DNA of 64,000 nt from a bacterium (GTDB taxonomy: Bacteria; Patescibacteriota; Minisyncoccia; Phycocordibacterales; Phycocordibacteraceae): the NCBI GenBank assembly GCA_023269085.1, contig JAHFML010000002.1:1266-65265 (forward strand), in the 5' to 3' direction. A model generated the notes under the pieces. The model was given only the letters and a program-made list of their open reading frames with translations, was not told the origin of the DNA and ran no database searches. The position numbers and the translations under genes were made by a program. Shown here piece after piece: positions 1 through 64,000 of this stretch (positions within the stretch are counted from its first letter, which is position 1; every line of letters starts with the position of its first letter).

Positions 1-1684
1 GGGCCTCACGCCCGAGCTCTTGCCGATGATTATTACCTTGAATCTCACCAAGGGCTCGCTCGCGATGGCGAAGCGCGGCGTGATCGTGAAGCGACTCTCG
101 GCTATCCAGAACTTCGGTTCGATCGACATCCTCGCGACTGACAAGACGGGGACGTTGACCGAAGACCGCATCACGCTCGTGCGTACCGTCGACATGAGCG
201 GAAAGGACGACGCCGAGGTTTTCCGGCTCGCCTACCTCACGACCGCCTTCCATTCGCGCCTTGAGACGCCGATCGACGTCGCCATTCGCGAGCATGGGAG
301 CCCGGACATTGCCGCGTATCGCAAGGTCGATGAGATCCCTTTCGACTATGAGCGCAAGCGCGACTCGATGGTGGTCGCGCGCGGCGATGAGCATCTCCTC
401 ATCGCCAAGGGCGCGCCTGAAGAGATCATCCGCGATTGCGCTACTCTCGGAGAGTCGTCGGTGCCTTTTTCTGACGAGATGAAGAGACAGGCGCTCACAG
501 AATACGAGAAGCTTTCGAGCGGCGGCTTCCGCGTCCTCGCGGTCGCGACGAAGGCGGTCGAAGCGAAAGAGCAGTATGAAAAGGATGATGAGCAAGAGCT
601 CGTCTTCGCGGGCTTCGCGGCCTTCCTCGATCCGCCCAAAGCCTCTGCGACCGATGCGCTCGCTCGGATGCGAGCGTACGGCATCGCGGTCAAGATTCTC
701 ACGGGCGACAATGCGGCCGTCACGCTCCGCATCGCGCACGACATTGGCTTGCCCGAGACCGAGGCAGTCGAGGGCGCCGCGCTCGCGGCCATGTCAGACG
801 CAGAAGTAGCGAAGGTGGTCGAGGAGCGCGCGATATTCGTTCGGCTCTTGCCCGAGCAGAAGCGACGCATCATCATGGCTCTCCAAGCGAATGGCCATGT
901 GGTCGGCTACTTGGGCGATGGCGTGAACGATGCGCCCTCGCTTGCCGCGGCCGATGTCGGCATCTCGGTCGAGAACGCGGTCGACGTCGCACGCGCGACC
1001 GCCGACCTCATCCTCCTGCGCAAGTCGCTCGCCGACCTTGTCGAGGGAGTGATCGAGGGCCGCCGCACCTTCGCTAATACGCTCAAATATATGATGATGG
1101 ATTTGAGCTCAAACTTCGGCAACATGTTCTCGATGGCGGCGGCCTCAATCGTACTCCCGTTCCTCCCGATGCGCTCTACCCAGATCTTGCTCGGCAACCT
1201 GCTTTATGATGGTTCGCAAATGGCGCTTCCGTTCGATACGGTCGATGATGAGGACATGATTCGTCCGCGTAAGATCAGCATCCCGTTCTTGCGGCGCTTT
1301 ATGATCTACTTCGGCCTCATATCCTCGGTCTTCGATATCACGACCTTCGTGGTGCTCGCGCTCGTCTTCCATCTCGCCGGCTCCGCCTTCCAGACTGGCT
1401 GGTTCCTCGAATCGATAGCGACACAGACGTTCGTCATCTACATCACCCGCACGCGGAAGATGCCCTTCATCGAGAGCGCACCGGCGAAGATCCTCATCGC
1501 GAGCACGCTCGGCACCGTGCTCGTCGCGTGGGCTATTGTGTGGAGCCCGTGGGCGGCGCTCTTCGCCTTTGTCGCGCCCTCAGCACTGCTCGCGCTCACG
1601 ATACTCGGCATCACCATCGCCTATCTCATGGCCGTCGAGATTGGCCGCCGCCACTTCTATGCTCGTTTGAGCGCGGCCGCGTGA
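1..1684 (+). CDS. mgtA: Mg2+-importing P-type ATPase, C-terminal ~555 aa (5' end lies outside the window)
   Basis: DKTGTLT phosphorylation motif, GDGVNDAPSL hinge motif, C-terminal SIPFLRRFMIYFG...TTF segment typical of MgtA. Confidence 0.8.
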   Translation, partial: GLTPELLPMIITLNLTKGSLAMAKRGVIVKRLSAIQNFGSIDILATDKTGTLTEDRITLVRTVDMSGKDDAEVFRLAYLTTAFHSRLETPIDVAIREHGSPDIAAYRKVDEIPFDYERKRDSMVVARGDEHLLIAKGAPEEIIRDCATLGESSVPFSDEMKRQALTEYEKLSSGGFRVLAVATKAVEAKEQYEKDDEQELVFAGFAAFLDPPKASATDALARMRAYGIAVKILTGDNAAVTLRIAHDIGLPETEAVEGAALAAMSDAEVAKVVEERAIFVRLLPEQKRRIIMALQANGHVVGYLGDGVNDAPSLAAADVGISVENAVDVARATADLILLRKSLADLVEGVIEGRRTFANTLKYMMMDLSSNFGNMFSMAAASIVLPFLPMRSTQILLGNLLYDGSQMALPFDTVDDEDMIRPRKISIPFLRRFMIYFGLISSVFDITTFVVLALVFHLAGSAFQTGWFLESIATQTFVIYITRTRKMPFIESAPAKILIASTLGTVLVAWAIVWSPWAALFAFVAPSALLALTILGITIAYLMAVEIGRRHFYARLSAAA

Positions 1685-1696
1685 TACTATTGAGAC

Positions 1697-2236
1697 ATGA
1701 ATATCCACCCGCTGTTCGTCCATTTCCCGATCGCCTTATTCATCATCTATTCGGTGCTTGAGATCGGGAGCTACTTTTGCAAGCGTCTGCGCAGACAGAG
1801 CTGGCTCGCGCCGGTGAAGCAGTTTCTCGTCCTAGTCGGCTTCTTGGCGATGTTCACCGCGCTCGTGACCGGTGGTATGGCTGAAGATGCGCTCGGTGCC
1901 GGAGACCCGCGCGCGGCCGTCGTGGCCGTGCATGAGCCCTTCGCGCTCCTCACCACGCTCATCTACTTCTTCCTCGCTGGCGCGTACACCGTCCGCATCT
2001 TTGACCAAGAGGGGTGGGCGCTTCGCATCATCGGCAAGAATCGTCTCCTGCATCGTATCTGGCATATGAAGAAAGCGTTTGCGCGAATCATTCTCGACAC
2101 CGTGCTCCGACCGCTTCTCGCGCTCGCGGGTCTCGTCAGTATCACTATCACCGGTGCGCTCGGCGCGGCTATCGTCTATGGCCCAAGCGTCGACCCGATC
2201 GTCTCCTTCATCTATCACCTCTTCTTCGCGCGCTAA
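1697..2236 (+). CDS. integral membrane protein, DUF2231-like (HPLFVHFPIAL N-terminus)
   Basis: ORF track; 4-5 predicted TM helices; immediately follows mgtA. Confidence 0.4.
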   Translation: MNIHPLFVHFPIALFIIYSVLEIGSYFCKRLRRQSWLAPVKQFLVLVGFLAMFTALVTGGMAEDALGAGDPRAAVVAVHEPFALLTTLIYFFLAGAYTVRIFDQEGWALRIIGKNRLLHRIWHMKKAFARIILDTVLRPLLALAGLVSITITGALGAAIVYGPSVDPIVSFIYHLFFAR

Positions 2237-2240
2237 ATAA

Positions 2241-2399
2241 TTAGCGACTCATGTTGAAGGCAATATAAATACCGATAATGCCGCCGACCGCGGCGAGGAT
2301 GACCGAAGAGAAGGAGAACATATCCGCGCCCCACAGGCTCGGCAACATCTCGCCGATAGTCGAGCCCAGCGCCATCCCTCCCCATACTGCTTGCTTCAT
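2241..2399 (-). CDS. small GlsB/YeaQ/YmgE-type membrane protein (52 aa, MKQAVWGGMALGSTIGEMLP...; not in supplied ORF track)
   Basis: Own translation of minus strand: ATG at 2399, stop at 2241; Gly-rich two-TM pattern of this family. Confidence 0.4.
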   Translation of the reverse strand: MKQAVWGGMALGSTIGEMLPSLWGADMFSFSSVILAAVGGIIGIYIAFNMSR

Positions 2400-2417
2400 G
2401 TAATGAGTATAGCAACC

Positions 2418-2879
2418 TTACCGTATCCCGCTATCAAATTGCAGATTCAAACTGGCGCGATTGTTGAGTGTGACCGTGAAGGTGACGGGGCTGAGGCTGG
2501 GGAGTGAGTTATTTGATGCGGCGCCGATCGTGTAGTCGCCCGGAGCAAGCTCATGCGAGAAGTATCCGCTCGTGTCTGTCACTACGACGAGATCACTCAA
2601 GACTCGCGAGACGCTCGATATGACAAGGGTCGTTTGGTAAGGCCGGGGTGCACAAGCCGGGTCAGCGGGGAAGCGTTCGACGGGGCAGACGGGGCCGATA
2701 GTTACCACACCCTCAACCCCCGTGGCAACTTGGCCCGGCCGCGCGACGGGGAGCGTCGTGCTCGCGACCGGCACTACTACGGGCTTAGTCTCGTGAGCGA
2801 GGATAGCCTCGACCAAGGGCGGCACCCAGAGCTTCTCGGTACCTAAGAGCCCGATGCCGATGATAATAAGGATTTTCAT
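2418..2879 (-). CDS. secreted protein with signal peptide and beta-sandwich (carboxypeptidase-regulatory-like) domain
   Basis: N-terminal hydrophobic signal MKILIIIGIGLLG; ORF track. Confidence 0.4.
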   Translation of the reverse strand: MKILIIIGIGLLGTEKLWVPPLVEAILAHETKPVVVPVASTTLPVARPGQVATGVEGVVTIGPVCPVERFPADPACAPRPYQTTLVISSVSRVLSDLVVVTDTSGYFSHELAPGDYTIGAASNNSLPSLSPVTFTVTLNNRASLNLQFDSGIR

Positions 2880-2889
2880 CTAAGGGTAC

Positions 2890-3309
2890 CTAATCGGGTT
2901 GAATAAAGCGGCCCAAATCGCCGTTCAGGATAACTGGATCGAACCCGAGGATCTCGTCGTGAAGAATACCTTCGGGAACCGCGTGGTACAGAAATATCTT
3001 CTTGCCGAGCCTAAAGGCGTCGTACATCTCGAGGAATGTCCCGCCCCCTATATAATTCTTGATCCCGTTCTTCTCAAAATTCAAAACGAACACGGCGTCG
3101 ATCTTTTCGATGACTTCGGCGCTTTGACGGAACATCTGAGCCTTCCATGCGGCATGCACGGCGGCTCCTTGAGCACGATGCTGTTCTTCTCGAGAAGGGT
3201 CGTCATATGAATTGGGGAGGGTTATATGGTGATCGGCCTCTTCAAGCGCCTGCTTGATAGGCGGGATCTGATCATAGAAATGCTTACTGCAAATGAGGAA
3301 TATCTTCAT
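2890..3309 (-). CDS. hypothetical protein (possible nucleoside 2-deoxyribosyltransferase-like fold)
   Basis: ORF track; lower-GC codon usage. Confidence 0.3.
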   Translation of the reverse strand: MKIFLICSKHFYDQIPPIKQALEEADHHITLPNSYDDPSREEQHRAQGAAVHAAWKAQMFRQSAEVIEKIDAVFVLNFEKNGIKNYIGGGTFLEMYDAFRLGKKIFLYHAVPEGILHDEILGFDPVILNGDLGRFIQPD

Positions 3310-3310
3310 T

Positions 3311-3622
3311 CTATTTCACGAATGACGTGCAGAGGAGGAGTGCCGCGAGCAGGAGGACGAAGACCGCGAAGGTCCCGACGGTTTTTATGAGGAAAGAGAG
3401 CGCCTGCGGCTTGCTTCCTTCGAGGAAGAGGGCGAGCGGCTCATACACGAACAAGATGCCCATCACCGCCGTCGAGAGGACGAAGAGGCTCAGCATCGTC
3501 AGTGGCGCGAGCAGGGTGTCGGGTGTGCGTACCGCGATCGAGGAGGTCGTGTTGATGATCAAAATAATCGCGGCGATATATCCGAGCGCCATGAACGCGT
3601 TGAAATGTGGGTTTTTCAGCAT
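3311..3622 (-). CDS. small integral membrane protein
   Basis: Internal start MLKNPHFNAF at 3622; three hydrophobic helices. Confidence 0.35.
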   Translation of the reverse strand: MLKNPHFNAFMALGYIAAIILIINTTSSIAVRTPDTLLAPLTMLSLFVLSTAVMGILFVYEPLALFLEGSKPQALSFLIKTVGTFAVFVLLLAALLLCTSFVK

Positions 3623-3662
3623 GTCTCTAGTATAGCAGGCTACGGACGGGTATACTCTTCTT

Positions 3663-4046
3663 ATGACCGAAGGCGCTCCAAAATTCGAAAACCCTCTCCA
3701 GAGTAAAGAGGCGCTCAAACGGGAGAAGATTGCATTGGCTAAAGAGCTATTTGAAAGCCGAGAGAGCTTCTCTTTCCCCGGCGTTGGTCCAGACTCTTAT
3801 GCAGAATTAAAGGCTGGTGATGGGGAAGATCCTGGTTATACGACCCCTACTGATAAAATCCTGGAACGAATGCAGAACGAGGGGATGAAGATTGTCTTAG
3901 GGAAACATCCGGAAAGTGGAAATATTTTCGTTTTGCCATTCCAAAGTGATGACATTGAGAATGATTCAATTTCCCCGCGACACTTGCTAGTCGAGGGAGT
4001 AGAGGACGAGAAATTAAAAAGGCTTATCGCTTTGAGTAAGAGCTGA
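3663..4046 (+). CDS. hypothetical protein (AT-rich islet)
   Basis: ORF track; GC clearly below flanks. Confidence 0.4.
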   Translation: MTEGAPKFENPLQSKEALKREKIALAKELFESRESFSFPGVGPDSYAELKAGDGEDPGYTTPTDKILERMQNEGMKIVLGKHPESGNIFVLPFQSDDIENDSISPRHLLVEGVEDEKLKRLIALSKS

Positions 4047-4148
4047 TTAGAAATCAAAGCAGAAGCGTCGTGACGGATATAGTAGACGACATAATAGGCT
4101 ATCGCACTCGTCACCCAAGCGATGATTAGACAGTAAGAGCCACCCTCG

Positions 4149-4391
4149 CTACTTAGCACCTCCTGAACTTTCTTTGTATAAAGAAGTCACTATTAATTTA
4201 GCTAGTTTTTGCCTCTCGTCTTTCACATCCATACACCATGCGTGACCTCTTGTTGTAATAATCGCCTCAAGATATTTCTCTAGGTCTCGGCGCGAGTCGA
4301 TGATTGGTTTTGTGCACAAATATCTTTTTGCCTCTTGATAGTCACCAACATTCATTATCTCAATCCTTGATCGCTTCGGTTTATTCGTCAA
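4149..4391 (-). CDS. hypothetical 80-aa protein; 4-nt overlap with the upstream gene suggests an operon
   Basis: ORF track; ATGA overlap with 4388..4819. Confidence 0.4.
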   Translation of the reverse strand: MTNKPKRSRIEIMNVGDYQEAKRYLCTKPIIDSRRDLEKYLEAIITTRGHAWCMDVKDERQKLAKLIVTSLYKESSGGAK

Positions 4392-4819
4392 TGGCTATGC
4401 AGTACAAAATACGGCAGTTTGTCCATCCCCACATACGTAAACATCTCATAGTTTGCACGGCGAGCCGTTTCAGAAAGCTTGTAATTCGAGAGATTCTTCT
4501 TCGGCACAAAGGGATAAAAACGTATCTCTTGTTTCTGGCTCTCTTTTTCCTTCCATTTGAAATTAAGGAAGAGCGGCGGTGTCATGTATCCAGCCTTGAG
4601 AACTTTATTCATGATTTGCCAACCGGCACCGAAAACGACCGCCTTTGGTTTGTTCCGACTGGTCTTCACCTGTGCTCGGAAAGAGCATCCCGTGCACTGC
4701 ACATCAAAGAGGGGGTAATTCGGTGGGAGTATCATGAGGGATTTCCCACAATTCGGGCAAGGGACTAAAGCAACCACTTCGAGTTCTCCCGCATCGCCAA
4801 CTGGATGGTTGTTTGCCAT
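4388..4819 (-). CDS. hypothetical zinc-ribbon protein (CPNCG...CTGC), 143 aa
   Basis: Two Cys pairs spaced like a Zn ribbon; AT-rich; no family confidently recognised. Confidence 0.45.
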   Translation of the reverse strand: MANNHPVGDAGELEVVALVPCPNCGKSLMILPPNYPLFDVQCTGCSFRAQVKTSRNKPKAVVFGAGWQIMNKVLKAGYMTPPLFLNFKWKEKESQKQEIRFYPFVPKKNLSNYKLSETARRANYEMFTYVGMDKLPYFVLHSH

Positions 4820-4936
4820 GCAGGAAGTAGATCATTTATAGATCTCGCGCGCAATGTCCTCGAGCCTTCGTTTTTCTCTCAGTAGCAAAAAGCGGCCATG
4901 TTTCGTAAAAGTTAACAATTTCTAGTAGAGATACTT

Positions 4937-5614
4937 TTATTTTAAATATAAGAGCCGATATCTTTTATCGAGAGGTTGCAGCCTTACTGTCTCTACGATG
5001 TTTCGACGACCAGCATCAAAAGTAAGCCCACGTTGAGTGAGGGTGTCTCTAGCTTGTATTTTGGTTATGATTGGATATCCATTATTCAAATCTAATTCTG
5101 GGAAATCTATCTTCGGATGACCCTTTTCCCATAAGCTAAAGGCTTTTTCTCCTTTATAAACAAACCAAATCTTCGAAAAAGAAGAATCCATGGAAGCAGC
5201 GGATCTTTTTAATAAGTCTATTGTTACTGAATCAAATTCGAAAAAAGGGAACTCTAAAAGATCTGAATGCACAATTAACCACACCTCTTGCGCGCCACTT
5301 CTATCTGTGTACTCCTTAATACGTTTTTGCTTATTTTCTATAGTTTGTCGAAGCCAAATATGAGGTTCATTGGGTATGATTATTTCATAGGCTTTGCCAT
5401 GCTTTAAGCGTTTGATGGTCTTAGACCAAGACATTGCTCGTTCCATACTCAGATGACAGCAGTCTGCAGCTATTTTCTTACCGTCTATAGCGAACACCCA
5501 ATCAGGTTTATCAACAACATCAAGGTCGTCGATTACGCTAAACAAATTTTCTTTCAGAACAGATTTGACGGCATCTATGGCCAGTTGCTCGTTTTTAGTC
5601 CTTGTCTTGCGCAT
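4937..5614 (-). CDS. hypothetical protein 225 aa (AT-rich islet)
   Basis: ORF track. Confidence 0.45.
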   Translation of the reverse strand: MRKTRTKNEQLAIDAVKSVLKENLFSVIDDLDVVDKPDWVFAIDGKKIAADCCHLSMERAMSWSKTIKRLKHGKAYEIIIPNEPHIWLRQTIENKQKRIKEYTDRSGAQEVWLIVHSDLLEFPFFEFDSVTIDLLKRSAASMDSSFSKIWFVYKGEKAFSLWEKGHPKIDFPELDLNNGYPIITKIQARDTLTQRGLTFDAGRRNIVETVRLQPLDKRYRLLYLK

Positions 5615-5707
5615 GTTATTTATTTCTTTTTACGATACAGATCTGTTTTGATCTTGATGCGTAAGTCACATGGAGTAGTCCTATGTAAGCATTTGTTTGC
5701 AATAAAT

Positions 5708-6010
5708 TTACTTCTTATTTTTAAAATTCGACACGTTTTTCATTTCATTTACTTGTTCAATCAAATTATCTGCGAGAGTTTGATGAACTGACTCATAGAA
5801 TTTATCTCCAGGCTTACTTCTGTCTAATTCGTCTGCTTTTATCATAAGCCAATGAAGCCACTCCTTAGGAACCTCAACCATTTTCTGGGAATTTTTCCAG
5901 TCCTGGTAAATTAAAAATATAACACTTACTAATATCAAAATATTTAGAAGATTCATGAGTATATGTATACTACCGCTGAGCAGTATTTCTGTAAACGATT
6001 CAAACGACAT
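5708..6010 (-). CDS. small membrane-anchored hypothetical protein
   Basis: ORF track; one TM helix. Confidence 0.35.
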   Translation of the reverse strand: MSFESFTEILLSGSIHILMNLLNILILVSVIFLIYQDWKNSQKMVEVPKEWLHWLMIKADELDRSKPGDKFYESVHQTLADNLIEQVNEMKNVSNFKNKK

Positions 6011-6031
6011 GTCTCGTGTGGGTAGCCTTAT

Positions 6032-6283
6032 TCAAATTGATTTGCTCGCGACTAAAGCAAACTTCTTCTCTCGCCGCCAGCCCTTAAGCTCGGTCTCGCG
6101 CTGGCGCGCTTCGCGGAGCGTCGAGAAAGTCTCGTGATACAGGAGTGTCACAGGTCGACGGGTTTTAGTATAATGCGCGCCCCATTTTGAATCGTTATGT
6201 TGCTTCATCCTCCTCTCGAGATCATTGGTGCATCCGACATAGAGAGACTGGTCAGCGCATTCGAGGATGTAGGTGAAATACAT
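6032..6283 (-). CDS. GIY-YIG nuclease family protein (83 aa)
   Basis: YILECADQSLYVGCTNDLERRMKQHN matches the GIY-YIG motif block. Confidence 0.8.
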   Translation of the reverse strand: MYFTYILECADQSLYVGCTNDLERRMKQHNDSKWGAHYTKTRRPVTLLYHETFSTLREARQRETELKGWRREKKFALVASKSI

Positions 6284-6413
6284 AGTGGTATCATACCGCC
6301 CTTTCTCGAAGACTCGTCAGGGTCTTCGTCGCATTGAGTTTGAGAGTACAAGCAAATAACCACACGCGTGATTAGCGGGGGCCGAAGGCTCTGAGGAGCG
6401 GAGCGACGAAGAG

Positions 6414-6484
6414 CTGCGGGACAGGGATTCGAACCCCGGTGACAACATTCAGAGTGTTGCATCCTACCACTAGATGATCCCGCA
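6414..6484 (-). tRNA. tRNA-Gln (anticodon CUG)
   Basis: Cloverleaf folded by hand: U1-A72 pair, G73 discriminator (Gln identity elements), anticodon loop CUCUGAA, T-loop GGTTCGAATCC. Confidence 0.85.
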
Positions 6485-6542
6485 ATACAGAGACAATACG
6501 GCATCGAGCGCGATTATTCAATATGCAGTATGGTTAGCCTAT

Positions 6543-7793
6543 ATGAAGCCCGCGGCAGAGAATCAGTATGAGGTCATCGTGGTCGGTGGCGGGGCCTCGG
6601 GGATGATGGCGGCAGGGCGTGCGGCCGCGCGGGGTCAAAGGGTCCTCCTCATCGAGAAGAATGCGCGGCTCGGCGAGAAGCTACGCATCACCGGCGGCGG
6701 GCGCTGTAATATCACGAACGCCGAGGAGGATACGCATCGCCTCCTCGCGCACTATGGCGCGGCGGCGAAGTTCCTCTATTCGGCCTTCGCACAGTTCGGG
6801 ATGCGCGATACCTTCTCATTTTTTGAATCCCGCGGATTGCCGCTCATGGTCGAGGCGGGCCAGCGCGCCTTCCCCGAGAGCGAGAAGGCGAGTGATGTGG
6901 TCGTCGCGCTCGAGCGGTATCTCGCAGAGGGAGCGGTCGAGGTGCGCACGAGCACAACGGTGCAGAAGGTCGTGGCGAATGGCGCTCGGGTCGACGCAGT
7001 CGAGACGAGCGCCGGCGCATTCTCGGCGCAATCTTTTATCTTCGCGACCGGCGGCGTCTCGCACCCCGAGACCGGCTCGACCGGCGACGGCTTCGCGTGG
7101 CTTGGCGAGCTCGGCCACCGGGTGGCATCGCCTTCGCCGACTCTCGTCCCGCTCAAGGTGCAAGAGGCGTGGGCGCACGAGCTCGCGGGCGTCACGCTCG
7201 CGAGCGCGAAGATCACCTTCGCGGTAGATGGCGTGAAGAGGTTCTCGCGCTCGGGGCCGCTCCTCTTCACCCACTTCGGCATCTCGGGGCCGACGGTGCT
7301 CAACAGCGCGGGGAAGGTCGCCGTGTTGCTAGAAGAAGGCATCGTCACGGCACAAGTCGATCTCTTCGCGGGCGTTGACGAGGGCGCGCTCGATCGCCAG
7401 CTGTCTCTGCACTTCATCGCGAACAAGAATAAGTCAGTGAAGAATGCGCTACGAGATTTTATACCACCCGGCATGAGTGACGCACTCGTAGCACTCATCG
7501 CCGACCTCGATGAGGAGACGAAGGTGCACAGCGTGACGAAGGAGAGCCGCCGTGCGCTCGTCGCACTCGCGAAGCGTCTGCCGCTCACTATCACTGGGCT
7601 GATGGGGCTCGACCGCGCGGTCGTCGCCGACGGCGGGCTCCCGCTCACCGAGATCGATCCGCGCACGATGCGAAGCGTGCGCTATGAGAATCTCTTCGTG
7701 ACGGGCGACCTGCTCAACATCGTGCGCCCTTCAGGCGGCTACTCGCTCCAGCTCTGTTGGACGACGGGAATGGTCGCCGGCAGTCACGCGTAG
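6543..7793 (+). CDS. NAD(P)/FAD-dependent oxidoreductase, HI0933/BaiN-like family
   Basis: VIVVGGGASGMMAAGRAA dinucleotide fold, RITGGGRCNITN motif. Confidence 0.75.
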   Translation: MKPAAENQYEVIVVGGGASGMMAAGRAAARGQRVLLIEKNARLGEKLRITGGGRCNITNAEEDTHRLLAHYGAAAKFLYSAFAQFGMRDTFSFFESRGLPLMVEAGQRAFPESEKASDVVVALERYLAEGAVEVRTSTTVQKVVANGARVDAVETSAGAFSAQSFIFATGGVSHPETGSTGDGFAWLGELGHRVASPSPTLVPLKVQEAWAHELAGVTLASAKITFAVDGVKRFSRSGPLLFTHFGISGPTVLNSAGKVAVLLEEGIVTAQVDLFAGVDEGALDRQLSLHFIANKNKSVKNALRDFIPPGMSDALVALIADLDEETKVHSVTKESRRALVALAKRLPLTITGLMGLDRAVVADGGLPLTEIDPRTMRSVRYENLFVTGDLLNIVRPSGGYSLQLCWTTGMVAGSHA

Positions 7794-7818
7794 CTCGCAA
7801 AAATCGAGAAGTGAGGTA

Positions 7819-8439
7819 GTGTGGAGCTATATGGCGCTTGCTATCACCAAGGTTGAATCAGCCGATTTTGTAAAAGGGGTCATCGGGACGGATGACGTCT
7901 TCACTGATGGCGTGCCCGAGATCGCCTTCGTCGGCCGCTCAAATGTCGGCAAGTCGAGCCTCATCAACTCGCTCACTGGCCGTAAAGCTCTGGTCAAAGT
8001 GGGGAACAAACCGGGCAAGACGACGGAGCTCAACTTCTTCTCTATCAACAATAAGAAGTGCTATTTCGTCGACCTGCCGGGTTATGGCTATGCCAAGGCG
8101 ACGCCGAAGCAGAGAGGGAAGATCGAGAAGCTCATCCTCTGGTACCTTATGTACTCGGGTGCACAGCCGCGACGAGTTGTCATTATTCTCGATGTGAAGG
8201 CGGGGCTCACGGACTTTGATCAAGAGATGGTCTGCGTGCTCTGCGAGCAGGGGCATCCGTACACAATCGTCGCGAACAAAGTGGACAAGCTGAATCAGAA
8301 GGAGCTCGCGGCCGCCCTAAAGGGGATACGCGCCGCCGCAGGCGGCGCGGAGGTATTCCCGTATTCGACCATGACCGAGCGCAACAAGGCGGAGCTCTTC
8401 GCTGCGGTCGTCGCCGACGAACATGTATCTGACGAATGA
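7819..8439 (+). CDS. engB: ribosome biogenesis GTP-binding protein EngB/YsxC
   Basis: G1 motif GRSNVGKSSLIN, DLPGYG, NKVDK. Confidence 0.8.
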   Translation: MWSYMALAITKVESADFVKGVIGTDDVFTDGVPEIAFVGRSNVGKSSLINSLTGRKALVKVGNKPGKTTELNFFSINNKKCYFVDLPGYGYAKATPKQRGKIEKLILWYLMYSGAQPRRVVIILDVKAGLTDFDQEMVCVLCEQGHPYTIVANKVDKLNQKELAAALKGIRAAAGGAEVFPYSTMTERNKAELFAAVVADEHVSDE

Positions 8440-9166
8440 GCAGGCGAAGGCGAAGGTGCTCGCCCTGAAGTATGACGGCGCCCCGAGCGATGCCTATGCG
8501 GCCGACTGCGCGCGCATCGACGCGAGCGAGCCGTGGGAGTATGTGCTGGGGGCAGCCGACTTCCTCGACTGCACGATTGATCTCTCGGCACGGCCGATGG
8601 TCCCGCGCGATGAGACGGCGCATTGGGTCGCGCGCGTGATTGAAGAATGGAAGCATGAGCCTGCAGTGCAGGCACTCGACCTCTATGCCGGCTCGGGCAA
8701 TATCGGCATCGCGCTCGCCAAGCACCTGCCCACCGCAAACGTCACCTTCAACGAGCTGGATGAAAAATTGTTGCCACAAATAGCGAAGTCGCTTGAGCTA
8801 AACAGCATCGACGCGTCGCGCACGACCCTCATCGCGGGCGACAGTTTAGAAAAAATAGAAGGGAAGTTCGACCTCATCTGCGCGAACCCGCCGTATGTCG
8901 ACCCCGCGAGCGAGAACGAGATGGACCCCGAGATGCGGTATGAGCCGCACATCGCCTTCTTCGGTTCTCTTGACGGCATGGGGCATCACCGCGAGCTCAT
9001 ACGGGAAGGGAAAAGATATCTCACGCCACGCGGCGTGCTCTATGGCGAGTTCGACATGACGCAAGCAGATGAGATTAAAAAATTGCTCGCCGCGAGCGAT
9101 TGGCACTATGAGATATGGGACGACCCCTACGGCCACCCAGGGGTCATGGTGCTTCATGCAAGTTGA
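8423..9166 (+). CDS. prmC: release factor glutamine N5-methyltransferase
   Basis: NPPY catalytic motif, SAM-binding LDLYAGSGNIG. Confidence 0.8.
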   Translation: MYLTNEQAKAKVLALKYDGAPSDAYAADCARIDASEPWEYVLGAADFLDCTIDLSARPMVPRDETAHWVARVIEEWKHEPAVQALDLYAGSGNIGIALAKHLPTANVTFNELDEKLLPQIAKSLELNSIDASRTTLIAGDSLEKIEGKFDLICANPPYVDPASENEMDPEMRYEPHIAFFGSLDGMGHHRELIREGKRYLTPRGVLYGEFDMTQADEIKKLLAASDWHYEIWDDPYGHPGVMVLHAS

Positions 9167-9190
9167 GTAAGGTTCGACCTTACTCACTTG
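9159..9190. repeat. palindromic element family 2 copy (caagttGAGTAAGGTTCGACCTTACTCacttg) overlapping the prmC stop codon
   Basis: Near-perfect 32-nt palindrome; same core as copies at 46146, 46609 and 46874. Confidence 0.7.
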
Positions 9191-9260
9191 AGTGATGGTC
9201 TTGCGCGCGTCATAAAAAGATTGACCCCACGCAAGCGTGGAGTCGGGCGGCGATGGGCGG

Positions 9261-9494
9261 TCAAATGAGCTTAAGCTCGTTCTCGTAGTACACGTGAGAT
9301 GAGCCATTCGGAAAGGTTACTTTGCAAGACATGTAGCCTTCGTAGTAACCGAATCCGTTTCGGGTGACGCTACTTACCGTGCCCGTCTTGTTCGGAGAGT
9401 CCAAGACTTGCACCTTGTCGCCTGATTTAAGGCGGCTACTGAATTCCTTTTCGAGCCACTTCATAACCGCCTTCAAAAAACTTTTGATGTCCAT
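9261..9494 (-). CDS. hypothetical small protein (77 aa)
   Basis: ORF track; lower GC. Confidence 0.35.
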   Translation of the reverse strand: MDIKSFLKAVMKWLEKEFSSRLKSGDKVQVLDSPNKTGTVSSVTRNGFGYYEGYMSCKVTFPNGSSHVYYENELKLI

Positions 9495-9571
9495 GGCGCA
9501 CCTCTATAGGTTGGTTGAACTACGGAACTTCCTGCAAAGCACCATATCACATCTATTTTGTAAGTACAGCA

Positions 9572-10285
9572 CTATTTCACCCCGATGGAAGTAAGGAAGG
9601 TGGCGAGCTCGTCGCCCTCGATAGCCCGCCACTTGCCCGACTTCAAATCTTCGAGACGGATGTTGAGGATGCGGGTACGCTCGAGCTCGACGACGACATT
9701 GTGGAGCGCGGCGACCATGCGGCGGATCTGGTGCTTCTTGCCCTCGGTGAGGGTGATATTGAATGACCGCGGCCCCGTCTTGCGCACGAGGCATGGCCGT
9801 GTCATATAGCCCTCGATGTCGACGCCGCCCTCCATATACTTCTTGAAGCTCTCGCGAAGCGGCGTCTCCACGCGCACGCGATATTCCTTGTCATGAGCGT
9901 AGTCGGGGTTCAAGAGGCGATCGGTCACACGGCCGTCGTTGGTGAGGATCATGAGCCCGCTTGAATCCTTGTCGAGCCGCCCGATGGGGAAGACCTCGGA
10001 TAGCTCGGGCGCGAGCTTCACGCTCTGCTTCACATCCTTCTCGCCCTCTTGCGGCGAGTGCGTGATGACGCCGATGGGCTTGTTATAGGCGTAGTAGAGG
10101 AGCCTCTTGGGCGACGCCTTGCCGACCACCTCGACCTTGTCGGCCGCAAGCACCTTGTCGCCGAGCGCCGCAACGCGGCCATTCACGCGCACCGCGCCAC
10201 GCGCGATGATCTCGTCGGCGCCGCGCCGCGTGGCGAGCCCTTGGTGGGCGAGATACTTGTTGAGGCGCATCGGCCATGTGTCCAT
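9572..10285 (-). CDS. rluB: RluB/RsuA-family 23S rRNA pseudouridine synthase (true start MDTWPMRLNKY at 10285)
   Basis: S4 domain at N-terminus, catalytic GRLDKDSSGLMILTNDG motif. The longer ORF upstream of 10285 is antisense to the ABC-F gene and was rejected. Confidence 0.8.
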   Translation of the reverse strand: MDTWPMRLNKYLAHQGLATRRGADEIIARGAVRVNGRVAALGDKVLAADKVEVVGKASPKRLLYYAYNKPIGVITHSPQEGEKDVKQSVKLAPELSEVFPIGRLDKDSSGLMILTNDGRVTDRLLNPDYAHDKEYRVRVETPLRESFKKYMEGGVDIEGYMTRPCLVRKTGPRSFNITLTEGKKHQIRRMVAALHNVVVELERTRILNIRLEDLKSGKWRAIEGDELATFLTSIGVK

Positions 10286-10339
10286 AGGGGCACTATAGCG
10301 CGTTTTCCATTTTCTCCTAAAGTGCGGTACGGTGAGGCT

Positions 10340-11803
10340 ATGGCACGCGAAGAAAGTGTTATCCATTTTGAAGAAGTCTCGTTTGAATACGGGCACAACA
10401 AGCCTATTCTCGACGAGGTCGATTTCACCCTGCGCCGTGGGATGAAGATGGCGGTCATGGGCCAGAATGGCGCGGGGAAGTCGACCCTCTTCGCGCTCAT
10501 GACGGGCGCACTCACGCCAGAGAGCGGCGAGATCAACCGCTCGCACGGGATGAAGGTGGCGACCGCGGCGCAGGTGATCCCGCGCGAGAAGATGGCGCTC
10601 ACGGTGCGCGACTTCTTCTCCTCCTATTTCGATACAAAGGTGTATGACATCGACCCGAAGATAGACGCCGTGCTCGAGGTGGTCAATCTCGTCGGGCACG
10701 AGAAGTTGCACGACCGGCTCGTGCAGAGCTTCTCGGGCGGGCAACAGGCACGGCTCCTCCTCGCCTCGGCTTTGATCCAAGACCCTGACCTCCTCCTCCT
10801 CGACGAGCCGACCAACAATCTTGACACCTCCGGCATCGCGCATCTCACGAAGTTCCTCGTCGACTACGACAAGACCGTCGTCGTTATCTCGCATGATGCC
10901 GAATTCTTAAACGCTTTCACCACGGGCGTGCTCTATCTCGATGTCTTCACGCGGAAGGTCGAGCAGTATCCGGGCAACTATACCGATGTAGAGCGCGATA
11001 TCCTGATCCGTATTGAAAAAGAAAATCGCAAGAACGCCCAGCTCGCAAAGAAGATTCAGGATAATAAAGACAAAGCGAACTTCTTTGCGCAGAAGGGCGG
11101 CAAGATGCGTCTCGTCGCCAAGAAGATGCGCACCGAGGTTGAAGAGATGGAGGAGGCCAAGGTCGATGTGCGGAAGGAGGACAAAGTCATTCGGCCGTTC
11201 ATTATTCCCGCGCAAGCGGAGCTGAGCGGCACGGTTTTTTCTCTCACCTCCTACACCGTGCTCGGTGCGAAGGGGAAGCCGATCGAGAAGAAGGCGAATA
11301 TCAATTTGCGCAAGAATAATCACCTGCTCCTGCGCGGGCCGAACGGCATCGGCAAGAGCACCCTGCTCGAAGCGATCGCTCGTGGCACTGCCCAAGGCGC
11401 GACGCTCACCGAAGGCGTGAAGGTCGGCTACTATCGCCAAGACTTCTCGACGCTCGACTTCGGCGCGACCGTCTTTGATGCACTTATGAAGGTGATGGGC
11501 CAGCCGGACGAGAAGCGCTTACGCTCGGTCGCGGCGAGCTTCCTCATCACGGGCGACGTGATCGGCACCAAGATCGGGAGCCTTTCAGAAGGGCAGAAGG
11601 GGCTCGTCGCCTTCGCCTCCTTGGTGCTCGAGCGGCCGGGGCTCCTTATCCTCGACGAGCCGACCAACCATATCAACTTCCGCCACTTGCCCGTCATCGC
11701 GAAGGCGCTTTCCGAATTCGAAGGCGCGATGATTCTGGTCTCCCACGTCCCCGAATTCGTCTCCCAGATCCGCATCGACGACATTTTGGATTTGGAGAAG
11801 TAA
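10340..11803 (+). CDS. ABC-F family ATPase (two tandem ABC domains, no TMD)
   Basis: Two Walker A (GQNGAGKST, GPNGIGKST), two signatures (FSGGQQ, LSEGQKG), charged linker between the domains. Confidence 0.8.
   Translation: MAREESVIHFEEVSFEYGHNKPILDEVDFTLRRGMKMAVMGQNGAGKSTLFALMTGALTPESGEINRSHGMKVATAAQVIPREKMALTVRDFFSSYFDTKVYDIDPKIDAVLEVVNLVGHEKLHDRLVQSFSGGQQARLLLASALIQDPDLLLLDEPTNNLDTSGIAHLTKFLVDYDKTVVVISHDAEFLNAFTTGVLYLDVFTRKVEQYPGNYTDVERDILIRIEKENRKNAQLAKKIQDNKDKANFFAQKGGKMRLVAKKMRTEVEEMEEAKVDVRKEDKVIRPFIIPAQAELSGTVFSLTSYTVLGAKGKPIEKKANINLRKNNHLLLRGPNGIGKSTLLEAIARGTAQGATLTEGVKVGYYRQDFSTLDFGATVFDALMKVMGQPDEKRLRSVAASFLITGDVIGTKIGSLSEGQKGLVAFASLVLERPGLLILDEPTNHINFRHLPVIAKALSEFEGAMILVSHVPEFVSQIRIDDILDLEK
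11763..11803 (+). repeat. native 3' end of the ABC-F gene (...SQIRIDDILDLEK*) = repeat copy A
   Basis: 40 nt identical to 12942-12981; degenerate copy at 13503-13546. Confidence 0.85.
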
Positions 11804-11828
11804 ATTTCTCTATTAAATTACTATAATC

Positions 11829-12377
11829 ATGTCTGTAAAAATAACCTATTTCGTTCACGGTACTACGACAGACAACGAGAAGAATATTTCTTCGGGCTGG
11901 AAGGATGTTGAATTGTCTGAACTTGGCGTACAGCAATCTGTCGATTTGAAGAAGGAAACGGAAGACAAGGAATTCGATGTTGTTTTTTGCTCTGATCTAC
12001 AGCGTGCTCACAACTCAGCAAAACTCACATGGGAAGGCATCTATCAGATTATCCCGGATATGCGTCTCCGTGAATGCAATTATGGTGCACTGAATGGTGC
12101 CTCGTCAGATATTGTCGAGCCAATGCAGGAAGATGAGAGTGTCACAAAACCCTTTCCTGAAGGTGAAAGCTATGAGGACGTAAAGACTCGCGTTGCAGAT
12201 TTCCTCGTGTTTCTAAAGCAGAACTACGATGGTAAACATATCGCTATCGTTGCACATAAAGCACCACAACTCTCACTCGAAGTGCTTCTTAATGGTAAAA
12301 CGTGGAAACAGGCACTTGCCGAAGATTGGCGGAAAGAGAAGATGTGGCTCCCTGGTTGGGAGTATGAACTAAGATAG
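11829..12377 (+). CDS. histidine phosphatase (phosphoglycerate mutase-like) family protein
   Basis: N-terminal YFVHGTT catalytic His motif, HKAP second His region; lower-GC cassette. Confidence 0.6.
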   Translation: MSVKITYFVHGTTTDNEKNISSGWKDVELSELGVQQSVDLKKETEDKEFDVVFCSDLQRAHNSAKLTWEGIYQIIPDMRLRECNYGALNGASSDIVEPMQEDESVTKPFPEGESYEDVKTRVADFLVFLKQNYDGKHIAIVAHKAPQLSLEVLLNGKTWKQALAEDWRKEKMWLPGWEYELR

Positions 12378-12395
12378 TTGTGGTATAATCGTGAT

Positions 12396-12623
12396 ATGAA
12401 AAGCATCATCCAATTTCAAATCTCTGAAAGCGATGGGGGGTATGTTGCCGAGGGCATCGGCGTGCCGATTGTGACGCAAGGCGATACCCTTGATGAACTT
12501 ACCGCGAATATTCGCGAAGCGGTCGAGTTGTATGTCGAGGACGAAGATCTCGTTGAGCTTGGTCTTGTAAAATCTCCGTCGGTGCTGGTCAATTTCGAAC
12601 TTCCGGCGCTCGCACATGCCTAA
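12396..12623 (+). CDS. hicB: HicB-family antitoxin (UPF0150)
   Basis: Small acidic protein immediately upstream of, and overlapping, the HicA-like gene. Confidence 0.65.
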   Translation: MKSIIQFQISESDGGYVAEGIGVPIVTQGDTLDELTANIREAVELYVEDEDLVELGLVKSPSVLVNFELPALAHA

Positions 12624-12858
12624 ACCGAGAAGATTATCAGGAGCAGATATTATAAAGATCTTTGAGGAGTTTGGTTTTACTATCAAAAATCAGCGGGGAA
12701 GCCATATAAAACTCACGCGCAGTTGTCTCGGCACTACGCAAGCGTTACTCGTCTCGAATCACAAAGAGCTAAAGACGGGTGCAATCGTCGGTATATTCAA
12801 ACAAGCATTGCAATACATCCCAGAACCTGATCTTCGCAGTCATTTCTATTCAGAATGA
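12616..12858 (+). CDS. hicA: HicA-family mRNA interferase toxin
   Basis: IIKIFEEFGFTIKNQRGSHIKL matches the YcfA/HicA motif (GSH). Confidence 0.7.
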   Translation: MPKPRRLSGADIIKIFEEFGFTIKNQRGSHIKLTRSCLGTTQALLVSNHKELKTGAIVGIFKQALQYIPEPDLRSHFYSE

Positions 12859-12875
12859 AATTGCGCTTTGTGTGC

Positions 12876-12932
12876 AACCGCGTACCAAATCGCTCCTATA
12901 GGAGCGATTTGGTACGCGCATTGCGGACATAA
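12876..12932. repeat. imperfect ~55-bp palindrome (core cgcgtaccaaatcgctcc-tat-aggagcgatttggtacgcg) at the cassette boundary
   Basis: Perfect 18-bp arms plus imperfect outer arms, no U-tract; sits just before repeat copy B. Confidence 0.6.
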
Positions 12933-12940
12933 GTCTGTCG

Positions 12941-12982
12941 CCCAGATCCGCATCGACGACATTTTGGATTTGGAGAAGTAGA
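12941..12982 (+). repeat. duplicate copy B of the ABC-F 3' end (encodes ...QIRIDDILDLEK*)
   Basis: 40/40 nt identical to 11764-11803; stop is TAG instead of TAA. Confidence 0.85.
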
Positions 12983-13025
12983 GTCTCCATGTCGACCCAA
13001 AGGTAAGCGCTTGCTTAGTATGAAG

Positions 13026-13409
13026 CTATTCGCCAGAAGGAATATTCGATAAGCTATCTCGAATTCTTTTTTGGAAGACGGGAGTGTTCAATTTCTCAAG
13101 GAGAAGCCGCATGTCTTCTTTATTGAGAGGAAGGGTTTCGTCAAGTGGCTTGAGAAGCTCGTCGAGTTTTTCTAAAATCGGTGTCACAGTCTCTTTATCC
13201 ATTTCTTTTAAATCACTTCCAGCAAGGCCGAGCCGCTCAAGAAGTTTCCAAGCACCCACTCGATTTTCGTCTGCAGTGCGCGAAACCATTTCAACATATG
13301 TACGAATCAATCCAGTCGTTTGACTAACACGCTCGTCGAGTGATTTCTCAACATTCATTTCGATCCCTCCTTTGTTCGCTGGCTTAGAATCAAGATTTTC
13401 AATTCCCAT
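13026..13409 (-). CDS. hypothetical protein 127 aa (second cassette)
   Basis: ORF track; AT-rich; sigma70-like promoter (TTGATT...TAGTAT) upstream on the minus strand. Confidence 0.4.
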   Translation of the reverse strand: MGIENLDSKPANKGGIEMNVEKSLDERVSQTTGLIRTYVEMVSRTADENRVGAWKLLERLGLAGSDLKEMDKETVTPILEKLDELLKPLDETLPLNKEDMRLLLEKLNTPVFQKRIRDSLSNIPSGE

Positions 13410-13502
13410 ATAATTTGTTTATTTCTTGTAAGACACGAATCCGCACATATACTAGCATAATCCTAACCGTTCCTAATCAAAAAGAACTCGATCGGGGAAC
13501 AA

Positions 13503-13546
13503 TCTCCCAAATCCGCATCGACGACATTCTTGATTTGGAGAAGTAA
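13503..13546 (+). repeat. degenerate copy C of the ABC-F 3' end (ISQIRIDDILDLEK*)
   Basis: 3 mismatches vs copy A over 44 nt; retains reading frame and stop. Confidence 0.75.
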
Positions 13547-13578
13547 GGTGGAAATAGTGCGCTATAGTAGGGCTATCT

Positions 13579-14955
13579 ATGAACCACACCACTTTCGAGC
13601 ACGAGGTTGAAGAAGCCTTTGAAGCGCCAGCGAAGGTGCTCGCAGGGGGCGTCGAGTTTGTCGAGCGAGAAGAGCAGAAGCTCGCCGAGGAGCCGATCGT
13701 CAAGGGTGCAGGGAGATATTGGAAGACGCTCGGGCCCGGCCTCACCACCGGCGCGGCCGACGACGACCCCTCGGGCATCGCGACCTACTCGCAGGCGGGC
13801 GCGAGCTACGGGCTCCAGCTCATCTGGCTCTCGCTCTTCACCTACCCATTCATGGCGACGGTGCAGGAGATGTGCGCGCGCATCGGCATCGTGTCGGGGC
13901 AAGGGCTCGCCGCGAATATCAAGAAGCACTACCCGGCGTGGGCGCTCTATGGCGCGGTCGGCCTCCTCTTCTTCGCGAATACGCTCAACATCGCCGCCGA
14001 CCTGAACGCGATGGCCGCCGCCGCACAATTGCTCGCGCCGAATATCGGCCTCGATCTCCTCGTCATCTTCTTCGCGCTCGTGAGCCTCGCCCTCCAGATA
14101 TTCATCCCGTATGCGCGCTATGCGAATTATTTGAAATATCTCACCTTCTCGCTCTTCTCGTATGCCATCGTTGCGCTCTTGGTACATCTCGACTGGGGCG
14201 CAGTCATCTATCACACCCTCGTCCCCTCGCTCTCCTTCTCGGCCGATCAGCTCTTCCTCGTGTGCGCGGTGCTCGGGACGACCATCTCGCCCTACCTCTT
14301 CTTCTGGCAATCGTCGCAGGAGGTCGAAGAGGATGTGAAGCGCGGCGAAACCTCGGTCGCGAGTCGTCAGGCACACGCGACGCCGCACGCGCTCCGCCGG
14401 ATGCGCGTCGATGTGTGGAGCGGTATGGCATTCTCCAATCTCGTCTCTTTCTTCATCTTCGCCGCGTGCGCGGGGACGCTCCATGCGCATGGCATCACCA
14501 ACATCGCGACGGCCGACCAGGCCGCGCTCGCTCTCAAACCTTTCGGCGATTTCGCCTTTCTCCTCTTCGCGCTCGGCATCCTCGGGACCGGGCTTCTCGC
14601 GATACCGGTCTTCGCGGGATCGACCGCGTATGCCTTCTCTGAGAGCTTCGGCTGGAAGGAAGGGTTGTATAGGAAGTTGAAGCAGGCCTACGCATTCTAC
14701 GGTGTCATCATCGTTTCGACCTTGCTCGGCATCATCGCGGTCTTCGCGCATCTCGACCCTATCAAGGGGCTCATTTATGCCGCGGTCGCGAATGGCGTCA
14801 TCGCGCCGATCCTCCTCGTCTTCGTCGTGCGGCTCTCGGGCAACAAACGCATCATGGGCGCTCATGCGAGTCGCCCACTCGCCGCCGCTCTCGGCTGGGC
14901 GACGATCCTCATCATGGCCGTCTCCGGTGTCGCCGCGCTGGTGACGCTGGGTTGA
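13579..14955 (+). CDS. mntH: NRAMP-family divalent metal (Mn2+/Fe2+) transporter
   Basis: GPGLTTGAADDDPSGIATYSQAG consensus, 11-12 TM helices. Confidence 0.8.
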   Translation: MNHTTFEHEVEEAFEAPAKVLAGGVEFVEREEQKLAEEPIVKGAGRYWKTLGPGLTTGAADDDPSGIATYSQAGASYGLQLIWLSLFTYPFMATVQEMCARIGIVSGQGLAANIKKHYPAWALYGAVGLLFFANTLNIAADLNAMAAAAQLLAPNIGLDLLVIFFALVSLALQIFIPYARYANYLKYLTFSLFSYAIVALLVHLDWGAVIYHTLVPSLSFSADQLFLVCAVLGTTISPYLFFWQSSQEVEEDVKRGETSVASRQAHATPHALRRMRVDVWSGMAFSNLVSFFIFAACAGTLHAHGITNIATADQAALALKPFGDFAFLLFALGILGTGLLAIPVFAGSTAYAFSESFGWKEGLYRKLKQAYAFYGVIIVSTLLGIIAVFAHLDPIKGLIYAAVANGVIAPILLVFVVRLSGNKRIMGAHASRPLAAALGWATILIMAVSGVAALVTLG

Positions 14956-14974
14956 TGCAACACCATGATTGAAA

Positions 14975-15003
14975 CAAAAAATCCGCCAGAGGCGGATTTT
15001 TTG
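14975..15003. terminator. bidirectional rho-independent terminator (aaaaaATCCGCCagaGGCGGATttttt)
   Basis: Perfect 7-bp GC stem flanked by A-run and T-run. Confidence 0.8.
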
Positions 15004-15088
15004 TGGGCGTTTGGCTACAGCGACTTCTCTCCGAGACAAACAAAACGCGCCGGCAAGCCGGCGCGGTGAAGCAGATGGAAGTGAAGGA

Positions 15089-15658
15089 TCAGTCGACGTA
15101 ATCCACACCGGAGTTAGCATCGCGCCACGCGAGATAATTTCCGTGAGCGATGGCGATACACGCGTCGGCGACCATGCTGGAGAGCATTCGGTCGTAATGT
15201 GATGCCAGACCCGAACAGGCCACGACGATGCCGTCTCGTTTGACGCCACCCCAATAGGGCGTGTCGCCCCGCAAGAGCAAATGCGGCACTGAGTTCGGGC
15301 CACCAAAGTTCCGGTCGTCCCAGAGCTGTAATGCTTTGCATTCGGCCAAGTCTTGGTAAAGGGCTTGCTTCGGCACAAGGGCGTCGCCGTTGGTGTATCG
15401 TGCAAACACGAACGGCACGATCTCGTGCGCAGGATAGGAACCCATCTTTTTCATTTCGGGCACGAGCATCAGTACGTGCATGTCAGGATTCCCCAGCGAG
15501 AACGTATCGAACACGAACTTCGCAATGTCCGCCATGAGGCGGCAGACAGTGGCTTGTTCAAGAAAAGCAGGGGTGATGGATTCGGGCATGGAAGCCTCCC
15601 TCAAGTTTTGGAACGGATTGTCCGGTGAGAGTAAAGCACGAGGTTTGTGGTGCGTCAA
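15089..15658 (-). CDS. hypothetical protein 189 aa (cassette inserted after mntH)
   Basis: ORF track; own terminator hairpin cgcgccggc-aag-gccggcgcg at 15043-15063. Confidence 0.45.
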   Translation of the reverse strand: MTHHKPRALLSPDNPFQNLREASMPESITPAFLEQATVCRLMADIAKFVFDTFSLGNPDMHVLMLVPEMKKMGSYPAHEIVPFVFARYTNGDALVPKQALYQDLAECKALQLWDDRNFGGPNSVPHLLLRGDTPYWGGVKRDGIVVACSGLASHYDRMLSSMVADACIAIAHGNYLAWRDANSGVDYVD

Positions 15659-15660
15659 TC

Positions 15661-15712
15661 GGCGTAGCGATCATCATGGCCATCTCCGGCGTCGCCGCGC
15701 TCGCGACGCTGG
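15661..15712 (+). repeat. diverged duplicate of the mntH 3' end (encodes ...IIMAISGVAALATLG*, cf. native ...ILIMAVSGVAALVTLG*)
   Basis: About 85% nt identity to 14899-14955, frame and stop retained. Confidence 0.7.
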
Positions 15713-15735
15713 GGTGAGAGCTGATTGCGGCTACT

Positions 15736-16680
15736 TTAATCGTGGTAAATAAATGTCGGGGTCATTGTGCCATCTGGATTTATTACGCCAACAGCAACGA
15801 CAATATCTCCCGTATGCAAGTCGGAAAAGGTAATAGATTTCCCGCGCGCGTCTTGTATCTGAGTAGTTGATGCCGTAAAGACTCCAAGGAGCTCTTTGTT
15901 TTCAGTGAGTATATAGATACCCTCCACTGGTTTAGTTACTCTCGTCTGTATTGTCCCTATAGCCGATTTCGTGGTGGCTGTTGATATTTGTCGTGATGGA
16001 GATGCTATATTCTGTTGCGATGCTATCGTTGTGGGTGCTGGTGCTCCTATCGAGGACTGTGGTATCGGAGCGGACACATGAGGAACAAGGAAGATGATGT
16101 AGAAGATCGCGCTGATAGCGAAAGTTATGAGCATAACCTGAAGCAAGAAGAATGCGCCCACTAGGATAACAAATATCTGCTCAAAGATATTTAGGTGTAT
16201 ATCCCAACCACGCTTCTTTGTCATATGGTAGACGAAGTAGTATGCAAGAGGGGGTGAGAAGAAACAAACAGCGGTGAGCAAGACACTGCCTTTTCCTATC
16301 ATGAAAAGGGTCAATGCCCAGACGCCTCTCATGATTGCGATGCCGAAGAGGATGCCAATGGGGAATAAGAAGAATATTATAAATGGTATGTGAAGTTTTC
16401 CGATGAAACCAATCAGCATCAATGGCAGCATGTTCTTCCAAAAGATGCCTCGAAACTCTCCCCATGCAAGTTGGCGAGTGACCGATTCGGGTCTCTGGGG
16501 TGATGCAATAGGAGATGAAATATTCATTGTTCCAGCAGTACCGCTCTCGAGAGAGGTGAATGCTTCGTCGATTGTGGCTTGAGTGTGACCAGATTTCAGC
16601 AAGGTCTCAATTATTTGCTCTTTTGTTTGACCCTGATTGAGCTCGTTCCTGATAAAATTTAAGAGTCCTAAATCGGCCAT
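15736..16680 (-). CDS. polytopic membrane protein, hypothetical (lower GC)
   Basis: ORF track; 5-6 TM helices. Confidence 0.5.
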   Translation of the reverse strand: MADLGLLNFIRNELNQGQTKEQIIETLLKSGHTQATIDEAFTSLESGTAGTMNISSPIASPQRPESVTRQLAWGEFRGIFWKNMLPLMLIGFIGKLHIPFIIFFLFPIGILFGIAIMRGVWALTLFMIGKGSVLLTAVCFFSPPLAYYFVYHMTKKRGWDIHLNIFEQIFVILVGAFFLLQVMLITFAISAIFYIIFLVPHVSAPIPQSSIGAPAPTTIASQQNIASPSRQISTATTKSAIGTIQTRVTKPVEGIYILTENKELLGVFTASTTQIQDARGKSITFSDLHTGDIVVAVGVINPDGTMTPTFIYHD

Positions 16681-16800
16681 GAGAGTATGGTTATTGTTGG
16701 TTAATTACTTAATAAGTATATCACGAGCAAACGGGGTATCTTGCATTCGTGGCTGTTTATTATATAGTAGGAGCACCAGCCCACGGGCTATTTTTATTTT

Positions 16801-18603
16801 ATGGAAATTAGAAACATTGCTATCATCGCGCACGTTGACCACGGGAAGACCGCGCTCACGGACGCTATCCTCAAGCAGACAGGCGCCGCCGCCGAGGGCA
16901 CCTCAATGGACAGCAACGCGCTCGAGCGCGAGCGGGGCATCACTATCTATGCCAAGAACGCGGCGGTTGAATATAAAGGGACGAAAATAAATATCGTCGA
17001 CACGCCCGGGCACGCCGACTTCGGCAGTGAGGTCGAGCGCGTTCTCCGCTCTATCGACTCGGTCTTGCTCGTCGTCGATGCGCAGGAGGGGCCGATGCCG
17101 CAGACGCGCTTCGTGCTGAAGAAGTCGCTCGAGCTCGGGCTGAAGCCCATCGTCGTTATCAACAAGGTCGACAAGCCGGCTGCCGACCCGGCGCGCACCG
17201 AAGAGCAGGTGCTTGAGCTCTTCCTCGAGCTCGGCGCCTCTGACGAGCAGAGCGATTTCCCGGTTATCTATTCTATCGGGCGCGAAGGCCGCGCCGCGCG
17301 CAAGGTCGAAGATTTGAAGAATGATTCACCAGCAGGGAAGGATCTCGCGTCGCTTCTCGACCTTATACTTGAGAAGGTCCCGGCGGCCAACGCGACGGCC
17401 TCGGCCGAGGCGACCCTGCTCGCCCAGCCCTTCAACCTTGCCTACGACAACTTCCTTGGGCGCATGGCGGTGGTGCGCGTGTATCAGGGTACCGTGAAGC
17501 CGGCGCAGAATGTCTTTTTGAAAACGGTCTCGGGCGAGACAATTGCCGGCAAGACGACCAAGATCTTCACCTTCAAAGGGCTCGAACGCGTCGAGGCGAC
17601 CGAAGCGGTTGCGGGCGATATCGTCATGGTCGCGGGGCTCCCCGACATCTTTATCGGCGAGACGCTCACGACCGATGCGCAGGCGACACCGCTCCCTGCT
17701 ATCGCCGTCGACGAGCCGACTATCGAGCTCAACTTCCTCGTCAATAATTCACCCTTCGCCGGCCGCGAGGGGAAGTTCGTCACGAGTCGCCAGATTCGCG
17801 AGCGCCTCGAGAAGGAGCTCGAGGTCAATGTTGGCTTGCGGGTTGATTTCGCGAACTCAGATGCCTTCAAGGTCGCCGGCCGCGGCGAGCTCCACATCGC
17901 GGTCTTGCTCGAGAACATGCGTCGCGAGGGGTACGAGCTCCAAGTCTCTCAGCCGCGCGTCATCCTCCACGAGGAGGACGGCGTCAAGAAGGAGCCGTTT
18001 GAAGAAGCTATCATCGACATCCCGTCTGAGTTCCAGGGTGCGGTTATTGAGAAGCTCGGTCAACGCGCCTTCATCCTCCAGAACATGACCCAGCATGAGA
18101 ACCTCGTGCGCCTCACGATGCACGGGCCCACGCGCGGGCTCCTCGGCTACAAAAACATTTTCGTCGTCGACACGCGCGGCGAGGGCATCCTCTCCTCGCG
18201 CTTCGTCGGCTTCGAGCCGTATGCGGGCGAGATCAAGAAGCGCGTCGTCGGTTCGATGATCTCGATGGCGAGCGGCAAGGTGCTCGGCTATTCGCTCTGG
18301 TACTTGCAGGATCGCGGGGTGCTCTATATTAAGCCCGCGACTGAGGTCTATGAGGGTATGGTTATCGGCAACACGAGCAAGGGCGAAGAGATGATGGTGA
18401 ACCCGACCAAAGGGAAGAATCAGTCGAACGTCCGCTCCTCGGGCAACGACGAGGCGATTATCCTCTTCCCGGCATTCGATATCACGATCGAGCGCGGGCT
18501 CGAGGTTATGGTCGAAGACGAATATTTGGAAATCACGCCCAAGAGCGTCCGCCTGCGCAAGCAGTACCTGACCGAGAACGACCGCGCGAAGAGCCGACGG
18601 TAA
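16801..18603 (+). CDS. typA: translational GTPase TypA/BipA
   Basis: [21 protein letters not shown]; domain order of BipA. Confidence 0.9.
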
Positions 18604-18608
18604 AGACA

Positions 18609-18651
18609 AACAACGCAAAAGGCCGCTCTCTCGAGCGGCCGTTTGCGTTGT
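18609..18651. terminator. long perfect hairpin terminator between typA and ssrA (acaacgcaaaaGGCCGCTCtctcGAGCGGCCgtttgcgttgt)
   Basis: Stem of 8 GC-rich bp extended by an outer stem. Confidence 0.7.
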
Positions 18652-19059
18652 TGGTGGAGGTGCGGGGAATTGGACCCCGGTCCGAATCTGGCACTGAAAG
18701 CGCATCTACGACGCATAGTCCTGATTAAGGTTTGATAGTGGGTGCGAAGAATCAGAACGAAATCACGCCACTACGATCCCTTATTTAGCTATTCTTGGCG
18801 GGAGACAAGAAAGCGATTCTTCAGAAGATTCCACCCACCCGTCCGACTGAAGAAACTCGGACGGGTGAATGTCGCCTGGCGAAGTGCGGTTAGGCAGTCG
18901 CGAAGGCGAACGCGAAATCAGACATACCGTAGTACGGAGACTTCACGCTTGCAAGAGTGTTCTTGGCAAGTTTGGTTGCTCGCTAGATTAGCGTGGTAGG
19001 CGAGCGGGCACGGCGTCGCGCGGATTTCAAGGTACAGACCGTCAAAGCCGGTCACCCCC
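18652..19059 (-). ncRNA. ssrA: tmRNA (SsrA)
   Basis: Minus-strand 5' end GGGGGTGACCGGCTTTGACGG (cf. GGGGCUGAUUCUGGAUUCGACGGG). 3' end GGACCGGGGTCCAATTCCCCGCACCTCCACCA forms a tRNA-Ala-like T-arm and acceptor with a G3:U70 pair. Adjacent to smpB. Confidence 0.75.
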
Positions 19060-19495
19060 GTTTTAAAATTCTGGCAGTCTCGCGTGCGGCATCGCGCTTC
19101 TTCAAGTCTTCGCGGCGATCTTCTTTCCCCTTACCGCGGACGATAGCGACGCGCGCCTTCACGAGCCTGCCCGCAGTATAGACCTCAAGGGGGATGATTG
19201 TCAACCCTTTCTTCGCTTCTTCGGTGGCGAGATACGCGATTTCTTTCTTCGCTAAGAGGAGTCGCCGCGCACGCTCGGGGTCGTAGCTCTTCTTAGTGTT
19301 CGCCGCCTGGTAGGGCGGTATCGTCATGCCGACGATGAACGCCTCGCCGCCGCGAATAATCACGCGCGCGCCATCGAGCGAGCCCTGCTTGACGCGCAGG
19401 GCCTTGACCTCGCTCCCCACGAGCTCGAGCCCAGCCGAGAAGGTCTCGACCGGCGCGAATCGCAGGTGCGCTTTCTTGTAGTCGACGAGTTGCAT
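19052..19495 (-). CDS. smpB: SsrA-binding protein SmpB
   Basis: KKAHLRFAPVETFSAGLELVGSEVKALR aligns to the SmpB N-terminal block; start MQLVDYKK at 19495. Confidence 0.85.
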   Translation of the reverse strand: MQLVDYKKAHLRFAPVETFSAGLELVGSEVKALRVKQGSLDGARVIIRGGEAFIVGMTIPPYQAANTKKSYDPERARRLLLAKKEIAYLATEEAKKGLTIIPLEVYTAGRLVKARVAIVRGKGKEDRREDLKKRDAARETARILKRG

Positions 19496-19517
19496 AGCTA
19501 TAGAGTATAGTACTTTC

Positions 19518-21449
<1,932 letters not shown>

Positions 21450-21643
21450 AAAAGAACCCCCGGCGAGCGGGGGTCGTAGTCGAAGCTTATTATTTCTTCG
21501 TCGGTGCGCTGGGACAGTCAACGCATGCCGCCCGCCGTGCGGGCAAAGGAACTACAAAACCATTTTTTACCATAGCACGACACTTTTATGTCGGCAAGCG
21601 ATGGGCTGTCCACAAGAGCGTAGCTGGTATAGTATGAGTATAC

Positions 21644-21716
21644 CCGCCTCTAGCTCAATGGTTAGAGCACAGAGCTTATACCTCTGCGGTTCCTGGTTCG
21701 AGTCCAGGGAGGCGGA
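21644..21716 (+). tRNA. tRNA-Ile with anticodon UAU (ileX-like body)
   Basis: Cloverleaf folded by hand: acceptor CCGCCTC/GAGGCGG, anticodon stem CAGAG/CTCTG with loop CTTATAC, T-loop GGTTCGAGTCC, A73. Body resembles minor Ile tRNAs. Confidence 0.8.
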
Positions 21717-21740
21717 CTAGCGATTCTATTATATACTACT

Positions 21741-22436
21741 ATGCATATGGAAGGAGCCCCGCACGAATCAACTCCCGGAAAGATCGAGATATCTCCTGAA
21801 TATCGGGTTGCGGCTACTCTCGAAGAACGGCAAGCCGCGCACACTTTGAGCGATCGGGTATACGAACGAGAAGAACTGAAACCGCAAAAGGAAGATCAAG
21901 ACGAGGATCATTATCCTTTTGAGAAATGGATCATGTCGCCCGCGACGCGAGTCTTCACGGCGTCGATAGAAGGTGAACTCGTTGCGACGATCGCGGTGGT
22001 GAAAGATAGCGAGATAGGGTTGCCGATGGATGAACTTTATAAAGAAGAATTGCAGACCTATCGCGATCAAGGCGATCGACTTTGTGAAGTATCGCAGTAT
22101 GCCGTTGATGCTGATCGGGTCGAGCAGGACATTCGAGAAGGGAAGATATCAGCCAGAAATCTTCCCGGGCCGCATCTTCTCGAAGTGGTCCTACAGTATG
22201 TCTTGCGCGAATCGATAGACCGTCTGTTTATTGTTTGTCGGCCCACGCATGCTAATTTTTATCGCTCAATGGGGCTCATACCAATCGGGGAAGAAAAATA
22301 TTATTCAAAAGTAAATAATGTTGCAGTCCCGCTCATGCTTGATGTACGAACGCTCACGGGGGAAGGGAAGGAAAGTCTCCCAAGAAGGATGCGAGCGCTT
22401 CTCGGCGCGAATATTCCGGATGATCTGCTAGCGTGA
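21741..22436 (+). CDS. GNAT-fold N-acyltransferase (FeeM / autoinducer-synthase-like)
   Basis: Weak family resemblance only; ORF track. Confidence 0.35.
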   Translation: MHMEGAPHESTPGKIEISPEYRVAATLEERQAAHTLSDRVYEREELKPQKEDQDEDHYPFEKWIMSPATRVFTASIEGELVATIAVVKDSEIGLPMDELYKEELQTYRDQGDRLCEVSQYAVDADRVEQDIREGKISARNLPGPHLLEVVLQYVLRESIDRLFIVCRPTHANFYRSMGLIPIGEEKYYSKVNNVAVPLMLDVRTLTGEGKESLPRRMRALLGANIPDDLLA

Positions 22437-22437
22437 A

Positions 22438-24645
22438 TTATTCCAAATGCGTCTCGGTGCCGAAGGAGAGGGCACGCCGAGCCAGCACAGGATACTTTTT
22501 TAATTCAGGGTCAGCCGCGACGAGGGCCGCGGCCTCGGCGCGCGCCGCTTCGACGAGCTTCAAATTTTTCAACGCCTCCATCGCGAGGTCAGAGATGCCC
22601 CACTGCCGACCGCCGGCGAGCTCGCCCGCGCCGCGGAGCGCGAGGTCGTATTCGGCGAGCTCGAAGCCGTCTTTGGCGGTGGTGAGTGCCTTCATGCGCT
22701 CCTTGGTCGCAGGGCCGAAGGACTCGGGGAGCGCGAAGCAATAGGCTTGATTGTTGGAGCGAATAACGCGGCCACGGAGCTGATGGAGCTGGGCGAGACC
22801 GAATCGCTCGGCGCCCTCGATGAGAATCACCGTCGCGTTCGGCACGTTGACGCCGACCTCGACCACCGAGGTCGCGACGAGGATGTTGATCGCGCCTTGT
22901 TCAAATCTCTTCATCACCGCCTCTTTTTCAGCCGGACGCATCTTGCTGTGCAGAATGTCGATGACGGCATTGGGGAATATTTCTTTTTGTAAACGCGCGG
23001 CCTCGGCCTTGACCGACTTGGCTTGGAGCGCGAGCTCTCGAGCAGGGTCGGGCTCGTCAATGCGCGGACAGATGACATACGCCTGCCGCCCTTTCGCGAG
23101 TTCACTCCGCACCCGCGTGTAGGCGAGCTCGCGCTTCTCGGGGCCGAGCACCTCGGTAATAATCGGCTTGCGGCCCGAAGGCATCTGGTCGAGGAGGGTG
23201 AGGTCGAGGTCGCCATAGAGCGTGAGCGCGAGCGTACGCGGTATCGGCGTCGCCGTCATCGAGAGGAGGTGCGGCGCGACGACGCCCTTACTCGCGAGCT
23301 TCTGTCGGTGCATCGTGCCGAAGCGATGCTGTTCGTCGATGATAGCGTAGGCGAAATATTTGAAGGCAAGCGACTTCTCGACGAGCGCATGCGTGCCGAT
23401 GACAATCGGTATTGTCCCCTCGGCGACGCGCTTGCGGAATGCGGGCTTGCTGATTTTCGCCGACTCCTCGTAGCGGACGCGAGAGGGGAAGACGCGGCAC
23501 TCGCTCCCCGTGATGAGGCCGATAGATATCGGGTGCTTTTTGAAATACGAAACAAAGGTCGAGAAATGCTGTTTGGCGAGGATCTCGGTCGGGCAGAGGT
23601 AAGCGACCTGGAGCGTCCCCGCGATGCGACCCCGAGGTACCGACGTTGCGACGAGGTAGGCGGTCGCCGCGGCGACCGCGGTCTTCCCGCTCCCCACATC
23701 GCCCTCGAGGAGTCGGAGCATCGGGTACTTTTTTTCAAAGTCAGCGACGATAGCGTCGATAGCGTGCCGTTGCGCCGCGGTCGCGGGGAAAGGGAATGAA
23801 GCTATGAAGTCAGCGAGCGACTTTTTATCGACCGAGACCGGTAGTGCCTCTTCGCGCAGGTGTTCTTGGCGGCGCTTCTGCATCACGATTTGGAGCGCGA
23901 AGATCTCTTCGAAGGCGAAGCGCTTGCGCGCCGCCTCCTTGTCCGCGAGCTTCTTCGGCGCGTGGACGAAGACGAGCGCGGTGACGAGGGAGGGGAGCTT
24001 GTAGCGTGCGAGAATGTCGGCAGGTATCGGGTCTTCGATAGTCTCATGCACGCCAGCTTCAAAGGCTTTGCGCACCGCGTGCATGAGCCAGAGCGATGAG
24101 ATGCCCATGCTCTCGGGGTACATCGGGTACAACTCAGCCTCGCGGGTGGACACTAGGTGTCCACCCGCAGACGGGTGGACACCTAGTGTCCACCCGTCTG
24201 GATTGAAAAGCGAAGTGTGTACCGCCTCGGGGTCAAGACCAGCCTTCGTGATCTCGGGGTTCGCGAGATACGCCTTCGCGCCCTCGCCGGCGATGCGCCC
24301 GCTTACCTTCACCTGCATGCCGTCGTGGAGCGACTTCGCGATATACGGCTGAGAGAACCACATCATCTTTATCTTCCCCGAATTGTCCTCGAGCCACGCC
24401 TCGGCGAGTGGGCGGCGACTCTTCCACGCCTTGCGCACCTCCGGCTTCCGCACGGTGCCATAGAGTGTCACCTCGCCACCCGCCACCGCACCCGCTATCG
24501 TGCCGGTCGGCCCCGCGTTCTCGTAGCGCGAAGGGAAGTGATAGAGCAAGTCGCGCACGGTCTTGATCCCGAGCTTCGCGAGCGCGCGCTTCTGCTCCAC
24601 CTTCATCCGCGGGAAGTGCTTCTCTAGGGGGTCTTGTGGATTCAC
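22438..24645 (-). CDS. recG: ATP-dependent DNA helicase RecG (carries an in-frame palindromic insertion)
   Basis: Wedge domain, helicase motifs GDVGSGKT, DEQHRFG, TATPIPRT. Confidence 0.9.
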   Translation of the reverse strand: MNPQDPLEKHFPRMKVEQKRALAKLGIKTVRDLLYHFPSRYENAGPTGTIAGAVAGGEVTLYGTVRKPEVRKAWKSRRPLAEAWLEDNSGKIKMMWFSQPYIAKSLHDGMQVKVSGRIAGEGAKAYLANPEITKAGLDPEAVHTSLFNPDGWTLGVHPSAGGHLVSTREAELYPMYPESMGISSLWLMHAVRKAFEAGVHETIEDPIPADILARYKLPSLVTALVFVHAPKKLADKEAARKRFAFEEIFALQIVMQKRRQEHLREEALPVSVDKKSLADFIASFPFPATAAQRHAIDAIVADFEKKYPMLRLLEGDVGSGKTAVAAATAYLVATSVPRGRIAGTLQVAYLCPTEILAKQHFSTFVSYFKKHPISIGLITGSECRVFPSRVRYEESAKISKPAFRKRVAEGTIPIVIGTHALVEKSLAFKYFAYAIIDEQHRFGTMHRQKLASKGVVAPHLLSMTATPIPRTLALTLYGDLDLTLLDQMPSGRKPIITEVLGPEKRELAYTRVRSELAKGRQAYVICPRIDEPDPARELALQAKSVKAEAARLQKEIFPNAVIDILHSKMRPAEKEAVMKRFEQGAINILVATSVVEVGVNVPNATVILIEGAERFGLAQLHQLRGRVIRSNNQAYCFALPESFGPATKERMKALTTAKDGFELAEYDLALRGAGELAGGRQWGISDLAMEALKNLKLVEAARAEAAALVAADPELKKYPVLARRALSFGTETHLE
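24144..24195. repeat. palindromic element family 1, two tandem units (GGGTGGACACtagGTGTCCACCC gcagac GGGTGGACACctaGTGTCCACCC) in frame inside recG
   Basis: Each unit is a perfect 10-3-10 palindrome; encodes GWTLGVHPSAGGHLVSTRE. Confidence 0.85.
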
Positions 24646-24667
24646 AAATGTAGTATACTGGAGTCAT

Positions 24668-25228
24668 ATGACTACAACCACCATGGTGCTCATCGTCTTA
24701 GCCGTTATCGTGCTCTGGGTTATTTTCGCGTATAACAATCTCATCACGCTCACTAATCGCGCCAAGGAGGCGTGGTCGGATATCAATGTCCAGCTCAAGC
24801 GCCGCTATGATCTCATCCCCAACTTGGTCGAGACGGTGAAGGGCTATGCCGCACACGAGGCGGCCGCGTTTGAGAATGTGACGCGCGCGCGTGCCGCCGC
24901 GATGGGCGTGTCGAATGCGACGCCCGCCGCGCAGGCCGCCGCAGAGAATCAGCTCTCGGGCACCTTGAAGACGCTCTTCGCGGTCTCGGAGGCGTATCCC
25001 GAGCTCAAAGCGAATCAGAATTTCCTTGCGCTCCAGCAGGAGCTCGGCGACACCGAGGACAAGATCCAAGCGTCGCGCCGCTTCTATAACACGACCGTGA
25101 TGGCGCTCAACACCGCCGAACAATCCTTCCCGGGTAATCTCATCGCCTCCTCCTTCCACTTCGCGCCGATGGACCTCTTCGAGCTCCCCGACGCCGCGGC
25201 CGCTGAGCCAGTGAAGGTACAGTTCTAA
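24668..25228 (+). CDS. lemA: LemA family protein
   Basis: N-terminal TM plus conserved LemA block RYDLIPNLVETVKGYAAHE; upstream of htpX as usual. Confidence 0.8.
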   Translation: MTTTTMVLIVLAVIVLWVIFAYNNLITLTNRAKEAWSDINVQLKRRYDLIPNLVETVKGYAAHEAAAFENVTRARAAAMGVSNATPAAQAAAENQLSGTLKTLFAVSEAYPELKANQNFLALQQELGDTEDKIQASRRFYNTTVMALNTAEQSFPGNLIASSFHFAPMDLFELPDAAAAEPVKVQF

Positions 25229-26142
25229 TGAACCTCTACGCCGAGCGTGCCAGTAATATCCGTCGGACATGGGCGCTCATCATCGGCTTCTTGGTCGTGG
25301 TTATCGCGCTCGGCTACGCTATTGCGACATATTATGGCGACCCGATGATTCTCTATGTCGCGGTCGCGATTGCCTTCGCGACGAACTTCTACGCCTACTG
25401 GGCGAGCGACACGCTTGTGCTCTCTCTCAACCATGCGCGGCCGGCGACGCGGCAAGAATTCTTCGACTTCTATACCGTGACCGAGAATCTCGCTATCACC
25501 GCTGGCCTCCCGTGCCCCAAGCTCTATGTCATCGACGACCCGGCGCCGAACGCCTTCGCGACCGGCCGCGACGAGACGCATGCGGTCGTCTGCGCGACCA
25601 CCGGCCTTCTCGCGATGATGACGCGCGTCGAGCTCGAGGGCGTCATCGGCCACGAGCTCTCGCACATCAAGAACCGCGACATGCTCCTCATGACGGTCGC
25701 AGTGGTGCTCGCGGGCTTCGTCGCCCTCGCGGCGCAGATGTTCCTCCGATTTTCGTTTTGGGGCGGCGGGCGGCGCGATGATCGCGAGGGCGGGAACGGC
25801 CTCGTGATGGTGCTCGCCCTCGTCGGCATCGTCCTCGCGCCTCTGGCCGCGAAGCTGATCGAGCTTGCCATATCGCGCCGTCGCGAATATCTCGCCGACG
25901 CGTCGAGCGCGCTCTTGACCCGCTACCCAGAGGGCCTCGCGTCAGCGCTCCGGAAGATCGGCGGCTATGGCGCGCCGATGCAGACGACCAATGTAGCGAC
26001 CGCGCACCTCTTCATCGGCGACCCTTTCGGCGAGAAGCGTGAGGAGGCAGGCGCGAGCATGAGTAGTCGCATCGAGCGATTCTTCTCGACGCACCCGCCG
26101 ATTGCCGACCGCGTCGCGGCACTTCTCGGTCAACCACGCTAG
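25228..26142 (+). CDS. htpX: M48 family zinc metalloprotease HtpX-like
   Basis: HELSHIKNRD (HExxH), four TM helices. Confidence 0.8.
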   Translation: MNLYAERASNIRRTWALIIGFLVVVIALGYAIATYYGDPMILYVAVAIAFATNFYAYWASDTLVLSLNHARPATRQEFFDFYTVTENLAITAGLPCPKLYVIDDPAPNAFATGRDETHAVVCATTGLLAMMTRVELEGVIGHELSHIKNRDMLLMTVAVVLAGFVALAAQMFLRFSFWGGGRRDDREGGNGLVMVLALVGIVLAPLAAKLIELAISRRREYLADASSALLTRYPEGLASALRKIGGYGAPMQTTNVATAHLFIGDPFGEKREEAGASMSSRIERFFSTHPPIADRVAALLGQPR

Positions 26143-26167
26143 CATAAATCGTGATATAATAAAAAAT

Positions 26168-26956
26168 ATGAAGGAATTCCCAAGAGTACACCCGCCTGAA
26201 CTTCAAGGAATCGAGACAGGACCTTCTGTGACACCACAAGAAGGCCTCTCCTCGCGCGTAGAGCAGTTGATGACGGCTCTACAGGAACTAGCGGATCACG
26301 ATGACATGCCGTCGCATCTTAGCGAGAAGATGAAGCAGGAGTTGGCGAGGCACCATGTTCTACCAGAAGATGCGGGAACCATGCTCACAGCTATGCGAAC
26401 AAATAAGATAGACGCGCTCCATGACCAGCTCACCGGCTTGGCGAATCGTCGTAAGCTCGAAAGCGAACTGGAGAAATATCTCACGCGCGAACACAAACGC
26501 GCAGAGAAGTTGTTTGTCATGTACATGGATTTGAACAAATTCAAACAAATCAATGATACCTATGGACATTCGATCGGGGACAATCTCTTGAAGAATACCT
26601 CAAAGCACCTCAAGGAGGCGCTTCGCCCGGATGATATTCTCTCTCGTCTTGGCGGTGATGAGTTCGTGGCGCTCATATCCCTGTCTGATTCGGCGAGCGA
26701 GGAGCAGATTCGAGATGAGCTTGCCGGGATCACCGAGCGTCTCGAGCGCGCGGTATACACGGCTCGGTGTGAATTACGCGATGAACTCGCAGGTATGACA
26801 GGCTTGTCGAATAATCCTCCGCTTGTTGTGGGCGAGCAAGAGCGATATTTGAGTGCCGGATTTACCGAGGTAAGGTCTGACGATACTGCAAGCGAGCTTC
26901 TCCATAGAGCTGACGCTGAGATGTATAAGATGAAGCACGGCGGATCTGTGGTATAA
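26168..26956 (+). CDS. GGDEF-domain diguanylate cyclase
   Basis: RLGGDEF active-site motif, LTGLANRR start of GGDEF domain. Confidence 0.75.
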   Translation: MKEFPRVHPPELQGIETGPSVTPQEGLSSRVEQLMTALQELADHDDMPSHLSEKMKQELARHHVLPEDAGTMLTAMRTNKIDALHDQLTGLANRRKLESELEKYLTREHKRAEKLFVMYMDLNKFKQINDTYGHSIGDNLLKNTSKHLKEALRPDDILSRLGGDEFVALISLSDSASEEQIRDELAGITERLERAVYTARCELRDELAGMTGLSNNPPLVVGEQERYLSAGFTEVRSDDTASELLHRADAEMYKMKHGGSVV

Positions 26957-26993
26957 CGAGAGAGCACGGACCCTCGACAGGGTCCTGAAAGCA

Positions 26994-27078
26994 GGAGGCG
27001 TCGCATAGCGGTCTAGTGCACACGCTTGGAAAGCGTGCGTGGGGCAACCCACCGAGAGTTCGAATCTCTCCGCCTCCG
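26994..27078 (+). tRNA. tRNA-Ser (anticodon GGA)
   Basis: Acceptor GGAGGCG/CGCCTCC, anticodon loop TTGGAAA, long variable arm, T-loop GTTCGAATC. Confidence 0.85.
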
Positions 27079-27104
27079 CAAAAATCGGTGATACCATAGG
27101 CCTT

Positions 27105-27359
27105 ATGACCCAACCAACAATCGCCGGAGGGGTGGTGCATGGTATGCCCGCGGATTTCCGTAAGGCAATCGGGGCGGACGCGAAGGTGAGAGCGCTCTGG
27201 GCAGACATAACCCCGCTCGCGCGCAACGAGTGGATCTGCTGGGTCACCTCTGCCAAACAAGCCGAGACGAAGGAGCGCCGCATACGAGTCGGCCTCGATA
27301 AAATGCGGAAGGGGATGCGTCGGCCGTGCTGTTGGGCGGGTTGCCCGCACCGCGGCTAG
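27105..27359 (+). CDS. YdeI/OmpD-associated family small protein (start MTQPTIAGG; track ORF start overlaps the tRNA and was trimmed)
   Basis: ORF track; family call tentative. Confidence 0.4.
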   Translation: MTQPTIAGGVVHGMPADFRKAIGADAKVRALWADITPLARNEWICWVTSAKQAETKERRIRVGLDKMRKGMRRPCCWAGCPHRG

Positions 27360-27394
27360 ACAGGCCTAGAGTAACATTCTAAAATCTAGCTCTC

Positions 27395-28282
27395 ATGGCT
27401 ATAGATTTCTCGGTGGTTACTACCTATGCGTCGGACGAATTGCCGCTCCGCACCTATCGCGCGCGCGATGGTGAGATGCTGGCGTATGCGCTCGCCGAAG
27501 TCCCTGGTGCAGACACGTGCCTCGTCTTCTGTCACGGCTCATCAGCACGGCACGAGTATCTCGCTGGTTTCGCACGACACGTCTCGACCGCGCTCGGGAT
27601 CGCCGTCTGCACACCGACCTTCCGCGGGCACGGCGACAACCCGCGGCGGCGGGGTGACATCGACTATATTGATCAGCTTGAGGATGACGCGATCGATCTC
27701 CTGCGGCAATTGAGAGACGCAGGGTATGCGAGATTCTTCGTCGGCGGACATTCTTCGGGCGGCGGATTCGCGGTTCGTCTGGCGGCGAGCCCACGGTTTG
27801 CTCGGGAAGGTTTGTCCATTGAGGGCATCGTGCTCGGTGCGCCGATGCTCGGGTATAAGGCAGTCTCATCACGGAAGGACTCAGGCGGGTGGGCCGTCCC
27901 GCAGCTCGGCGTCATGGTAGGAGCTTTGCTACTGAATGCTCTCGGTGTTCACGCGCTCGACGCGCGAGTCGCGTTGCGGTTCGTGCTCCCCGAACGGCTT
28001 CGCGCAGTATCGACGACCGAATATTCATACCGGATGTATGCGGGGATGCATCCAAGGAGCGTCTCGGGCGGAGACATACGACGCATCGCGGTGCCACTGC
28101 TTATCGTTGTCGGGAGTGATGATGAGATCTTCATTGCCGACAAGTATGCAGAGTTGTTGCGTCAGTACAAGCAGGACGGAGAGGTCGTGATTGTCCCCGG
28201 CGTGCGACATATCAGCATGATGGCGGACCAGAAGGTGCAAGAGGTCATCATTGAATGGCTGCGCAAGACGCGTTTCGAATAG
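27395..28282 (+). CDS. alpha/beta-fold hydrolase
   Basis: GHSSGGG nucleophile elbow, HG oxyanion motif. Confidence 0.65.
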   Translation: MAIDFSVVTTYASDELPLRTYRARDGEMLAYALAEVPGADTCLVFCHGSSARHEYLAGFARHVSTALGIAVCTPTFRGHGDNPRRRGDIDYIDQLEDDAIDLLRQLRDAGYARFFVGGHSSGGGFAVRLAASPRFAREGLSIEGIVLGAPMLGYKAVSSRKDSGGWAVPQLGVMVGALLLNALGVHALDARVALRFVLPERLRAVSTTEYSYRMYAGMHPRSVSGGDIRRIAVPLLIVVGSDDEIFIADKYAELLRQYKQDGEVVIVPGVRHISMMADQKVQEVIIEWLRKTRFE

Positions 28283-28307
28283 CGCTTGATTTGGTATACT
28301 AAGACCT

Positions 28308-28712
28308 ATGCTCACTGGGTTCAAACAATTCATACTGCGCGGGAATGTGGTTGATCTCGCGGTCGGCGTCGTGATCGGCGCGGCATTCGGGACAATCGTA
28401 ACGGCGCTCGTCAAAGACATCATCACCCCGCTCATCGGCGCGCTCGGGCAGGTGCCGGACTTCTCGAATCTTGTTTTCATTTTGAACGGAAGCAAGTTTA
28501 TGATCGGCGACTTCTTGAACGCGCTCATCTCCTTCGTCATCGTCGCGGTGGCGGTCTACTTCTTCGTTGTCCTGCCGGTCAACGCGCTCATCGCGCGCAC
28601 CAAGAAGGGTGAGGAGCCCACCGACCCGACGACCAAGAAGTGCCCGGAGTGCTTGAGCGAGATCCCGCTCGCCGCGACGCGGTGCGCGCACTGCACGGCG
28701 AAGGTAGTGTAG
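28308..28712 (+). CDS. mscL: large-conductance mechanosensitive channel MscL with C-terminal Cys4 zinc-ribbon extension
   Basis: [27 protein letters not shown] canonical MscL N-terminus; C-terminal CPEC...CAHC. Confidence 0.8.
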   Translation: [134 protein letters not shown]

Positions 28713-28776
28713 AGAAACACAAGAACCCCGCGCGGCGCCTCTCGGCGCCGCGCGGGGTTCTTAAGTGACAAGTTCG

Positions 28777-29127
28777 TTATTTCGTCGTTGTTGGCTGGAC
28801 GGGAGCCGAGACCGCGCCGGTTGCTTGTACCGGTACCGCGTAGCCGCCCTGGTAGCCGTAATTATAGCCGCGCATCATGCCGGGGCCATAGCCGTATCCG
28901 TTGTACCCATTCCCCTGCATCATGCCGTAGCCCTGGCCATAATATCCGCGCTCGCCACCAAAGGAGGCGCGCATCTCGCCGAACTGGAGGCCGCACCAGA
29001 AGATGAAGAGCGTGACAATAATAGCACCGAGCACGCGAGCGCCGCGGTGGTGGCACATGCCGTGCATCATCCCCTTACCATCGCACATCGCGTCATGCTG
29101 ACCGTCGTGTTGAGTATCCATAATCAT
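28777..29127 (-). CDS. Gly/Tyr-rich small membrane protein (start MIMDTQHD at 29127)
   Basis: Own start choice inside a long GC-biased ORF; low-complexity GYG repeats. Confidence 0.3.
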   Translation of the reverse strand: MIMDTQHDGQHDAMCDGKGMMHGMCHHRGARVLGAIIVTLFIFWCGLQFGEMRASFGGERGYYGQGYGMMQGNGYNGYGYGPGMMRGYNYGYQGGYAVPVQATGAVSAPVQPTTTK

Positions 29128-29223
29128 ATCGTTATTTACACCGAATAAAACGAGTAAGTCTCGCTTACTCCATACTACTCCCTCCCCGCCATTTTGTTTC
29201 GCCCCGCGTGGTAGCATAGGGGC

Positions 29224-29709
29224 ATGTCTCGATATTATGCATACGGAGTGTTCGCCGTCGCAGCAATAGTTGTTATAGGAGGAGTATTTTTCTATAGGAC
29301 ATACACGCCAAGCGAGGCGGTGGTGCCGGAGGGATTCACGACGGGCACCTTCGCGGGCGTGTCCTTGAGAATCGAGCTTGCCACGACCACGGCCGCCCAA
29401 GAGCGAGGTTTGGGCGGCCGCACGAACGTGCCCGTTGGCTATGGCATGCTCTTCGTATTCCCGAAAAGCGGCTTCTATGGCTTCTGGATGAAGGATACCC
29501 TCGTCCCGCTCGATATGTTCTGGCTCGACGGTCAAGGACACGTCGTCTACCAAGCGCGCGACGTCGCGACTTCGACCTATCCGAATGTCTTTTTCCCTTC
29601 GGCACCGGCGAAGTATGTCCTAGAGACGGCGGCGGGCTTCGCGCGCGCTCACACGCTTGCGACCGGCACCCCGCTTTTGTTGAAAGATTCTCCTTCAGTT
29701 TCAAAATAA
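29224..29709 (+). CDS. DUF192 domain protein
   Basis: GMLFVFPKSGFYGFWMKDTLVPLDMFWLD conserved block. Confidence 0.65.
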   Translation: MSRYYAYGVFAVAAIVVIGGVFFYRTYTPSEAVVPEGFTTGTFAGVSLRIELATTTAAQERGLGGRTNVPVGYGMLFVFPKSGFYGFWMKDTLVPLDMFWLDGQGHVVYQARDVATSTYPNVFFPSAPAKYVLETAAGFARAHTLATGTPLLLKDSPSVSK

Positions 29710-29793
29710 CACTATCCACTTGGCGTGCTTGAGTGCGCGGGAGTAAACTTGGAAGAACAGAAGTTTATTATCACGCCCTAACCGATTCTGCTC

Positions 29794-32184
29794 ATGTCTA
29801 AAGTCGCTAAAGCCCCTGTTCGCGCGAAGAAGCCGGTTGTCGCGGCAACGCTCGTGAGCGAACCGGTGAAGCTCTCGAAGGAGACGCTCCGGTATCGCGA
29901 GCTTATCCCGCAGATAGAGAAGCGCGATGGGCGGCTTGTCCCTTTCGACTTTGACAAAATAGTGCACGCTATCGAGAAGGCGATGTCGGTGGCTGAAGAA
30001 GGCGATCATGAGGACGCGATACTGGTCGCGCATCAGGTGGTGGGTGAGCTCGCGCGCTTCGCGAAGAAGTACAAGACCTTCTTGCCGAATGTGGAGGCGA
30101 TGCAGGACTCGGTCGAGAAGTATCTCATCTTGAACGACTATGTGAAGGCCGCGAAGTCCTACATCCTCTATCGCGACAAGCGCGCTCAGCTCCGCTCGGT
30201 CCGCATCGAGATCCCCGAGCATGTGCGGAAGCTCACCGAAGAGAGCCGTAAATATTTTGAAGGCAACACCCTCGGCGAGTTCGTCTATCTGCGCACCTAT
30301 GCGAAGTGGATCCCCGAAGAGAATCGTCGCGAGACGTGGATCGAGACGGTCGATCGCTATGTCAATTTCATGCGCGAGAACTTGGGCGACAAGCTTACCG
30401 AGAAGGAGTACGCCGAAGTGCGCACGGGCATCTTGAAGCAGGAGGTGATGCCGAGCATGCGGCTTATGCAATTTGCCGGAGAGCCGGCGCGCCGCTGTAA
30501 TACCTGCGCCTACAACTGCACCTTCACCGCACCGACTAAACTCGCCGACTTCGCCGAGATCATGTACCTCTCGATGCAAGGTTGCGGCGTCGGCTTCGCG
30601 GTCGAGAGCCAGAACATCGAGCAACTACCGCAGATCATGAAGCAATCGGGGAAGAAGTCGCCAACGCATGTCGTCGCCGACTCGAAGGAAGGTTGGTGCG
30701 ACGCGCTCACGCTCGGGCTCACCACGTGGTATAGCGGGAATGATATTACTTTCGACTTCTCGCAGATCCGGCCTGCCGGTGCACGCTTGAAGACGATGGG
30801 CGGCAAGGCCTCGGGCCCCGAGCCGCTCCGCTCGCTCCTCGCCTTCGCCCGCGAACGGGTCTTCGCGCGGCAGGGCCGGCGCCTGCGCTCGATCGACGCG
30901 CACGATGTCATCTGCAAGATCGGCGAATGCGTGGTCGCGGGCGGCGTGCGTCGTACGGCGATGATCTCGCTCTCTGATCTCGACGATGTCGAGATGCGCG
31001 ATGCGAAGAAAGGCGCGTTCTATATGACCGATCCGCATCGCTCGGTCGCGAATAACTCAGCGGTTTATGAGGTCCAGCCGAGCAACACCGAGCTCATGGA
31101 CGAGTGGGTCGCGCTCATGAAGAGCGGGAGCGGTGAGCGCGGCATCTTCAATCGCGGTGCGCTCGCGGAGACCTTGCCGAAGCGCCGCGTCGATTACTTC
31201 AAGTCGGTCGGCTTCTTGGGCGAAGATGGCGTGGTGCGCGGCCCGATCGGCACGAACCCGTGCGCCGAGATCATCCTGCAGTCGAAGCAGTTCTGCAATC
31301 TCTCTGAGGTGATCGCGCGCGCTCACGACACCGAGGCCTCGCTCCTGCGCAAGGCGCGTCTCGCCGCTATCATCGGCACCTATCAGTCGACGCTGACTAA
31401 GTTTGACTATATCTCGCAGGATTGGACCGATCATAATGCCGCAGAGCGCCTGCTCGGCGTCTCGATAACGGGGCAGTGGGACAGTCCGGCAGTGCGGCAG
31501 CCAGAAGTGATGCGGAAGGTGCGCGATATGGCGGTCAAGACCAATGTCGCCTATGCCAAGCGCTTCGGCGTCGAGCGCTCGATGGCGGTCACGGCGGTGA
31601 AGCCCTCGGGCACCGTCTCGCAGACCTTCGACTGCGCCTCGGGCATCCATCCGCGCCACGCGCCCTACTATATCCGCCGCGTGCGCATCAGCGCGACCGA
31701 CTCGCTCTTCAAGCTCATGCGCGATCAGGGCGTGCCGTACTACCCCGAGGTAGGGCAGTCGATGGAGAGCGCGAACACCTATGTGCTCGAGTTCCCGGTC
31801 GTGGCGCCCGACCACTCTAAGGAGGCGCGCTTCAAGGACGATCTCACTGCGCTCGACCAGCTCGAATATTGGAAGATGGTGAAGCTGAACTATACCGAGC
31901 ACAACCCTTCGGCGACTATCTCGGTGAGCGAGAATGAATGGATCGGCGTCGTCGACTGGGTGCAGAAGAATTGGAGCATCATCGGCGGACTCTCCTTCCT
32001 CCCGCGTAGCAACCACGTCTATCGCCTCGCGCCGTATGAGACGATTACCAAGGCAGAATACGACGAGCGCATGGCGCGCTTCCCGCATATCGACTACAGC
32101 AAGCTCATGGCCTATGAGATCCACGACGAGACCGAGATGAAGAAGGAGCTCGCCTGCGCCGGCGGCACGTGTGAGATTATGTAG
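29794..32184 (+). CDS. nrdJ: adenosylcobalamin-dependent ribonucleotide reductase (class II, NrdJ)
   Basis: ATP-cone-like N-terminus, catalytic NPCAEI and CNLSE Cys motifs, monomeric class II length. Confidence 0.85.
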   Translation: MSKVAKAPVRAKKPVVAATLVSEPVKLSKETLRYRELIPQIEKRDGRLVPFDFDKIVHAIEKAMSVAEEGDHEDAILVAHQVVGELARFAKKYKTFLPNVEAMQDSVEKYLILNDYVKAAKSYILYRDKRAQLRSVRIEIPEHVRKLTEESRKYFEGNTLGEFVYLRTYAKWIPEENRRETWIETVDRYVNFMRENLGDKLTEKEYAEVRTGILKQEVMPSMRLMQFAGEPARRCNTCAYNCTFTAPTKLADFAEIMYLSMQGCGVGFAVESQNIEQLPQIMKQSGKKSPTHVVADSKEGWCDALTLGLTTWYSGNDITFDFSQIRPAGARLKTMGGKASGPEPLRSLLAFARERVFARQGRRLRSIDAHDVICKIGECVVAGGVRRTAMISLSDLDDVEMRDAKKGAFYMTDPHRSVANNSAVYEVQPSNTELMDEWVALMKSGSGERGIFNRGALAETLPKRRVDYFKSVGFLGEDGVVRGPIGTNPCAEIILQSKQFCNLSEVIARAHDTEASLLRKARLAAIIGTYQSTLTKFDYISQDWTDHNAAERLLGVSITGQWDSPAVRQPEVMRKVRDMAVKTNVAYAKRFGVERSMAVTAVKPSGTVSQTFDCASGIHPRHAPYYIRRVRISATDSLFKLMRDQGVPYYPEVGQSMESANTYVLEFPVVAPDHSKEARFKDDLTALDQLEYWKMVKLNYTEHNPSATISVSENEWIGVVDWVQKNWSIIGGLSFLPRSNHVYRLAPYETITKAEYDERMARFPHIDYSKLMAYEIHDETEMKKELACAGGTCEIM

Positions 32185-32217
32185 CTTATACACACCCCGC
32201 CCCTTTACCTCCCCCTC

Positions 32218-32228
32218 GGGGGGGGGGG
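32218..32228. repeat. G11 homopolymeric tract 48 bp upstream of the secreted-protein gene
   Basis: Counted directly: ccccctc + GGGGGGGGGGG + tacg. Confidence 0.8.
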
Positions 32229-32275
32229 TACGCTAGAGGAGTATCTCTTACTTCACTTCTAGCCACATTCTCGCT

Positions 32276-33115
32276 ATGCGCACGCTCCTCACCTCAACCC
32301 TCAAGATGTTCGTCGCCTCTTCTCTCACCCTCCTCGCCTTCTACGCGATCAACGCTTCTGCACAATCAGCCTGGACTCCAGCTCCAGCTAACGCTCCCTC
32401 AGGCAACGTGGCAGGCCCCCTCACCACGGGTGACGTGTATCAGATTCGCTCTGGTAATCTCGGTATGCAAGGAGCTTTGTTGATGGGAAATCAAACGGAT
32501 CAAGCACCGGGCGTATATTTTGCCCCCAATGGATATCCGTATTCATATATAGACAACAGCAAGGGAGATACTCGAATTGTGACACAGGATGCCAACGCCA
32601 ATGGGTATGGGAGTCTAAAATTTATAGTTAAGAATGGTGGCAATGTGGGGATTGGGACAGACAGTCCAAATAGTTCAAAAGGAACCAATGGTTATCTTGA
32701 CGCCAAAGACGTCTATCTCCGTGACGCCGGGAAGTGGGCGAGTGAGGTTGGTGGGAGTGGTTCGGGGGGACATTGGGCACCAGTTAATGGGAGAGAGATA
32801 TCTTGCACGATGAACGCTTTTAATTTGTGCAGACAAATGATAAATTCAATAACTTTCTTTGCGAAAGTCGAAAACAATAAACCGTACACAAGAATTGTTT
32901 CATCAAGTTCTTATGGAAGGAGCTATGCGCGTGATACAGGGTGGATTATTGGTACGACACAATCGTATAGCCCTGGAACGTGTGGATTTATAGGCTCGAA
33001 TCCTAGCATACTCATTTCGATGGGTTTGGATACGTATCCAAACCTTAGGGGTTCTTTTTCTGATGCAGGAGATGGTAGTGTTGAAACTCCCTGCTCCTCA
33101 AACTTCCCTTGGTAG
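32276..33115 (+). CDS. secreted or surface protein with signal peptide; C-terminal half AT-rich
   Basis: Signal MRTLLTSTLKMFVASSLTLLAFYAINASA; Gly/Asn-rich. Confidence 0.5.
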   Translation: MRTLLTSTLKMFVASSLTLLAFYAINASAQSAWTPAPANAPSGNVAGPLTTGDVYQIRSGNLGMQGALLMGNQTDQAPGVYFAPNGYPYSYIDNSKGDTRIVTQDANANGYGSLKFIVKNGGNVGIGTDSPNSSKGTNGYLDAKDVYLRDAGKWASEVGGSGSGGHWAPVNGREISCTMNAFNLCRQMINSITFFAKVENNKPYTRIVSSSSYGRSYARDTGWIIGTTQSYSPGTCGFIGSNPSILISMGLDTYPNLRGSFSDAGDGSVETPCSSNFPW

Positions 33116-33192
33116 ACTTGAGCTCTGTTCAGTTTGCACATACCTGGTGTGCACAATGAGAAATCCCGCGCAGGAGCGCGGGATTTCTCATG

Positions 33193-33515
33193 ATGGTCGA
33201 GGTCGATAAGCCGAATTCTGTCTGACCCTTGCGGGCGAGGCGATCATTTATCTGGGTCCCTCGTTGCCTCGGGACTCGAGCGGCACCCCGCCGGCGCAGA
33301 GCGCCGGCGATACGGCCTTGCATGCGGGTAAGGATTTTGCCGTTTCAGCCGGACTAAACCGGGTCGTTTCTGTTCGCACCTCGGCTCTCACGAGCGACGG
33401 GCGTTACCCGCTACCTTTCTGCCGATTATAACATCGGCGCATGTTCGGACTTTCCTCCCGACGATTGCTCGCCGAGCGATCGCCTAACCTTGACCTCTGC
33501 TACCATACCACATTT
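33193..33515 (-). ncRNA. rnpB: RNase P RNA (bacterial type A, reduced) - candidate
   Basis: Minus-strand 3' region ...CAGATAAATGATCGCC...GACAGAATTCGGCTTATCGACC matches the conserved rnpB 3' end (TAGATGAATGACTG...ACAGAACCCGGCTTATCGGTC). AGTCCGG P4 5' strand is present. About 400-nt ORF-free gap, followed by a hairpin terminator at 33158-33189. Confidence 0.55.
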
Positions 33516-33601
33516 TCAACCTGTGGACTATATTCTCGACAAATGCCCGAGCGCGGTATACTAGGAGCACTTATCCATATAGATTAAAGAACATACGCAT
33601 C

Positions 33602-35977
33602 ATGTCTTCGCCACAACAGCCGGGTTCGTCTCGTCGCTCGCTCGATTCAGCCAGTGTTCTGGTTTTCATAGGGACGCTTATTGCAACTCTGTTTATTATC
33701 GTGCCGTCGTCATCGTTCTCGCTCATCGCGACAAAATCATTTTTGCTCGCCGCGGGCACGCTCATAACGCTCGCGGTTTATGTTCTCGCGCGGCTTACTC
33801 GTGGCAATATCGTTCTCCCCTCATCGGTACTCGTTGGTGCGCTCTGGTTACCGGCGCTCGCCTATGCGCTCTCGGCGGCATTTTCTGGAGCGCATTTCAC
33901 GCAGGCTCTTTGGGGAACAGCACTCGAGGTCGACACCTTCGGCTTCATGCTCGTCGCGGCGTGTCTCGGCACGCTTGCTATGCTTGTTTTGCGCAGGTCT
34001 GAAAATTATCAGACATTCTATCGCGCGCTCGCGTACGCATTCGGTGTCCTCTCGGTGGTGAGCGTGATTGCCGTATTCATCGGACGATTCGCTCCGAGTG
34101 TCGTCGCACCGACGTTCTCATTCCTCGGCTCCTTCACCGACTTAGCGACCGTGCTCGGGCTCGGTATGGTGCTCACACTCTTGGCGCTCCGTTTCGTTGA
34201 CCTCTCGGTGATGGCACGACGCGGACTTGTCGTGAGCGGGCTATTCGCGCTCTTCATGCTCGCTCTCGCGAATGTCGCACTCATCTGGGAGCTCCTCATC
34301 CTCGTCTCGCTCGGGCTCTTCGTCGAGTCGATCTTGCGCCGCACGCCGAATGCCGGCGATGCCGATCTCGATGAAGTCGTTCTTATTGACGACGAAGGTT
34401 CAGCCGGCTCTGATGAAGGGAATCACTCGCTCGTCATACCGCTCGTCGTTCTCGCGATCTCACTCTTCTTCCTTATCGGCGGCGGTCTTGGGACGGCGCT
34501 CGCGAACGCGCTCCATGTGAGCACGCTCGACGTCCGTCCGTCTTGGCAGTCGACGCTCTCGGTCGCTGAGCACACCTATGCTAGCTCGCCGTTCTTCGGG
34601 AGCGGCCCGAACACCTTTGGCGTCGAATGGCTCAAGTATCGCGACGCATCATTGAATTCGACTATCTTCTGGAGCACCGACTTCACTTCTGGCGTTGGCT
34701 TCATCCCGACCTCATTCGCAACGACCGGAGGAGTCGGCGCGCTCGCGTGGCTCGCCTTCTTCGCGCTCTTCATCGTGCTTGGTCTCCGTATGCTCATCTT
34801 GCGCGCGCCACAGGACGCAAGCGTTCGCGCGGTTGCCGTCATGTCCTTCGTCGCGACCTTGTATCTCTTCACGATAGCGACGCTCGATGTGCCGGGGTCG
34901 CTCGTTTTGGTTCTTGCGTTCGTCTTCGCGGGCATCTTCATTTCGTCGATGCGGTATGCGGCGCAAGGTCGGCAGTGGGGCGTCCTCTTCTCGCGGTCTC
35001 CGCGCCTTGGCTTCGTCATCGTCTTCGGTCTCACGATTCTTCTCCTCTCATCGGTGGTCGCGTCCTATTCGCTCGTCGAGCGTTATGTGGTGACGGCCGA
35101 GATCACGAGCGCGATGACCGCTCTTGGCGCCGGCAATCTCAACAGTGCCGATCGATCAGCGCGAGCCGCGCTCTCGTTCGCACCGTCAACCTCGGCATAC
35201 CAGATCGAGGCTGGCATCGCGAATGCGCAGATAAACCTGATTGCCTCGTCGTCGACCATGCCGAAGGCGGCCGCACAACAGGCTTACCAGGCGGCGCTCT
35301 CGGCGGGTATCAATGCCGCGCTCACCGCGACGAACATCAGCCCATCTGATTATCAGAGCTGGCTCATGCTCGGGAATCTCTATGCCCAGGCGGTGCCGCT
35401 CGGCGTTTCTGGCTCCTATGACAGCGCGAAGTCTGCTTATGATAAGGCGCAGGCGTTGAACCCGACTAACCCACAGATCAAGTACATCATCGCCAATCTC
35501 GAAATTGCGAACAAGAATCTGAAAGCGGCCAAGGATGCGCTGAAGGCGGCGATAGCACTCAAACAGGACTACACCGACGCGATTTTCCTCCTCTCCCAGC
35601 TTGAGGTGCAGGAGGGTAATGTGAAGGATGCGCTCGCCTCGGCGCTCGCAGCGGCCTACTTCACGCCGAACAATCCGAACATCCTCTTCCAAGTCGGCGT
35701 GCTCTATGCGGCACAGAATGATCTTACGAATGCCGCGCTCGCGCTCGCGGCCGCCGTTGCGGCAAATCCGCAATTCGCGAATGCGCGTTACTTCCTCGCG
35801 GCAGTAGAGGCGAAGCAGGGTAATACGACCGACGCGCTCGCGGAGATACAGGCTATCGGAGCCATGTCGAGCGCGAACGCGACTGCAATCGCTCCTCTTG
35901 TCACCGCGCTCCAAGCAGGAAAGAATCCGTTCCCGGCGAATCTACTTTCCGCATCTTCGACGCCTCTCAAACAATAA
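33602..35977 (+). CDS. O-antigen ligase/Wzy-like polytopic membrane protein with C-terminal TPR repeats
   Basis: More than 12 TM helices then TPR-like Ala-rich repeats; family call tentative. Confidence 0.45.
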   Translation: MSSPQQPGSSRRSLDSASVLVFIGTLIATLFIIVPSSSFSLIATKSFLLAAGTLITLAVYVLARLTRGNIVLPSSVLVGALWLPALAYALSAAFSGAHFTQALWGTALEVDTFGFMLVAACLGTLAMLVLRRSENYQTFYRALAYAFGVLSVVSVIAVFIGRFAPSVVAPTFSFLGSFTDLATVLGLGMVLTLLALRFVDLSVMARRGLVVSGLFALFMLALANVALIWELLILVSLGLFVESILRRTPNAGDADLDEVVLIDDEGSAGSDEGNHSLVIPLVVLAISLFFLIGGGLGTALANALHVSTLDVRPSWQSTLSVAEHTYASSPFFGSGPNTFGVEWLKYRDASLNSTIFWSTDFTSGVGFIPTSFATTGGVGALAWLAFFALFIVLGLRMLILRAPQDASVRAVAVMSFVATLYLFTIATLDVPGSLVLVLAFVFAGIFISSMRYAAQGRQWGVLFSRSPRLGFVIVFGLTILLLSSVVASYSLVERYVVTAEITSAMTALGAGNLNSADRSARAALSFAPSTSAYQIEAGIANAQINLIASSSTMPKAAAQQAYQAALSAGINAALTATNISPSDYQSWLMLGNLYAQAVPLGVSGSYDSAKSAYDKAQALNPTNPQIKYIIANLEIANKNLKAAKDALKAAIALKQDYTDAIFLLSQLEVQEGNVKDALASALAAAYFTPNNPNILFQVGVLYAAQNDLTNAALALAAAVAANPQFANARYFLAAVEAKQGNTTDALAEIQAIGAMSSANATAIAPLVTALQAGKNPFPANLLSASSTPLKQ

Positions 35978-35991
35978 GGTAGTATTGCGTC

Positions 35992-37668
35992 ATGGTTCGA
36001 CGCCTTATCGAACGCCTGACGGCACCGGTACGCGGCCTGCATCAGGCCGCGTACTTGCTTGCCGCTCTCACGCTCGCCTCGCAAGCGCTTGCGCTCTTGC
36101 GCGACCGCACCTTCGCGCACGTCTTCGGGGCCGGGCAGACGCTCGATCTCTACTATGCCGCGTTTCGCGTGCCCGACCTCGTCTTCGCGCTCGTCTCCTC
36201 GCTCGTCTCCGCCTATGTGCTCATTCCGCGGCTCACGGGGCTCGATAGGGAAGGCACGCGGCGGCTGCTCTCCGAGTCGGCGTCATTCTTGCTCATCGCC
36301 GGCGGGCTTCTCTGTGCTCTGCTTGCGGTATTTATGCCGCAGGCTCTCCGGCTCCTGTATCCCGACCTTATTGCGTCGCCGGCACAAACGGAGTTCGTCG
36401 CTCTCTCTCGCCTCCTGCTCATACAACCGATCCTGCTCGGCCTCTCGGGCGTGTTCGGGAGCGTAACGCAGGTGCATCGTCGCTTCGTCCTCTTCGCACT
36501 CTCTCCGGTGCTCTATAATCTCGGCATCATCGTTGGCGCGGTCGCGCTCTATCCGCGCTTCGGGCTCATGGGCATCGGATGGGGCGTCGTTATCGGCGCA
36601 GTCGCATATCTGCTCGTGAATGTGCCAGTCATTATTTCCGCAGGAGTACTGCCGCGATTCGTCCTGCCAGAGTGGTCGCGCTTAGCGAGCATCGTACGCG
36701 ATTCGGTCCCGCGTTCGCTCGCGCTCGGCATGGGTTCGATAACGGCGCTCGCGCTCACCGCGCTCGCGTCCCGAGTCGGGACGGGCGCCGTCTCCGTCTT
36801 CACCCTCGCGGGTAATCTCGAGGCGGTGCCGCTCGCGCTCATCGGCTCCTCGTATGCGGTTGCGGCGTTTCCGGCACTCTCCGAAGCGTCGGAGAAAAAT
36901 GATAATGGCGAATTCTCGCGGGTGCTGTCGACCTCGGCACGGCACATCATCCTATGGTCGATGGTATCTCTCGGCCTCATTGCGGTCTTGCGCGCCCACC
37001 TTGTGCGCGTCATTCTCGGGACTGGCGCCTTCGATTGGGACGCAACGCGTCTCACCGCCGCGCTCCTGGTCGTCCTCGCGGTCGGTCTTGTCGCGCAGGG
37101 GCTGGTGCTCCTCTTCTCGCGCGCGCTGTATGCCGCGCGGCAATCCTGGCGGCCGCTCATGTATCAGATCGCAGGGGGATTGCTCACGGTCTTGCTCGCC
37201 GTAATATTTCTGCGGGCACCACAAAACGGATTTTTATCGACGCTCAACGCCTTCTTGAAGGCGGGTGACACAGGGACGGGAGCTATTCTACTCCTCGCTC
37301 TCGCCGCGACCCTCGGCCAGATATTCTTGGCTCTCCTCTCGCTCGCCGCTCTCCGTAGCGTTACGCCCGGTCTCGCCCGGTCGCTCGTGCGCCCTACCAT
37401 CGACGGAATGATAGCGGCTGTCGTTGGCGGTGCGGCTGCGCATGCCTCTCTCGTCATCGCGGGAGGCATAGCACCGCTAACGACTCTGCTCGCGGTCTTC
37501 ACGCAAGGGTTCGTTGCGGGTATCGTCGGCCTAGTAGCGGCTGGTCTCGCGCTCTTCTTCGTCGAAAATGAAGAGTTCAGAAGTGTTATAACAGCACTCA
37601 AGCGTCTCGGGCGCGCTCGGGCCTCCGGCATTCTCGCGCCATCGGCCGAAGAGCCGATCAAATCATGA
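35992..37668 (+). CDS. murJ: lipid II flippase MurJ/MviN
   Basis: 14 TM, conserved FRVPDLVFALVSSLVSAYVLIP N-terminal region. Confidence 0.8.
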   Translation: MVRRLIERLTAPVRGLHQAAYLLAALTLASQALALLRDRTFAHVFGAGQTLDLYYAAFRVPDLVFALVSSLVSAYVLIPRLTGLDREGTRRLLSESASFLLIAGGLLCALLAVFMPQALRLLYPDLIASPAQTEFVALSRLLLIQPILLGLSGVFGSVTQVHRRFVLFALSPVLYNLGIIVGAVALYPRFGLMGIGWGVVIGAVAYLLVNVPVIISAGVLPRFVLPEWSRLASIVRDSVPRSLALGMGSITALALTALASRVGTGAVSVFTLAGNLEAVPLALIGSSYAVAAFPALSEASEKNDNGEFSRVLSTSARHIILWSMVSLGLIAVLRAHLVRVILGTGAFDWDATRLTAALLVVLAVGLVAQGLVLLFSRALYAARQSWRPLMYQIAGGLLTVLLAVIFLRAPQNGFLSTLNAFLKAGDTGTGAILLLALAATLGQIFLALLSLAALRSVTPGLARSLVRPTIDGMIAAVVGGAAAHASLVIAGGIAPLTTLLAVFTQGFVAGIVGLVAAGLALFFVENEEFRSVITALKRLGRARASGILAPSAEEPIKS

Positions 37669-39533
37669 ACCAAGATACTATCCGCAACTTTTCCATTATC
37701 GCGCACGTCGACCACGGCAAGTCGACGCTCGCTGACCGCATGCTCGAGCGCACGGGCGCCATCCCCGAGCGTCTGATGCGCGACCAGGTACTCGACCGCA
37801 TGGACCTTGAGCGCGAGCGCGGCATCACGATCAAGATGCAGCCCGTAAGAATGGTTTACCATTCTGGAGGTCCCGAGCGAAGCGAGGGACAAGAGCGGGA
37901 CTACATCCTCAATCTCATCGACACGCCCGGGCACATCGACTTCTCCTATGAAGTGTCGCGCGCATTGAATGCTGTCGAGGGAGTGCTCCTACTCGTCGAT
38001 TCGACGCAGGGCGTGCAGGCGCAGACACTGACGACGCTTGCGATGGCGCGCGCGCAGAGTTGCGTCATCATCCCCGTCATCTCAAAGATTGATGCACCCG
38101 CCGCGCGCGTCGAGGAAGTGTCGCAAGAGCTCGCCGACTTACTTGGTGTCGCGCGAAGTGAGGTGATCGCGGTATCGGGTAAGACCGGTGCGGGTGTCGA
38201 TGAGCTGCTTGAGGCGATCGTACAAAAAATCCCGCCGCCGCAATCTTCGTGGACATCGGATGTCCACAGCAACCGTGGACATCCGATGTCCACGAACGTG
38301 GGTGAGCCGCGCGGCCTCGTCTTCGACTTCTCGTATTCGAAGCATCGCGGCGTCGCGGTTTATCTGCGCGTCTTCGACGGCGTCTTCAAAAAGGGCCAGC
38401 CGCTCATCTTCAAGGCGGCAGGGAAGGAGTTCGTCGCGCTTGAGACCGGCATCTTCACGCCCGAAGAGACGCCCGCCACGGAGCTCGCGGCGGGCGAGAT
38501 CGGCTACATTGTCACGGGGATCAAAGAGGCCGGCGTCGTCGCGGTCGGCGACACGGTCGGTGTTGCGAAAGGTGCGCTCCCGGCCTTCCACGGCTTCGAG
38601 CGGCCGCGGCCGGTCGTGTGGGCGTCGGTGTATCCTGAGAGCCAAGACGATCTCCCGCTCCTGCGACAATCCCTCGAGCGCTTGCGGCTCTCGGACTCGT
38701 CACTCTCTTTTGAAGAGGAGTCATCCGGCGTGCTCGGTCGCGGCTTCCGGTGCGGCTTCCTCGGCCTCTTACATCTCGAGATAATCACCGAGCGCTTGCG
38801 GCGCGAGTTCGGTCTCGCGCTCATCGTCACGATCCCGACTATCTCGTATGTCGTTACAACGACGAAGGGCGCGCGGGAGGTCGTCTACACGCCGGCGAAG
38901 TTCCCCGAATACGGCGATATCGCGCTTATCGAAGAACCGTGGGCGAAGGTCGTCATCATCACGCCGCCGGACTCGCTCTCAGCGCTCATTCAGCTCCTCT
39001 ATGAGCACGAGGCGAACACGCTTGGCACCGAGACCTATCATGACGGGCGCGTCGAGATGACGGTCGAGATGCCGCTCCGCGAGCTCATGCGCGGATTCTT
39101 CGACACGCTCAAGAACATTTCATCGGGCTATGCGTCGCTCTCCTATGAGCTCCTCCCCGAGCGCCTGGCGGATGTCGTCCGGCTCGATGTCTTGGTCGCT
39201 GAAGAGGCCGTGCCCGCCTTCGCGCGCGTTATTGCGCGTCGCCGCGTGGTCGAAGAGGCAGAGAAGATGGTCGAGAAGCTGCACAGCGTCCTCCCGAAGC
39301 AGCTCTTCGTCACCAAGATCCAAGCGAAGGCGCTCGGGCGCGTCATCTCCTCGAAGACGCTCTCGGCAATGCGCAAGGATGTGACCGGCTATCTTTATGG
39401 TGGCGACGTCTCGCGCAAGAACAAGCTCCTCGACAAGCAGAAGCGCGGCAAGAAGAAGATGCTCGAGCGCGGAACGGGCAAAGTCAACATTCCCGAAGAA
39501 GTTTTCATGAAGATGGTGCGGGCTGATGCGTAG
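37665..39533 (+). CDS. lepA: elongation factor 4 (LepA), carrying an in-frame palindromic insertion
   Basis: [20 protein letters not shown], LepA C-terminal domain YGGDVSRKNKLLDKQKRGKK. Confidence 0.9.
   Translation: MNQDTIRNFSIIAHVDHGKSTLADRMLERTGAIPERLMRDQVLDRMDLERERGITIKMQPVRMVYHSGGPERSEGQERDYILNLIDTPGHIDFSYEVSRALNAVEGVLLLVDSTQGVQAQTLTTLAMARAQSCVIIPVISKIDAPAARVEEVSQELADLLGVARSEVIAVSGKTGAGVDELLEAIVQKIPPPQSSWTSDVHSNRGHPMSTNVGEPRGLVFDFSYSKHRGVAVYLRVFDGVFKKGQPLIFKAAGKEFVALETGIFTPEETPATELAAGEIGYIVTGIKEAGVVAVGDTVGVAKGALPAFHGFERPRPVVWASVYPESQDDLPLLRQSLERLRLSDSSLSFEEESSGVLGRGFRCGFLGLLHLEIITERLRREFGLALIVTIPTISYVVTTTKGAREVVYTPAKFPEYGDIALIEEPWAKVVIITPPDSLSALIQLLYEHEANTLGTETYHDGRVEMTVEMPLRELMRGFFDTLKNISSGYASLSYELLPERLADVVRLDVLVAEEAVPAFARVIARRRVVEEAEKMVEKLHSVLPKQLFVTKIQAKALGRVISSKTLSAMRKDVTGYLYGGDVSRKNKLLDKQKRGKKKMLERGTGKVNIPEEVFMKMVRADA
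38249..38293. repeat. palindromic element family 1 variant, two tandem units (GTGGACATCgGATGTCCAC agcaacc GTGGACATCcGATGTCCAC) in frame inside lepA
   Basis: Perfect 9-1-9 palindromes; encodes WTSDVHSNRGHPMST in a loop between LepA domains. Confidence 0.85.
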
Positions 39534-39547
39534 TATATACTTGCAGT

Positions 39548-39886
39548 ATGCGCGGCAAGGAGTGGCAAAAGGGAATTCTCATCGGTCTTCTCCTTGTCGT
39601 GGCAGGGTGGCTCGGATCGCTCATCTGGGGGCTCGCTCTGAAGGCGCAGATAGCGATATCGCAGGCGAATAATGCGAAGCGGCAATATACCGAGCTTGAA
39701 GCGCGGAAGACGACTCTGGAGGCCAATCTCGCGGCGCTTGGCACTGAGCACGGCCGAGACGCCGCCATCCGCACGGCATTTGGGGTTGCGCGCCCGGGAG
39801 AAGAGGTTATCGTAGTGGTACCGTCCGCGAGCGAGATGCCGACCACGACGCCCTCGTGGTGGCAGAGGGTGCTGAGTTGGTTTTAG
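39548..39886 (+). CDS. septum formation initiator (FtsB/DivIC-like) protein
   Basis: N-terminal TM followed by coiled coil. Confidence 0.5.
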   Translation: MRGKEWQKGILIGLLLVVAGWLGSLIWGLALKAQIAISQANNAKRQYTELEARKTTLEANLAALGTEHGRDAAIRTAFGVARPGEEVIVVVPSASEMPTTTPSWWQRVLSWF

Positions 39887-39893
39887 AAATATC

Positions 39894-39964
39894 GCGAGAT
39901 TAGTTTAGTGGCAGAATGACTGCTTCCCAAGCAGTAGGCACGAGTTCGATTCTCGTATCTCGCA
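39894..39964 (+). tRNA. tRNA-Gly (anticodon CCC)
   Basis: Acceptor GCGAGAT/ATCTCGC, anticodon stem ACTGC/GCAGT with loop TTCCCAA. Confidence 0.85.
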
Positions 39965-40035
39965 CTATAGAGGCGCTCGAGTGGCTGAGGATAACTCAGA
40001 GTGGTATACTTCCATCATAACCCTGATAAAACAAT

Positions 40036-40278
40036 ATGGACAAAACCGTCACCATTTACAGCACGCCGACTTGCCACTTCTGCCACATGGCGAAGGAGTT
40101 CTTCACCGCGCACAATGTCGTCTTCACCGACTACGATGTCGCGAGTGATCTCGCGAAGCGCCAAGAGATGGTGCAGAAGTCGGGTCAGATGGGCGTGCCG
40201 GTCATCTTCGTCGGCGATGAGATGATCATCGGCTTCGACCAAGAGCGCATCGCCTCGACGCTCGGCATCGCGGCATAA
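40036..40278 (+). CDS. glutaredoxin-like (NrdH/YruB-type) thiol-disulfide protein
   Basis: CHFC redox motif near N-terminus, GVPVIFV Grx fold motif. Confidence 0.65.
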   Translation: MDKTVTIYSTPTCHFCHMAKEFFTAHNVVFTDYDVASDLAKRQEMVQKSGQMGVPVIFVGDEMIIGFDQERIASTLGIAA

Positions 40279-40284
40279 TTGCCG

Positions 40285-40359
40285 GCCCCTTTAGTTCAAT
40301 GGATAGAACGGCTCACTCCTAACGAGCTGATTCAGGTTCGACTCCTGGAGGGGGCACCA
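40285..40359 (+). tRNA. tRNA-Arg (anticodon CCU), CCA encoded
   Basis: Acceptor GCCCCTT/AGGGGGC, anticodon loop CTCCTAA, T-loop GGTTCGACTCC. Confidence 0.85.
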
Positions 40360-40381
40360 ATATGCGGTATACTACGAACAT

Positions 40382-42229
40382 ATGGACCCAGAACTGAAAC
40401 AAGAGACGATACTGTCGTTTAAGAGTCGCATATTTGTGGCGGCGGTGACTATCGCGGGAGTGATAATAGTTAGCACGATTGCATACATAGTTTTTATGTC
40501 GAGATCATCAACATCTGCCGACAATCTGCCATCTACAGTTTCAAATAATGTTGCGTCGAGCACCGAAGATAATTTCGCAATCACTCAAGATAAGCTGGTG
40601 GCGATACAGGCTGAGATGGGGACCACGACACCTGTTGCATTAGGAGATGCATACAATATTTTTGTGCAAATCGACAATTTTTCGAATGAAACGCTATATC
40701 ACGGCGTGACGTACCACGAAGATGGGATTATAACGGCCGGACCATATAGCGGTTATCGCCGTATACTAGCAAGTCTCGAACCAGATGGTCCGGTGGGCGT
40801 GAACGATTATGTAACTTTTGCAACAAAAGACTACCGCACGTTCATTTTGCATGCACCGACAAAAGGGCGAGTGCCAAACCCGAAGTTATTCAACACAAAT
40901 GTTGTTACAAAGGCGAATGCCTTCCCAACAAATTTCCCTGAGAGTATTGTCGCGAATAAAGATTTTGTCTTATATCGTGGAGATATTGTAACGGCGACCA
41001 GCTCAGCTCTTGGTCCAGAACTTACAAGTACGAGTCCTGGGTTGCGGTTCTACACGAATCCGGGGGACTATACACACAGCGACTTCGAGGCATATAAATT
41101 CGTTACTGGCGATACCAGTATCGTGGCGCGTGATGTCGAGAATGTTCGTTTCGTATATCACTTGGCTTTTTCTGACGCAAAGAAAACCGATTGGATGGTG
41201 GGGGATATCGGAATAAAACTTCCAGCAGAATCCGGTTTATATTCAAGTTATGGCAAAGCGCTTCCGCGGGGGTGCGGCGGCGGGGATACTGGCCAGAGTT
41301 ATGTGCTTACAAATAGTGCCAATAAAGAGGTACAAAGCAGTCCGATCGCGGAGGCGCACGGCGTAGACTTGTACCGCTTCGCAAACATAGACAATCCGTT
41401 CGTCAAAGCAGAATACGATACTAAATCGTCTCAAATAAACGCCTACTTACAACAGGATCCAAATAGCAGTAGTTGGCTCACCGCAGTGCCGGACTATACT
41501 GAGTATGCAAAGAAAACCCCGATTCTTTTGTTCAGAGATCCATGGAGCAGGTGGGTAGCGGTCGGTGAAATACAGTATCAATTGCCAGGAGGATGCGGGA
41601 AGCCGGTTATCTATCTGTATCCAGAAAAACCTACCAACGTATCAGTGAAATTTATGAATGTTCCGAAATTCAGCGTCGATATTCCAACCTATACGGATGA
41701 ATGGCATGTCCTTGCCGATAAAAATGGTAACTTGCACGATCTCCAACCAAATAAGACAGACTGCGCGAGGATTGACTTAACGGCCTTTGGTTCTGATTAC
41801 GCAAAACAGTCTTGTCTTGCAGGTGTGTATCCCTATCTCTATTGGGCTGGCGAAGCCGCGGGAACGTATCCCTCTCGAGAGGGCGGTTGGGTGATAAACA
41901 AGGAGGATATCGGAATATTCCTTGAATCGAAACTTCGCGAAATTGGTTTAAATGAGCAAGAACAACAAGACATGCTTTCGTTCTGGGTGCCAACGCTTAA
42001 GAAAGCAGAATCGCCTTACTACTCAATCTCGTTCTTTACGACGAAGCAGATGAATCATTTTATCCCGATGAGAGTAACGCCGTCTCCTAACAGCGCGTTG
42101 CGCATCTTCCTCGATTGGAAGCCACTCATGGCGCTACCGAGCAGTCTCCCAACACCACAAGTATTTGTTCCTTTTGAACGGAAAGGTTTTACGCTCGTCG
42201 AATGGGGCGGGCTCGAATACAATAAATAA
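40382..42229 (+). CDS. membrane-anchored extracellular hypothetical protein 615 aa (AT-rich islet)
   Basis: N-terminal TM, long Ser/Thr/Asn-rich ectodomain. Confidence 0.45.
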   Translation: MDPELKQETILSFKSRIFVAAVTIAGVIIVSTIAYIVFMSRSSTSADNLPSTVSNNVASSTEDNFAITQDKLVAIQAEMGTTTPVALGDAYNIFVQIDNFSNETLYHGVTYHEDGIITAGPYSGYRRILASLEPDGPVGVNDYVTFATKDYRTFILHAPTKGRVPNPKLFNTNVVTKANAFPTNFPESIVANKDFVLYRGDIVTATSSALGPELTSTSPGLRFYTNPGDYTHSDFEAYKFVTGDTSIVARDVENVRFVYHLAFSDAKKTDWMVGDIGIKLPAESGLYSSYGKALPRGCGGGDTGQSYVLTNSANKEVQSSPIAEAHGVDLYRFANIDNPFVKAEYDTKSSQINAYLQQDPNSSSWLTAVPDYTEYAKKTPILLFRDPWSRWVAVGEIQYQLPGGCGKPVIYLYPEKPTNVSVKFMNVPKFSVDIPTYTDEWHVLADKNGNLHDLQPNKTDCARIDLTAFGSDYAKQSCLAGVYPYLYWAGEAAGTYPSREGGWVINKEDIGIFLESKLREIGLNEQEQQDMLSFWVPTLKKAESPYYSISFFTTKQMNHFIPMRVTPSPNSALRIFLDWKPLMALPSSLPTPQVFVPFERKGFTLVEWGGLEYNK

Positions 42230-42230
42230 T

Positions 42231-42530
42231 ATGGACCCAGAACTGAAACAAGAGATAGCCGAGATACATGCGCTCGAGAAGGACAATCACCAAATGCTCC
42301 GCGCTATCCGCCGCGACCAGTGGTTCGGCTTCATCGGGCGGCTCATCATCTGGGCAATAGTGCTTGCGCTCCCGCTCTACTTCTATCAGCAGTATATAGA
42401 GCCCATCATCACGAAGATTGAGGGCGTATCAACGACAACGACCGCTACTATTAGTAAGTTTTCTCTACCGACGCTCCCATCTTCCGTTCAGGTACAAAAA
42501 CTGCTAAACTCTTATAAGATGGCGCCCTAG
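42231..42530 (+). CDS. small membrane protein sharing an identical first 25 nt (MDPELKQE) with the preceding gene
   Basis: atggacccagaactgaaacaagaga is identical at 40382 and 42231. Confidence 0.4.
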   Translation: MDPELKQEIAEIHALEKDNHQMLRAIRRDQWFGFIGRLIIWAIVLALPLYFYQQYIEPIITKIEGVSTTTTATISKFSLPTLPSSVQVQKLLNSYKMAP

Positions 42531-42540
42531 GCGTCGCAAC

Positions 42541-42613
42541 GCTTGGATAGCTCAGTTGGTAGAGCACTTCCCTGAAGAGGAAGGGGTCCCCGGTTCGAGC
42601 CCGGGTCCAAGCA
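42541..42613 (+). tRNA. tRNA-Phe (anticodon GAA)
   Basis: Acceptor GCTTGGA/TCCAAGC, anticodon loop CTGAAGA, T-loop GGTTCGAGCCC. Confidence 0.9.
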
Positions 42614-42621
42614 CAAAATAG

Positions 42622-43134
42622 TTACCCTGCTTTGACGCGGAGCTTGGTCTGGCGCGCTTTGTCGAGCTTGGGGAGGATGAGGGTCAAGAGACCGTCTTTG
42701 GCGCTCGCCGACGAGGAGTCAACATCGACCTCTTGCGGGAGCATGATCATGCGGGAGAAAGAGCCCCAGAAGAGCTCACGGGTGAAGTAGTCATGGTCGT
42801 TGATGCTTTCGCGTTCGGCGCGCGTGCCGGTGATCTCGACGCGGTCGCGGCTAATTGAGATACCGAGCTCATCGGGCCGGACGCCAGCGACGAAAGCGCG
42901 AACAATGATATCGCTCGAAGTCTGATGGACATCGACCGGGAGCTGGCCTTCGGCCTTTGATGCCGCGTCGTCGGTTAGAGATGCTGATCGCGGCGAATCG
43001 TTCTGGAGGCGCGTGCGCGGCTCGACGCGAGCGGGTACCGAAGCGACAGGCAAGTCGTCATCGAAAGAATCGAAAGAGTCATTCGCCGGTGCATTTCCGG
43101 AAAGGCGTTCGAAGAAGGAATGCTTTATGGTCAT
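42622..43134 (-). CDS. Hsp20/alpha-crystallin family small heat-shock protein
   Basis: ACD core ...VRAFVAGVRPDELGISISRDRVEITG... Confidence 0.8.
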   Translation of the reverse strand: MTIKHSFFERLSGNAPANDSFDSFDDDLPVASVPARVEPRTRLQNDSPRSASLTDDAASKAEGQLPVDVHQTSSDIIVRAFVAGVRPDELGISISRDRVEITGTRAERESINDHDYFTRELFWGSFSRMIMLPQEVDVDSSSASAKDGLLTLILPKLDKARQTKLRVKAG

Positions 43135-43883
43135 GATGGGCAGATGTTAGTGGGAAGGTTACGGTATTGGAAATATTTGAGCACTTCAAATGTCGCGAAG
43201 ATGATCACGGCGACGATCCAGACGAAGAAAACCGCGGTGAAGGTCGAGGCGCCTTCATTCATAATAAGGGCGTTGAAGGCGGTATGCAACGATACGGCGA
43301 GGATAAGTCCAGTTGCGGCGGCGGCGACCCGAATGGCGGGATGCTTAAAATCCGAAAAGGCGAGCGCGAAGCCGATCGACGCCGACGAAACGAGATGCAG
43401 AAGCGTCGCCCCGAGGAAGCGTTGGTCGCTCAGTATCGATCCTTGGAGGAGGCTGCCGTCAGAATAGTTGAGGATATAGAGCGTGTTCTCGGCCATCGCG
43501 AAGCCGAGAGCGACGGTGATGAGGTAGACGACATAGTCAGGGGCTTCATCGACTGCGGGACGCCAAAGGACGAATGCGGCGGCAACAATATATTTGAGCG
43601 TTTCTTCGATAAGTGCCCAGGAGAGCATCGCGTTGAACCCGAAAGCGTTCCAGGTCGCCTGCCCGAGACTACATGCCGCGGTCGAGTCGAGAGCTAGTCT
43701 GGTGCAGGCTATCTGTTCGAGCGGGATAGCAAAGAAGACGGAGAACATGCCAACAAGGAACGCGAACGCGATCATCGTTTTCGGCTCCGGGCAACGCGCG
43801 TCTTCTTTCAGAATGAAATAGAGCCAAACAAGAGAAGGGAGGAGGCCGCCGAGAAGAGCGTAACCGAGTACCGGAAGGGTCAT
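43131..43883 (-). CDS. prsW: PrsW-family intramembrane metalloprotease
   Basis: EETLK (EExxK) motif, multiple TM helices. Confidence 0.65.
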   Translation of the reverse strand: MTLPVLGYALLGGLLPSLVWLYFILKEDARCPEPKTMIAFAFLVGMFSVFFAIPLEQIACTRLALDSTAACSLGQATWNAFGFNAMLSWALIEETLKYIVAAAFVLWRPAVDEAPDYVVYLITVALGFAMAENTLYILNYSDGSLLQGSILSDQRFLGATLLHLVSSASIGFALAFSDFKHPAIRVAAAATGLILAVSLHTAFNALIMNEGASTFTAVFFVWIVAVIIFATFEVLKYFQYRNLPTNICPS

Positions 43884-46099
43884 CCCTCAAGTATAGCAGG
43901 CCAGTGCGCGACCATGAGGAATGGCGCATCTCTGGTCGGGAGGGACTGGAAGATCTCTTCGGTGACGAAGGGCATGAAGGGGTGGAGGAGACGCACCGAG
44001 CGGTCGAGGAGGATGAGGAGGAGCCGCGCGCGCGCCGCGCGCGCGACCCCGTCTTCGCCGAGGAGTATCGGCTTCGACTCTTCGAGAATCTTGTCGGCGA
44101 GCTCGTGCCAGATGTAATGATAAATCTTTTCTGCCGCCAGGTAGAGACGGTACTCTTCGATATCGCGCGTGACTTCGGTAATGAGTGCATCGCATTGGTC
44201 GAGATAGGGACGCTCGCTCGTGGAAAAAGGAAAATCGGCACGCTCCGGGGCGCTAGCCCAAGTCTTATCCCGATTTTCCTCTTTCCACTCGCTCGCTATT
44301 CCCGCGTTTTCCGCATTCTCAAGCACAAAGCGCGCAATGTTCCAGAGCTTGTTCGCGAAGTGCTTGTAGCCTTTTATTTTGTCTTCGCTCATGCGCATGT
44401 CGGTGCCGGGCGTGTTGCCCACGATGAGCGCCATGCGCGCGGCGTCGGCGCCAAACTTCGCGGTAACATCGAGCGGGTCCATGTTGTTGCCGAGCGATTT
44501 GCTCATCTTGCGCCCTTGCGCGTCACGCACGAGGCCGTGGAGGTAAACCGTCTTGAAGGGGACGGTGCCGAGCGTGAATTCGGTCATGAGGATCATGCGC
44601 GCGATCCAGAAGAAGAGGATGTCATAGCCGGTCTCGAGGAGATTCGTCGGGTGGTACGTCTGAAGATCTTTCGTATCCTCGGGCCAGCCGAGCGTCGAGA
44701 AGGTCCAGATGCCCGAAGAGAACCAGGTGTCGAGCGTGTCCTCGTCTTGCACCCAGCCCTCGCCGCTCGGGGCCTCGCCGACGGTAATCTCTTCTCCGCG
44801 ATACCAGACGGGGATGCGATGCCCGTACCAGATCTGCCGGCTGATGCACCAGTCGCGCAGGTTCTCTATCCAATGGAAATACGTTTTCTCAAAATGTTCG
44901 GGGAGAATGGTGATAGCGCCAGAGCGCACCGATTCGAGCAAGAGCTCTTTGAGCGTCTTGTCGCGCCCGGGGACGGGTCGATCTACCTCGACGAACCACT
45001 GGAGCTTCGGCAAGGGCTCGACGATGCCGCCGGTGCGCTCGGCGGTCGAGATATTCTGCTTCACGGCTTCCTCCTTTTCGAGCAATCCCTCTTCGCGGAG
45101 CCATGCGACGACCGCGTCGCGTGCGTCGGTCGTCTTCATACCGCTGAGGCGGCCGGGCACGGTCATTTTCGCGAATTCGTTGATGATGATGACTTCGTGC
45201 GAGAGCAGATGGCGATCGGCTATCTCCCAGTCGATATGGCTGTGGGCCGGCGTGAGACCGACCGCGCCCGTGCCGAAGGCTGGGTCAACTTCCTTGTCGG
45301 CGACAATCTTGATATGAATCGGCACGTCGCAGAAGACGGCGTCGTATTCTCGGCCGACGAATGCGGTATAGCGCGCGTCATCAGGATGGACGGCGACCGC
45401 GACATCGCCGACCTTCGTCTCGGGGCGCGTGGTCGCGACCGCGATGGGGAAGTCGGAGCTGTAGCGGAAGGTGTAGAGTGTCGCGTCGCGCTCTTCATAA
45501 ACTATCTCGTCGTCTGAGATGGTCGTCTGGCCCTTCGGGTCCCAATTGACGATGCGGTTGCCGCGATAGATGAGACCAGCGTCGTACATTTTTTTAAAAA
45601 CAGCGCGAACGGCCCGATTGCGCGTCTCATCGAGAGTGAACGCTTCGCGCGACCAGTCGAGCGAGGCGCCCATGGTCTTGAGCTGTTTTAGGATAGTGTC
45701 ATGGCTCTCGGTGGCGTACGCCTCAATGCGTTTGAGGAGCTCGGCGCGGCCGAGGTCGTGGCGGCTCTTATCCTCCTCCTTCTTTATCTTCTTCTCGACG
45801 ACTGATTGCGTCGCGATGGCGGCGTGGTCGGTCCCGGGGAGCCAGAGGGTGCGCTTGCCCTGCATGCGCTGATAACGGACGACCGCATCTTCGATAGCGA
45901 GCATGAGCGCGTGGCCCATGTGGAGCCGGCCAGTGACATTTGGCGGCGGGAGTACGATAGAGAAGGGCTCAGCATCCGGCTTCGTGATGCCCTCGGCAAT
46001 GCAAGTGTCAGGGTTGAAGAGACCGCTCTCCTCCCATGCCGTATACAAACGCCCCTCGGTCGCCTCGGGGTCGTAGGGCTTCAAGAATTTCTCGTCCAT
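43880..46099 (-). CDS. valS: valine--tRNA ligase (compact form lacking the C-terminal coiled coil)
   Basis: PPNVTGRLHMGHA (HIGH), KMSKSLGN, editing domain. Confidence 0.8.
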   Translation of the reverse strand: MDEKFLKPYDPEATEGRLYTAWEESGLFNPDTCIAEGITKPDAEPFSIVLPPPNVTGRLHMGHALMLAIEDAVVRYQRMQGKRTLWLPGTDHAAIATQSVVEKKIKKEEDKSRHDLGRAELLKRIEAYATESHDTILKQLKTMGASLDWSREAFTLDETRNRAVRAVFKKMYDAGLIYRGNRIVNWDPKGQTTISDDEIVYEERDATLYTFRYSSDFPIAVATTRPETKVGDVAVAVHPDDARYTAFVGREYDAVFCDVPIHIKIVADKEVDPAFGTGAVGLTPAHSHIDWEIADRHLLSHEVIIINEFAKMTVPGRLSGMKTTDARDAVVAWLREEGLLEKEEAVKQNISTAERTGGIVEPLPKLQWFVEVDRPVPGRDKTLKELLLESVRSGAITILPEHFEKTYFHWIENLRDWCISRQIWYGHRIPVWYRGEEITVGEAPSGEGWVQDEDTLDTWFSSGIWTFSTLGWPEDTKDLQTYHPTNLLETGYDILFFWIARMILMTEFTLGTVPFKTVYLHGLVRDAQGRKMSKSLGNNMDPLDVTAKFGADAARMALIVGNTPGTDMRMSEDKIKGYKHFANKLWNIARFVLENAENAGIASEWKEENRDKTWASAPERADFPFSTSERPYLDQCDALITEVTRDIEEYRLYLAAEKIYHYIWHELADKILEESKPILLGEDGVARAARARLLLILLDRSVRLLHPFMPFVTEEIFQSLPTRDAPFLMVAHWPAILEG

Positions 46100-46145
46100 T
46101 ATTCAAAATAATACCGCAAATACGCGGATCAGGCGAACACACATT

Positions 46146-46175
46146 GAGTAAGGTCGAACCTCACTCAACTTACTC
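46146..46175. repeat. palindromic element family 2 copy (GAGTAAGGTCGAACCTcactcaaCTTACTC) at the tsaD 3' end
   Basis: Same arms and core as the 9159 copy. Confidence 0.7.
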
Positions 46176-47398
46176 GGTAAGTGAACGGCGGCCGGAGGCG
46201 ACAGGGGTGTGGGTGAATTCTTCGCGAAGAGCACGGTAGAAGCCGGCGAGCGCGATCATGATGGCGTTGTCGGTCGTGAGTGCCGCCGGCGGTATGCGTA
46301 GCTCAACGGGTGGACACCTAGTGTCCACCCGAGTCGCCACCGAATGCTTGAAGATGCGGCGGATGTGGGTGTTCGCCGAGACGCCGCCGCCGATGACGAG
46401 CGTCTCGGCACCAGTCGCTTCGAGCGCGCGCTCGGTCTTCTTCCACAACACCTCGGCAACGGCGTCTTCGAATTCTCGCGCGAGCTCATGCTTCTCGCGC
46501 TCGGTCACCTCGGGATTTTTCTTCAACAAATACAACACCGCCGTCTTGAGCCCGGCAAAGGAGAAGTCGCACGTCGCATCATTCAGCATTGGCCGCGGCA
46601 AGGTTGGTGTGAGTAAGGTCGAACCTTCCTCATTTGATGAGTAAGGTTCGACCTTACTCACGCTACTACGCGCTATCTCAGCGAGACGCGAGATCTCCGG
46701 CCCGCCCGGGTAGGGGAGCGAGAGCATCCGTGCGACCTTGTCAAAGGCTTCGCCGACCGCGTCGTCGCGTGTCGCCCCGACGAGCTCATACTCAAGCCAG
46801 CTCTTCATCACGACGAGCTCGGTGTGGCCACCCGAGATGAGGAGCGCGAGCACCGGCAAAGCGACGTCTTTCACTTCAAGGTTCGACCTTGAAGAAGATT
46901 CTCGCGCGAGCGCGGCCATGATATGGCCCTCCATATGATTGACCGCGACGATCGGCTTCTCCCATGCGAGGGCGAGGGCGCGTGCGAAGTTCACGCCGAC
47001 CCAAAGCGCTGGCTCGAGGCCGGGGCCCGCGGTGACGGCGATGACGTCGATATCGGGTCGTTCAGATTCCGAGACGAAGTCGAGGAACGCTTCAGTGAGG
47101 CCGGGCTCGCGCGACAAAATCTCTGCGATTTTGTCGCGCGTCTCTTCGCGCATCGCTTGCATATCCTCGTGCAAGAGCTCAGCCTCTTCAAGCGCCGCCT
47201 CAAGTATCGGGACGAGATTCTTCGCGTGTTCGCGTTTGGCGAGCATCGGGTAGACGCCGCCATACTCGCGGTGCAGATCTATCTGCGAGAGGAGCGCATT
47301 CCCGAGTACGGCAAACTCCGCGTTCGCCTCATCGCCTGTCGCCTCAACGATAGCAATCGCCGTCTCGTCACAGCTGGTCTCGATAGCGAGAATTTTCA
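46170..47398 (-). CDS. tsaD: tRNA N6-adenosine threonylcarbamoyltransferase TsaD, about 409 aa, expanded by three in-frame palindromic insertions
   Basis: MKILAIETSCDETAIAIV N-terminus, HMEGH motif. Typical TsaD is about 340 aa. Start set at MKIL because the track start is a non-ATG codon. Confidence 0.85.
46308..46330. repeat. palindromic element family 1 unit (GGGTGGACACctaGTGTCCACCC) in frame in tsaD
   Basis: Identical to recG unit B; encodes part of ...ATRVDTRCPPVELR... Confidence 0.85.
46609..46661. repeat. compound palindromic element family 2 in frame in tsaD (gtGAGTAAGGTCGAACCttcctcatttgatGAGTAAGGTTCGACCTTACTCac)
   Basis: Encodes ...SSVSKVEPYSSNEEGSTLL... Confidence 0.8.
46874..46894. 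repeat. palindromic element family 2 variant (CTTCAAGGTTCGACCTTGAAG) in frame in tsaD
   Basis: Perfect 21-nt palindrome with the same AAGGTTCGACCTT core; encodes ...SNLEVKD... Confidence 0.75.
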
Positions 47399-47419
47399 TA
47401 ATGATGGTAGTATAGCGCA

Positions 47420-47980
47420 ATGCAACGAAATGACCTCCTCGTCTGGATGGATCTCGAAATGACCTCGATTCATGACGTGCTCAAGGACAAGATAACCGAG
47501 ATCGCGGTCGTTCTCACCGACAAAGACCTGAATGTTGTCGTCGAAGGACCTGATATCGTTATACATGCCGACCCGAGCGACTTTGCACATATAGCGGCGG
47601 ATGCCCGCGCGGTGCACAAGGCAAATAATATGGAAGCGCTCTCTGCCGCGAGTACAACGACACTCGCCGATGCTGAAGCGCAGACGCTCGCTTTTCTCAA
47701 AGAGCACATCAGCGAAAAATCATCACCGCTCTGCGGCAACACCATTCACATGGACCGCCACTTCCTTCGCATCCACATGCCGACACTCGACGAGTACCTC
47801 TTTTATCGCTGTATCGATGTCTCAAGTATCAAAGAGCTGGCGCGTCGTTGGGCGCCAGAGATATATGAGGAGGCAGAACACCGCAAGGGGGTGAAGCCGC
47901 ATCGCGCCCGCGCCGACATCTATAACTCAATCAGTGAATTGAAATTCTATCGCGACACTTTTTTCAAATTCAATCCTTGA
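47420..47980 (+). CDS. orn: oligoribonuclease
   Basis: LVWMDLEMT DEDDh exonuclease motif I. Confidence 0.8.
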   Translation: MQRNDLLVWMDLEMTSIHDVLKDKITEIAVVLTDKDLNVVVEGPDIVIHADPSDFAHIAADARAVHKANNMEALSAASTTTLADAEAQTLAFLKEHISEKSSPLCGNTIHMDRHFLRIHMPTLDEYLFYRCIDVSSIKELARRWAPEIYEEAEHRKGVKPHRARADIYNSISELKFYRDTFFKFNP

Positions 47981-48821
47981 TCTCCTCCCATGGCAAGTTG
48001 GCTGATGCGGGGATGAAGAAGCCGCTTGATGTGGCGTGACCGTTCCCTCCGTATTTCTCCGCTATCTTCGAGACATCGACCGAGCCGTCGCCCCGGATAG
48101 AGACGCCGAAGCCGTCGGGATGCGCCGAGACAACGAGGGCAATAGGCGGCAACTTGGTATAAAGCTCGTGGGCGGCGTGCGAGCGCATCGTAATCGACGG
48201 GAACGAAGTTGAGAAGTAGCACTCAAAGCCCTCAAAGCGTACTTTCTTGGCAGATTCGACTAGAAGGTGAGTCATCTTCTCGAAGTACTCCTGATAGGCC
48301 GAAGCCTTCGCGAGAAGCGCGGGCCGTTCGTTATCATCTTCGAGCGCGTGGGCGAATCTATCCCATAATTCGAAATCGTCGGGCTGTACCACGAGATACG
48401 CGAAGACCATTTCGGTCTCGGGCATCGCATAACGATACATGTCGCCGTCCTCGAGATAATACATGAGACGAGGCGTTGGTGTATGGGGGTGAAAATAGCT
48501 CCACGCGATAGTCGCGCCAGAACGCTCGGTATCGAAAACGCCCGGGAAGGTCGTCGCGACAGCGCGTACGCCCTCATGGTGGTCGAGGACGGTTACTGAT
48601 TCTGCGATGCGACGCAATGCCTCCATCTGTTCTTGGGGAAAACAAAAGTCGACGAAGATAATTTCGCGTCCTTCCATCTTTTCCGGAACCTCGCCACCGT
48701 ACTTCACGGGGATATATTCAGCTATGTCGCCGTATTTCTTCCATGCGGCATAGGCGCCGCCGAAACCGTCAGGGCATTTGGCGTGGTAGAGGATGACCGT
48801 GTGCTGGTGATGTGAGTGCAT
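47970..48821 (-). CDS. DHH-family phosphoesterase (NrnA-like nanoRNase / pAp phosphatase)
   Basis: LDHHE motif, DHH-DHHA1 architecture. Confidence 0.7.
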   Translation of the reverse strand: MHSHHQHTVILYHAKCPDGFGGAYAAWKKYGDIAEYIPVKYGGEVPEKMEGREIIFVDFCFPQEQMEALRRIAESVTVLDHHEGVRAVATTFPGVFDTERSGATIAWSYFHPHTPTPRLMYYLEDGDMYRYAMPETEMVFAYLVVQPDDFELWDRFAHALEDDNERPALLAKASAYQEYFEKMTHLLVESAKKVRFEGFECYFSTSFPSITMRSHAAHELYTKLPPIALVVSAHPDGFGVSIRGDGSVDVSKIAEKYGGNGHATSSGFFIPASANLPWEEIKD

Positions 48822-48830
48822 GATTCTATT

Positions 48831-49772
48831 CTACCGCACAAAGCGGGTGTAGATGCCGGCGGGGATGACGCGGTCGCCTGTGGTCTCTTTGATGAAGAGC
48901 TCGCCACATTCACCATGCGTCTCGCCGCCTGCGCCGAGCATGGTCGAGGCGAAAGCGCTCTCGACCGCCTGCGCGAAAGAGCGCGGGGCATAGCCGGCGG
49001 CATAGCCGTTCAAGAGGAAGAATGAGCCCGGTGTGTCGGCGAGCAGGTCGTGCAGGGTAATGAGCAATTCGGGGAGCGCTTCTTCGATCTTCCACACCTC
49101 GCCCTTGGCGCCGCGCCCGAAGGCGGGCGGGTCGAGGATAATGCCGTCGTAGTGAACGTCGCGGCGCAGCTCGCGGCGGGCGAAGGCGAAGGCGTCGTCG
49201 AGCACCCAGCGGATAGCGTCTTCGCTCACCCCCGAGCGGCGCGCGTTGTCGTGCGCCCAGTCGAGCGACTGCTTGGACGCATCGACATGCGTCACCTTCG
49301 CTCCCGCCTGTGCCACAACGACCGAGGCGATACCGGTGTAACCGAAGAGGTTAAGCACGTGGGGAGAAATGTCGGACATCGTAAGTCCTACATCTGATGT
49401 AGGACTTACGATGTCCGACATAGAAATTGCCTTCACGCGCCCTTCGAGCCACTCCCAGTTAGGCGCCTGCTCGGGGAAGATGCCCGTGTGCTTGAAGCTC
49501 GTGAGCGCGGCGGTGAACTTCGCGTCTCGCCACGCGAGCTCCCATACGTCGGGAACGGGCTTTCGGACGTCCCAGCCGCCACGCTTATCGCGGAAGACGA
49601 AGACCGCGTGCGCATCATGCCATAATTCCGGTCGCCGCTTCGCCCACAACGCTTGCGTCTCTGGCCGCGCGACAATGACCTCGCCGAAGCGTTCGAGCTT
49701 CATGTTATCGCCAGAGTCGATGAGCTCGTAATCGCTCCAAGGAAGTGTTGTGAGATGTTGGTCGTATTTCAT
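48831..49772 (-). CDS. class I SAM-dependent rRNA methyltransferase (RlmI/RlmK-like) with an in-frame palindromic insertion
   Basis: FGYTGIASVVVAQAGA SAM motif I, ILDPPAF motif IV. Confidence 0.6.
   Translation of the reverse strand: MKYDQHLTTLPWSDYELIDSGDNMKLERFGEVIVARPETQALWAKRRPELWHDAHAVFVFRDKRGGWDVRKPVPDVWELAWRDAKFTAALTSFKHTGIFPEQAPNWEWLEGRVKAISMSDIVSPTSDVGLTMSDISPHVLNLFGYTGIASVVVAQAGAKVTHVDASKQSLDWAHDNARRSGVSEDAIRWVLDDAFAFARRELRRDVHYDGIILDPPAFGRGAKGEVWKIEEALPELLITLHDLLADTPGSFFLLNGYAAGYAPRSFAQAVESAFASTMLGAGGETHGECGELFIKETTGDRVIPAGIYTRFVR
49371..49419. repeat. palindromic element family 1 variant (GTCGGACATCGTAAGTCCTACATC | GATGTAGGACTTACGATGTCCGAC), perfect 24+24 palindrome in frame in the methyltransferase
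   Basis: Encodes MSDIVSPTSDVGLTMSDI; shares the GGACATCG/CGATGTCC core with the lepA copy. Confidence 0.85.
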
Positions 49773-50524
49773 AGCGCTTCAGGGTGCTTTTTACTCCACT
49801 CGTAGAAGACGACCGCGGCCGAGACGGCCGCGTTCAGCGACTCGGTGCGCGGATGCATCGGTATCGAGAGCGTCGTGTCGCAGTGTTCGAGCGTTTTCTC
49901 GCGGATGCCAGCGCCTTCGTTTCCGATGACAAAAGCCGTCGGCGTGTCGAAGGTCTCGGTGCCAAGATTCGTCGAGCCCGTCATTGCGAGACCGTAGATC
50001 CAGAAGCCACGCTCCTTGAGGAGGGCAATCGTCGCGTTCACATTGCCGATAGCGACAAGCGGGATACGGAAGGCCATGCCGGCCGAAGTCTTCACGACCG
50101 CGCCGGTGACGCCCGCTTGATTGTGTTCGGGGATGAGCACGCCCGAGACGCCGAAGGCCGCCGCCGAGCGAATGATTGCGCCGACGTTGTGCGGGTCCTG
50201 CACTTCACCCAAGATGACGAGTGCAGGATTCTTCGTGAGGTCGAGTCTCGCGAGCAGAGAGTCAAGCGAGATGAGCAGGACCGCAGGGTCCATCACTGCT
50301 ATGACGCCCTGATGCACCGCGTCGCGTCCCGCGAGTTCGCGGCCTTGGCTCGCACCGAGCTCTGCGGCCGGTATCGCATGCCTCTCTATGAGCGTGCGCA
50401 GATCAGCATCGCGTACCTCCGGCGCGAGGAAAACTTTGCGGATCACCTGCGGCGTGTTCTCGAGCGCTTCCATGAGCGCGTGCTTGCCGTAAATATAGAC
50501 TTTTTCTTTTACCTTCGCCTTCAT
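49769..50524 (-). CDS. TrmH/SpoU-family RNA 2'-O-methyltransferase (RlmB-like)
   Basis: VQDPHNVGAIIRSAAAFG motif. Confidence 0.75.
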   Translation of the reverse strand: MKAKVKEKVYIYGKHALMEALENTPQVIRKVFLAPEVRDADLRTLIERHAIPAAELGASQGRELAGRDAVHQGVIAVMDPAVLLISLDSLLARLDLTKNPALVILGEVQDPHNVGAIIRSAAAFGVSGVLIPEHNQAGVTGAVVKTSAGMAFRIPLVAIGNVNATIALLKERGFWIYGLAMTGSTNLGTETFDTPTAFVIGNEGAGIREKTLEHCDTTLSIPMHPRTESLNAAVSAAVVFYEWSKKHPEAL

Positions 50525-50546
50525 TATGAAAAGTTATAGCACAAAA

Positions 50547-51713
50547 TCACGCGCCGCGAGACAGGCTGTTCTTGAGTCGGGAGATCTGGCCGATGAGGAG
50601 CGTGTTGCCGGCGAGGATGATGATGAAGATGAGGATGAGCGACGATCCGCCGAGGAAGATGCCTCCCATGATAGCGACGAGCGCGGCGCCGAGCGTGGTC
50701 ACGATATTGTCCATTGCGACGCCGACGATAGCGTCGCCAATGCGGCCGTTCGGATGTACCGAGAAGTTGTGGACGATCATCATCTCTCCGAAACAGCCGA
50801 TGATGCCCGCGAGCACGCCCGTGATGACAAAGGGCAGGTGGGAGAGGTGCGAGAAGGCCTCCATACCAACGACCATCGCTTCAGCACCGAAGAGGATAGC
50901 GGCGCCCGAGAGGACGAGATCGAGCCAGATGCGCCACGTGCTCATCGCCGCATAGGCGCGCTCCTCGATGATTTCTTCGGCATCAAGTATTTCAGGCGCG
51001 TGACTGTGCCGGAAGAAATAGAGAACAGCAACACAGAGGAAGAAGAGTAGGACGCCGACCGGCATGACGAGCTGGTAGAGATCGCCTTCCATCGACACGA
51101 TATTGCTGTCGACTCGGCCGAAGAGCACCATGCTGATAGCCGCAAGAGCAGTGAGGAGCGTGAGGGCGATGAGCACCTCGACCGCGGCGTCCATCTCGCG
51201 CACGCTTGGCTTCGCCTTGTGCTCTGCGAGCGGGCGCACGATGCCGAAGGAGCGGACGCCGGGGAGCATGAGCACGTGCGTGTGGAGCCGATCCGCGAGA
51301 TTCTGCCGCCAGACGCACCACGTCGCGTGGAAGATGTTATAGATATTCGAGCCGAAGGTCGCGGCCGCGGCGAGGATAGCGAGGTCGATCGCGCGCGCGT
51401 AGTCGGTGCTCTTGAACTGGAGCGAGAGGATGGCGGCCACGACGCCGATGATCATGTCGGGGAAGGCCGTGCCGAAGGACTGGAGGAAGCCGCCGGCGAG
51501 GCCGGTTCGCTCCTTCAACACATCCGTCGTCTCTTCGATGATGCGTGTCGTCCCGATAAAGATGTAGCCGATGCCGACCGCGAAGATGCCGATTATGACG
51601 AGCATCTGCAGCCACCAGGGATCGGTGCCAGCGAGGAGCTGGTCAGCGACAACAAACTTCAACACGAGCCCGCCGGCGACGAACGAGAGAACTCTGAAGA
51701 ATGGGGAAGACAT
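50547..51713 (-). CDS. CaCA-family cation (Ca2+/Na+) antiporter
   Basis: Alpha-repeat like GFLQSFGTAFPDM, about 10 TM helices. Confidence 0.55.
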   Translation of the reverse strand: MSSPFFRVLSFVAGGLVLKFVVADQLLAGTDPWWLQMLVIIGIFAVGIGYIFIGTTRIIEETTDVLKERTGLAGGFLQSFGTAFPDMIIGVVAAILSLQFKSTDYARAIDLAILAAAATFGSNIYNIFHATWCVWRQNLADRLHTHVLMLPGVRSFGIVRPLAEHKAKPSVREMDAAVEVLIALTLLTALAAISMVLFGRVDSNIVSMEGDLYQLVMPVGVLLFFLCVAVLYFFRHSHAPEILDAEEIIEERAYAAMSTWRIWLDLVLSGAAILFGAEAMVVGMEAFSHLSHLPFVITGVLAGIIGCFGEMMIVHNFSVHPNGRIGDAIVGVAMDNIVTTLGAALVAIMGGIFLGGSSLILIFIIILAGNTLLIGQISRLKNSLSRGA

Positions 51714-51715
51714 TT

Positions 51716-51790
51716 GGTGCGCGGTGAGGAACTCGAATCCCCGACCCTCTCAACGTCAATGAGATGCTCTACCAGCTGAGCTAACCGCGC
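51716..51790 (-). tRNA. tRNA-Val (anticodon GAC), CCA encoded
   Basis: Acceptor GCGCGGT/ACCGCGC, anticodon loop TTGACGT, T-loop GATTCGAGTTC. Confidence 0.85.
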
Positions 51791-52108
51791 AGTGCCAACA
51801 TTGTAGCAGAAACGAGAGAAAATAAAATAGGTGGTTGCGGATGATTGGCGATATGGTAGAATACAGGTGGCAGACAGATAGCGTGAGCGTTGTGCTCGCA
51901 CGTCGGCCTGCCGTCGCCCAAACATAGGAGAAAGAAACATGAGCGACAAGCAGAAAAAACCGACGACCGACGACAACGGCGTGAATTACGAGGAGGTGCT
52001 CGCTCGCTTCCTCGCAGCGAGTGCACGGTATTTTGCTTCTAAGTCCGGCGAACAAATCGCCTGATTTCATGAAGCCCGGCGGCCCACGTGGCCGCTTTTT
52101 CTATTTTG

Positions 52109-52180
52109 TGACCCCACGGGGAATCGAACCCCGATTTACGCCGTGAAAGGGCGCTGTCCTAACCGTTAGACGATAGGGCC
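52109..52180 (-). tRNA. tRNA-Glu (anticodon UUC)
   Basis: CGCCCTTTCACGGCG anticodon arm as in bacterial tRNA-Glu; acceptor with two G-U wobbles. Confidence 0.8.
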
Positions 52181-52251
52181 CTGCCTGCCGACAGACAAGC
52201 GTTGCTTCAACCTTACCATTTTCGACATGAAATGCTAGGATAGGGGGACAC

Positions 52252-52338
52252 GGAGAGGTGGCAGAGTGGTCGAATGCACTGGTTTCGAAAACCAGCAGGG
52301 GCGAAAGCTCCTCGTGGGTTCAAATCCCACCCTCTCCG
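52252..52338 (+). tRNA. tRNA-Ser (anticodon CGA)
   Basis: Acceptor GGAGAGG/CCTCTCC, anticodon loop TTCGAAA, long variable arm, T-loop GGTTCAAATCC. Confidence 0.85.
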
Positions 52339-53858
52339 CAGAAAGAAACTTCCGAATCCGAAAGGTGGGAAGAAGCCCGCGCCGAAGGCGCGGGAGTGGG
52401 CAAAAGATGCCGTCGCTCCGCGACGAATTGGGACGGGACGGGCGTGGCGAACTGGGCGGATTTGTCACGAACCAAGGGGTTCGTTCCGATTTTTTGGACG
52501 AACGATTTGATTTGGTACAAATCAGATGAGGGGGACAAAAAATTGGCTTGTTTCGTATCTAAAATCCATTCCCGCAAGGGTTCGACCCAATTATTTCTTC
52601 CGCGTTCAAAATCTTTCTCTTTTTGACGCAAAGCGGCGAGAGAGCGCATGAGCATATCTTTTCGCTTCAAGTAAATATCCTTTGGTACATCACCATCGAG
52701 ATACGTAGAAACCAGTTTTTCCATGCGCTCCTCGTTCGCTTTGATACTGTCGTAAAGATTTTGAACCTCGCTTTGCGACGCTCTAATTTCCTCACGCTCC
52801 CACACTTTCACTTTGTTCAACATCCAATCGGTATAGCGATCGCAAAGCGAAATTGTTTGAAGCCGTGCACAGAGTTGCCGTGCAAGCTCACTTTCTTGCA
52901 AATACGCTTGCGAACAGTGGCCGCGCTTTTTCGAGCACCGATAATACCGATAACGACCACCAGATTTTCCAGTTGCCCACTGCGCGGAAATCATCGAACC
53001 ACACTCGGCGCATCGAAAAAGACCAGTAAAAGGAAAATCATGCTTGATTTTCCTTTTACGCGGCCGTTCTTTCGTTTGCAATACTTTCTGCACGGCTTCA
53101 AACAATTGCGGAGAAATAATTGGCTCAAAGTTTCCATCAAACCATTCCTGTCCATGCTTCACAAAACCAAGATAGGCACGATGCGTAAGAAGCCGTTTGA
53201 TGGAAACTTTGGCAAGTGGCGTTTGGTTACGAGTCACCACGCCCAAGTCCGCCAAAAATTGAGCGAGCGAAATATAAGTGTGCGACCCCTTGGCGTATTC
53301 TTGAAAAGCTAGATTTACCACGCGAGCATTTGTCGGATGAGGCTCAATATTTCTCACCTTCGGATTATTGGTGTAGCCAAAGGGAGCTAAATTCAACCAT
53401 TCGCCTCGTCTCAATTTTTGGCGGACGCCACGCTTGATATTGTCAGATAGATTATCACTGTAATATTTCGATTGCCCAAACGCCACTTGCAACATAAAGA
53501 GCCCTTGCGGGGTTGGTTCAAACCAAAATGTCGGAAAGCGCAAAGACACAACCTTGTGAGTGTCTACGGCGTAAATAACTCGTCCACCGTCAATACTGTT
53601 ACGCGCGAGGCGGTCGGGATGCCACGCCAATATACCGACACCATCTAGTTTTTCAATTTTCGCGAACATTTCGCCGAACACCTCGCGCCCCGGTGTCTTT
53701 GCGCTTTTCGACTCTTGAAATTCCTCAAGAATTTCAAGATTTTCTTTACGCGCCAATTCTCGCAGTTCAAAAAGCTGTGCCTCAATGGACATCACTTGTC
53801 GGTCATCATCCTCGGTACTCTTACGCGCGTATAGAAAATATTTTGGTTTGATATTCAT
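52320..53858 (-). CDS. large serine recombinase (true start MNIKPKYFLYARKST at 53858; last ~45 codons lie within IR1-L)
   Basis: Resolvase catalytic domain YARKSTEDDDRQVMSIEAQ (Ser nucleophile), recombinase domain, Cys4 zinc ribbon CAECGS...YRCSKKRGHC, C-terminal coiled coil. Confidence 0.85.
   Translation of the reverse strand: MNIKPKYFLYARKSTEDDDRQVMSIEAQLFELRELARKENLEILEEFQESKSAKTPGREVFGEMFAKIEKLDGVGILAWHPDRLARNSIDGGRVIYAVDTHKVVSLRFPTFWFEPTPQGLFMLQVAFGQSKYYSDNLSDNIKRGVRQKLRRGEWLNLAPFGYTNNPKVRNIEPHPTNARVVNLAFQEYAKGSHTYISLAQFLADLGVVTRNQTPLAKVSIKRLLTHRAYLGFVKHGQEWFDGNFEPIISPQLFEAVQKVLQTKERPRKRKIKHDFPFTGLFRCAECGSMISAQWATGKSGGRYRYYRCSKKRGHCSQAYLQESELARQLCARLQTISLCDRYTDWMLNKVKVWEREEIRASQSEVQNLYDSIKANEERMEKLVSTYLDGDVPKDIYLKRKDMLMRSLAALRQKEKDFERGRNNWVEPLREWILDTKQANFLSPSSDLYQIKSFVQKIGTNPLVRDKSAQFATPVPSQFVAERRHLLPTPAPSARASSHLSDSEVSFCGEGGI
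52336..52466. repeat. IR1-L: 131-bp inverted repeat starting inside the last 3 nt of tRNA-Ser(CGA)
   Basis: Perfect reverse-complement match to 53883-54013. Contains internal hairpin CCCGCGCCgaaGGCGCGGG. Confidence 0.9.
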
Positions 53859-53882
53859 ATTGCTTTTAGATACGAAACAAGA

Positions 53883-54013
53883 GACAAATCCGCCCAGTTC
53901 GCCACGCCCGTCCCGTCCCAATTCGTCGCGGAGCGACGGCATCTTTTGCCCACTCCCGCGCCTTCGGCGCGGGCTTCTTCCCACCTTTCGGATTCGGAAG
54001 TTTCTTTCTGCGG
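53883..54013. repeat. IR1-R: inverted partner of IR1-L, 25 bp upstream of the recombinase start codon
   Basis: 131/131 identity as reverse complement. An extra 17-nt match (cttgtttcgtatctaaaa) lies just outside. Confidence 0.9.
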
Positions 54014-54254
54014 TGATGTATTAACCTTTGCGCGAACCCACTTCGCACGCGCGGAGCGCGTGGTGGCTTGAAACTGCACTGTACGCTCCGATTGCGTGGC
54101 GATGCGAACCAATGCGCCTCGGACACGCTCGCGGACTCGCGTGTGCAAAAACCAAAAAATTTCCTTGCATTTTCCTCGCGTCTCCTCCCCCCACCCCTCC
54201 ACCGCGAAGCGGAAAAAGAAATGGAAAGGAAATTTTTGGTTTTGCTTCGCCGTT
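54010..54254. repeat. IR2-L: 245-bp inverted repeat overlapping IR1-R by 4 nt
   Basis: Perfect reverse-complement match to 56021-56265; contains C-rich tract cctccccccacccctcc. Confidence 0.9.
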
Positions 54255-54347
54255 AGCAATTGAAAAAATCCATAAATAATGCTATCCTTGTTTTGTGAGC
54301 AAAGAAAGTAACGACTCATATTTCTATACTATCAAAAGTAGCATACT

Positions 54348-54545
54348 ATGGCAACTATATCACAGAACATAAAGCGTATCCGTACAAAACAAGGATTAAC
54401 GCAGGACGACTTGGCGAAGAAAGCGGACATTAAGTATTCTACTCTCACAAAAATTGAGGGTGGTGTCGTTACAAAACCAAGCGTTCAGACAATTCAAAAA
54501 ATCGCCAAGTCGTTAGGCGTTCCAATGGAGGAATTAGTAAAATAA
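54348..54545 (+). CDS. XRE-family helix-turn-helix transcriptional regulator (65 aa)
   Basis: QGLTQDDLAKKADIKYSTLTKIEGG matches the Cro/CI HTH. Confidence 0.8.
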   Translation: MATISQNIKRIRTKQGLTQDDLAKKADIKYSTLTKIEGGVVTKPSVQTIQKIAKSLGVPMEELVK

Positions 54546-54555
54546 ATTTACAAAT

Positions 54556-55041
54556 ATGGAAAATAAAAACAATACACCTGTTGAGATTGACGAGGTTAAG
54601 CTACAGGAAACTATCGCACGAGTTATAAAAGGCGAGGGTAGTGAGGAGGATATAAAATTTGTAAAAGACATCGAAGAACTCATAGGCGAACCAGTCATAG
54701 GAGAAAAATCGCGTATGCTCGCAGAAAAAATTAAAGCCAACAAAAATGCTTTGGCTCAAATTGTGGTAGAGAAAGATATTAAGTTGGAAAAGCTAGAAAA
54801 AGAAACAGCAGCTAAGTTGGCAGAAAATGACGCTGATTACGAGCGTAAATTGAAAGATTTGAATGTTTTGCAGTTTGATACAGAACAAAAAGCGAGAGCA
54901 AGGCAAACCAAAATGAGGCTGATTTGGGGAATTGTCGCTTTATGTGCAGTGACTTTTGTTACCAAAATTTTTGGCATAGGCATAGGATTATTTGTTTTAG
55001 GAATTTTTGCAGTCATTTTTTACGCCTTCAAGAACAGATAA
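54556..55041 (+). CDS. coiled-coil protein with C-terminal double-TM anchor (161 aa), hypothetical
   Basis: ORF track; AT-rich; 10 bp after the XRE gene. Confidence 0.45.
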   Translation: MENKNNTPVEIDEVKLQETIARVIKGEGSEEDIKFVKDIEELIGEPVIGEKSRMLAEKIKANKNALAQIVVEKDIKLEKLEKETAAKLAENDADYERKLKDLNVLQFDTEQKARARQTKMRLIWGIVALCAVTFVTKIFGIGIGLFVLGIFAVIFYAFKNR

Positions 55042-55044
55042 GGA

Positions 55045-55680
55045 ATGAAAACAAAAGCCATTTTTAGGAAGGCTCAAAAGGCGTTAGATGAAGAACGTAT
55101 AAAAGAAAAGGAGCTGAAAGATATAATCGGCTTTTGTTTTGATTCCGATCAAGAGTCAGAAAATTTTGTCCGGAAATGTTTGAAGAAAAACAAAACCAGA
55201 TGGATGTTGAATAGACTGCAATGGTTCGTTGAGTTAGCAGATTTTCAGAAATACGATAGCGTAAAAACTTTTTTCTTAATTGCTATTGCGGAAACAAATA
55301 TAAAGCTGTTTGAAAATCGATTCAAGGATAATTCAAATGAAGTGGCGGATGTTAAAAAGTTTTTTGCTCGATTTTCAAAACAAGATAAAGATGAATTACG
55401 ACGATATTTTTTCAAAACAGATAAGTTTTTAAATAAAAAATCTTTCAAATTTGATAAAGTTGTTGATATTTTACTTAATGTTCGCCACAGAGTTGTTCAT
55501 GGTAAAAATCATTACGATTTCAGATTCCATGACGGAAGCGATACTTTGATGAATATCATTTTTGGTGAAATAGGTACAAAAAATAAAAAGAGAAGAATTA
55601 GATATGAACTCGAAATCACATATAAGAATTTCAGGGAAATGATGATAAAAAATGCGATTGAAAATTTAAAAACAGCGTAA
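55045..55680 (+). CDS. hypothetical 211-aa protein with R-x4-H motif (RHRVVH), possible HEPN/Abi-like
   Basis: ORF track; AT-rich, Lys-rich; motif seen by eye only. Confidence 0.4.
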   Translation: MKTKAIFRKAQKALDEERIKEKELKDIIGFCFDSDQESENFVRKCLKKNKTRWMLNRLQWFVELADFQKYDSVKTFFLIAIAETNIKLFENRFKDNSNEVADVKKFFARFSKQDKDELRRYFFKTDKFLNKKSFKFDKVVDILLNVRHRVVHGKNHYDFRFHDGSDTLMNIIFGEIGTKNKKRRIRYELEITYKNFREMMIKNAIENLKTA

Positions 55681-56020
55681 GGTTTAGTAAGGGAGCAACC
55701 CTCGCCGTTTTATAATTTCTTCTAAAAACAGCGGGGTTGTTGTGCGCGCATTGGGTGGGTGGGGCAAGCACATATAGATTTGCTTGTGCCTTAGCACAAT
55801 TCATAATTCTTTGAGATACCACCAAACTCTCTCGGAGCCACAGAGCGAACACACGCAACGCCGAAGCAGCCAGCGCGAGCTTGCGAGCGGGCTATGCGTA
55901 GGCGTTTGTGTGTGGTTGTGTTACCACTAAACGCGGATACGAGAGCGCCTCGGTCGCCGTGAGGGCGGAGAAAAGAGCAACCAAAAGTGATAAACTAATA
56001 GTGCTCTTTTCGGAGACTGA

Positions 56021-56265
56021 AACGGCGAAGCAAAACCAAAAATTTCCTTTCCATTTCTTTTTCCGCTTCGCGGTGGAGGGGTGGGGGGAGGAGACGCGAG
56101 GAAAATGCAAGGAAATTTTTTGGTTTTTGCACACGCGAGTCCGCGAGCGTGTCCGAGGCGCATTGGTTCGCATCGCCACGCAATCGGAGCGTACAGTGCA
56201 GTTTCAAGCCACCACGCGCTCCGCGCGTGCGAAGTGGGTTCGCGCAAAGGTTAATACATCACCGC
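56021..56265. repeat. IR2-R: inverted partner of IR2-L, 77 bp upstream of the DedA-like gene
   Basis: 245/245 identity as reverse complement. Confidence 0.9.
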
Positions 56266-56341
56266 TTGAGTCTGCGAAAGCGGAAGGAGCGATGTGCCTG
56301 CGCACATCGCTCACCCCGCTAGTGATATACTAGAAACTATC

Positions 56342-56959
56342 ATGTCGGTCGAGACGCTCACGCAGCTGATACTGCAATATCGCTACTGGATTCTCGTCCC
56401 ACTCTCGCTCGCCGAGGGGCCGGTAGTCGCCTTCGTCGCGGGGACGCTCGCCTCGGTCGGCCTCTTCGATATTTATTTCCTTGCGGTTTTCTTTTTCATG
56501 CGCGACATGGGGCTCGATGGCGTCTACTATGCCGCGGGCTACTTCGGCGGCCGCACCAAGTTTGCCGAGCGGATGCTCACAAAAATCGGTATCACCGACG
56601 ACCATCTCGAGCGCGTGCGGACGCTCTGGGACAAGCGACCGGGCATGACGATGCTCATCGGCAAGCTCTCTTATGGCATCGCCTCGGCCTTCATTGTCGT
56701 GGCGGGGATGATACGCATGCCGCTCCGCGACTTCTTCGGCTATGGGGCGCTCGTCGCGGTGCTCGAGTATGGCTCGCTCCTCTTCGCGGGCTACTTCCTC
56801 GGCGCCTCATTCGGCGGGAGTGCGGCGAATGTTATCAACAACGCGCAATACGCCATCGGCATCGCGGCGATTATTATCTCAATCTACTACCTCGTGAGCT
56901 GGCGCGTCCGTGGCGAATTCTTAAAAGAAGATAAAGAGATTGAGGAGACGCCGGTATGA
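56342..56959 (+). CDS. DedA/TVP38 family membrane protein
   Basis: Characteristic DedA TM pattern, GKLSYGIASAF block. Confidence 0.7.
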   Translation: MSVETLTQLILQYRYWILVPLSLAEGPVVAFVAGTLASVGLFDIYFLAVFFFMRDMGLDGVYYAAGYFGGRTKFAERMLTKIGITDDHLERVRTLWDKRPGMTMLIGKLSYGIASAFIVVAGMIRMPLRDFFGYGALVAVLEYGSLLFAGYFLGASFGGSAANVINNAQYAIGIAAIIISIYYLVSWRVRGEFLKEDKEIEETPV

Positions 56960-57963
56960 AGAGGCTGCTCATCGTGACCGACGCGTGGGAGCCGCAGGTG
57001 AACGGCGTCGTGCGCGTTGTCCAAGCGCTCTTGCCAGAGCTTGCCGCACGCGGCTATGAGGTCAGCATCATCGAGCCGAGCCAATTCAGGAGAGTGGCGA
57101 TGCCTTTTTACCCCGAGATACCGCTCGCGCTCTTCGCGCGTCGCCGGGTCGCGCGCATGATTAGCGAGATACAACCTGATGCTGTCTGCCTCATGACCGA
57201 GGGGCCTTTGGGCTGGGCCGCGCGCGCGGCATGCCGCGCGCGCGGCATCCCCTTCGCCTCGTGGTACCACAGCCACTTCCAGCTCTATGTTGATGTGCGT
57301 TTGCGCGGGCTCTTGCGCCCGGCGCAGGCATTCATCCGCCATTTCCATAGCGCGGCGGCACACACTATCGTCTCGACCGAGAGCTTGAAGCAAGTGCTCG
57401 AAGCGGACGGTTTCAAGAATCTCGTCGTCGTGCCGCTCGGCGTCGACATCGAGCTCTTCACGCGCAATCCGAATCCGCCATTGCCGCCACTACCGTCGCC
57501 CGTCTTCGTCTACTTCGGCCGCTTAGCACCCGAGAAGAATGTCGAAGAATTCTTACAGCTCGCCTTACCGGGCACGAAGCTCGTCATCGGCGATGGCCCT
57601 TTACGAAAAAAATTAGAAGAAAAATATGGCGGCACGCATAAGTTTGTTGGCTATAAACGAGGAGTCGAGCTTGTCGACTGGCTCTCACTCGCGGACGTGT
57701 TCGTCTTCCCCTCGCTGACCGAGACCTTCGGCCTCGTGGTTGTCGAAGCTCTTGCGTGCGGCCTCGCGGTCGCGGCGCACGATGTCATGGGCCCGCGCGA
57801 CATCATTGAGCAAGGCGTTGACGGCTATCTCTCCGACGACCTCCAGAGCGCCGCGCTTCAGTGTCTCGACCTCTCGCGCGCGGCCTGTCGCAAAAAGGCG
57901 GAGCAATATAGTTGGTCGCACTCGGCCGATGAGTTTATCAAGATACTCACCAAACTAGCCTAG
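56956..57963 (+). CDS. GT4-family glycosyltransferase
   Basis: C-terminal EX7E-like block FPSLTETFGLVVVEALACGLAV. Confidence 0.75.
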   Translation: MKRLLIVTDAWEPQVNGVVRVVQALLPELAARGYEVSIIEPSQFRRVAMPFYPEIPLALFARRRVARMISEIQPDAVCLMTEGPLGWAARAACRARGIPFASWYHSHFQLYVDVRLRGLLRPAQAFIRHFHSAAAHTIVSTESLKQVLEADGFKNLVVVPLGVDIELFTRNPNPPLPPLPSPVFVYFGRLAPEKNVEEFLQLALPGTKLVIGDGPLRKKLEEKYGGTHKFVGYKRGVELVDWLSLADVFVFPSLTETFGLVVVEALACGLAVAAHDVMGPRDIIEQGVDGYLSDDLQSAALQCLDLSRAACRKKAEQYSWSHSADEFIKILTKLA

Positions 57964-58679
57964 CGGATCACCTCCCAGTTGATCTTCTCGAGGATGCCCT
58001 CGGGTAGGATGAACATCGTAATACCGTGATAGAGATTGATAAAGAACATGCCGAAGTAACCTTTTTGCACGAATCGCCTATCTGACGAGCGCACGCTCTT
58101 GGTTGGTATGAAGAAGTGTTTGGCGTCCAGCTTCGCGAGGTCTCGCCCGTATTGGATATCTTCTCCCGAGACGAGATTCTCGTCGTAGATAACTTGCATC
58201 GCAAAGTCCTTTCGTACGATATGGATAGTGAAGAGCACTTTGAAAAGTCGGTAGAAAAAATTGTTGAAACGAGACCAGAATCGCGCCTTGATGCTGTCGT
58301 TGTCCAAATTGACGGTCGTCGTGCCATAGCCGGCCTCTGGATGCGTGTCGAGATAGATGCTCACTTCGCGCAAGAGGCTCTTCTCGACAAACACGTCGCA
58401 GTCCATGAAGATATACCATTCGGTGGCAGGAGAACATTTCGTGAAGCCGAAGTTCCGTGCTCGCGAAACGCCTTTTTGTGGAGCGATATATACGGTAAGA
58501 TTTTCGGACTCGTGGAGTTTTGCTTTTTCGTATGTCGCGTCGGTCGAGCCATTCTCCACGACGATTATCTCGTAGCGATCCCTAGGGTAGTCAAGTTCTT
58601 GGATCAGACGCAATGTCCGGTCAATGACAAGCTCTTCGTTGTGTGCAGGAATAACAATCGAGAAGAAACGATGCGACAT
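57960..58679 (-). CDS. GT2-family glycosyltransferase
   Basis: FSIVIPAHNEE N-terminus, DxD (DCD) motif. Confidence 0.75.
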   Translation of the reverse strand: MSHRFFSIVIPAHNEELVIDRTLRLIQELDYPRDRYEIIVVENGSTDATYEKAKLHESENLTVYIAPQKGVSRARNFGFTKCSPATEWYIFMDCDVFVEKSLLREVSIYLDTHPEAGYGTTTVNLDNDSIKARFWSRFNNFFYRLFKVLFTIHIVRKDFAMQVIYDENLVSGEDIQYGRDLAKLDAKHFFIPTKSVRSSDRRFVQKGYFGMFFINLYHGITMFILPEGILEKINWEVIR

Positions 58680-58689
58680 ACCGAGTAGA

Positions 58690-59616
58690 TTATTGCTTTT
58701 TAATCCAGAGGTAGAGGTCTTCGACGGCCTTCACCGCGTCGCCGGCGGCAATGTTGTTCTGATGATAGAGCTCGTCGGTGCAGTCGCCGGCGGCCCAGAC
58801 GCCCTCGACGCTCGTGCGGCCGGTGCGCGCGTCGGTGACGACGTGTTTGACGGGGTCGAGCTCGACCAGCCCCTCGATGAAGTCGGTATTCGGGATAACG
58901 CCCGCCTCGACGAAGATGCCCGAGATGCTGAGCTCGTGTGATTCGTTCGTGCTCTTGTCGGTGTAGCGGAGCCCGCTCACAAACTGCTCGCCGATGATCT
59001 CGATGGGCTCAGCGTGCAGGATGATGCGCATGTTCGGGTGCGCACGCGCCTTTTCGACAGTGACAGCGTCGGCCTTGAGCTCGGCATGGCGATGGATAAG
59101 AGTGACCGACTTCGCATAGGCGAGAAGCTGAAGCGCGCTCTCGAAGCCGGCGTTGCCACCACCCACGACCGCGACATCTTGGCCAGCGAAGAGCGGGCCG
59201 TCGCAGGAGGCGCAGTAGGTGACGCCCTTGTTCTCGAAGGTTCCCGCGCCGGGGATAGCGAGTTTGCGCCGACTTGCGCCCGAGGAGATGAGGACGGTGC
59301 GAGCGGTGAAGTCTTTGCCGGACTTCGTTTGTACAGCGAAGCGACCTCCAGGGTCTTGGGTGAGCGCCGCGACCTGCTCGCCGAGCGCGAGCTCGACGAA
59401 GTCGCCCTTCACGGCGTCGAGATGCGCCCTGAGCGCCGATGCAAGATCGGCGCCGCTAATCTTCGGCGTGCCGATCCAATTCTCGATACCATCGGAGACG
59501 ATCGACTGACCGCCGATCTCCTTTGCGATAAGGAGCGTCTTCAGCTGCTTGCGCGCGGCATACACGCCCGCTGCGACGCCAGCGGGCCCGCCGCCAATGA
59601 TGATGAGGTCGTACAT
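58690..59616 (-). CDS. trxB: thioredoxin-disulfide reductase (start MYDLIIIGGGPAG at 59616)
   Basis: FAD GGGPAG, redox CASCD, NADPH GGGNAG motifs. Confidence 0.85.
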   Translation of the reverse strand: MYDLIIIGGGPAGVAAGVYAARKQLKTLLIAKEIGGQSIVSDGIENWIGTPKISGADLASALRAHLDAVKGDFVELALGEQVAALTQDPGGRFAVQTKSGKDFTARTVLISSGASRRKLAIPGAGTFENKGVTYCASCDGPLFAGQDVAVVGGGNAGFESALQLLAYAKSVTLIHRHAELKADAVTVEKARAHPNMRIILHAEPIEIIGEQFVSGLRYTDKSTNESHELSISGIFVEAGVIPNTDFIEGLVELDPVKHVVTDARTGRTSVEGVWAAGDCTDELYHQNNIAAGDAVKAVEDLYLWIKKQ

Positions 59617-59671
59617 ATGCGAGTTAGTATAGCAGAAAAAGTCGCGGCGCCGGAGGCGCCGCGTATCCATA

Positions 59672-60940
59672 TTATTTTTTGTGTCGACGCAAGAAGGTCG
59701 GTATCGCGCCCCAGGCTTCGTCCTCTTCGGCGGCGGGCGGGGTGAGGTCATCGCGTTTGTGCGGGACGGCCGTGACGATCGGCTCTTCTTTTTCAGAAGT
59801 GGGTGCTGATTCTTCTCGAGTGATGACATCTTTCATCTCGCGGCGCTCGACGGGCTTCTCTTCGATCTTCGCTTCGCGCTTCAAGACCTCATGATAAATG
59901 CGGCCGCGCTCTTCGTCGCGCCGTTCGGCGGTCATTGAGAAGAGCGAACGCTCAGGCCCTTCGTGCGAAGCGTGCGCGGCGCTCTCGGGGAAGCCGGTCG
60001 CGATGACGATGATGCGGACCTGACCCTTCTTGAGCTTCTCGTCCTTCATCATGCCGAAGATAATCTTTGCGTTCTTGTCGACCGATTCGTTGATGATGCG
60101 GGCGGCCTCCTGGACCTCCATGATACCAAGGTCGTCGTTGCTTGCGACGACGAAGAGGACACCCTTCGCACCGCCGATAGAGACGTCGAGGAGCGGGGAA
60201 TTGACTGCGAGCTTCGAGGCGGCGGCGGCGCGATCGTCGCCCTCGGCGACGCCGATACCCATGAGCGCGGGGCCGGCGCCCTCCATGATCGCTTTAATGT
60301 CGTTGAAGTCGGTATTGATATCGCCCGGCGTCGTGATGATGTCCGAGACGCCCTCAACCGCTTGGCGCAGGATCTCGTCGCACATCGCGAAGGCGCTCTT
60401 CGCGCTCGTGTTCATGTCGACGACCGTGAGGAGCTTGTCGTTCGGGATGACGATGAAAGCGTCAACCTCCTTCTTGAGCTCGGCGAGACCTCGCTCGGCG
60501 ATGTCCTTGCGTTGGGCGCCTTCGAAGGCGAAGGGCTTGGTCACGACGGTGATAACAAGCGCGCCGACCTCCTTCGCGATCTTCGCGACGACGGCCGATG
60601 CGCCGGTGCCCGTACCGCCGCCCATACCGCAGGTGATGAAGACCATATCACTTCCCGAGAGCGCCTCTTGGATCTCTTGGCGCGTCTCCTCGGCCGCGCG
60701 CTTGCCGAGCTCTGGGTTCATGCCGGTGCCGAGGCCGCGGGTGAGGTTCTTGCCGATATGGATCTTGCGCTTGGCGAGGGAGCGGTGGAGGTCTTGCGCG
60801 TCGGAGTTGATAGCGACGAACTCGACGCCGCGCACCTTCGAGTTGATCATGTGATTGATCGCATTGTTGCCCGAGCCGCCGACGCCGACGACGCGGATGC
60901 GGGCGAAGGTCTCGATCTCTGGTTCAACGCGTTTGGACAT
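59672..60940 (-). CDS. ftsZ: cell division protein FtsZ
   Basis: GGGTGTG tubulin signature, NTDAQ-like NSDAQ, C-terminal IPTFLRR peptide. Confidence 0.9.
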   Translation of the reverse strand: MSKRVEPEIETFARIRVVGVGGSGNNAINHMINSKVRGVEFVAINSDAQDLHRSLAKRKIHIGKNLTRGLGTGMNPELGKRAAEETRQEIQEALSGSDMVFITCGMGGGTGTGASAVVAKIAKEVGALVITVVTKPFAFEGAQRKDIAERGLAELKKEVDAFIVIPNDKLLTVVDMNTSAKSAFAMCDEILRQAVEGVSDIITTPGDINTDFNDIKAIMEGAGPALMGIGVAEGDDRAAAASKLAVNSPLLDVSIGGAKGVLFVVASNDDLGIMEVQEAARIINESVDKNAKIIFGMMKDEKLKKGQVRIIVIATGFPESAAHASHEGPERSLFSMTAERRDEERGRIYHEVLKREAKIEEKPVERREMKDVITREESAPTSEKEEPIVTAVPHKRDDLTPPAAEEDEAWGAIPTFLRRHKK

Positions 60941-61007
60941 AGGGTGAATAGCTAATGGATGACGTGTCGTCATCATAGCAGAAGCAGGCGATATGCAAAT
61001 ATTGACA

Positions 61008-62165
61008 TTATGGCAGGAATTGCTGAACGAATTTCCCAATCGACGCGCGCAGATTCTTCTTCGGTACGCTCGTGTCGCCCGTGAGGCCCCAGAGCGCGAG
61101 ACCATAGGAGACCGCCCAGGTCGCGTCACGGATCTTCGTGTCTGAGGAGAGACGGAATTCGGCGAGGCGCGCGGGGAGCTTGAGCGAATCCTTCGCGATA
61201 TCGCTGATGCTCCCGATGCCCGCGCCGCCGCCGGAGATGATGATGCCGGCGGGCAGGGGCCCGCGTCGACCGATCGACTTCAGGTGCTTATCAATGAGCG
61301 TGAACATGGTGGAGAGCCGACCGCCGATGAGGTCATCGACCTTCTTGCGCGGGTACATCTGACCGGAAATGCGACCGAGCTTTACGCGTTCAGCTTCTTC
61401 GAGAGAGATGCGGAAGCCGAGCGCAATATCGTCGGTGATATGGCCGGATCCCATCGGGAAGACTTTGACCGAGACAGGAATGTTCTCGTCATACACGACG
61501 ATGGAGACGGTCTCGGCGCCGATGTTCGCGAGGACGCAGCCCTTCATCTTCTGTTCGCCGTTCAAGAGGACATAGGAGCCCGCCAAGGGCGAAGCCATTT
61601 GGTCGACGATCTCGATACCGGCGTCCTCGACTGCCTTTACCAATACCTCTTCGTGCTGGGAGAGGCAGGTGACGAAGAGGTAGTCGGCCTCGAGGCGGAC
61701 GCCCTTCATGCCGAGCGGATTGCCATAAGTCTTTGTGCCGTCGACGCGATACTCAAGCGGGATGCTGTGGAGGATATGGCGGTTCAAGAAGCCCGGCGCC
61801 GCCGCCTCGAGCGCGGCCTTCGAGGCTTTGTCGAGATCGAGCGTGGTGATCTCTTGGTCGGCGCGCGAGATGATAGCCGAGCCGGTCGCGCGCGTCTCGT
61901 CGAGCGAGATGCCACCGACCGAGAGGAAGGCGGCGCGGAGCGGCACGCGCGCGGTCGCCTCGGCCTGACGCTTCGCCTCAAGAATACTCGCGACGACCTC
62001 GTCGCCGTTGACGATGTAGCCATGCCGCAGACCTTTGCTCTCGGCGAGGCCGGTGCCGATGATGCGCAAGCTCCGCGCACCGCTCTTGTCGAGCAGCTCT
62101 TCGACGACGACCATCTTCACCTGGTACGTCCCGATATCAATGCCGGTCGCTATGCGTCGCGCCAT
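61008..62165 (-). CDS. ftsA: cell division protein FtsA
   Basis: Actin-fold GIDIGT phosphate-1, ISGGGAG adenosine motif. Confidence 0.85.
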   Translation of the reverse strand: MARRIATGIDIGTYQVKMVVVEELLDKSGARSLRIIGTGLAESKGLRHGYIVNGDEVVASILEAKRQAEATARVPLRAAFLSVGGISLDETRATGSAIISRADQEITTLDLDKASKAALEAAAPGFLNRHILHSIPLEYRVDGTKTYGNPLGMKGVRLEADYLFVTCLSQHEEVLVKAVEDAGIEIVDQMASPLAGSYVLLNGEQKMKGCVLANIGAETVSIVVYDENIPVSVKVFPMGSGHITDDIALGFRISLEEAERVKLGRISGQMYPRKKVDDLIGGRLSTMFTLIDKHLKSIGRRGPLPAGIIISGGGAGIGSISDIAKDSLKLPARLAEFRLSSDTKIRDATWAVSYGLALWGLTGDTSVPKKNLRASIGKFVQQFLP

Positions 62166-62559
62166 GAAGGGAAGGGTGCGATGCAGAAAACTGCGCGAGA
62201 ATTTTTCGTTCGCATCTCTCCATAGTAGCGCCATGAGCCATTCCCTTCAAATGCATAAGTGCGTGGATAAACAAATAGAGGACGAATTGGCGCTCGCTCA
62301 TCTCGTGCGCGGGCGCTTGCTTCGCCGCTTCGTGTAAGCAAATAAATATTTCGCCGTGCTTGTCGCCAAGCGCATAGGAGAGGACGTTCGGCGTGTAAGT
62401 CTTCTGGCGCAACTGGAGATTCAACTCGCGCGCCCGGGTGGGCCCGACGAATACGAGTGAGATCTCCCAGCCCGGCAACGCGCTTTCGGCGACCCGGGTA
62501 AATGCGATACGCGGCGCAGGGCGCCGCGTGAGATTCTGTATATCGACCGAGCCGGCCAT
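62137..62559 (-). CDS. ybeY: rRNA maturation endoribonuclease YbeY
   Basis: HALMHLKGMAHG (H-x3-H-x5-H) zinc motif. Confidence 0.75.
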   Translation of the reverse strand: MAGSVDIQNLTRRPAPRIAFTRVAESALPGWEISLVFVGPTRARELNLQLRQKTYTPNVLSYALGDKHGEIFICLHEAAKQAPAHEMSERQFVLYLFIHALMHLKGMAHGATMERCERKILAQFSASHPSLHGATHSDRH

Positions 62560-62568
62560 GAGAGCGAG

Positions 62569-62832
62569 CTAGCGCTTGCGCGTCTTGCGCGCGGTCGGGT
62601 CGATCTTGCCGAGCTTCACCTGCTCGTTGTAGGCCTCGCGGCGCTCCTTCGAGACGAGGGCGCGCTTGTGGCCGACGTTGCGTGAGACGGCGCGCTCCCA
62701 GTAGCGGCGGTCGCGCACCTCGCGCACGAGGCCGAGGCCCTGCACGCGGCGGGTGAAGCGGCGGATAAGCGCGGTCGCGCTCTCGTTCTTGCCGCGCTTC
62801 ACCTCGACTCTTGTTTCTGCGGTTGCTGACAT
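62569..62832 (-). CDS. rpsU: 30S ribosomal protein bS21
   Basis: VEVKRGKNESATALIRRFTRRVQGLGLVREVR aligns to the S21 N-terminal block; basic C-terminus. Confidence 0.65.
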   Translation of the reverse strand: MSATAETRVEVKRGKNESATALIRRFTRRVQGLGLVREVRDRRYWERAVSRNVGHKRALVSKERREAYNEQVKLGKIDPTARKTRKR

Positions 62833-62929
62833 AATGTTCGCATCCTAGCACAGAGGTGCTTCTCTTGTCCACAAAAAGTGAAGCCCGCGGAGTGCGGGCT
62901 TCGGGGACAGGTGATGGCCTCAATACTGG

Positions 62930-63205
62930 CTAGCTGAGGTTGAGGTTTGTGCTCTCAGGCAGTAAACGTTGGACGACAGTTGTTTGTTCTCCAGGTGACA
63001 GGGCCTGGAGCAGGATGACGAGAATCCTGACGCGCTCTTCACTCGAGAGCGTAGCGAGCCGTTGTTGCGTCGTTTCAGCCGCGATAATCTCGGCGAGATA
63101 AGCAACGGATGGTCGCCTTTCTGTGTCCCCGGATAGGGAACAGAAATTTTCATGGGGGAAGTCTGGGTTGTCTACGGGGAAATCCACTACGACTGCGTGT
63201 GTCAT
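62930..63205 (-). CDS. hypothetical protein 91 aa
   Basis: ORF track only. Confidence 0.3.
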   Translation of the reverse strand: MTHAVVVDFPVDNPDFPHENFCSLSGDTERRPSVAYLAEIIAAETTQQRLATLSSEERVRILVILLQALSPGEQTTVVQRLLPESTNLNLS

Positions 63206-63259
63206 TTTGCACCTCCGGTGCGTGATTGATCCGCTTCGGACTATAGCGCTGATTTGAAA

Positions 63260-64000
63260 TTATGCAACCGCCTTGAGACGATCGATGAGACCGACGAGCG
63301 GGAGGATAGTCTCTATTTGCGTCGCGCGGTTGCGGAGGATCGCCGAACCCTCGAGCGCCTCTTTGCGGCCCATAATGAGGAGATAGGGGCTCTCGACGTG
63401 CTCGGCGAGGCGGAGCTGCTCGGTCAAAGACTCGACGCCGATGTGCTGGGTGAGCGGGAGGTGCGCCTTGCGGAAGTCCTCGGCAAGGCGGATAGAGACG
63501 CGCTTCGCCTCGTCGCCGATATGGACGAAGGAGAAGCGCAGACGCGACGCGACGGGCTTCTTCACGATGTCGCCGCCGCTCGGGGTCGTGAAGACGGCGC
63601 CCACGGCGCTCATCGGCGAGGAGAAGAAGTGGCGCGCGAGCTCGTGATAGCGCGAGCCCCACGCGACACGCTTATTGCCGACGAGGATCTCGAAACAGAC
63701 ATCGTTCCAGGCGTTGCCACGGCTGATGAGGGTGCGTGCGAGCTCATAGGGCGTCTCGGTCATCTCGAGATATTCGAGCAGATCTTCAAAGCGTTTGCGG
63801 CTTGCGTCCGAGAGATGCTCGGTCGGCGCAGGCAGGTCGATGGCGCAGGCGCGCTCTATCGCGAGCTCAGCGGCCTCGAAGGCGTTGCCGCGCGCTCGCT
63901 CGACGCATTCGAGAGGCAGATCGTTCGCGCGCTTCTTGAAGAAATTGCCGAGCTCGCGCGCATAGCGCGCGCGGGTCTCCTTGTCGCCCATCGAGTTCAC
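63260..64000 (-). CDS. hisS: histidine--tRNA ligase, C-terminal ~245 aa (5' end beyond the window)
   Basis: Motif 3-like AWGSRYHEL, anticodon-binding domain PYLLIMGRKEALEGSAILRNRAT. Confidence 0.7.
   Translation of the reverse strand: MNSMGDKETRARYARELGNFFKKRANDLPLECVERARGNAFEAAELAIERACAIDLPAPTEHLSDASRKRFEDLLEYLEMTETPYELARTLISRGNAWNDVCFEILVGNKRVAWGSRYHELARHFFSSPMSAVGAVFTTPSGGDIVKKPVASRLRFSFVHIGDEAKRVSIRLAEDFRKAHLPLTQHIGVESLTEQLRLAEHVESPYLLIMGRKEALEGSAILRNRATQIETILPLVGLIDRLKAVA

Follow-up and report, generated by a model that had tools for sequence, protein, structure and literature searches.

A probable REP/REPIN family of Candidate Phyla Radiation bacteria at gene ends and in frame within tsaD

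The closest described systems are the REP/REPIN-RAYT REPtrons of E. coli and Pseudomonas, which consist of many dispersed copies of hairpin units of 20-40 nt, frequently arranged as inverted doublets and lying within ~20 nt of gene 3' ends, and of one Y1/HUH gene that has cognate repeats on its flanks and a conserved place in the chromosome, with transposase lineage and repeat sequence co-varying. To our knowledge, REP/RAYT research has been almost wholly confined to Proteobacteria, and no organism is known in which RAYT-driven mobility of REPs has been shown in vivo. Fungal mitochondria contain double-hairpin elements and GC clusters, which are short mobile hairpin doublets landing in protein-coding genes; these are organellar, some of them are bypassed in translation, and they are without a Y1 transposase. 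The location of REPs near gene 3' ends is published REP behaviour, and the described REP superfamilies are tagged with GTAG or CGTC at one unit end (PMC3733652). Intragenic REPs and the RPEs of Rickettsia are in-frame palindromic repeats of ~20 residues, often dimers, in functional housekeeping genes of DNA repair and translation, with the RPE-1 elements measuring 100-150 nt (PMC3733652); the Rickettsia elements lose their repeat identity with time (PMC6649704). In the mitochondria of Nematomorpha, conserved coding sequences contain perfect inverted repeats of up to 284 bp, which show all-or-none perfection and interspecies gain and loss, form no transposase-linked multi-copy families, and were proposed to arise by template switching or arm conversion (PMC6649704, where GC-cluster-like bypass elements are also mentioned).

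Here we describe a palindrome family, family 2, in a 64-kb window of DNA (the whole stretch analysed) from a bacterium of the Candidate Phyla Radiation (CPR). Its unit, TGAGTAAGGT-tcg-ACCTTACTCA, is probably a REP of CPR bacteria, and its inverted doublet a REPIN-like unit. The CPR elements resembled the REPtrons in unit size, probably also in dispersal, in the frequent inverted doublets (46609-46661, 24143-24196 and 38246-38296 in the window, 5506-5569 in locus L004 of another genome), in their position at gene 3' ends, and in the flanked Y1/HUH gene with its conserved position and co-varying repeats. They differed in that the palindromes were perfect, whereas classic REPs are imperfect, and in the conserved TGAG...CTCA outer stem with no 5' GTAG or CGTC tag, the CPR host with its small genome, the many copies inside essential genes, and a transposase of ~220 aa that falls under the NCBIfam RAYT cut-off. 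Family 2 begins with TGAGTAAGG and family 1 with GGGTGGACAC; judged by its sequence, family 2 belongs to neither the GTAG nor the CGTC superfamily. The counterparts of intragenic REPs and RPEs in the window were in recG, lepA, tsaD and a methyltransferase gene. The CPR units were shorter than RPE-1, many of them stay perfect, and, unlike in Rickettsia, one codon position (in tsaD) was re-used by many families across species. The likeness to the Nematomorpha repeats lay in perfection, coding location and gain and loss, while the CPR palindromes are bacterial and have arms of 8-26 bp.

Palindromes in the window and within tsaD

The family-2 unit is 23 nt long, with a stem of 10 bp and a loop of 3 nt, and its RNA hairpin was calculated at -14 to -15 kcal/mol (z = -4.9 to -6.7). 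Four copies were present in the window against none expected from shuffles, together with two relatives, one sharing the core (46874-46894) and one sharing the outer stem (29152-29170; three matches to GAGTAAG..CTTACTC in the window and none in shuffles). The palindromes were thus found where the original prediction had put them, except that the looser variant, given there as 29153-29170, begins one base earlier. In the element, TGA and TAA occur in two of the three reading frames, whichever strand is read. The first three bases of the copy at 9164 are the TGA stop of a methyltransferase ORF (8423-9166, PF05175 MTS domain), which bears out the predicted overlap with the stop of prmC. The copy at 46146 starts 2 nt past the tsaD stop, within a tsaD-valS spacer of 70 nt, compared with 22-27 nt in relatives. 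Both copies lie near gene 3' ends, as do most of the exact copies in other genomes.

Table 1. Palindromic elements and related features of the window
Feature	Position	Strand	Description
Perfect family-2 copy, probable REP, TGAGTAAGGT-tcg-ACCTTACTCA	9164..9186	.	RNA hairpin -14.3 kcal/mol, z = -4.9
Matches to the GAGTAAGGTTCGACCTTACTC 21-mer (mismatches)	9165-9185 (0), 46146-46166 (1), 46611-46631 (1), 46639-46659 (0)		shuffles 0
Family-1 inverted doublet, 54 nt	24143..24196	-	in recG ORF 22438-24645, between wedge and helicase domains
Outer-stem variant GAGTAAGtctcgCTTACTC, GAGTAAG-tctcg-CTTACTC	29152..29170	.	between two divergent ORFs
Inverted doublet of GTGGACATC-s-GATGTCCAC	38246..38296	+	in lepA (37665-39533), between GTPase domain and domain 2
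Family-2 copy, probable REP, one mismatch	46146..46168	.	RNA hairpin -15.1 kcal/mol
tsaD	46170..47399	-	409 aa, intact; HMEGH and GGGVSAN motifs present
Family-1 palindrome CGGGTGGACAC-cta-GTGTCCACCCG	46307..46331	-	tsaD aa 357-365, net +4 residues
Family-2 inverted doublet, REPIN-like	46609..46661	-	in frame, tsaD aa 247-264 (VSKVEPYSSNEEGSTLLT)
Palindrome CTTCAAGGT-tcg-ACCTTGAAG (on the tsaD strand, CTTCAAGGT-cga-ACCTTGAAG)	46874..46894	-	tsaD aa 169-176 (SSRSNLEV)
Resident coding palindrome CGCGCGACAAAATC-n5-GATTTTGTCGCGCG	47108..47140	-	tsaD aa 87-98, inside clade-wide 40-residue insert
Perfect palindrome, 53 nt	49369..49421	-	18-residue insert in SAM methyltransferase gene 48831-49772; fold -43.4 kcal/mol

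The doublet in tsaD has arms of 25 nt with one mismatch, encodes 18 residues, and folds as RNA at -40.1 kcal/mol (z = -11.7). The lone mismatch (GAGTAAGG to GAGGAAGG) abolishes a would-be in-frame TAA. The doublet was missing from the 390-aa TsaD ortholog L013. A protein identical to the 409-aa TsaD is present in a public collection, and its AlphaFold model has a mean pLDDT of 87, with values below 50 only at residues 249-261, within the doublet insert; the 18 residues are modelled as the only disordered loop of the protein. The family-2 core AAGGTTCGACCTT also occurs at 46878-46890, inside the palindrome at 46874, and palindromes with a CAAGG..CCTTG core occupied the same codons in 17 of the 80 TsaD orthologs. 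We take the 46874 palindrome to be a positionally conserved, or resident, palindrome with a family-2 core and not a fresh family-2 insertion. At the site of 46307-46331, nine other orthologs contained related palindromes (TGTGGATATC-g-GATATCCACA and others), and the covariation between the arms of 47108-47140 exceeded both controls.

The insertion peptides quoted for tsaD in the original prediction were correct, and the tsaD copies are in-frame, lineage-specific additions, the sites being empty in 390-aa orthologs. The further claim that three insertions entirely account for a TsaD excess of about 70 residues did not hold, as the three palindrome sites together add only ~19 residues beyond the 390-aa relatives, and ~390 aa is the baseline of the clade. 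Compared with the solved TsaD proteins of 335-343 aa, the largest extra element is a segment of ~40 residues at aa 76-114, which was present in ~90% of the 80 orthologs, and ~7 extra residues are found at the N-terminus. Most of the excess length is accounted for by this clade-wide segment.

Extra residues at site 2 of tsaD, where the family-2 doublet lies, were found in 37 orthologs, 19 of which had perfect palindromes there, with arms of 8-23 bp. Since at least 16 different perfect palindromes occupied this site across the 80 orthologs, site 2 is an insertion hotspot. Among them were palindromes of the TGAGGGAGG type, which resemble the flanks of other RAYTs, some that contain GTAG in other genomes (e.g. 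TGTAGGACATC and TGTAGAAGT), and, in ortholog L038, the GTGGACATC-s-GATGTCCAC family, which forms the doublet in lepA. Outside tsaD, the palindrome at 49369-49421 is an exact insert of 18 codons and was missing from three syntenic orthologs.

Copies and an associated Y1 gene in other genomes

The exact family-2 21-mer was found in three other CPR genomes. In one of these, a MAG with a G+C content of only 42-46%, at least 10 family-2 copies were located on 5 contigs. Seven of the 11 places with exact copies were at most 20 nt from a gene 3' end or over a stop, matching the published REP behaviour, and all but one of the copies were without a long ORF spanning them. The occurrence of copies outside the tsaD locus and in other genomes supported a dispersed multi-copy family. 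No exact 21-mer was found in viral contigs, so there was no sign of phage carriage.

Palindromes with the AAGGTCGAACCTT core flank both ends of a Y1/HUH gene in four other CPR genomes (L004, L098, L099 and L100). In L004, the ORF at 5599-6258 matched Pfam Y1_Tnp and was preceded by exact family-2 copies at 5506-5528 and 5547-5569, which form a doublet, and a third exact copy (6252-6274) lies over its stop. In L099 and L100, whose Y1 genes are orthologs with 67% identity, both flanks were TGAGGAAGGT-cga-ACCTTCCTCA; the flanks in L098 were AAAGGTCGAACCTTT, and those in L095-L097 were palindromes of the TGAGGGAGGC type, a sister family. The HUH histidines and the catalytic Tyr-x-x-x-N-P motif were invariant between the CPR Y1 proteins and E. 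coli RayT. The Pfam scores were 27.1 bits (the L004 ORF) and 36.5 bits, with a cut-off of 23 bits, and the only NCBIfam match was REP_Tyr_transpos. Because this match to the RAYT equivalog reached 35-43 bits, below the cut-off of 80, the CPR proteins appear from their sequences to be a divergent Y1 clade; several homologs are named RayT in the JGI annotation.

The Y1 gene was located between murD-like and murC-like genes at each of the 7 loci inspected, which would be expected of a RAYT passed on vertically. By tblastn, neither the window nor any of the 80 tsaD loci yielded a Y1 transposase, and with E. coli RayT and the CPR Y1 proteins as queries the only matches among the window and 93 loci were the two genes of the MAG CAYRMI01. 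Since murD and murC are likewise missing from the window, the RAYT locus expected in the source genome would lie elsewhere. For that genome, we infer the link between REP and RAYT from the flanked Y1 genes, which are known from other genomes only. A search of one literature collection returned no paper naming both RAYT or REPIN and CPR or Patescibacteria, and nothing specific on coding palindromes of CPR.

Coding palindromes and competing explanations

Perfect palindromes with arms of at least 10 nt numbered 268 in 899 kb, compared with ~6 in shuffles, and about half of them were deep inside ORFs. With arms of at least 14, 115 palindromes were perfect, 18 had one mismatch and 31 had two mismatches. 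The palindromes at tsaD aa 87-98, site 1 and site 3 stayed at identical codon positions from species to species, with co-varying arms, and in many family-2 copies the flanks prolong the palindrome with locus-specific sequence. Palindromes fixed in codon position, of which tsaD aa 87-98, tsaD site 1 and the murJ N-terminus are examples, occur across species that share only 70-85% identity in TsaD, and show paired amino-acid changes (D/S, A/A, T/V). Clustering of the palindromes on shared 8-mers placed all of them in one cluster, and a comparison of G:T with A:C mismatches for RNA-level selection had just 8 intragenic mismatches to draw on. An assembly artefact was ruled out, as the palindromes are in frame and recur at the same codons in many independent assemblies; the identity of one protein in two sources also spoke against it.

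These patterns, the excess of perfect palindromes over shuffles and over imperfect ones, the fixed codon positions with co-varying arms, and the locus-specific extension, would fit template switching, i.e., quasi-palindrome correction and fold-back synthesis that makes and perfects palindromes in place without a transposase in genomes that tolerate or extend hairpins, and the same idea was proposed for Nematomorpha mitochondria (PMC6649704). We consider it unlikely as the explanation of family 2, since it does not explain why unlinked loci, in genomes with G+C contents of 42% and 61%, share identical 21-23-mers, or why family-2-like palindromes stand on both flanks of the Y1 gene in several genomes. 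Template switching could well operate in addition to the spread of REPs, and for the palindromes at 46874 and 47108 it may be the better explanation. The stability of the hairpins, their clustering directly past stop codons, their identical sequence in very different genomes and the mRNA stabilisation credited to REPs of other bacteria (PMC3733652) would in turn be expected of a functional signal under selection wherever it occurs, such as a terminator, an mRNA 3'-end stabiliser, a binding site of a dimeric protein or a DNA uptake sequence. Such a signal is very improbable: it would have no plausible role inside tsaD, recG, lepA or the methyltransferase gene, ~4 copies per 64 kb is far under the density of uptake sequences, and related genomes have different sequences at the same places. 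The proposal that intergenic copies act as terminators found no support in the flanks, which have no T-runs after the hairpins, or in a consensus terminator scan, which called no family-2 copy; moreover, tsaD and valS are probably co-transcribed, since only 22-27 nt separate them in relatives.

The original prediction had read the core GGTTCGA, which equals the T-loop consensus, as a hint of a tRNA-derived MITE. On this reading, the element would descend from a tRNA T-arm, and an IS-encoded DDE transposase would move it by its terminal inverted repeats. This origin is hardly credible. Among the window's nine tRNAs, the longest match was 9 nt (AGGTTCGAC, tRNA-Arg), the similarity was confined to the universal heptamer, the loop is 3 nt instead of the 5-bp stem and 7-nt loop of a T-arm, and ARAGORN and Rfam found nothing tRNA-like at the copies; in the tsaD region, the Rfam scan gave only sub-threshold matches to generic microRNA hairpins, which are meaningless in this setting. 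The class of MITE does not fit either, because the whole unit is one hairpin without separate terminal inverted repeats, comparisons of filled with empty sites showed no target-site or direct duplications, and the gene associated with the repeats elsewhere is Y1/HUH and not DDE. A unit that occurs as a hairpin of 23 nt or as an inverted doublet of ~53 nt and that flanks a Y1/HUH gene elsewhere has the anatomy of a REP/REPIN. Counted against the REP reading were the absence of a Y1 gene from the window and the tsaD loci, the RAYT score under the NCBIfam cut-off, the missing GTAG/CGTC tag, the perfection of the palindromes compared with imperfect classic REPs, and the hotspot and positional persistence with co-varying arms, which simple insertion and decay do not predict.

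Proposed mechanism and implications

By analogy with REP/RAYT and IS200/IS605, a single-copy RAYT-type Y1 (HUH) tyrosine transposase would recognise the folded hairpin in single-stranded DNA, and its cutting and rejoining would spread singlets and ~53-nt doublets. We infer that a RAYT moves the family-2 copies in this way and that the copies serve no function, being selfish or neutral. The surviving copies are mostly found just past stop codons, and a copy landing near a gene 3' end could itself provide a stop because of the TGA and TAA that it carries. Survival inside a gene would require a length that is a multiple of three, use of the single open frame and a tolerant surface loop or linker. 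The doublet in tsaD has all three features and would be translated into a disordered 18-residue loop, yielding peptides that span VSKVEPYSSNEEGSTLL. The TAA-removing mismatch and the position of the insert as the only low-confidence loop of the model were counted in favour of translation.

On the REP/REPIN reading, streamlined episymbiont genomes of ~1 Mb retain both a Y1 transposase, fixed in place between murD and murC, and the hairpin repeats that belong to it, and these repeats would be written into essential genes as translated loops. Some of the unexplained length variation of CPR proteins would thereby be accounted for, and annotators and structure predictors would have to treat such loops as repeat-derived. 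The hotspot at tsaD site 2 would serve as a natural presence/absence marker and as a compact system for the coexistence of hairpin repeats with coding constraint. It is a tentative and rather doubtful possibility that the palindromes of the CPR clade are more than insertional debris, being perfect repeats fixed at codons of essential genes with arms that change together, which would imply homogenising of the arms or selection on structure. If so, the homogenising would be hairpin-templated conversion or repeated RAYT-mediated replacement, with selection for DNA or RNA structure in coding sequence as the alternative; the palindromes would be a bacterial counterpart to the coding palindromes of Nematomorpha mitochondria, and the capture of REPINs would regularly supply the lineage-specific extensions that are typical of CPR proteins.

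Palindromes of family 2 in the window

The palindromes reported in the original prediction were real, and every one of their coordinates was correct to within one base. Perfect and one-mismatch copies of the family-2 unit, as well as two relatives, were located in the window (table), and no match was obtained in shuffled sequence. Perfect hairpins with a stem of at least 10 numbered 22 in the window (56% G+C) versus 0.75 in dinucleotide shuffles. On either strand, TGA and TAA stops close two of the unit's three frames; the unit can therefore end a gene, and only the remaining frame is usable for intragenic copies. A unique 40-nt perfect loopless palindrome (CGCGTACCAAATCGCTCCTA / TAGGAGCGATTTGGTACGCG) was also present at 12879-12918, between two small ORFs without a Pfam match.

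Coordinates of palindromes and associated genes (in the window unless a locus is named; "extra", residues relative to bacterial TsaD proteins of solved structure, 335-343 aa)
Feature	Location	Detail
Family 2, TGAGTAAGGT-tcg-ACCTTACTCA	9164-9186	perfect
Family 2	46638-46660	perfect
Family 2	46146-46168	one mismatch
Family 2	46610-46632	one mismatch
Relative, CTTCAAGGT-tcg-ACCTTGAAG	46874-46894	13-nt core in common with family 2
Relative, GAGTAAG-tctcg-CTTACTC	29152-29170	outer stem in common with family 2
tsaD	46170-47399, minus	409 aa
TsaD N-terminus		~7 extra
TsaD block	aa 76-114	~40 extra
tsaD site 1	aa 169-176	palindrome with family-2 core; ~10 extra
tsaD site 2	aa 247-264	family-2 inverted doublet; ~17 extra
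tsaD site 3	aa 357-365	family-1 palindrome CGGGTGGACAC-cta-GTGTCCACCCG; ~6 extra
Resident palindrome	47108-47140	tsaD aa 87-98, within clade-wide 40-residue insert
recG	24143-24196	family-1 in-frame doublet
lepA	38246-38296	in-frame doublet
SAM methyltransferase gene	49369-49421	53-nt in-frame palindrome
Y1 transposase ORF	L004 5599-6258	219 aa; Pfam Y1_Tnp above cut-off
Family 2, exact, upstream of Y1 gene	L004 5506-5528	orientation opposite to 5547-5569
Family 2, exact, upstream of Y1 gene	L004 5547-5569	orientation opposite to 5506-5528
Family 2, exact	L004 6252-6274	over Y1 stop codon

A terminator role proposed for the intergenic copies was rejected, as no T-tract followed the family-2 hairpins and the scan near tsaD picked another hairpin (46127-46114) matching the conserved tsaD-valS spacer. 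In relatives this spacer measures only 22-27 nt, which makes co-transcription of tsaD with valS probable. The G:U-bias test for RNA-level selection covered few cases only. A tRNA-derived MITE, also proposed, was rejected: only the universal GGTTCGA is common to the element and the nine tRNAs of the window, and the element had no tRNA or Rfam match.

The window also encodes a tRNA-Ile with anticodon TAT (21644-21717), which is unusual for bacteria, as they mostly read AUA via a modified CAU anticodon. A large serine recombinase gene with Resolvase, Recombinase and zinc-ribbon domains (52320-53984, minus strand) adjoins a tRNA-Ser/Glu/Val cluster and is followed by an ORF block with low third-position G+C; this region, about 52.1-56 kb, is probably an integrated mobile element.

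In-frame insertions in tsaD and other genes

An identical TsaD protein is recorded in public assemblies. The MAGs that hold its closest relatives carry the labels Minisyncoccia, Paceibacterota or Patescibacteria, which places the source of the window among the Candidate Phyla Radiation (CPR) bacteria. Relatives at 70-86% identity contained 390-420 aa, and alignment of 24 of them showed the window protein to be ~19 residues longer than the 390-aa forms, over three variable sites. The block at aa 76-114 was found in ~90% of 80 orthologs; given this and its size, the three insertions explain a minority of the excess, and not all of it as had been claimed. The catalytic motifs were intact.

Codon alignment with four syntenic orthologs showed that the site-2 doublet was missing in the 390-aa ortholog (L013). 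Its two copies are read in different frames; the canonical sequence of the second would give GAG TAA, and the sole arm mismatch, T to G, gives GAG GAA, which argues that the insert is translated. In the AlphaFold model (mean pLDDT 87), the only stretch below 50 was residues 249-261, within this doublet, and sites 1 and 3 lay in loops between secondary-structure elements. Judged from sequence and model, the doublet appears to be an insertion that is translated and tolerated, at a site that is a recurrent hotspot.

Among 80 aligned tsaD orthologs from metagenomes, 37 had at least 4 extra residues at site 2, and in 19 of the 37 the extras were perfect palindromes with 8-23-bp arms. At least 16 different sequences were represented, including TGAGGGAGG-type units, resembling those flanking other RAYTs (Y1/HUH transposases associated with REP hairpin repeats), and the GTGGACATC family, located in lepA in the window. 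The hotspot may come from targeting, from exchange of a repeat already resident there, or simply from the protein being tolerant in this loop. The stop-removing change is common to the window and locus L012, which hints that some occupants were inherited and others replaced.

The palindromic doublets of recG, lepA and the methyltransferase gene were 51-54 nt long, and all lay in inter-domain linkers or loops; that of the methyltransferase was an exact 18-codon insert missing in three syntenic orthologs. Intragenic REP dimers coding 20-30 residues in housekeeping genes have been reported (PMC3733652). GGAC-containing palindromes (e.g. GGACATC, GGACGT) were observed at the methyltransferase site in L019, L033, L036, L037, L042 and L057.

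Resident coding palindromes

Some palindromes act as residents, outside what the REP reading covers. At tsaD aa 87-98, 20 of the 44 closest orthologs had perfect 12-16-bp arms of differing sequence at the same codons, and the paired arm changes force correlated residues: RDKI..ILSR, RAKI..ILAR and RTKI..ILVR (D/S, A/A, T/V). Loci noted with a palindrome at these codons were L010-L013, L017, L020, L022, L024, L026-L028, L036, L042, L045, L049 and L050. Double-sided changes occupied 55 cells versus 27 ± 4.5 in shuffles (0 of 500 as high), and the covariation score was 0.258 versus 0.05-0.14 with the pairing slid; values of this kind are inflated when the sequences compared are related, so the covariation is suggestive, not proof. 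A CAAGG..CCTTG palindrome occupied site 1 in 17 of 80 orthologs, in some without net insertion, and TGTGGAyAyC-type palindromes occupied site 3 in nine orthologs and the window.

Across 899 kb of CPR loci (L001-L093 and the window), palindromes with arms of at least 14 comprised 115 perfect, 18 one-mismatch and 31 two-mismatch cases; with arms of at least 10, 268 were perfect versus ~6 in shuffles. About half of the perfect palindromes lay deep within ORFs. Such all-or-none perfection suggests active maintenance of arm identity and, together with positional persistence, recalls the palindromes in mitochondrial coding sequence of Nematomorpha, where template switching has been proposed to convert the arms (PMC6649704). 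With both features in its favor, this process is the main rival or complement to REP for the palindromes at 46874 and 47108, and the co-varying residents are the most interesting loose end.

Near the murJ start, a palindrome GTACGCGGCCTG-nnn-CAGGCCGCGTAC (36028-36054; loops cat, gtg or atg) was kept at orthologous loci (L014 20490, L016 17578, L017 14660, L026 20784, L049 20707, L057 21051).

Family 2 and Y1 transposase genes in other genomes

Family 2 is not confined to this stretch, as the exact 21-mer was found in three other CPR MAGs: one labelled Saccharibacteria, with at least 10 copies on five contigs (42-46% G+C), and two of 61% G+C. Viral contigs yielded none. In these genomes a long ORF spanned just one of the exact copies, and 7 of 11 places were within 20 nt of a gene 3' end or provided the stop codon. 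Units also occurred in overlapping tandem arrays (AAGGTCGAACCTTACTC x3; L002 4139-4195, L001 209-258), which suggests that the hairpin was amplified by slippage or fold-back.

In the Saccharibacteria-labelled MAG, exact copies flanked a Y1 transposase gene (L004), whose protein matched a single NCBIfam model, that of the REP-associated tyrosine transposase, under its strict cut-off; a second Y1 gene (L007) was flanked by a different palindrome family. The L004 protein had 2,793 homologs, some named RayT by JGI and several from Paceibacteria. Six were inspected in contig context, and each gene had its own palindrome on either flank: TGAGGAAGGT-cga-ACCTTCCTCA in L099 and L100 (67% identity to the L004 protein), AAAGGTCGAACCTTT in L098 (68%) and the TGAGGGAGGC type in L095-L097 (49-58%). 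Repeat sequence thus follows the lineage of the transposase. The Y1 gene was located between murD-like and murC-like ligase genes in all 7 CPR loci (L004, L095-L100). Its HUH histidines and Tyr-x-x-x-Asn-Pro motif were invariant and aligned with E. coli RayT.

The REP/REPIN-RAYT systems known from the literature have the same anatomy, namely hairpin repeats, inverted doublets, placement at gene 3' ends and a conserved single Y1 gene with flanking repeats. We infer the transposition mechanism itself and, for the window's own genome, the link of family 2 to a RAYT. The family-2 element is a new REP family within a known kind of system, found in a phylum for which our literature search gave no such description.

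Follow-up and report, generated by a model that had tools for sequence, protein, structure and literature searches.

The locus at positions 52,252–56,265 of the 64,000-nucleotide stretch analysed here (the window) is most probably an intact copy of a compact 3.9-kb site-specific integrative element, which was inserted at a tRNA-Ser(CGA) gene by its own large serine recombinase (LSR) and has retained a complete inverted attP inside itself (Table 1). The original prediction had offered two readings, a mobile element bounded by inverted repeats (IRs) and inserted at tRNA-Ser, or a two-module invertible switch, and it is the mobile element that is supported by junctions sharing a core, by foreign base composition and by a layout common to a whole family. 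The element is best read as a member of a very widespread and abundant Patescibacteria family, representing an integrative element of a new architectural type; no publication describing this architecture was found in the literature searched, as the prediction had anticipated.

Structure of the element

The IR1 arms enclose the 512-aa LSR and the IR2 arms a low-GC cargo, and a repeat search of the locus reproduced the predicted coordinates and perfect identity of both. The two are not independent, as had been supposed, since IR1-R and IR2-L together form one inverted copy of attP. The middle block of 372 bp is a single unit, A'·core·B, and is the reverse complement of the right end of the element joined to its left end. 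The 131-bp and 245-bp repeats are attL and attR, each having one arm in common with the internal attP, and the order of the locus is attL (tRNA/A) – recombinase – inverted attP (A'/B) – cargo – attR (B'/dedA). All three sites share CCGC, the last nucleotides of the tRNA. IR1-L overlaps the final 4–7 nt of the tRNA as delimited by ARAGORN and Rfam; the tRNA gene is left intact and the element boundaries carry the 3'-terminal nucleotides of the target, as in tRNA islands. GC content is 45% in the recombinase segment and 37% in the cargo compared to 58–60% in the flanks, a foreign composition. Beyond the right end, the DedA/VTT-like gene is followed by GT4 and then GT2 glycosyltransferases.

Table 1. 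Features of the integrated element and its flanks (window coordinates)
Feature	Position	Strand	Evidence or remark
tRNA-Ser(CGA), integration target	52252..52339	+	ARAGORN; Rfam RF00005, 61 bits
tRNA-Ser(CGA) T-arm and acceptor 3' strand, bacterial-type half-site (T)	within 52252..52339		
Large serine recombinase, 512 aa	52320..53858	-	PF00239+PF07508+PF13408 (Pfam)
IR1 arms	52333..52466 / 53883..54016		134 nt, 99%; perfect 131 nt counted from 52336
attL core CCGC (S1 = T/A)	52336..52339	+	three-site alignment, sequence
Further copies of core CCGC	56262..56265; 54010..54013		reverse-complemented at 54010..54013
IR1-L, A arm	52336..52466		last ~44 recombinase codons inside
Element-side half-site GAAACTTCC	adjoins core in IR1-L (A arm)		
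GC hairpins of A arm	H2 52376..52394; H1 52410..52426		
Codons WILDTKQ	52547..52569		reverse complement of the 23 nt directly 5' of the start codon (53859..53881), 21/23
Leader 20-mer, IR1-R to ATG	53859..53881		
Internal complete attP, inverted (S2 = A'·GCGG·B)	53883..54254	-	IR1-R + IR2-L
IR2 arms	54010..54254 / 56021..56265		245 nt, 100% identity (repeat search)
Conserved B half-site	54014..54039		reverse complement of GGTTCGCGCAAAGG at 54025..54038
XRE-family HTH protein, 65 aa	54348..54545	+	Pfam
161-aa protein	54556..55041	+	C-terminal membrane segment
211-aa HEPN-fold protein	55045..55680	+	invariant R147-x4-H152
Conserved non-coding backbone	55684..56020		adjoins distal arm
IR2-R, B' arm	56021..56265		terminates in attR core CCGC; host DNA upstream of dedA beyond
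DedA/VTT-like host gene, right flank (D side of target)	56294..56959	+	Pfam; synteny with locus L011

The recombinase has the domains predicted for it. PF00239 was matched over residues 9–155 (E = 1e-20), with the serine nucleophile S14 read directly in the motif YARKST, while the recombinase domain PF07508 (DBD1; residues 176–263) and the zinc ribbon PF13408 (DBD2; residues 277–329) were both over Pfam cut-offs. The closest PDB structure is the SPbeta integrase (E = 1e-11, alignment over residues 9–455), and no NCBIfam equivalog was reached. Homologues number 5700 at E ≤ 1e-20, the best 120 of the 5700 being 70–93% identical. Reading of the gene also agreed with the original prediction that its 3' codons lie inside IR1-L and its start near IR1-R, the ATG being 24 nt away; the ORF has no stop codon of its own and ends within the antisense of the tRNA. 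The complementary pair formed by the WILDTKQ codons and the leader (Table 1) co-varies across loci.

A family of elements in Patescibacteria

A search for recombinase homologues with flanking IRs, suggested alongside the original prediction, found an IR1 of at least 100 nt around the recombinase in 56 of 62 informative Patescibacteria loci. Among the 62, the arms were ≥97% identical in 44 and perfect in 25, and their length was 131 nt in 24. IR1 abuts the 3' end of a tRNA gene in 48 loci (Ser 20, Glu 18, Arg 3, Leu 3, and Gly, Ala, Lys and Pro one each), and a second repeat, IR2, is present in at least 17. Eighteen loci could be aligned as T/A, B'/A and B'/D, with a common core consisting of the last nucleotides of the tRNA; IR1 and IR2 overlap by 4–14 nt in 17 of these, while in L076 the arms abut without overlap. 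The layout persists among recombinases of 40–94% identity and at eight or more tRNA targets, with the internal attP sitting between divergent recombinase and XRE genes, and it is present in two closed chromosomes (L031, OY970382.1; L043, CP060229.1). More distant LSRs (38–42% identity) are likewise bracketed by IRs.

Members of the family are 3–6 kb in size and carry no phage genes, and no relatives were found among IMG/VR viral contigs. Seven loci are tandem arrays (L017, L025, L026, L043, L056, L086 and L154), in which hybrid junctions (A1/B2) between two different elements fall exactly at the core. Related genomes yielded no empty target site (tRNA-Ser/dedA); in related hosts (L064) the element lies at tRNA-Glu rather than tRNA-Ser.

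Arms are ~100% alike within a locus compared to a median of ~66% between loci, although for repeats longer than the assembler k exact identity can come from collapse, and part of the 'perfect' identity may have done so. The original prediction took this identity to imply very recent duplication, which is unneeded: arms are as a rule perfect in this family, whose members share only 40–94% identity, and the arms are therefore kept alike by concerted evolution rather than being young. Mismatches between arms show no G:U bias, thus their likeness is a DNA-level effect. We propose that gene conversion keeps the arms identical, which fits their GC content of 55–63% compared to 37–45% in the unique segments.

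Proposed mechanism of integration

In the mechanism we propose, the LSR would have inserted the element at the extreme 3' end of tRNA-Ser(CGA), generating the fixed family layout tRNA / A – recombinase – A' / B – XRE and variable cargo – B' / host, in which A and B' would be the arms that the element contributes to the attachment site. For the recombinase, the GGTTC of the universal tRNA T-arm may serve as a B-type half-site, with its counterpart in arm B', set 6 bp further out, acting as a P-type half-site. The distance of GGTTC from the discriminator base is 17 nt in the tRNA and 23 nt in arm B', a shift of 6 nt, and we judged the short common core and half-site shift to be those of a serine integrase. 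The recombinase would need little from the far side of its target, which could explain why so many different tRNA genes are targeted and why insertion into an attL already present occurs. In studied integrases the shift between P- and B-type half-sites is 4–5 bp, with the DBD2 motif closer to the centre in attB (PMC11722253). The 6-nt offset here exceeds this range, which counts against the model.

The internal attP is probably not used for routine flipping. By analogy with Tn3 res or KplE1 intS, our best guess, though a rather doubtful one, is that it serves as the recombinase's own binding site for autoregulation in the divergent XRE/recombinase control region. It would also give an excised circle two opposed attP sites, and would act as a template keeping the attL and attR arms intact. 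A role in autoregulation leaves unexplained why 376 bp are identical rather than ~50 bp, and why an excised circle would integrate via only one of two identical attP sites (alternative isomer ≤1–3%). The promoter predicted in IR2 (TTCGCG..17..TAATAC) did not survive inspection, as the hexamers lie 7 nt apart and a promoter scan was empty there.

Alternative explanations

The sites are inverted and have identical cores, which is the geometry required for inversion by a serine recombinase, and the original prediction had put forward a switch. Inversion by the recombinase of the stretch from attL to the internal site, of the cargo segment, or of both would produce phase variation of the cargo or of read-through into dedA and the glycosyltransferase genes. 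Long IRs (~0.6 kb) with crossover sites at their outer ends are known from the phage P1 C segment, and in L065, on a k141 contig, a full-length recombinase occupies the flipped position directly downstream of tRNA-Glu. However, across ~100 independent loci the orientation of the recombinase segment and the cargo stays constant, both towards the tRNA and between the two, which makes such a switch improbable. Genomes contain 54 recombinases convergent with the tRNA compared to 1–2 flipped candidates, and metagenome contigs gave 15 (+2) and 14 (+1) canonical junctions compared to one array junction and one truncated remnant (L117, with only 7 codons of the recombinase gene). The orientation was canonical in at least 29 of 31 classifiable metagenome junctions. 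Even the units of tandem arrays, where either orientation has identical local context, all lie one way. A k141 contig passes through IR1 without a branch, the contig end of L051 is a fold-back artefact, and inversion would alter no coding sequence.

It is also conceivable, though unlikely, that a free form of the element depends on the inverted duplication. This form could be a circle like the 2-micron plasmid, with two opposed recombination sites and amplification aided by flipping, or single-stranded DNA taken up by these naturally competent bacteria, on which the hairpin-rich arms would work as priming or promoter structures regardless of the strand taken up. The inferred excised circle would have the 2-micron topology (two long IRs and two unique segments, with the recombinase in one), the arms greatly exceed a recombinase site in length and are packed with position-conserved hairpins, and several Patescibacteria lineages contain recombinases >90% identical, for which no relatives in phages were found. 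Among ~100 close homologues, ~12–14 have an ORF that continues past arm A into arm B. Of these, the 10 in which the B arm is canonical lie without exception on contigs of ≤4.6 kb, and two with a variant B arm, P0002 and P0004, are also found on 71–98-kb contigs. However, the short contigs may just as well represent tandem arrays that were collapsed or walk-backs in the assembly graph, and the L085 contig turns back at its end into the XRE side. The cargo of the family loci compared has no conserved replication or transfer gene, no unambiguous circle junction or other direct evidence of a circle was recovered, and integration of a folded single strand by conservative serine recombination would be expected to break the chromosome. 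A chance composite, in which two insertions that are unrelated or decayed (one nested in the other, or copies arranged head-to-head with deletions) leave inverted repeats of no function, is very improbable. Tandem accretion at one tRNA does occur and the arms of some loci have decayed to 77–93% identity, but the same arrangement, with equal arm lengths and a short overlap, recurs in most loci across divergent recombinases and eight tRNA targets. We give the least credence of all to an assembly artefact, with collapse, duplication or a chimeric join accounting for one copy of each repeat, and the repeats can be accepted as genuine, as the original prediction required. Assemblers can yield exact identity for repeats longer than k, many relatives' contigs end 100–400 bp upstream of the recombinase, and some short contigs have fold-back ends. 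Against this, IR1 is spanned (131 < 141) in unchanged orientation by a MEGAHIT k141 contig assembled independently from a different sample, contigs of other runs in Logan and ENA stop symmetrically within IR2 at both cargo ends, and the closed chromosomes hold both repeats. Moreover, the arms of L030 are 96% identical, hence uncollapsed, and in L001 the IR2 arms show a single genuine mismatch over 144 nt.

Comparison with known systems

The integrases of phiC31, Bxb1, A118/LI and SPbeta (SprA) are of the same enzyme class (resolvase catalytic domain, recombinase domain and zinc ribbon) and also use a short common core. To our knowledge, known LSR elements retain no attP after integration, whereas the Patescibacteria family always retains a complete inverted attP between recombinase and cargo. 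Serine integrases usually target protein-coding genes; this family differs from LSR elements in targeting the 3' ends of many tRNA genes, as well as in its small size and lack of phage genes. Shared with LSR elements and prophages are a half-site motif at differing distances from the centre (PMC11722253) and a recombinase gene adjoining the attachment site. In the part of the Islander account available, tRNA targets are attributed to tyrosine integrases (PMC4383910). Dehalococcoides tmRNA-gene islands (PMC3146451) and SCC/ccr likewise combine small-RNA-gene or gene-3'-end targets, a serine recombinase and tandem cassette accretion, but are described with direct repeats of the target end, the available portions of these accounts reporting no internal inverted site or recombinase-bracketing IR.

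Hin/Gin/Cin/Pin and the P1 C segment resemble the locus in having a serine recombinase, inverted sites and crossovers at the outer ends of long IRs. Those systems have small invertases encoded outside the segment, an enhancer and coexisting orientations. A Hin/Gin-type assignment was rejected, as the enzyme here is a 512-aa integrase type encoded inside the segment, not a ~190-aa invertase outside it, and orientation is essentially fixed in genomes, metagenomes and arrays alike. The likeness to the yeast 2-micron plasmid, with two long IRs containing the recombination site and the recombinase in one unique region, would apply only to an excised form. Flp is a tyrosine recombinase and 2-micron a replicating plasmid that flips for copy-number amplification, whereas the recombinase here is of the serine type and no origin or free circle was recovered from the family. 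In Tn3/gamma-delta, res sits between tnpA and tnpR. As there and at KplE1 intS, a recombination site lies in the recombinase control region, here between divergent XRE and recombinase genes, but the regulatory site of those systems is also the one that recombines, whereas the site here is an extra copy without evident recombination use. For KplE1 intS, autoregulation through the recombinase's own site is described in the part of the report available (PMC2951348).

Cargo genes

The predicted cargo ORFs (XRE, 161 aa and 211 aa) and 340-bp non-coding stretch were all found as described. Cargo content varies between loci, and XRE is the only cargo gene conserved across the family. It always sits beside the proximal IR2 arm and points away from the recombinase gene, being divergent and upstream in 18 of 19 cases; its product is the sole putative candidate in the element for the directionality factor that serine integrases, which integrate in one direction, need for excision. 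Family searches with the 161-aa protein gave no match. The 211-aa protein has the four-helix fold and R-x4-6-H motif of HEPN proteins, and is a putative RNase toxin or abortive-infection protein. The non-coding backbone contains a stem-loop (55699–55736) with compensatory changes in other loci.

Structure and integrity of the insertion

The 3.9-kb insertion at tRNA-Ser(CGA) consists of two repeat-bounded segments lying end to end, the recombinase gene between arms A and A' (IR1) and an XRE regulator gene with further cargo between arms B and B' (IR2), after which host sequence resumes at dedA. A repeat search recovered both repeats where the original prediction had placed them, and a domain check found all three domains expected of the recombinase, whose nearest relative with a solved structure is the SPbeta integrase. 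The enclosed DNA is foreign by composition, with a GC content of 45% in the recombinase segment and 37% in the cargo compared to 58-60% in the flanks and 63% and 55% in the arms. In repeats longer than the k of an assembler, exact identity can arise as an assembly by-product. The repeats themselves are not artefacts: the 131-bp repeat is crossed, with orientation unchanged, by a MEGAHIT k141 contig from another sample, contigs of three further data sets stop symmetrically within IR2, and one of the contigs ending there (L001) carries a real mismatch between the arms. A promoter predicted to face outwards from IR2 was not reproduced, its hexamers TTCGCG and TAATAC being 7 nt apart rather than 17. 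The only known RNA families found in 51500-57000 were tRNAs. A possible decayed remnant of arm A after tRNA-Glu (~52040-52107) was rejected, its alignment score of 22 being not significant against a shuffle mean of 20.3 ± 2.1.

Features of the element (window coordinates; sites S1-S3 are written in the direction of the tRNA)
Feature	Position	Strand	Description
tRNA-Ser(cga)	52252-52339		
Recombinase ORF	52320-53858	minus	512 aa; resolvase, recombinase and zinc-ribbon domains
End of recombinase ORF	52320-52339		stop codon within tRNA antisense
IR1 arms (A / A')	52333-52466 / 53883-54016		134 nt, 99%; 131 nt of them perfect; repeat search
Arm A crossed by recombinase ORF	52336-52466		two terminator-like sites (hairpin and T-run)
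WILDTKQ codons	52547-52569		reverse complement of leader
Leader	53859-53881		20-23 nt, directly 5' of ATG
IR2 arms (B / B')	54010-54254 / 56021-56265		245 nt, 100%; repeat search
Non-coding stretch	55684-56020		~340 nt, adjoins distal arm
Stem-loop	55699-55736		12-bp stem
S1, candidate attL			tRNA·CCGC·A
S2, candidate attP (internal, inverted)	53883-54254		B'·CCGC·A
S3, candidate attR			B'·CCGC·host

Probable attachment sites and tRNA targets

IR1-R and IR2-L adjoin with 4 nt in common, so that together they form a single block, A'·GCGG·B, which in reverse complement reads from the right end of the element straight into the left. The three junctions S1, S2 and S3 match the pattern of putative attL, attP and attR sites, for which attB would be tRNA·CCGC·host. 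In all 18 aligned loci the right half is common to S1 and S2 and the left half to S2 and S3, and in 17 of them the three sites have in common a 4-14-nt core containing the last bases of the tRNA; at the exception, L076, the repeats abut without overlap. The core differs by target, being CCGC(A) at tRNA-Ser, GCACA at tRNA-Leu and tRNA-Gly (and at the tRNA-Arg target of L027) and TCACA at tRNA-Glu. Exact look-ups of the flanking host proteins returned no empty site, in which ...CCCTCTCCGC would run directly into TTGAGTCTGCG, only contigs breaking at the inverted repeats.

An invariant motif, GGTTCG(C/A)GCAAAGG, is present in arm B'. Measured from the tRNA discriminator-base position, its GGTTC is 23 nt away, compared to 17 nt for the GGTTC of the tRNA T-loop. 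In serine integrases the same DBD2 motif is read at two distances, 4-5 bp nearer the centre in half-sites of attB than in those of attP (PMC11722253), a rule with which the 6-nt shift approximately agrees. This comparison suggests that the recombinase recognises the universal T-arm, and such recognition would account for the variety of its tRNA targets. Across the 18-locus junction alignment, no conservation is seen in the host-side half of the target.

We regard it as likely that this is a serine-integrase element with the site logic described. It would enter tRNA 3' ends through attP × attB exchange, with the crossover at the CCGC core, and stack in tandem by re-use of the tRNA-proximal site, and it keeps a second attP, inverted, in the interval between the XRE and recombinase genes, which are divergent. 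At L086 two different elements do lie in tandem at a single tRNA-Ser, with a hybrid junction where arm A of the outer element meets arm B of the inner element exactly at the core. Further arrays occur at L170, L030, L026, L017, L025 and L154, implying that attL can probably itself be used as a target.

Orientation of the two segments

The original prediction had proposed either a two-module invertible switch, its preferred reading, or a mobile element, and regular flipping of either segment would be expected to leave both orientations in the data. Among the genome loci 54 are canonical, the only candidates for a flipped state being L065, a k141 contig with a full-length recombinase gene immediately downstream of tRNA-Glu, and L051, which was discarded for its low coverage and for a contig end that is a 34-nt fold-back. 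Metagenome contigs were scanned by exact match for the end of arm A, and the classifiable junctions comprised 15(+2) joining gene tail, A and tRNA, 14(+1) joining leader, A and B, one array (L170) and one joining leader, A and tRNA (L117). The last is a truncated remnant rather than a flipped state, as no more than the first seven codons of the gene are present. XRE lies upstream of the recombinase and divergent from it in 18 of 19 cases. Recombinase copies are co-oriented in seven tandem arrays (L017, L025, L026, L043, L056, L086 and L154), which is informative because distal units would have identical local context in both orientations. The expected mixture of orientations was not seen, and with near-uniform junctions and co-oriented arrays an inversion switch is not supported, although inversion may still happen rarely; the mobile element is the part of the earlier interpretation that stands.

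Distribution of the element family

At E<=1e-20 the recombinase has 5,700 homologues, the best 120 of which are 70-93% identical to it and, where the source is named, mostly annotated as Patescibacteria; recombinases more than 90% identical were found across several lineages. No relatives were found among IMG/VR viral contigs, and a phage origin was rejected on this ground. A scan of one genome per species gave 571 relatives, of which the best 80 were examined, 62 of these loci having enough flanking sequence. A repeat of at least 100 nt brackets the recombinase in 56 of the 62 (131 nt long in 24 of the 56), with identity of at least 97% in 44 loci and perfect identity in 25. In 48 of the 62 the distal arm adjoins the 3' end of a tRNA gene convergent with the recombinase: tRNA-Ser in 20 loci, tRNA-Glu in 18, tRNA-Arg and tRNA-Leu in 3 each, and tRNA-Gly, tRNA-Ala, tRNA-Lys and tRNA-Pro in 1 each. 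A second repeat (91-298 nt), overlapping the first by 4-14 nt and enclosing 1.1-4.1 kb of low-GC cargo, was present in at least 17 of the loci with enough upstream sequence. Two closed chromosomes (L031, L043) have the same layout, and recombinases only 38-42% identical to that of the window are likewise bracketed (the second copy of L086, L026, L020). About 30 of the 80 genome contigs (L005-L084) stop 100-400 bp upstream of the recombinase start, within or just past the internal attP.

Maintenance of the arms and the end of the recombinase gene

A arms show a median identity of ~66% between loci compared to ~100% within loci, so that the two arms of an element must be homogenised or regenerated. 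They are much GC-richer than the unique segments, which would fit frequent gene conversion, and in some loci the arms have decayed (77-93% identity) around intact genes. Mismatches in imperfect pairs (67 sense-compatible, 62 antisense-compatible, 162 other) have no G:U bias, indicating that constraint acts on DNA and not on an RNA duplex. Pairing of leader and 3' end in the recombinase mRNA was rejected on the same grounds as the reason for the 131-nt arm; RNA-level pairing may still apply to the 20-mer leader. This leader co-varies in many loci with the conserved WILDTKQ codons, ~240 nt before the gene end and 1.3 kb from the leader, and in the gene copy an 80-bp indel relative to the main repeat separates the two.

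Arm A contains two GC hairpins, conserved in position and differing in sequence by locus, each followed in gene direction by a T-rich run. They were found by scanning each sequence separately; RNAalifold on the aligned arms found nothing, the hairpins being shifted in the alignment. The recombinase ORF crosses both without meeting a stop codon within the element, so its extreme C-terminus is set by the sequence beyond the core: the tail is GEGGI* in the window, and is extended by 14 aa where arm B follows the core. About 12-14 of ~100 close homologues read into a B arm, with tails such as xFARTxF. Those reading into the canonical arm (P0001, P0003, P0040, P0043, P0060, P0064, P0067, P0102, P0105 and P0151) are confined to contigs of 1.7-4.6 kb, a length close to that of a single element; P0002 and P0004 read into variant B arms and occur also on 71-98-kb contigs. 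Such short contigs could represent free circles, arrays of identical copies that have collapsed, or graph walk-backs, the last of which is pointed to by L085, a 3.9-kb contig with a 399-bp inverted repeat. We do not take L085 as proof of a free circle, because at its end the contig folds back into the XRE side.

Cargo

The XRE regulator, which always adjoins the proximal arm, is the sole conserved cargo gene. The non-coding stretch adjoining the distal arm is conserved in at least 10 loci and includes a stem-loop with compensatory changes (e.g. CCCC/GGGG to GTTTT/AAAAC in L021); it has no Rfam match and could be a cargo terminator or other cis element. The remaining cargo is diverse between loci, and across the family includes defence-type proteins (HEPN, AAA_15 ATPase). 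Cargo at L007/L025, L021 and L080 includes a GTP cyclohydrolase II–methyltransferase fusion, an aromatic amino acid lyase, large secreted repeat proteins and an AAA_15 (OLD/AbiEii-like) ATPase.

Possible role of the internal attP and wider significance

An integrated serine-integrase element that always retains a full inverted attP identical to its ends is unforeseen by current directionality models. We tentatively propose that the recombinase binds the internal copy as a control site of the divergent promoters, and that the copy doubles as a conversion template which keeps the attL and attR arms functional. Alternatively, it may serve rare inversion, or have a role in a free circle or on single-stranded DNA. 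None of these roles, including the one we propose, explains why excised circles, each with a pair of identical attP sites, would give almost a single integrated isomer. A more far-reaching reading, which we think rather unlikely, is that double-attP cassettes are a distinct Patescibacteria-specific class of mobile element, in which the internal inverted attachment copy (~370 bp, hairpin-rich and identical to the ends) is not merely a regulatory duplicate but is required for spread, perhaps through a strand-independent structure formed on DNA that enters the cell as single strands, or as the flipping site of a 2-micron-like circle, and the recombinase is a broad-host-range integrase reading the universal tRNA T-arm.

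A large part of bacterial diversity belongs to the Patescibacteria (CPR), and to our knowledge almost nothing is known of gene exchange among them. The thousands of members, the identities above 90% across lineages, the lack of viral relatives and the varied accessory genes mean that this recombinase family may be a principal channel of gene flow in the phylum. The literature searched contained no description of the architecture or of the family in Patescibacteria, although coverage was incomplete and an earlier description elsewhere is possible; the one paper found to mention serine recombinases and Patescibacteria together is unrelated. The elements apparently represent a widespread, undescribed variant of serine-integrase integrative elements whose architecture is new. 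They also break contigs systematically in Patescibacteria assemblies, the layout accounting for a recurrent break in CPR genomes, and an integrase reading a conserved T-arm together with a short, evolvable core could serve as a broad-host-range insertion tool.

Variant junctions and rearrangements

L001 (positions 1-3443 of ENA ERZ27279563 k141_5726211) has the same cargo and B arm as the window, with a distal arm of only 144 nt containing one mismatch; the shortened arm, broken at window position 56164/56165, is joined to different DNA encoding a cupredoxin-like gene. The distal arm of L030 is truncated in much the same way. Comparison of window positions 51715-52339 and 56294-57963 with related hosts (L064, 4863-5795; L011, 1802-3752) revealed rearrangements ending at tRNAs, and suggests that tRNA-pair inversions may be associated with the element. 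At L064 the insertion is at tRNA-Glu, and the divergent tRNA-Glu/tRNA-Ser pair has the opposite orientation to that in the window; at L011 tRNA-Glu is followed by dedA-GT4, which in the window follow the far end of the element.
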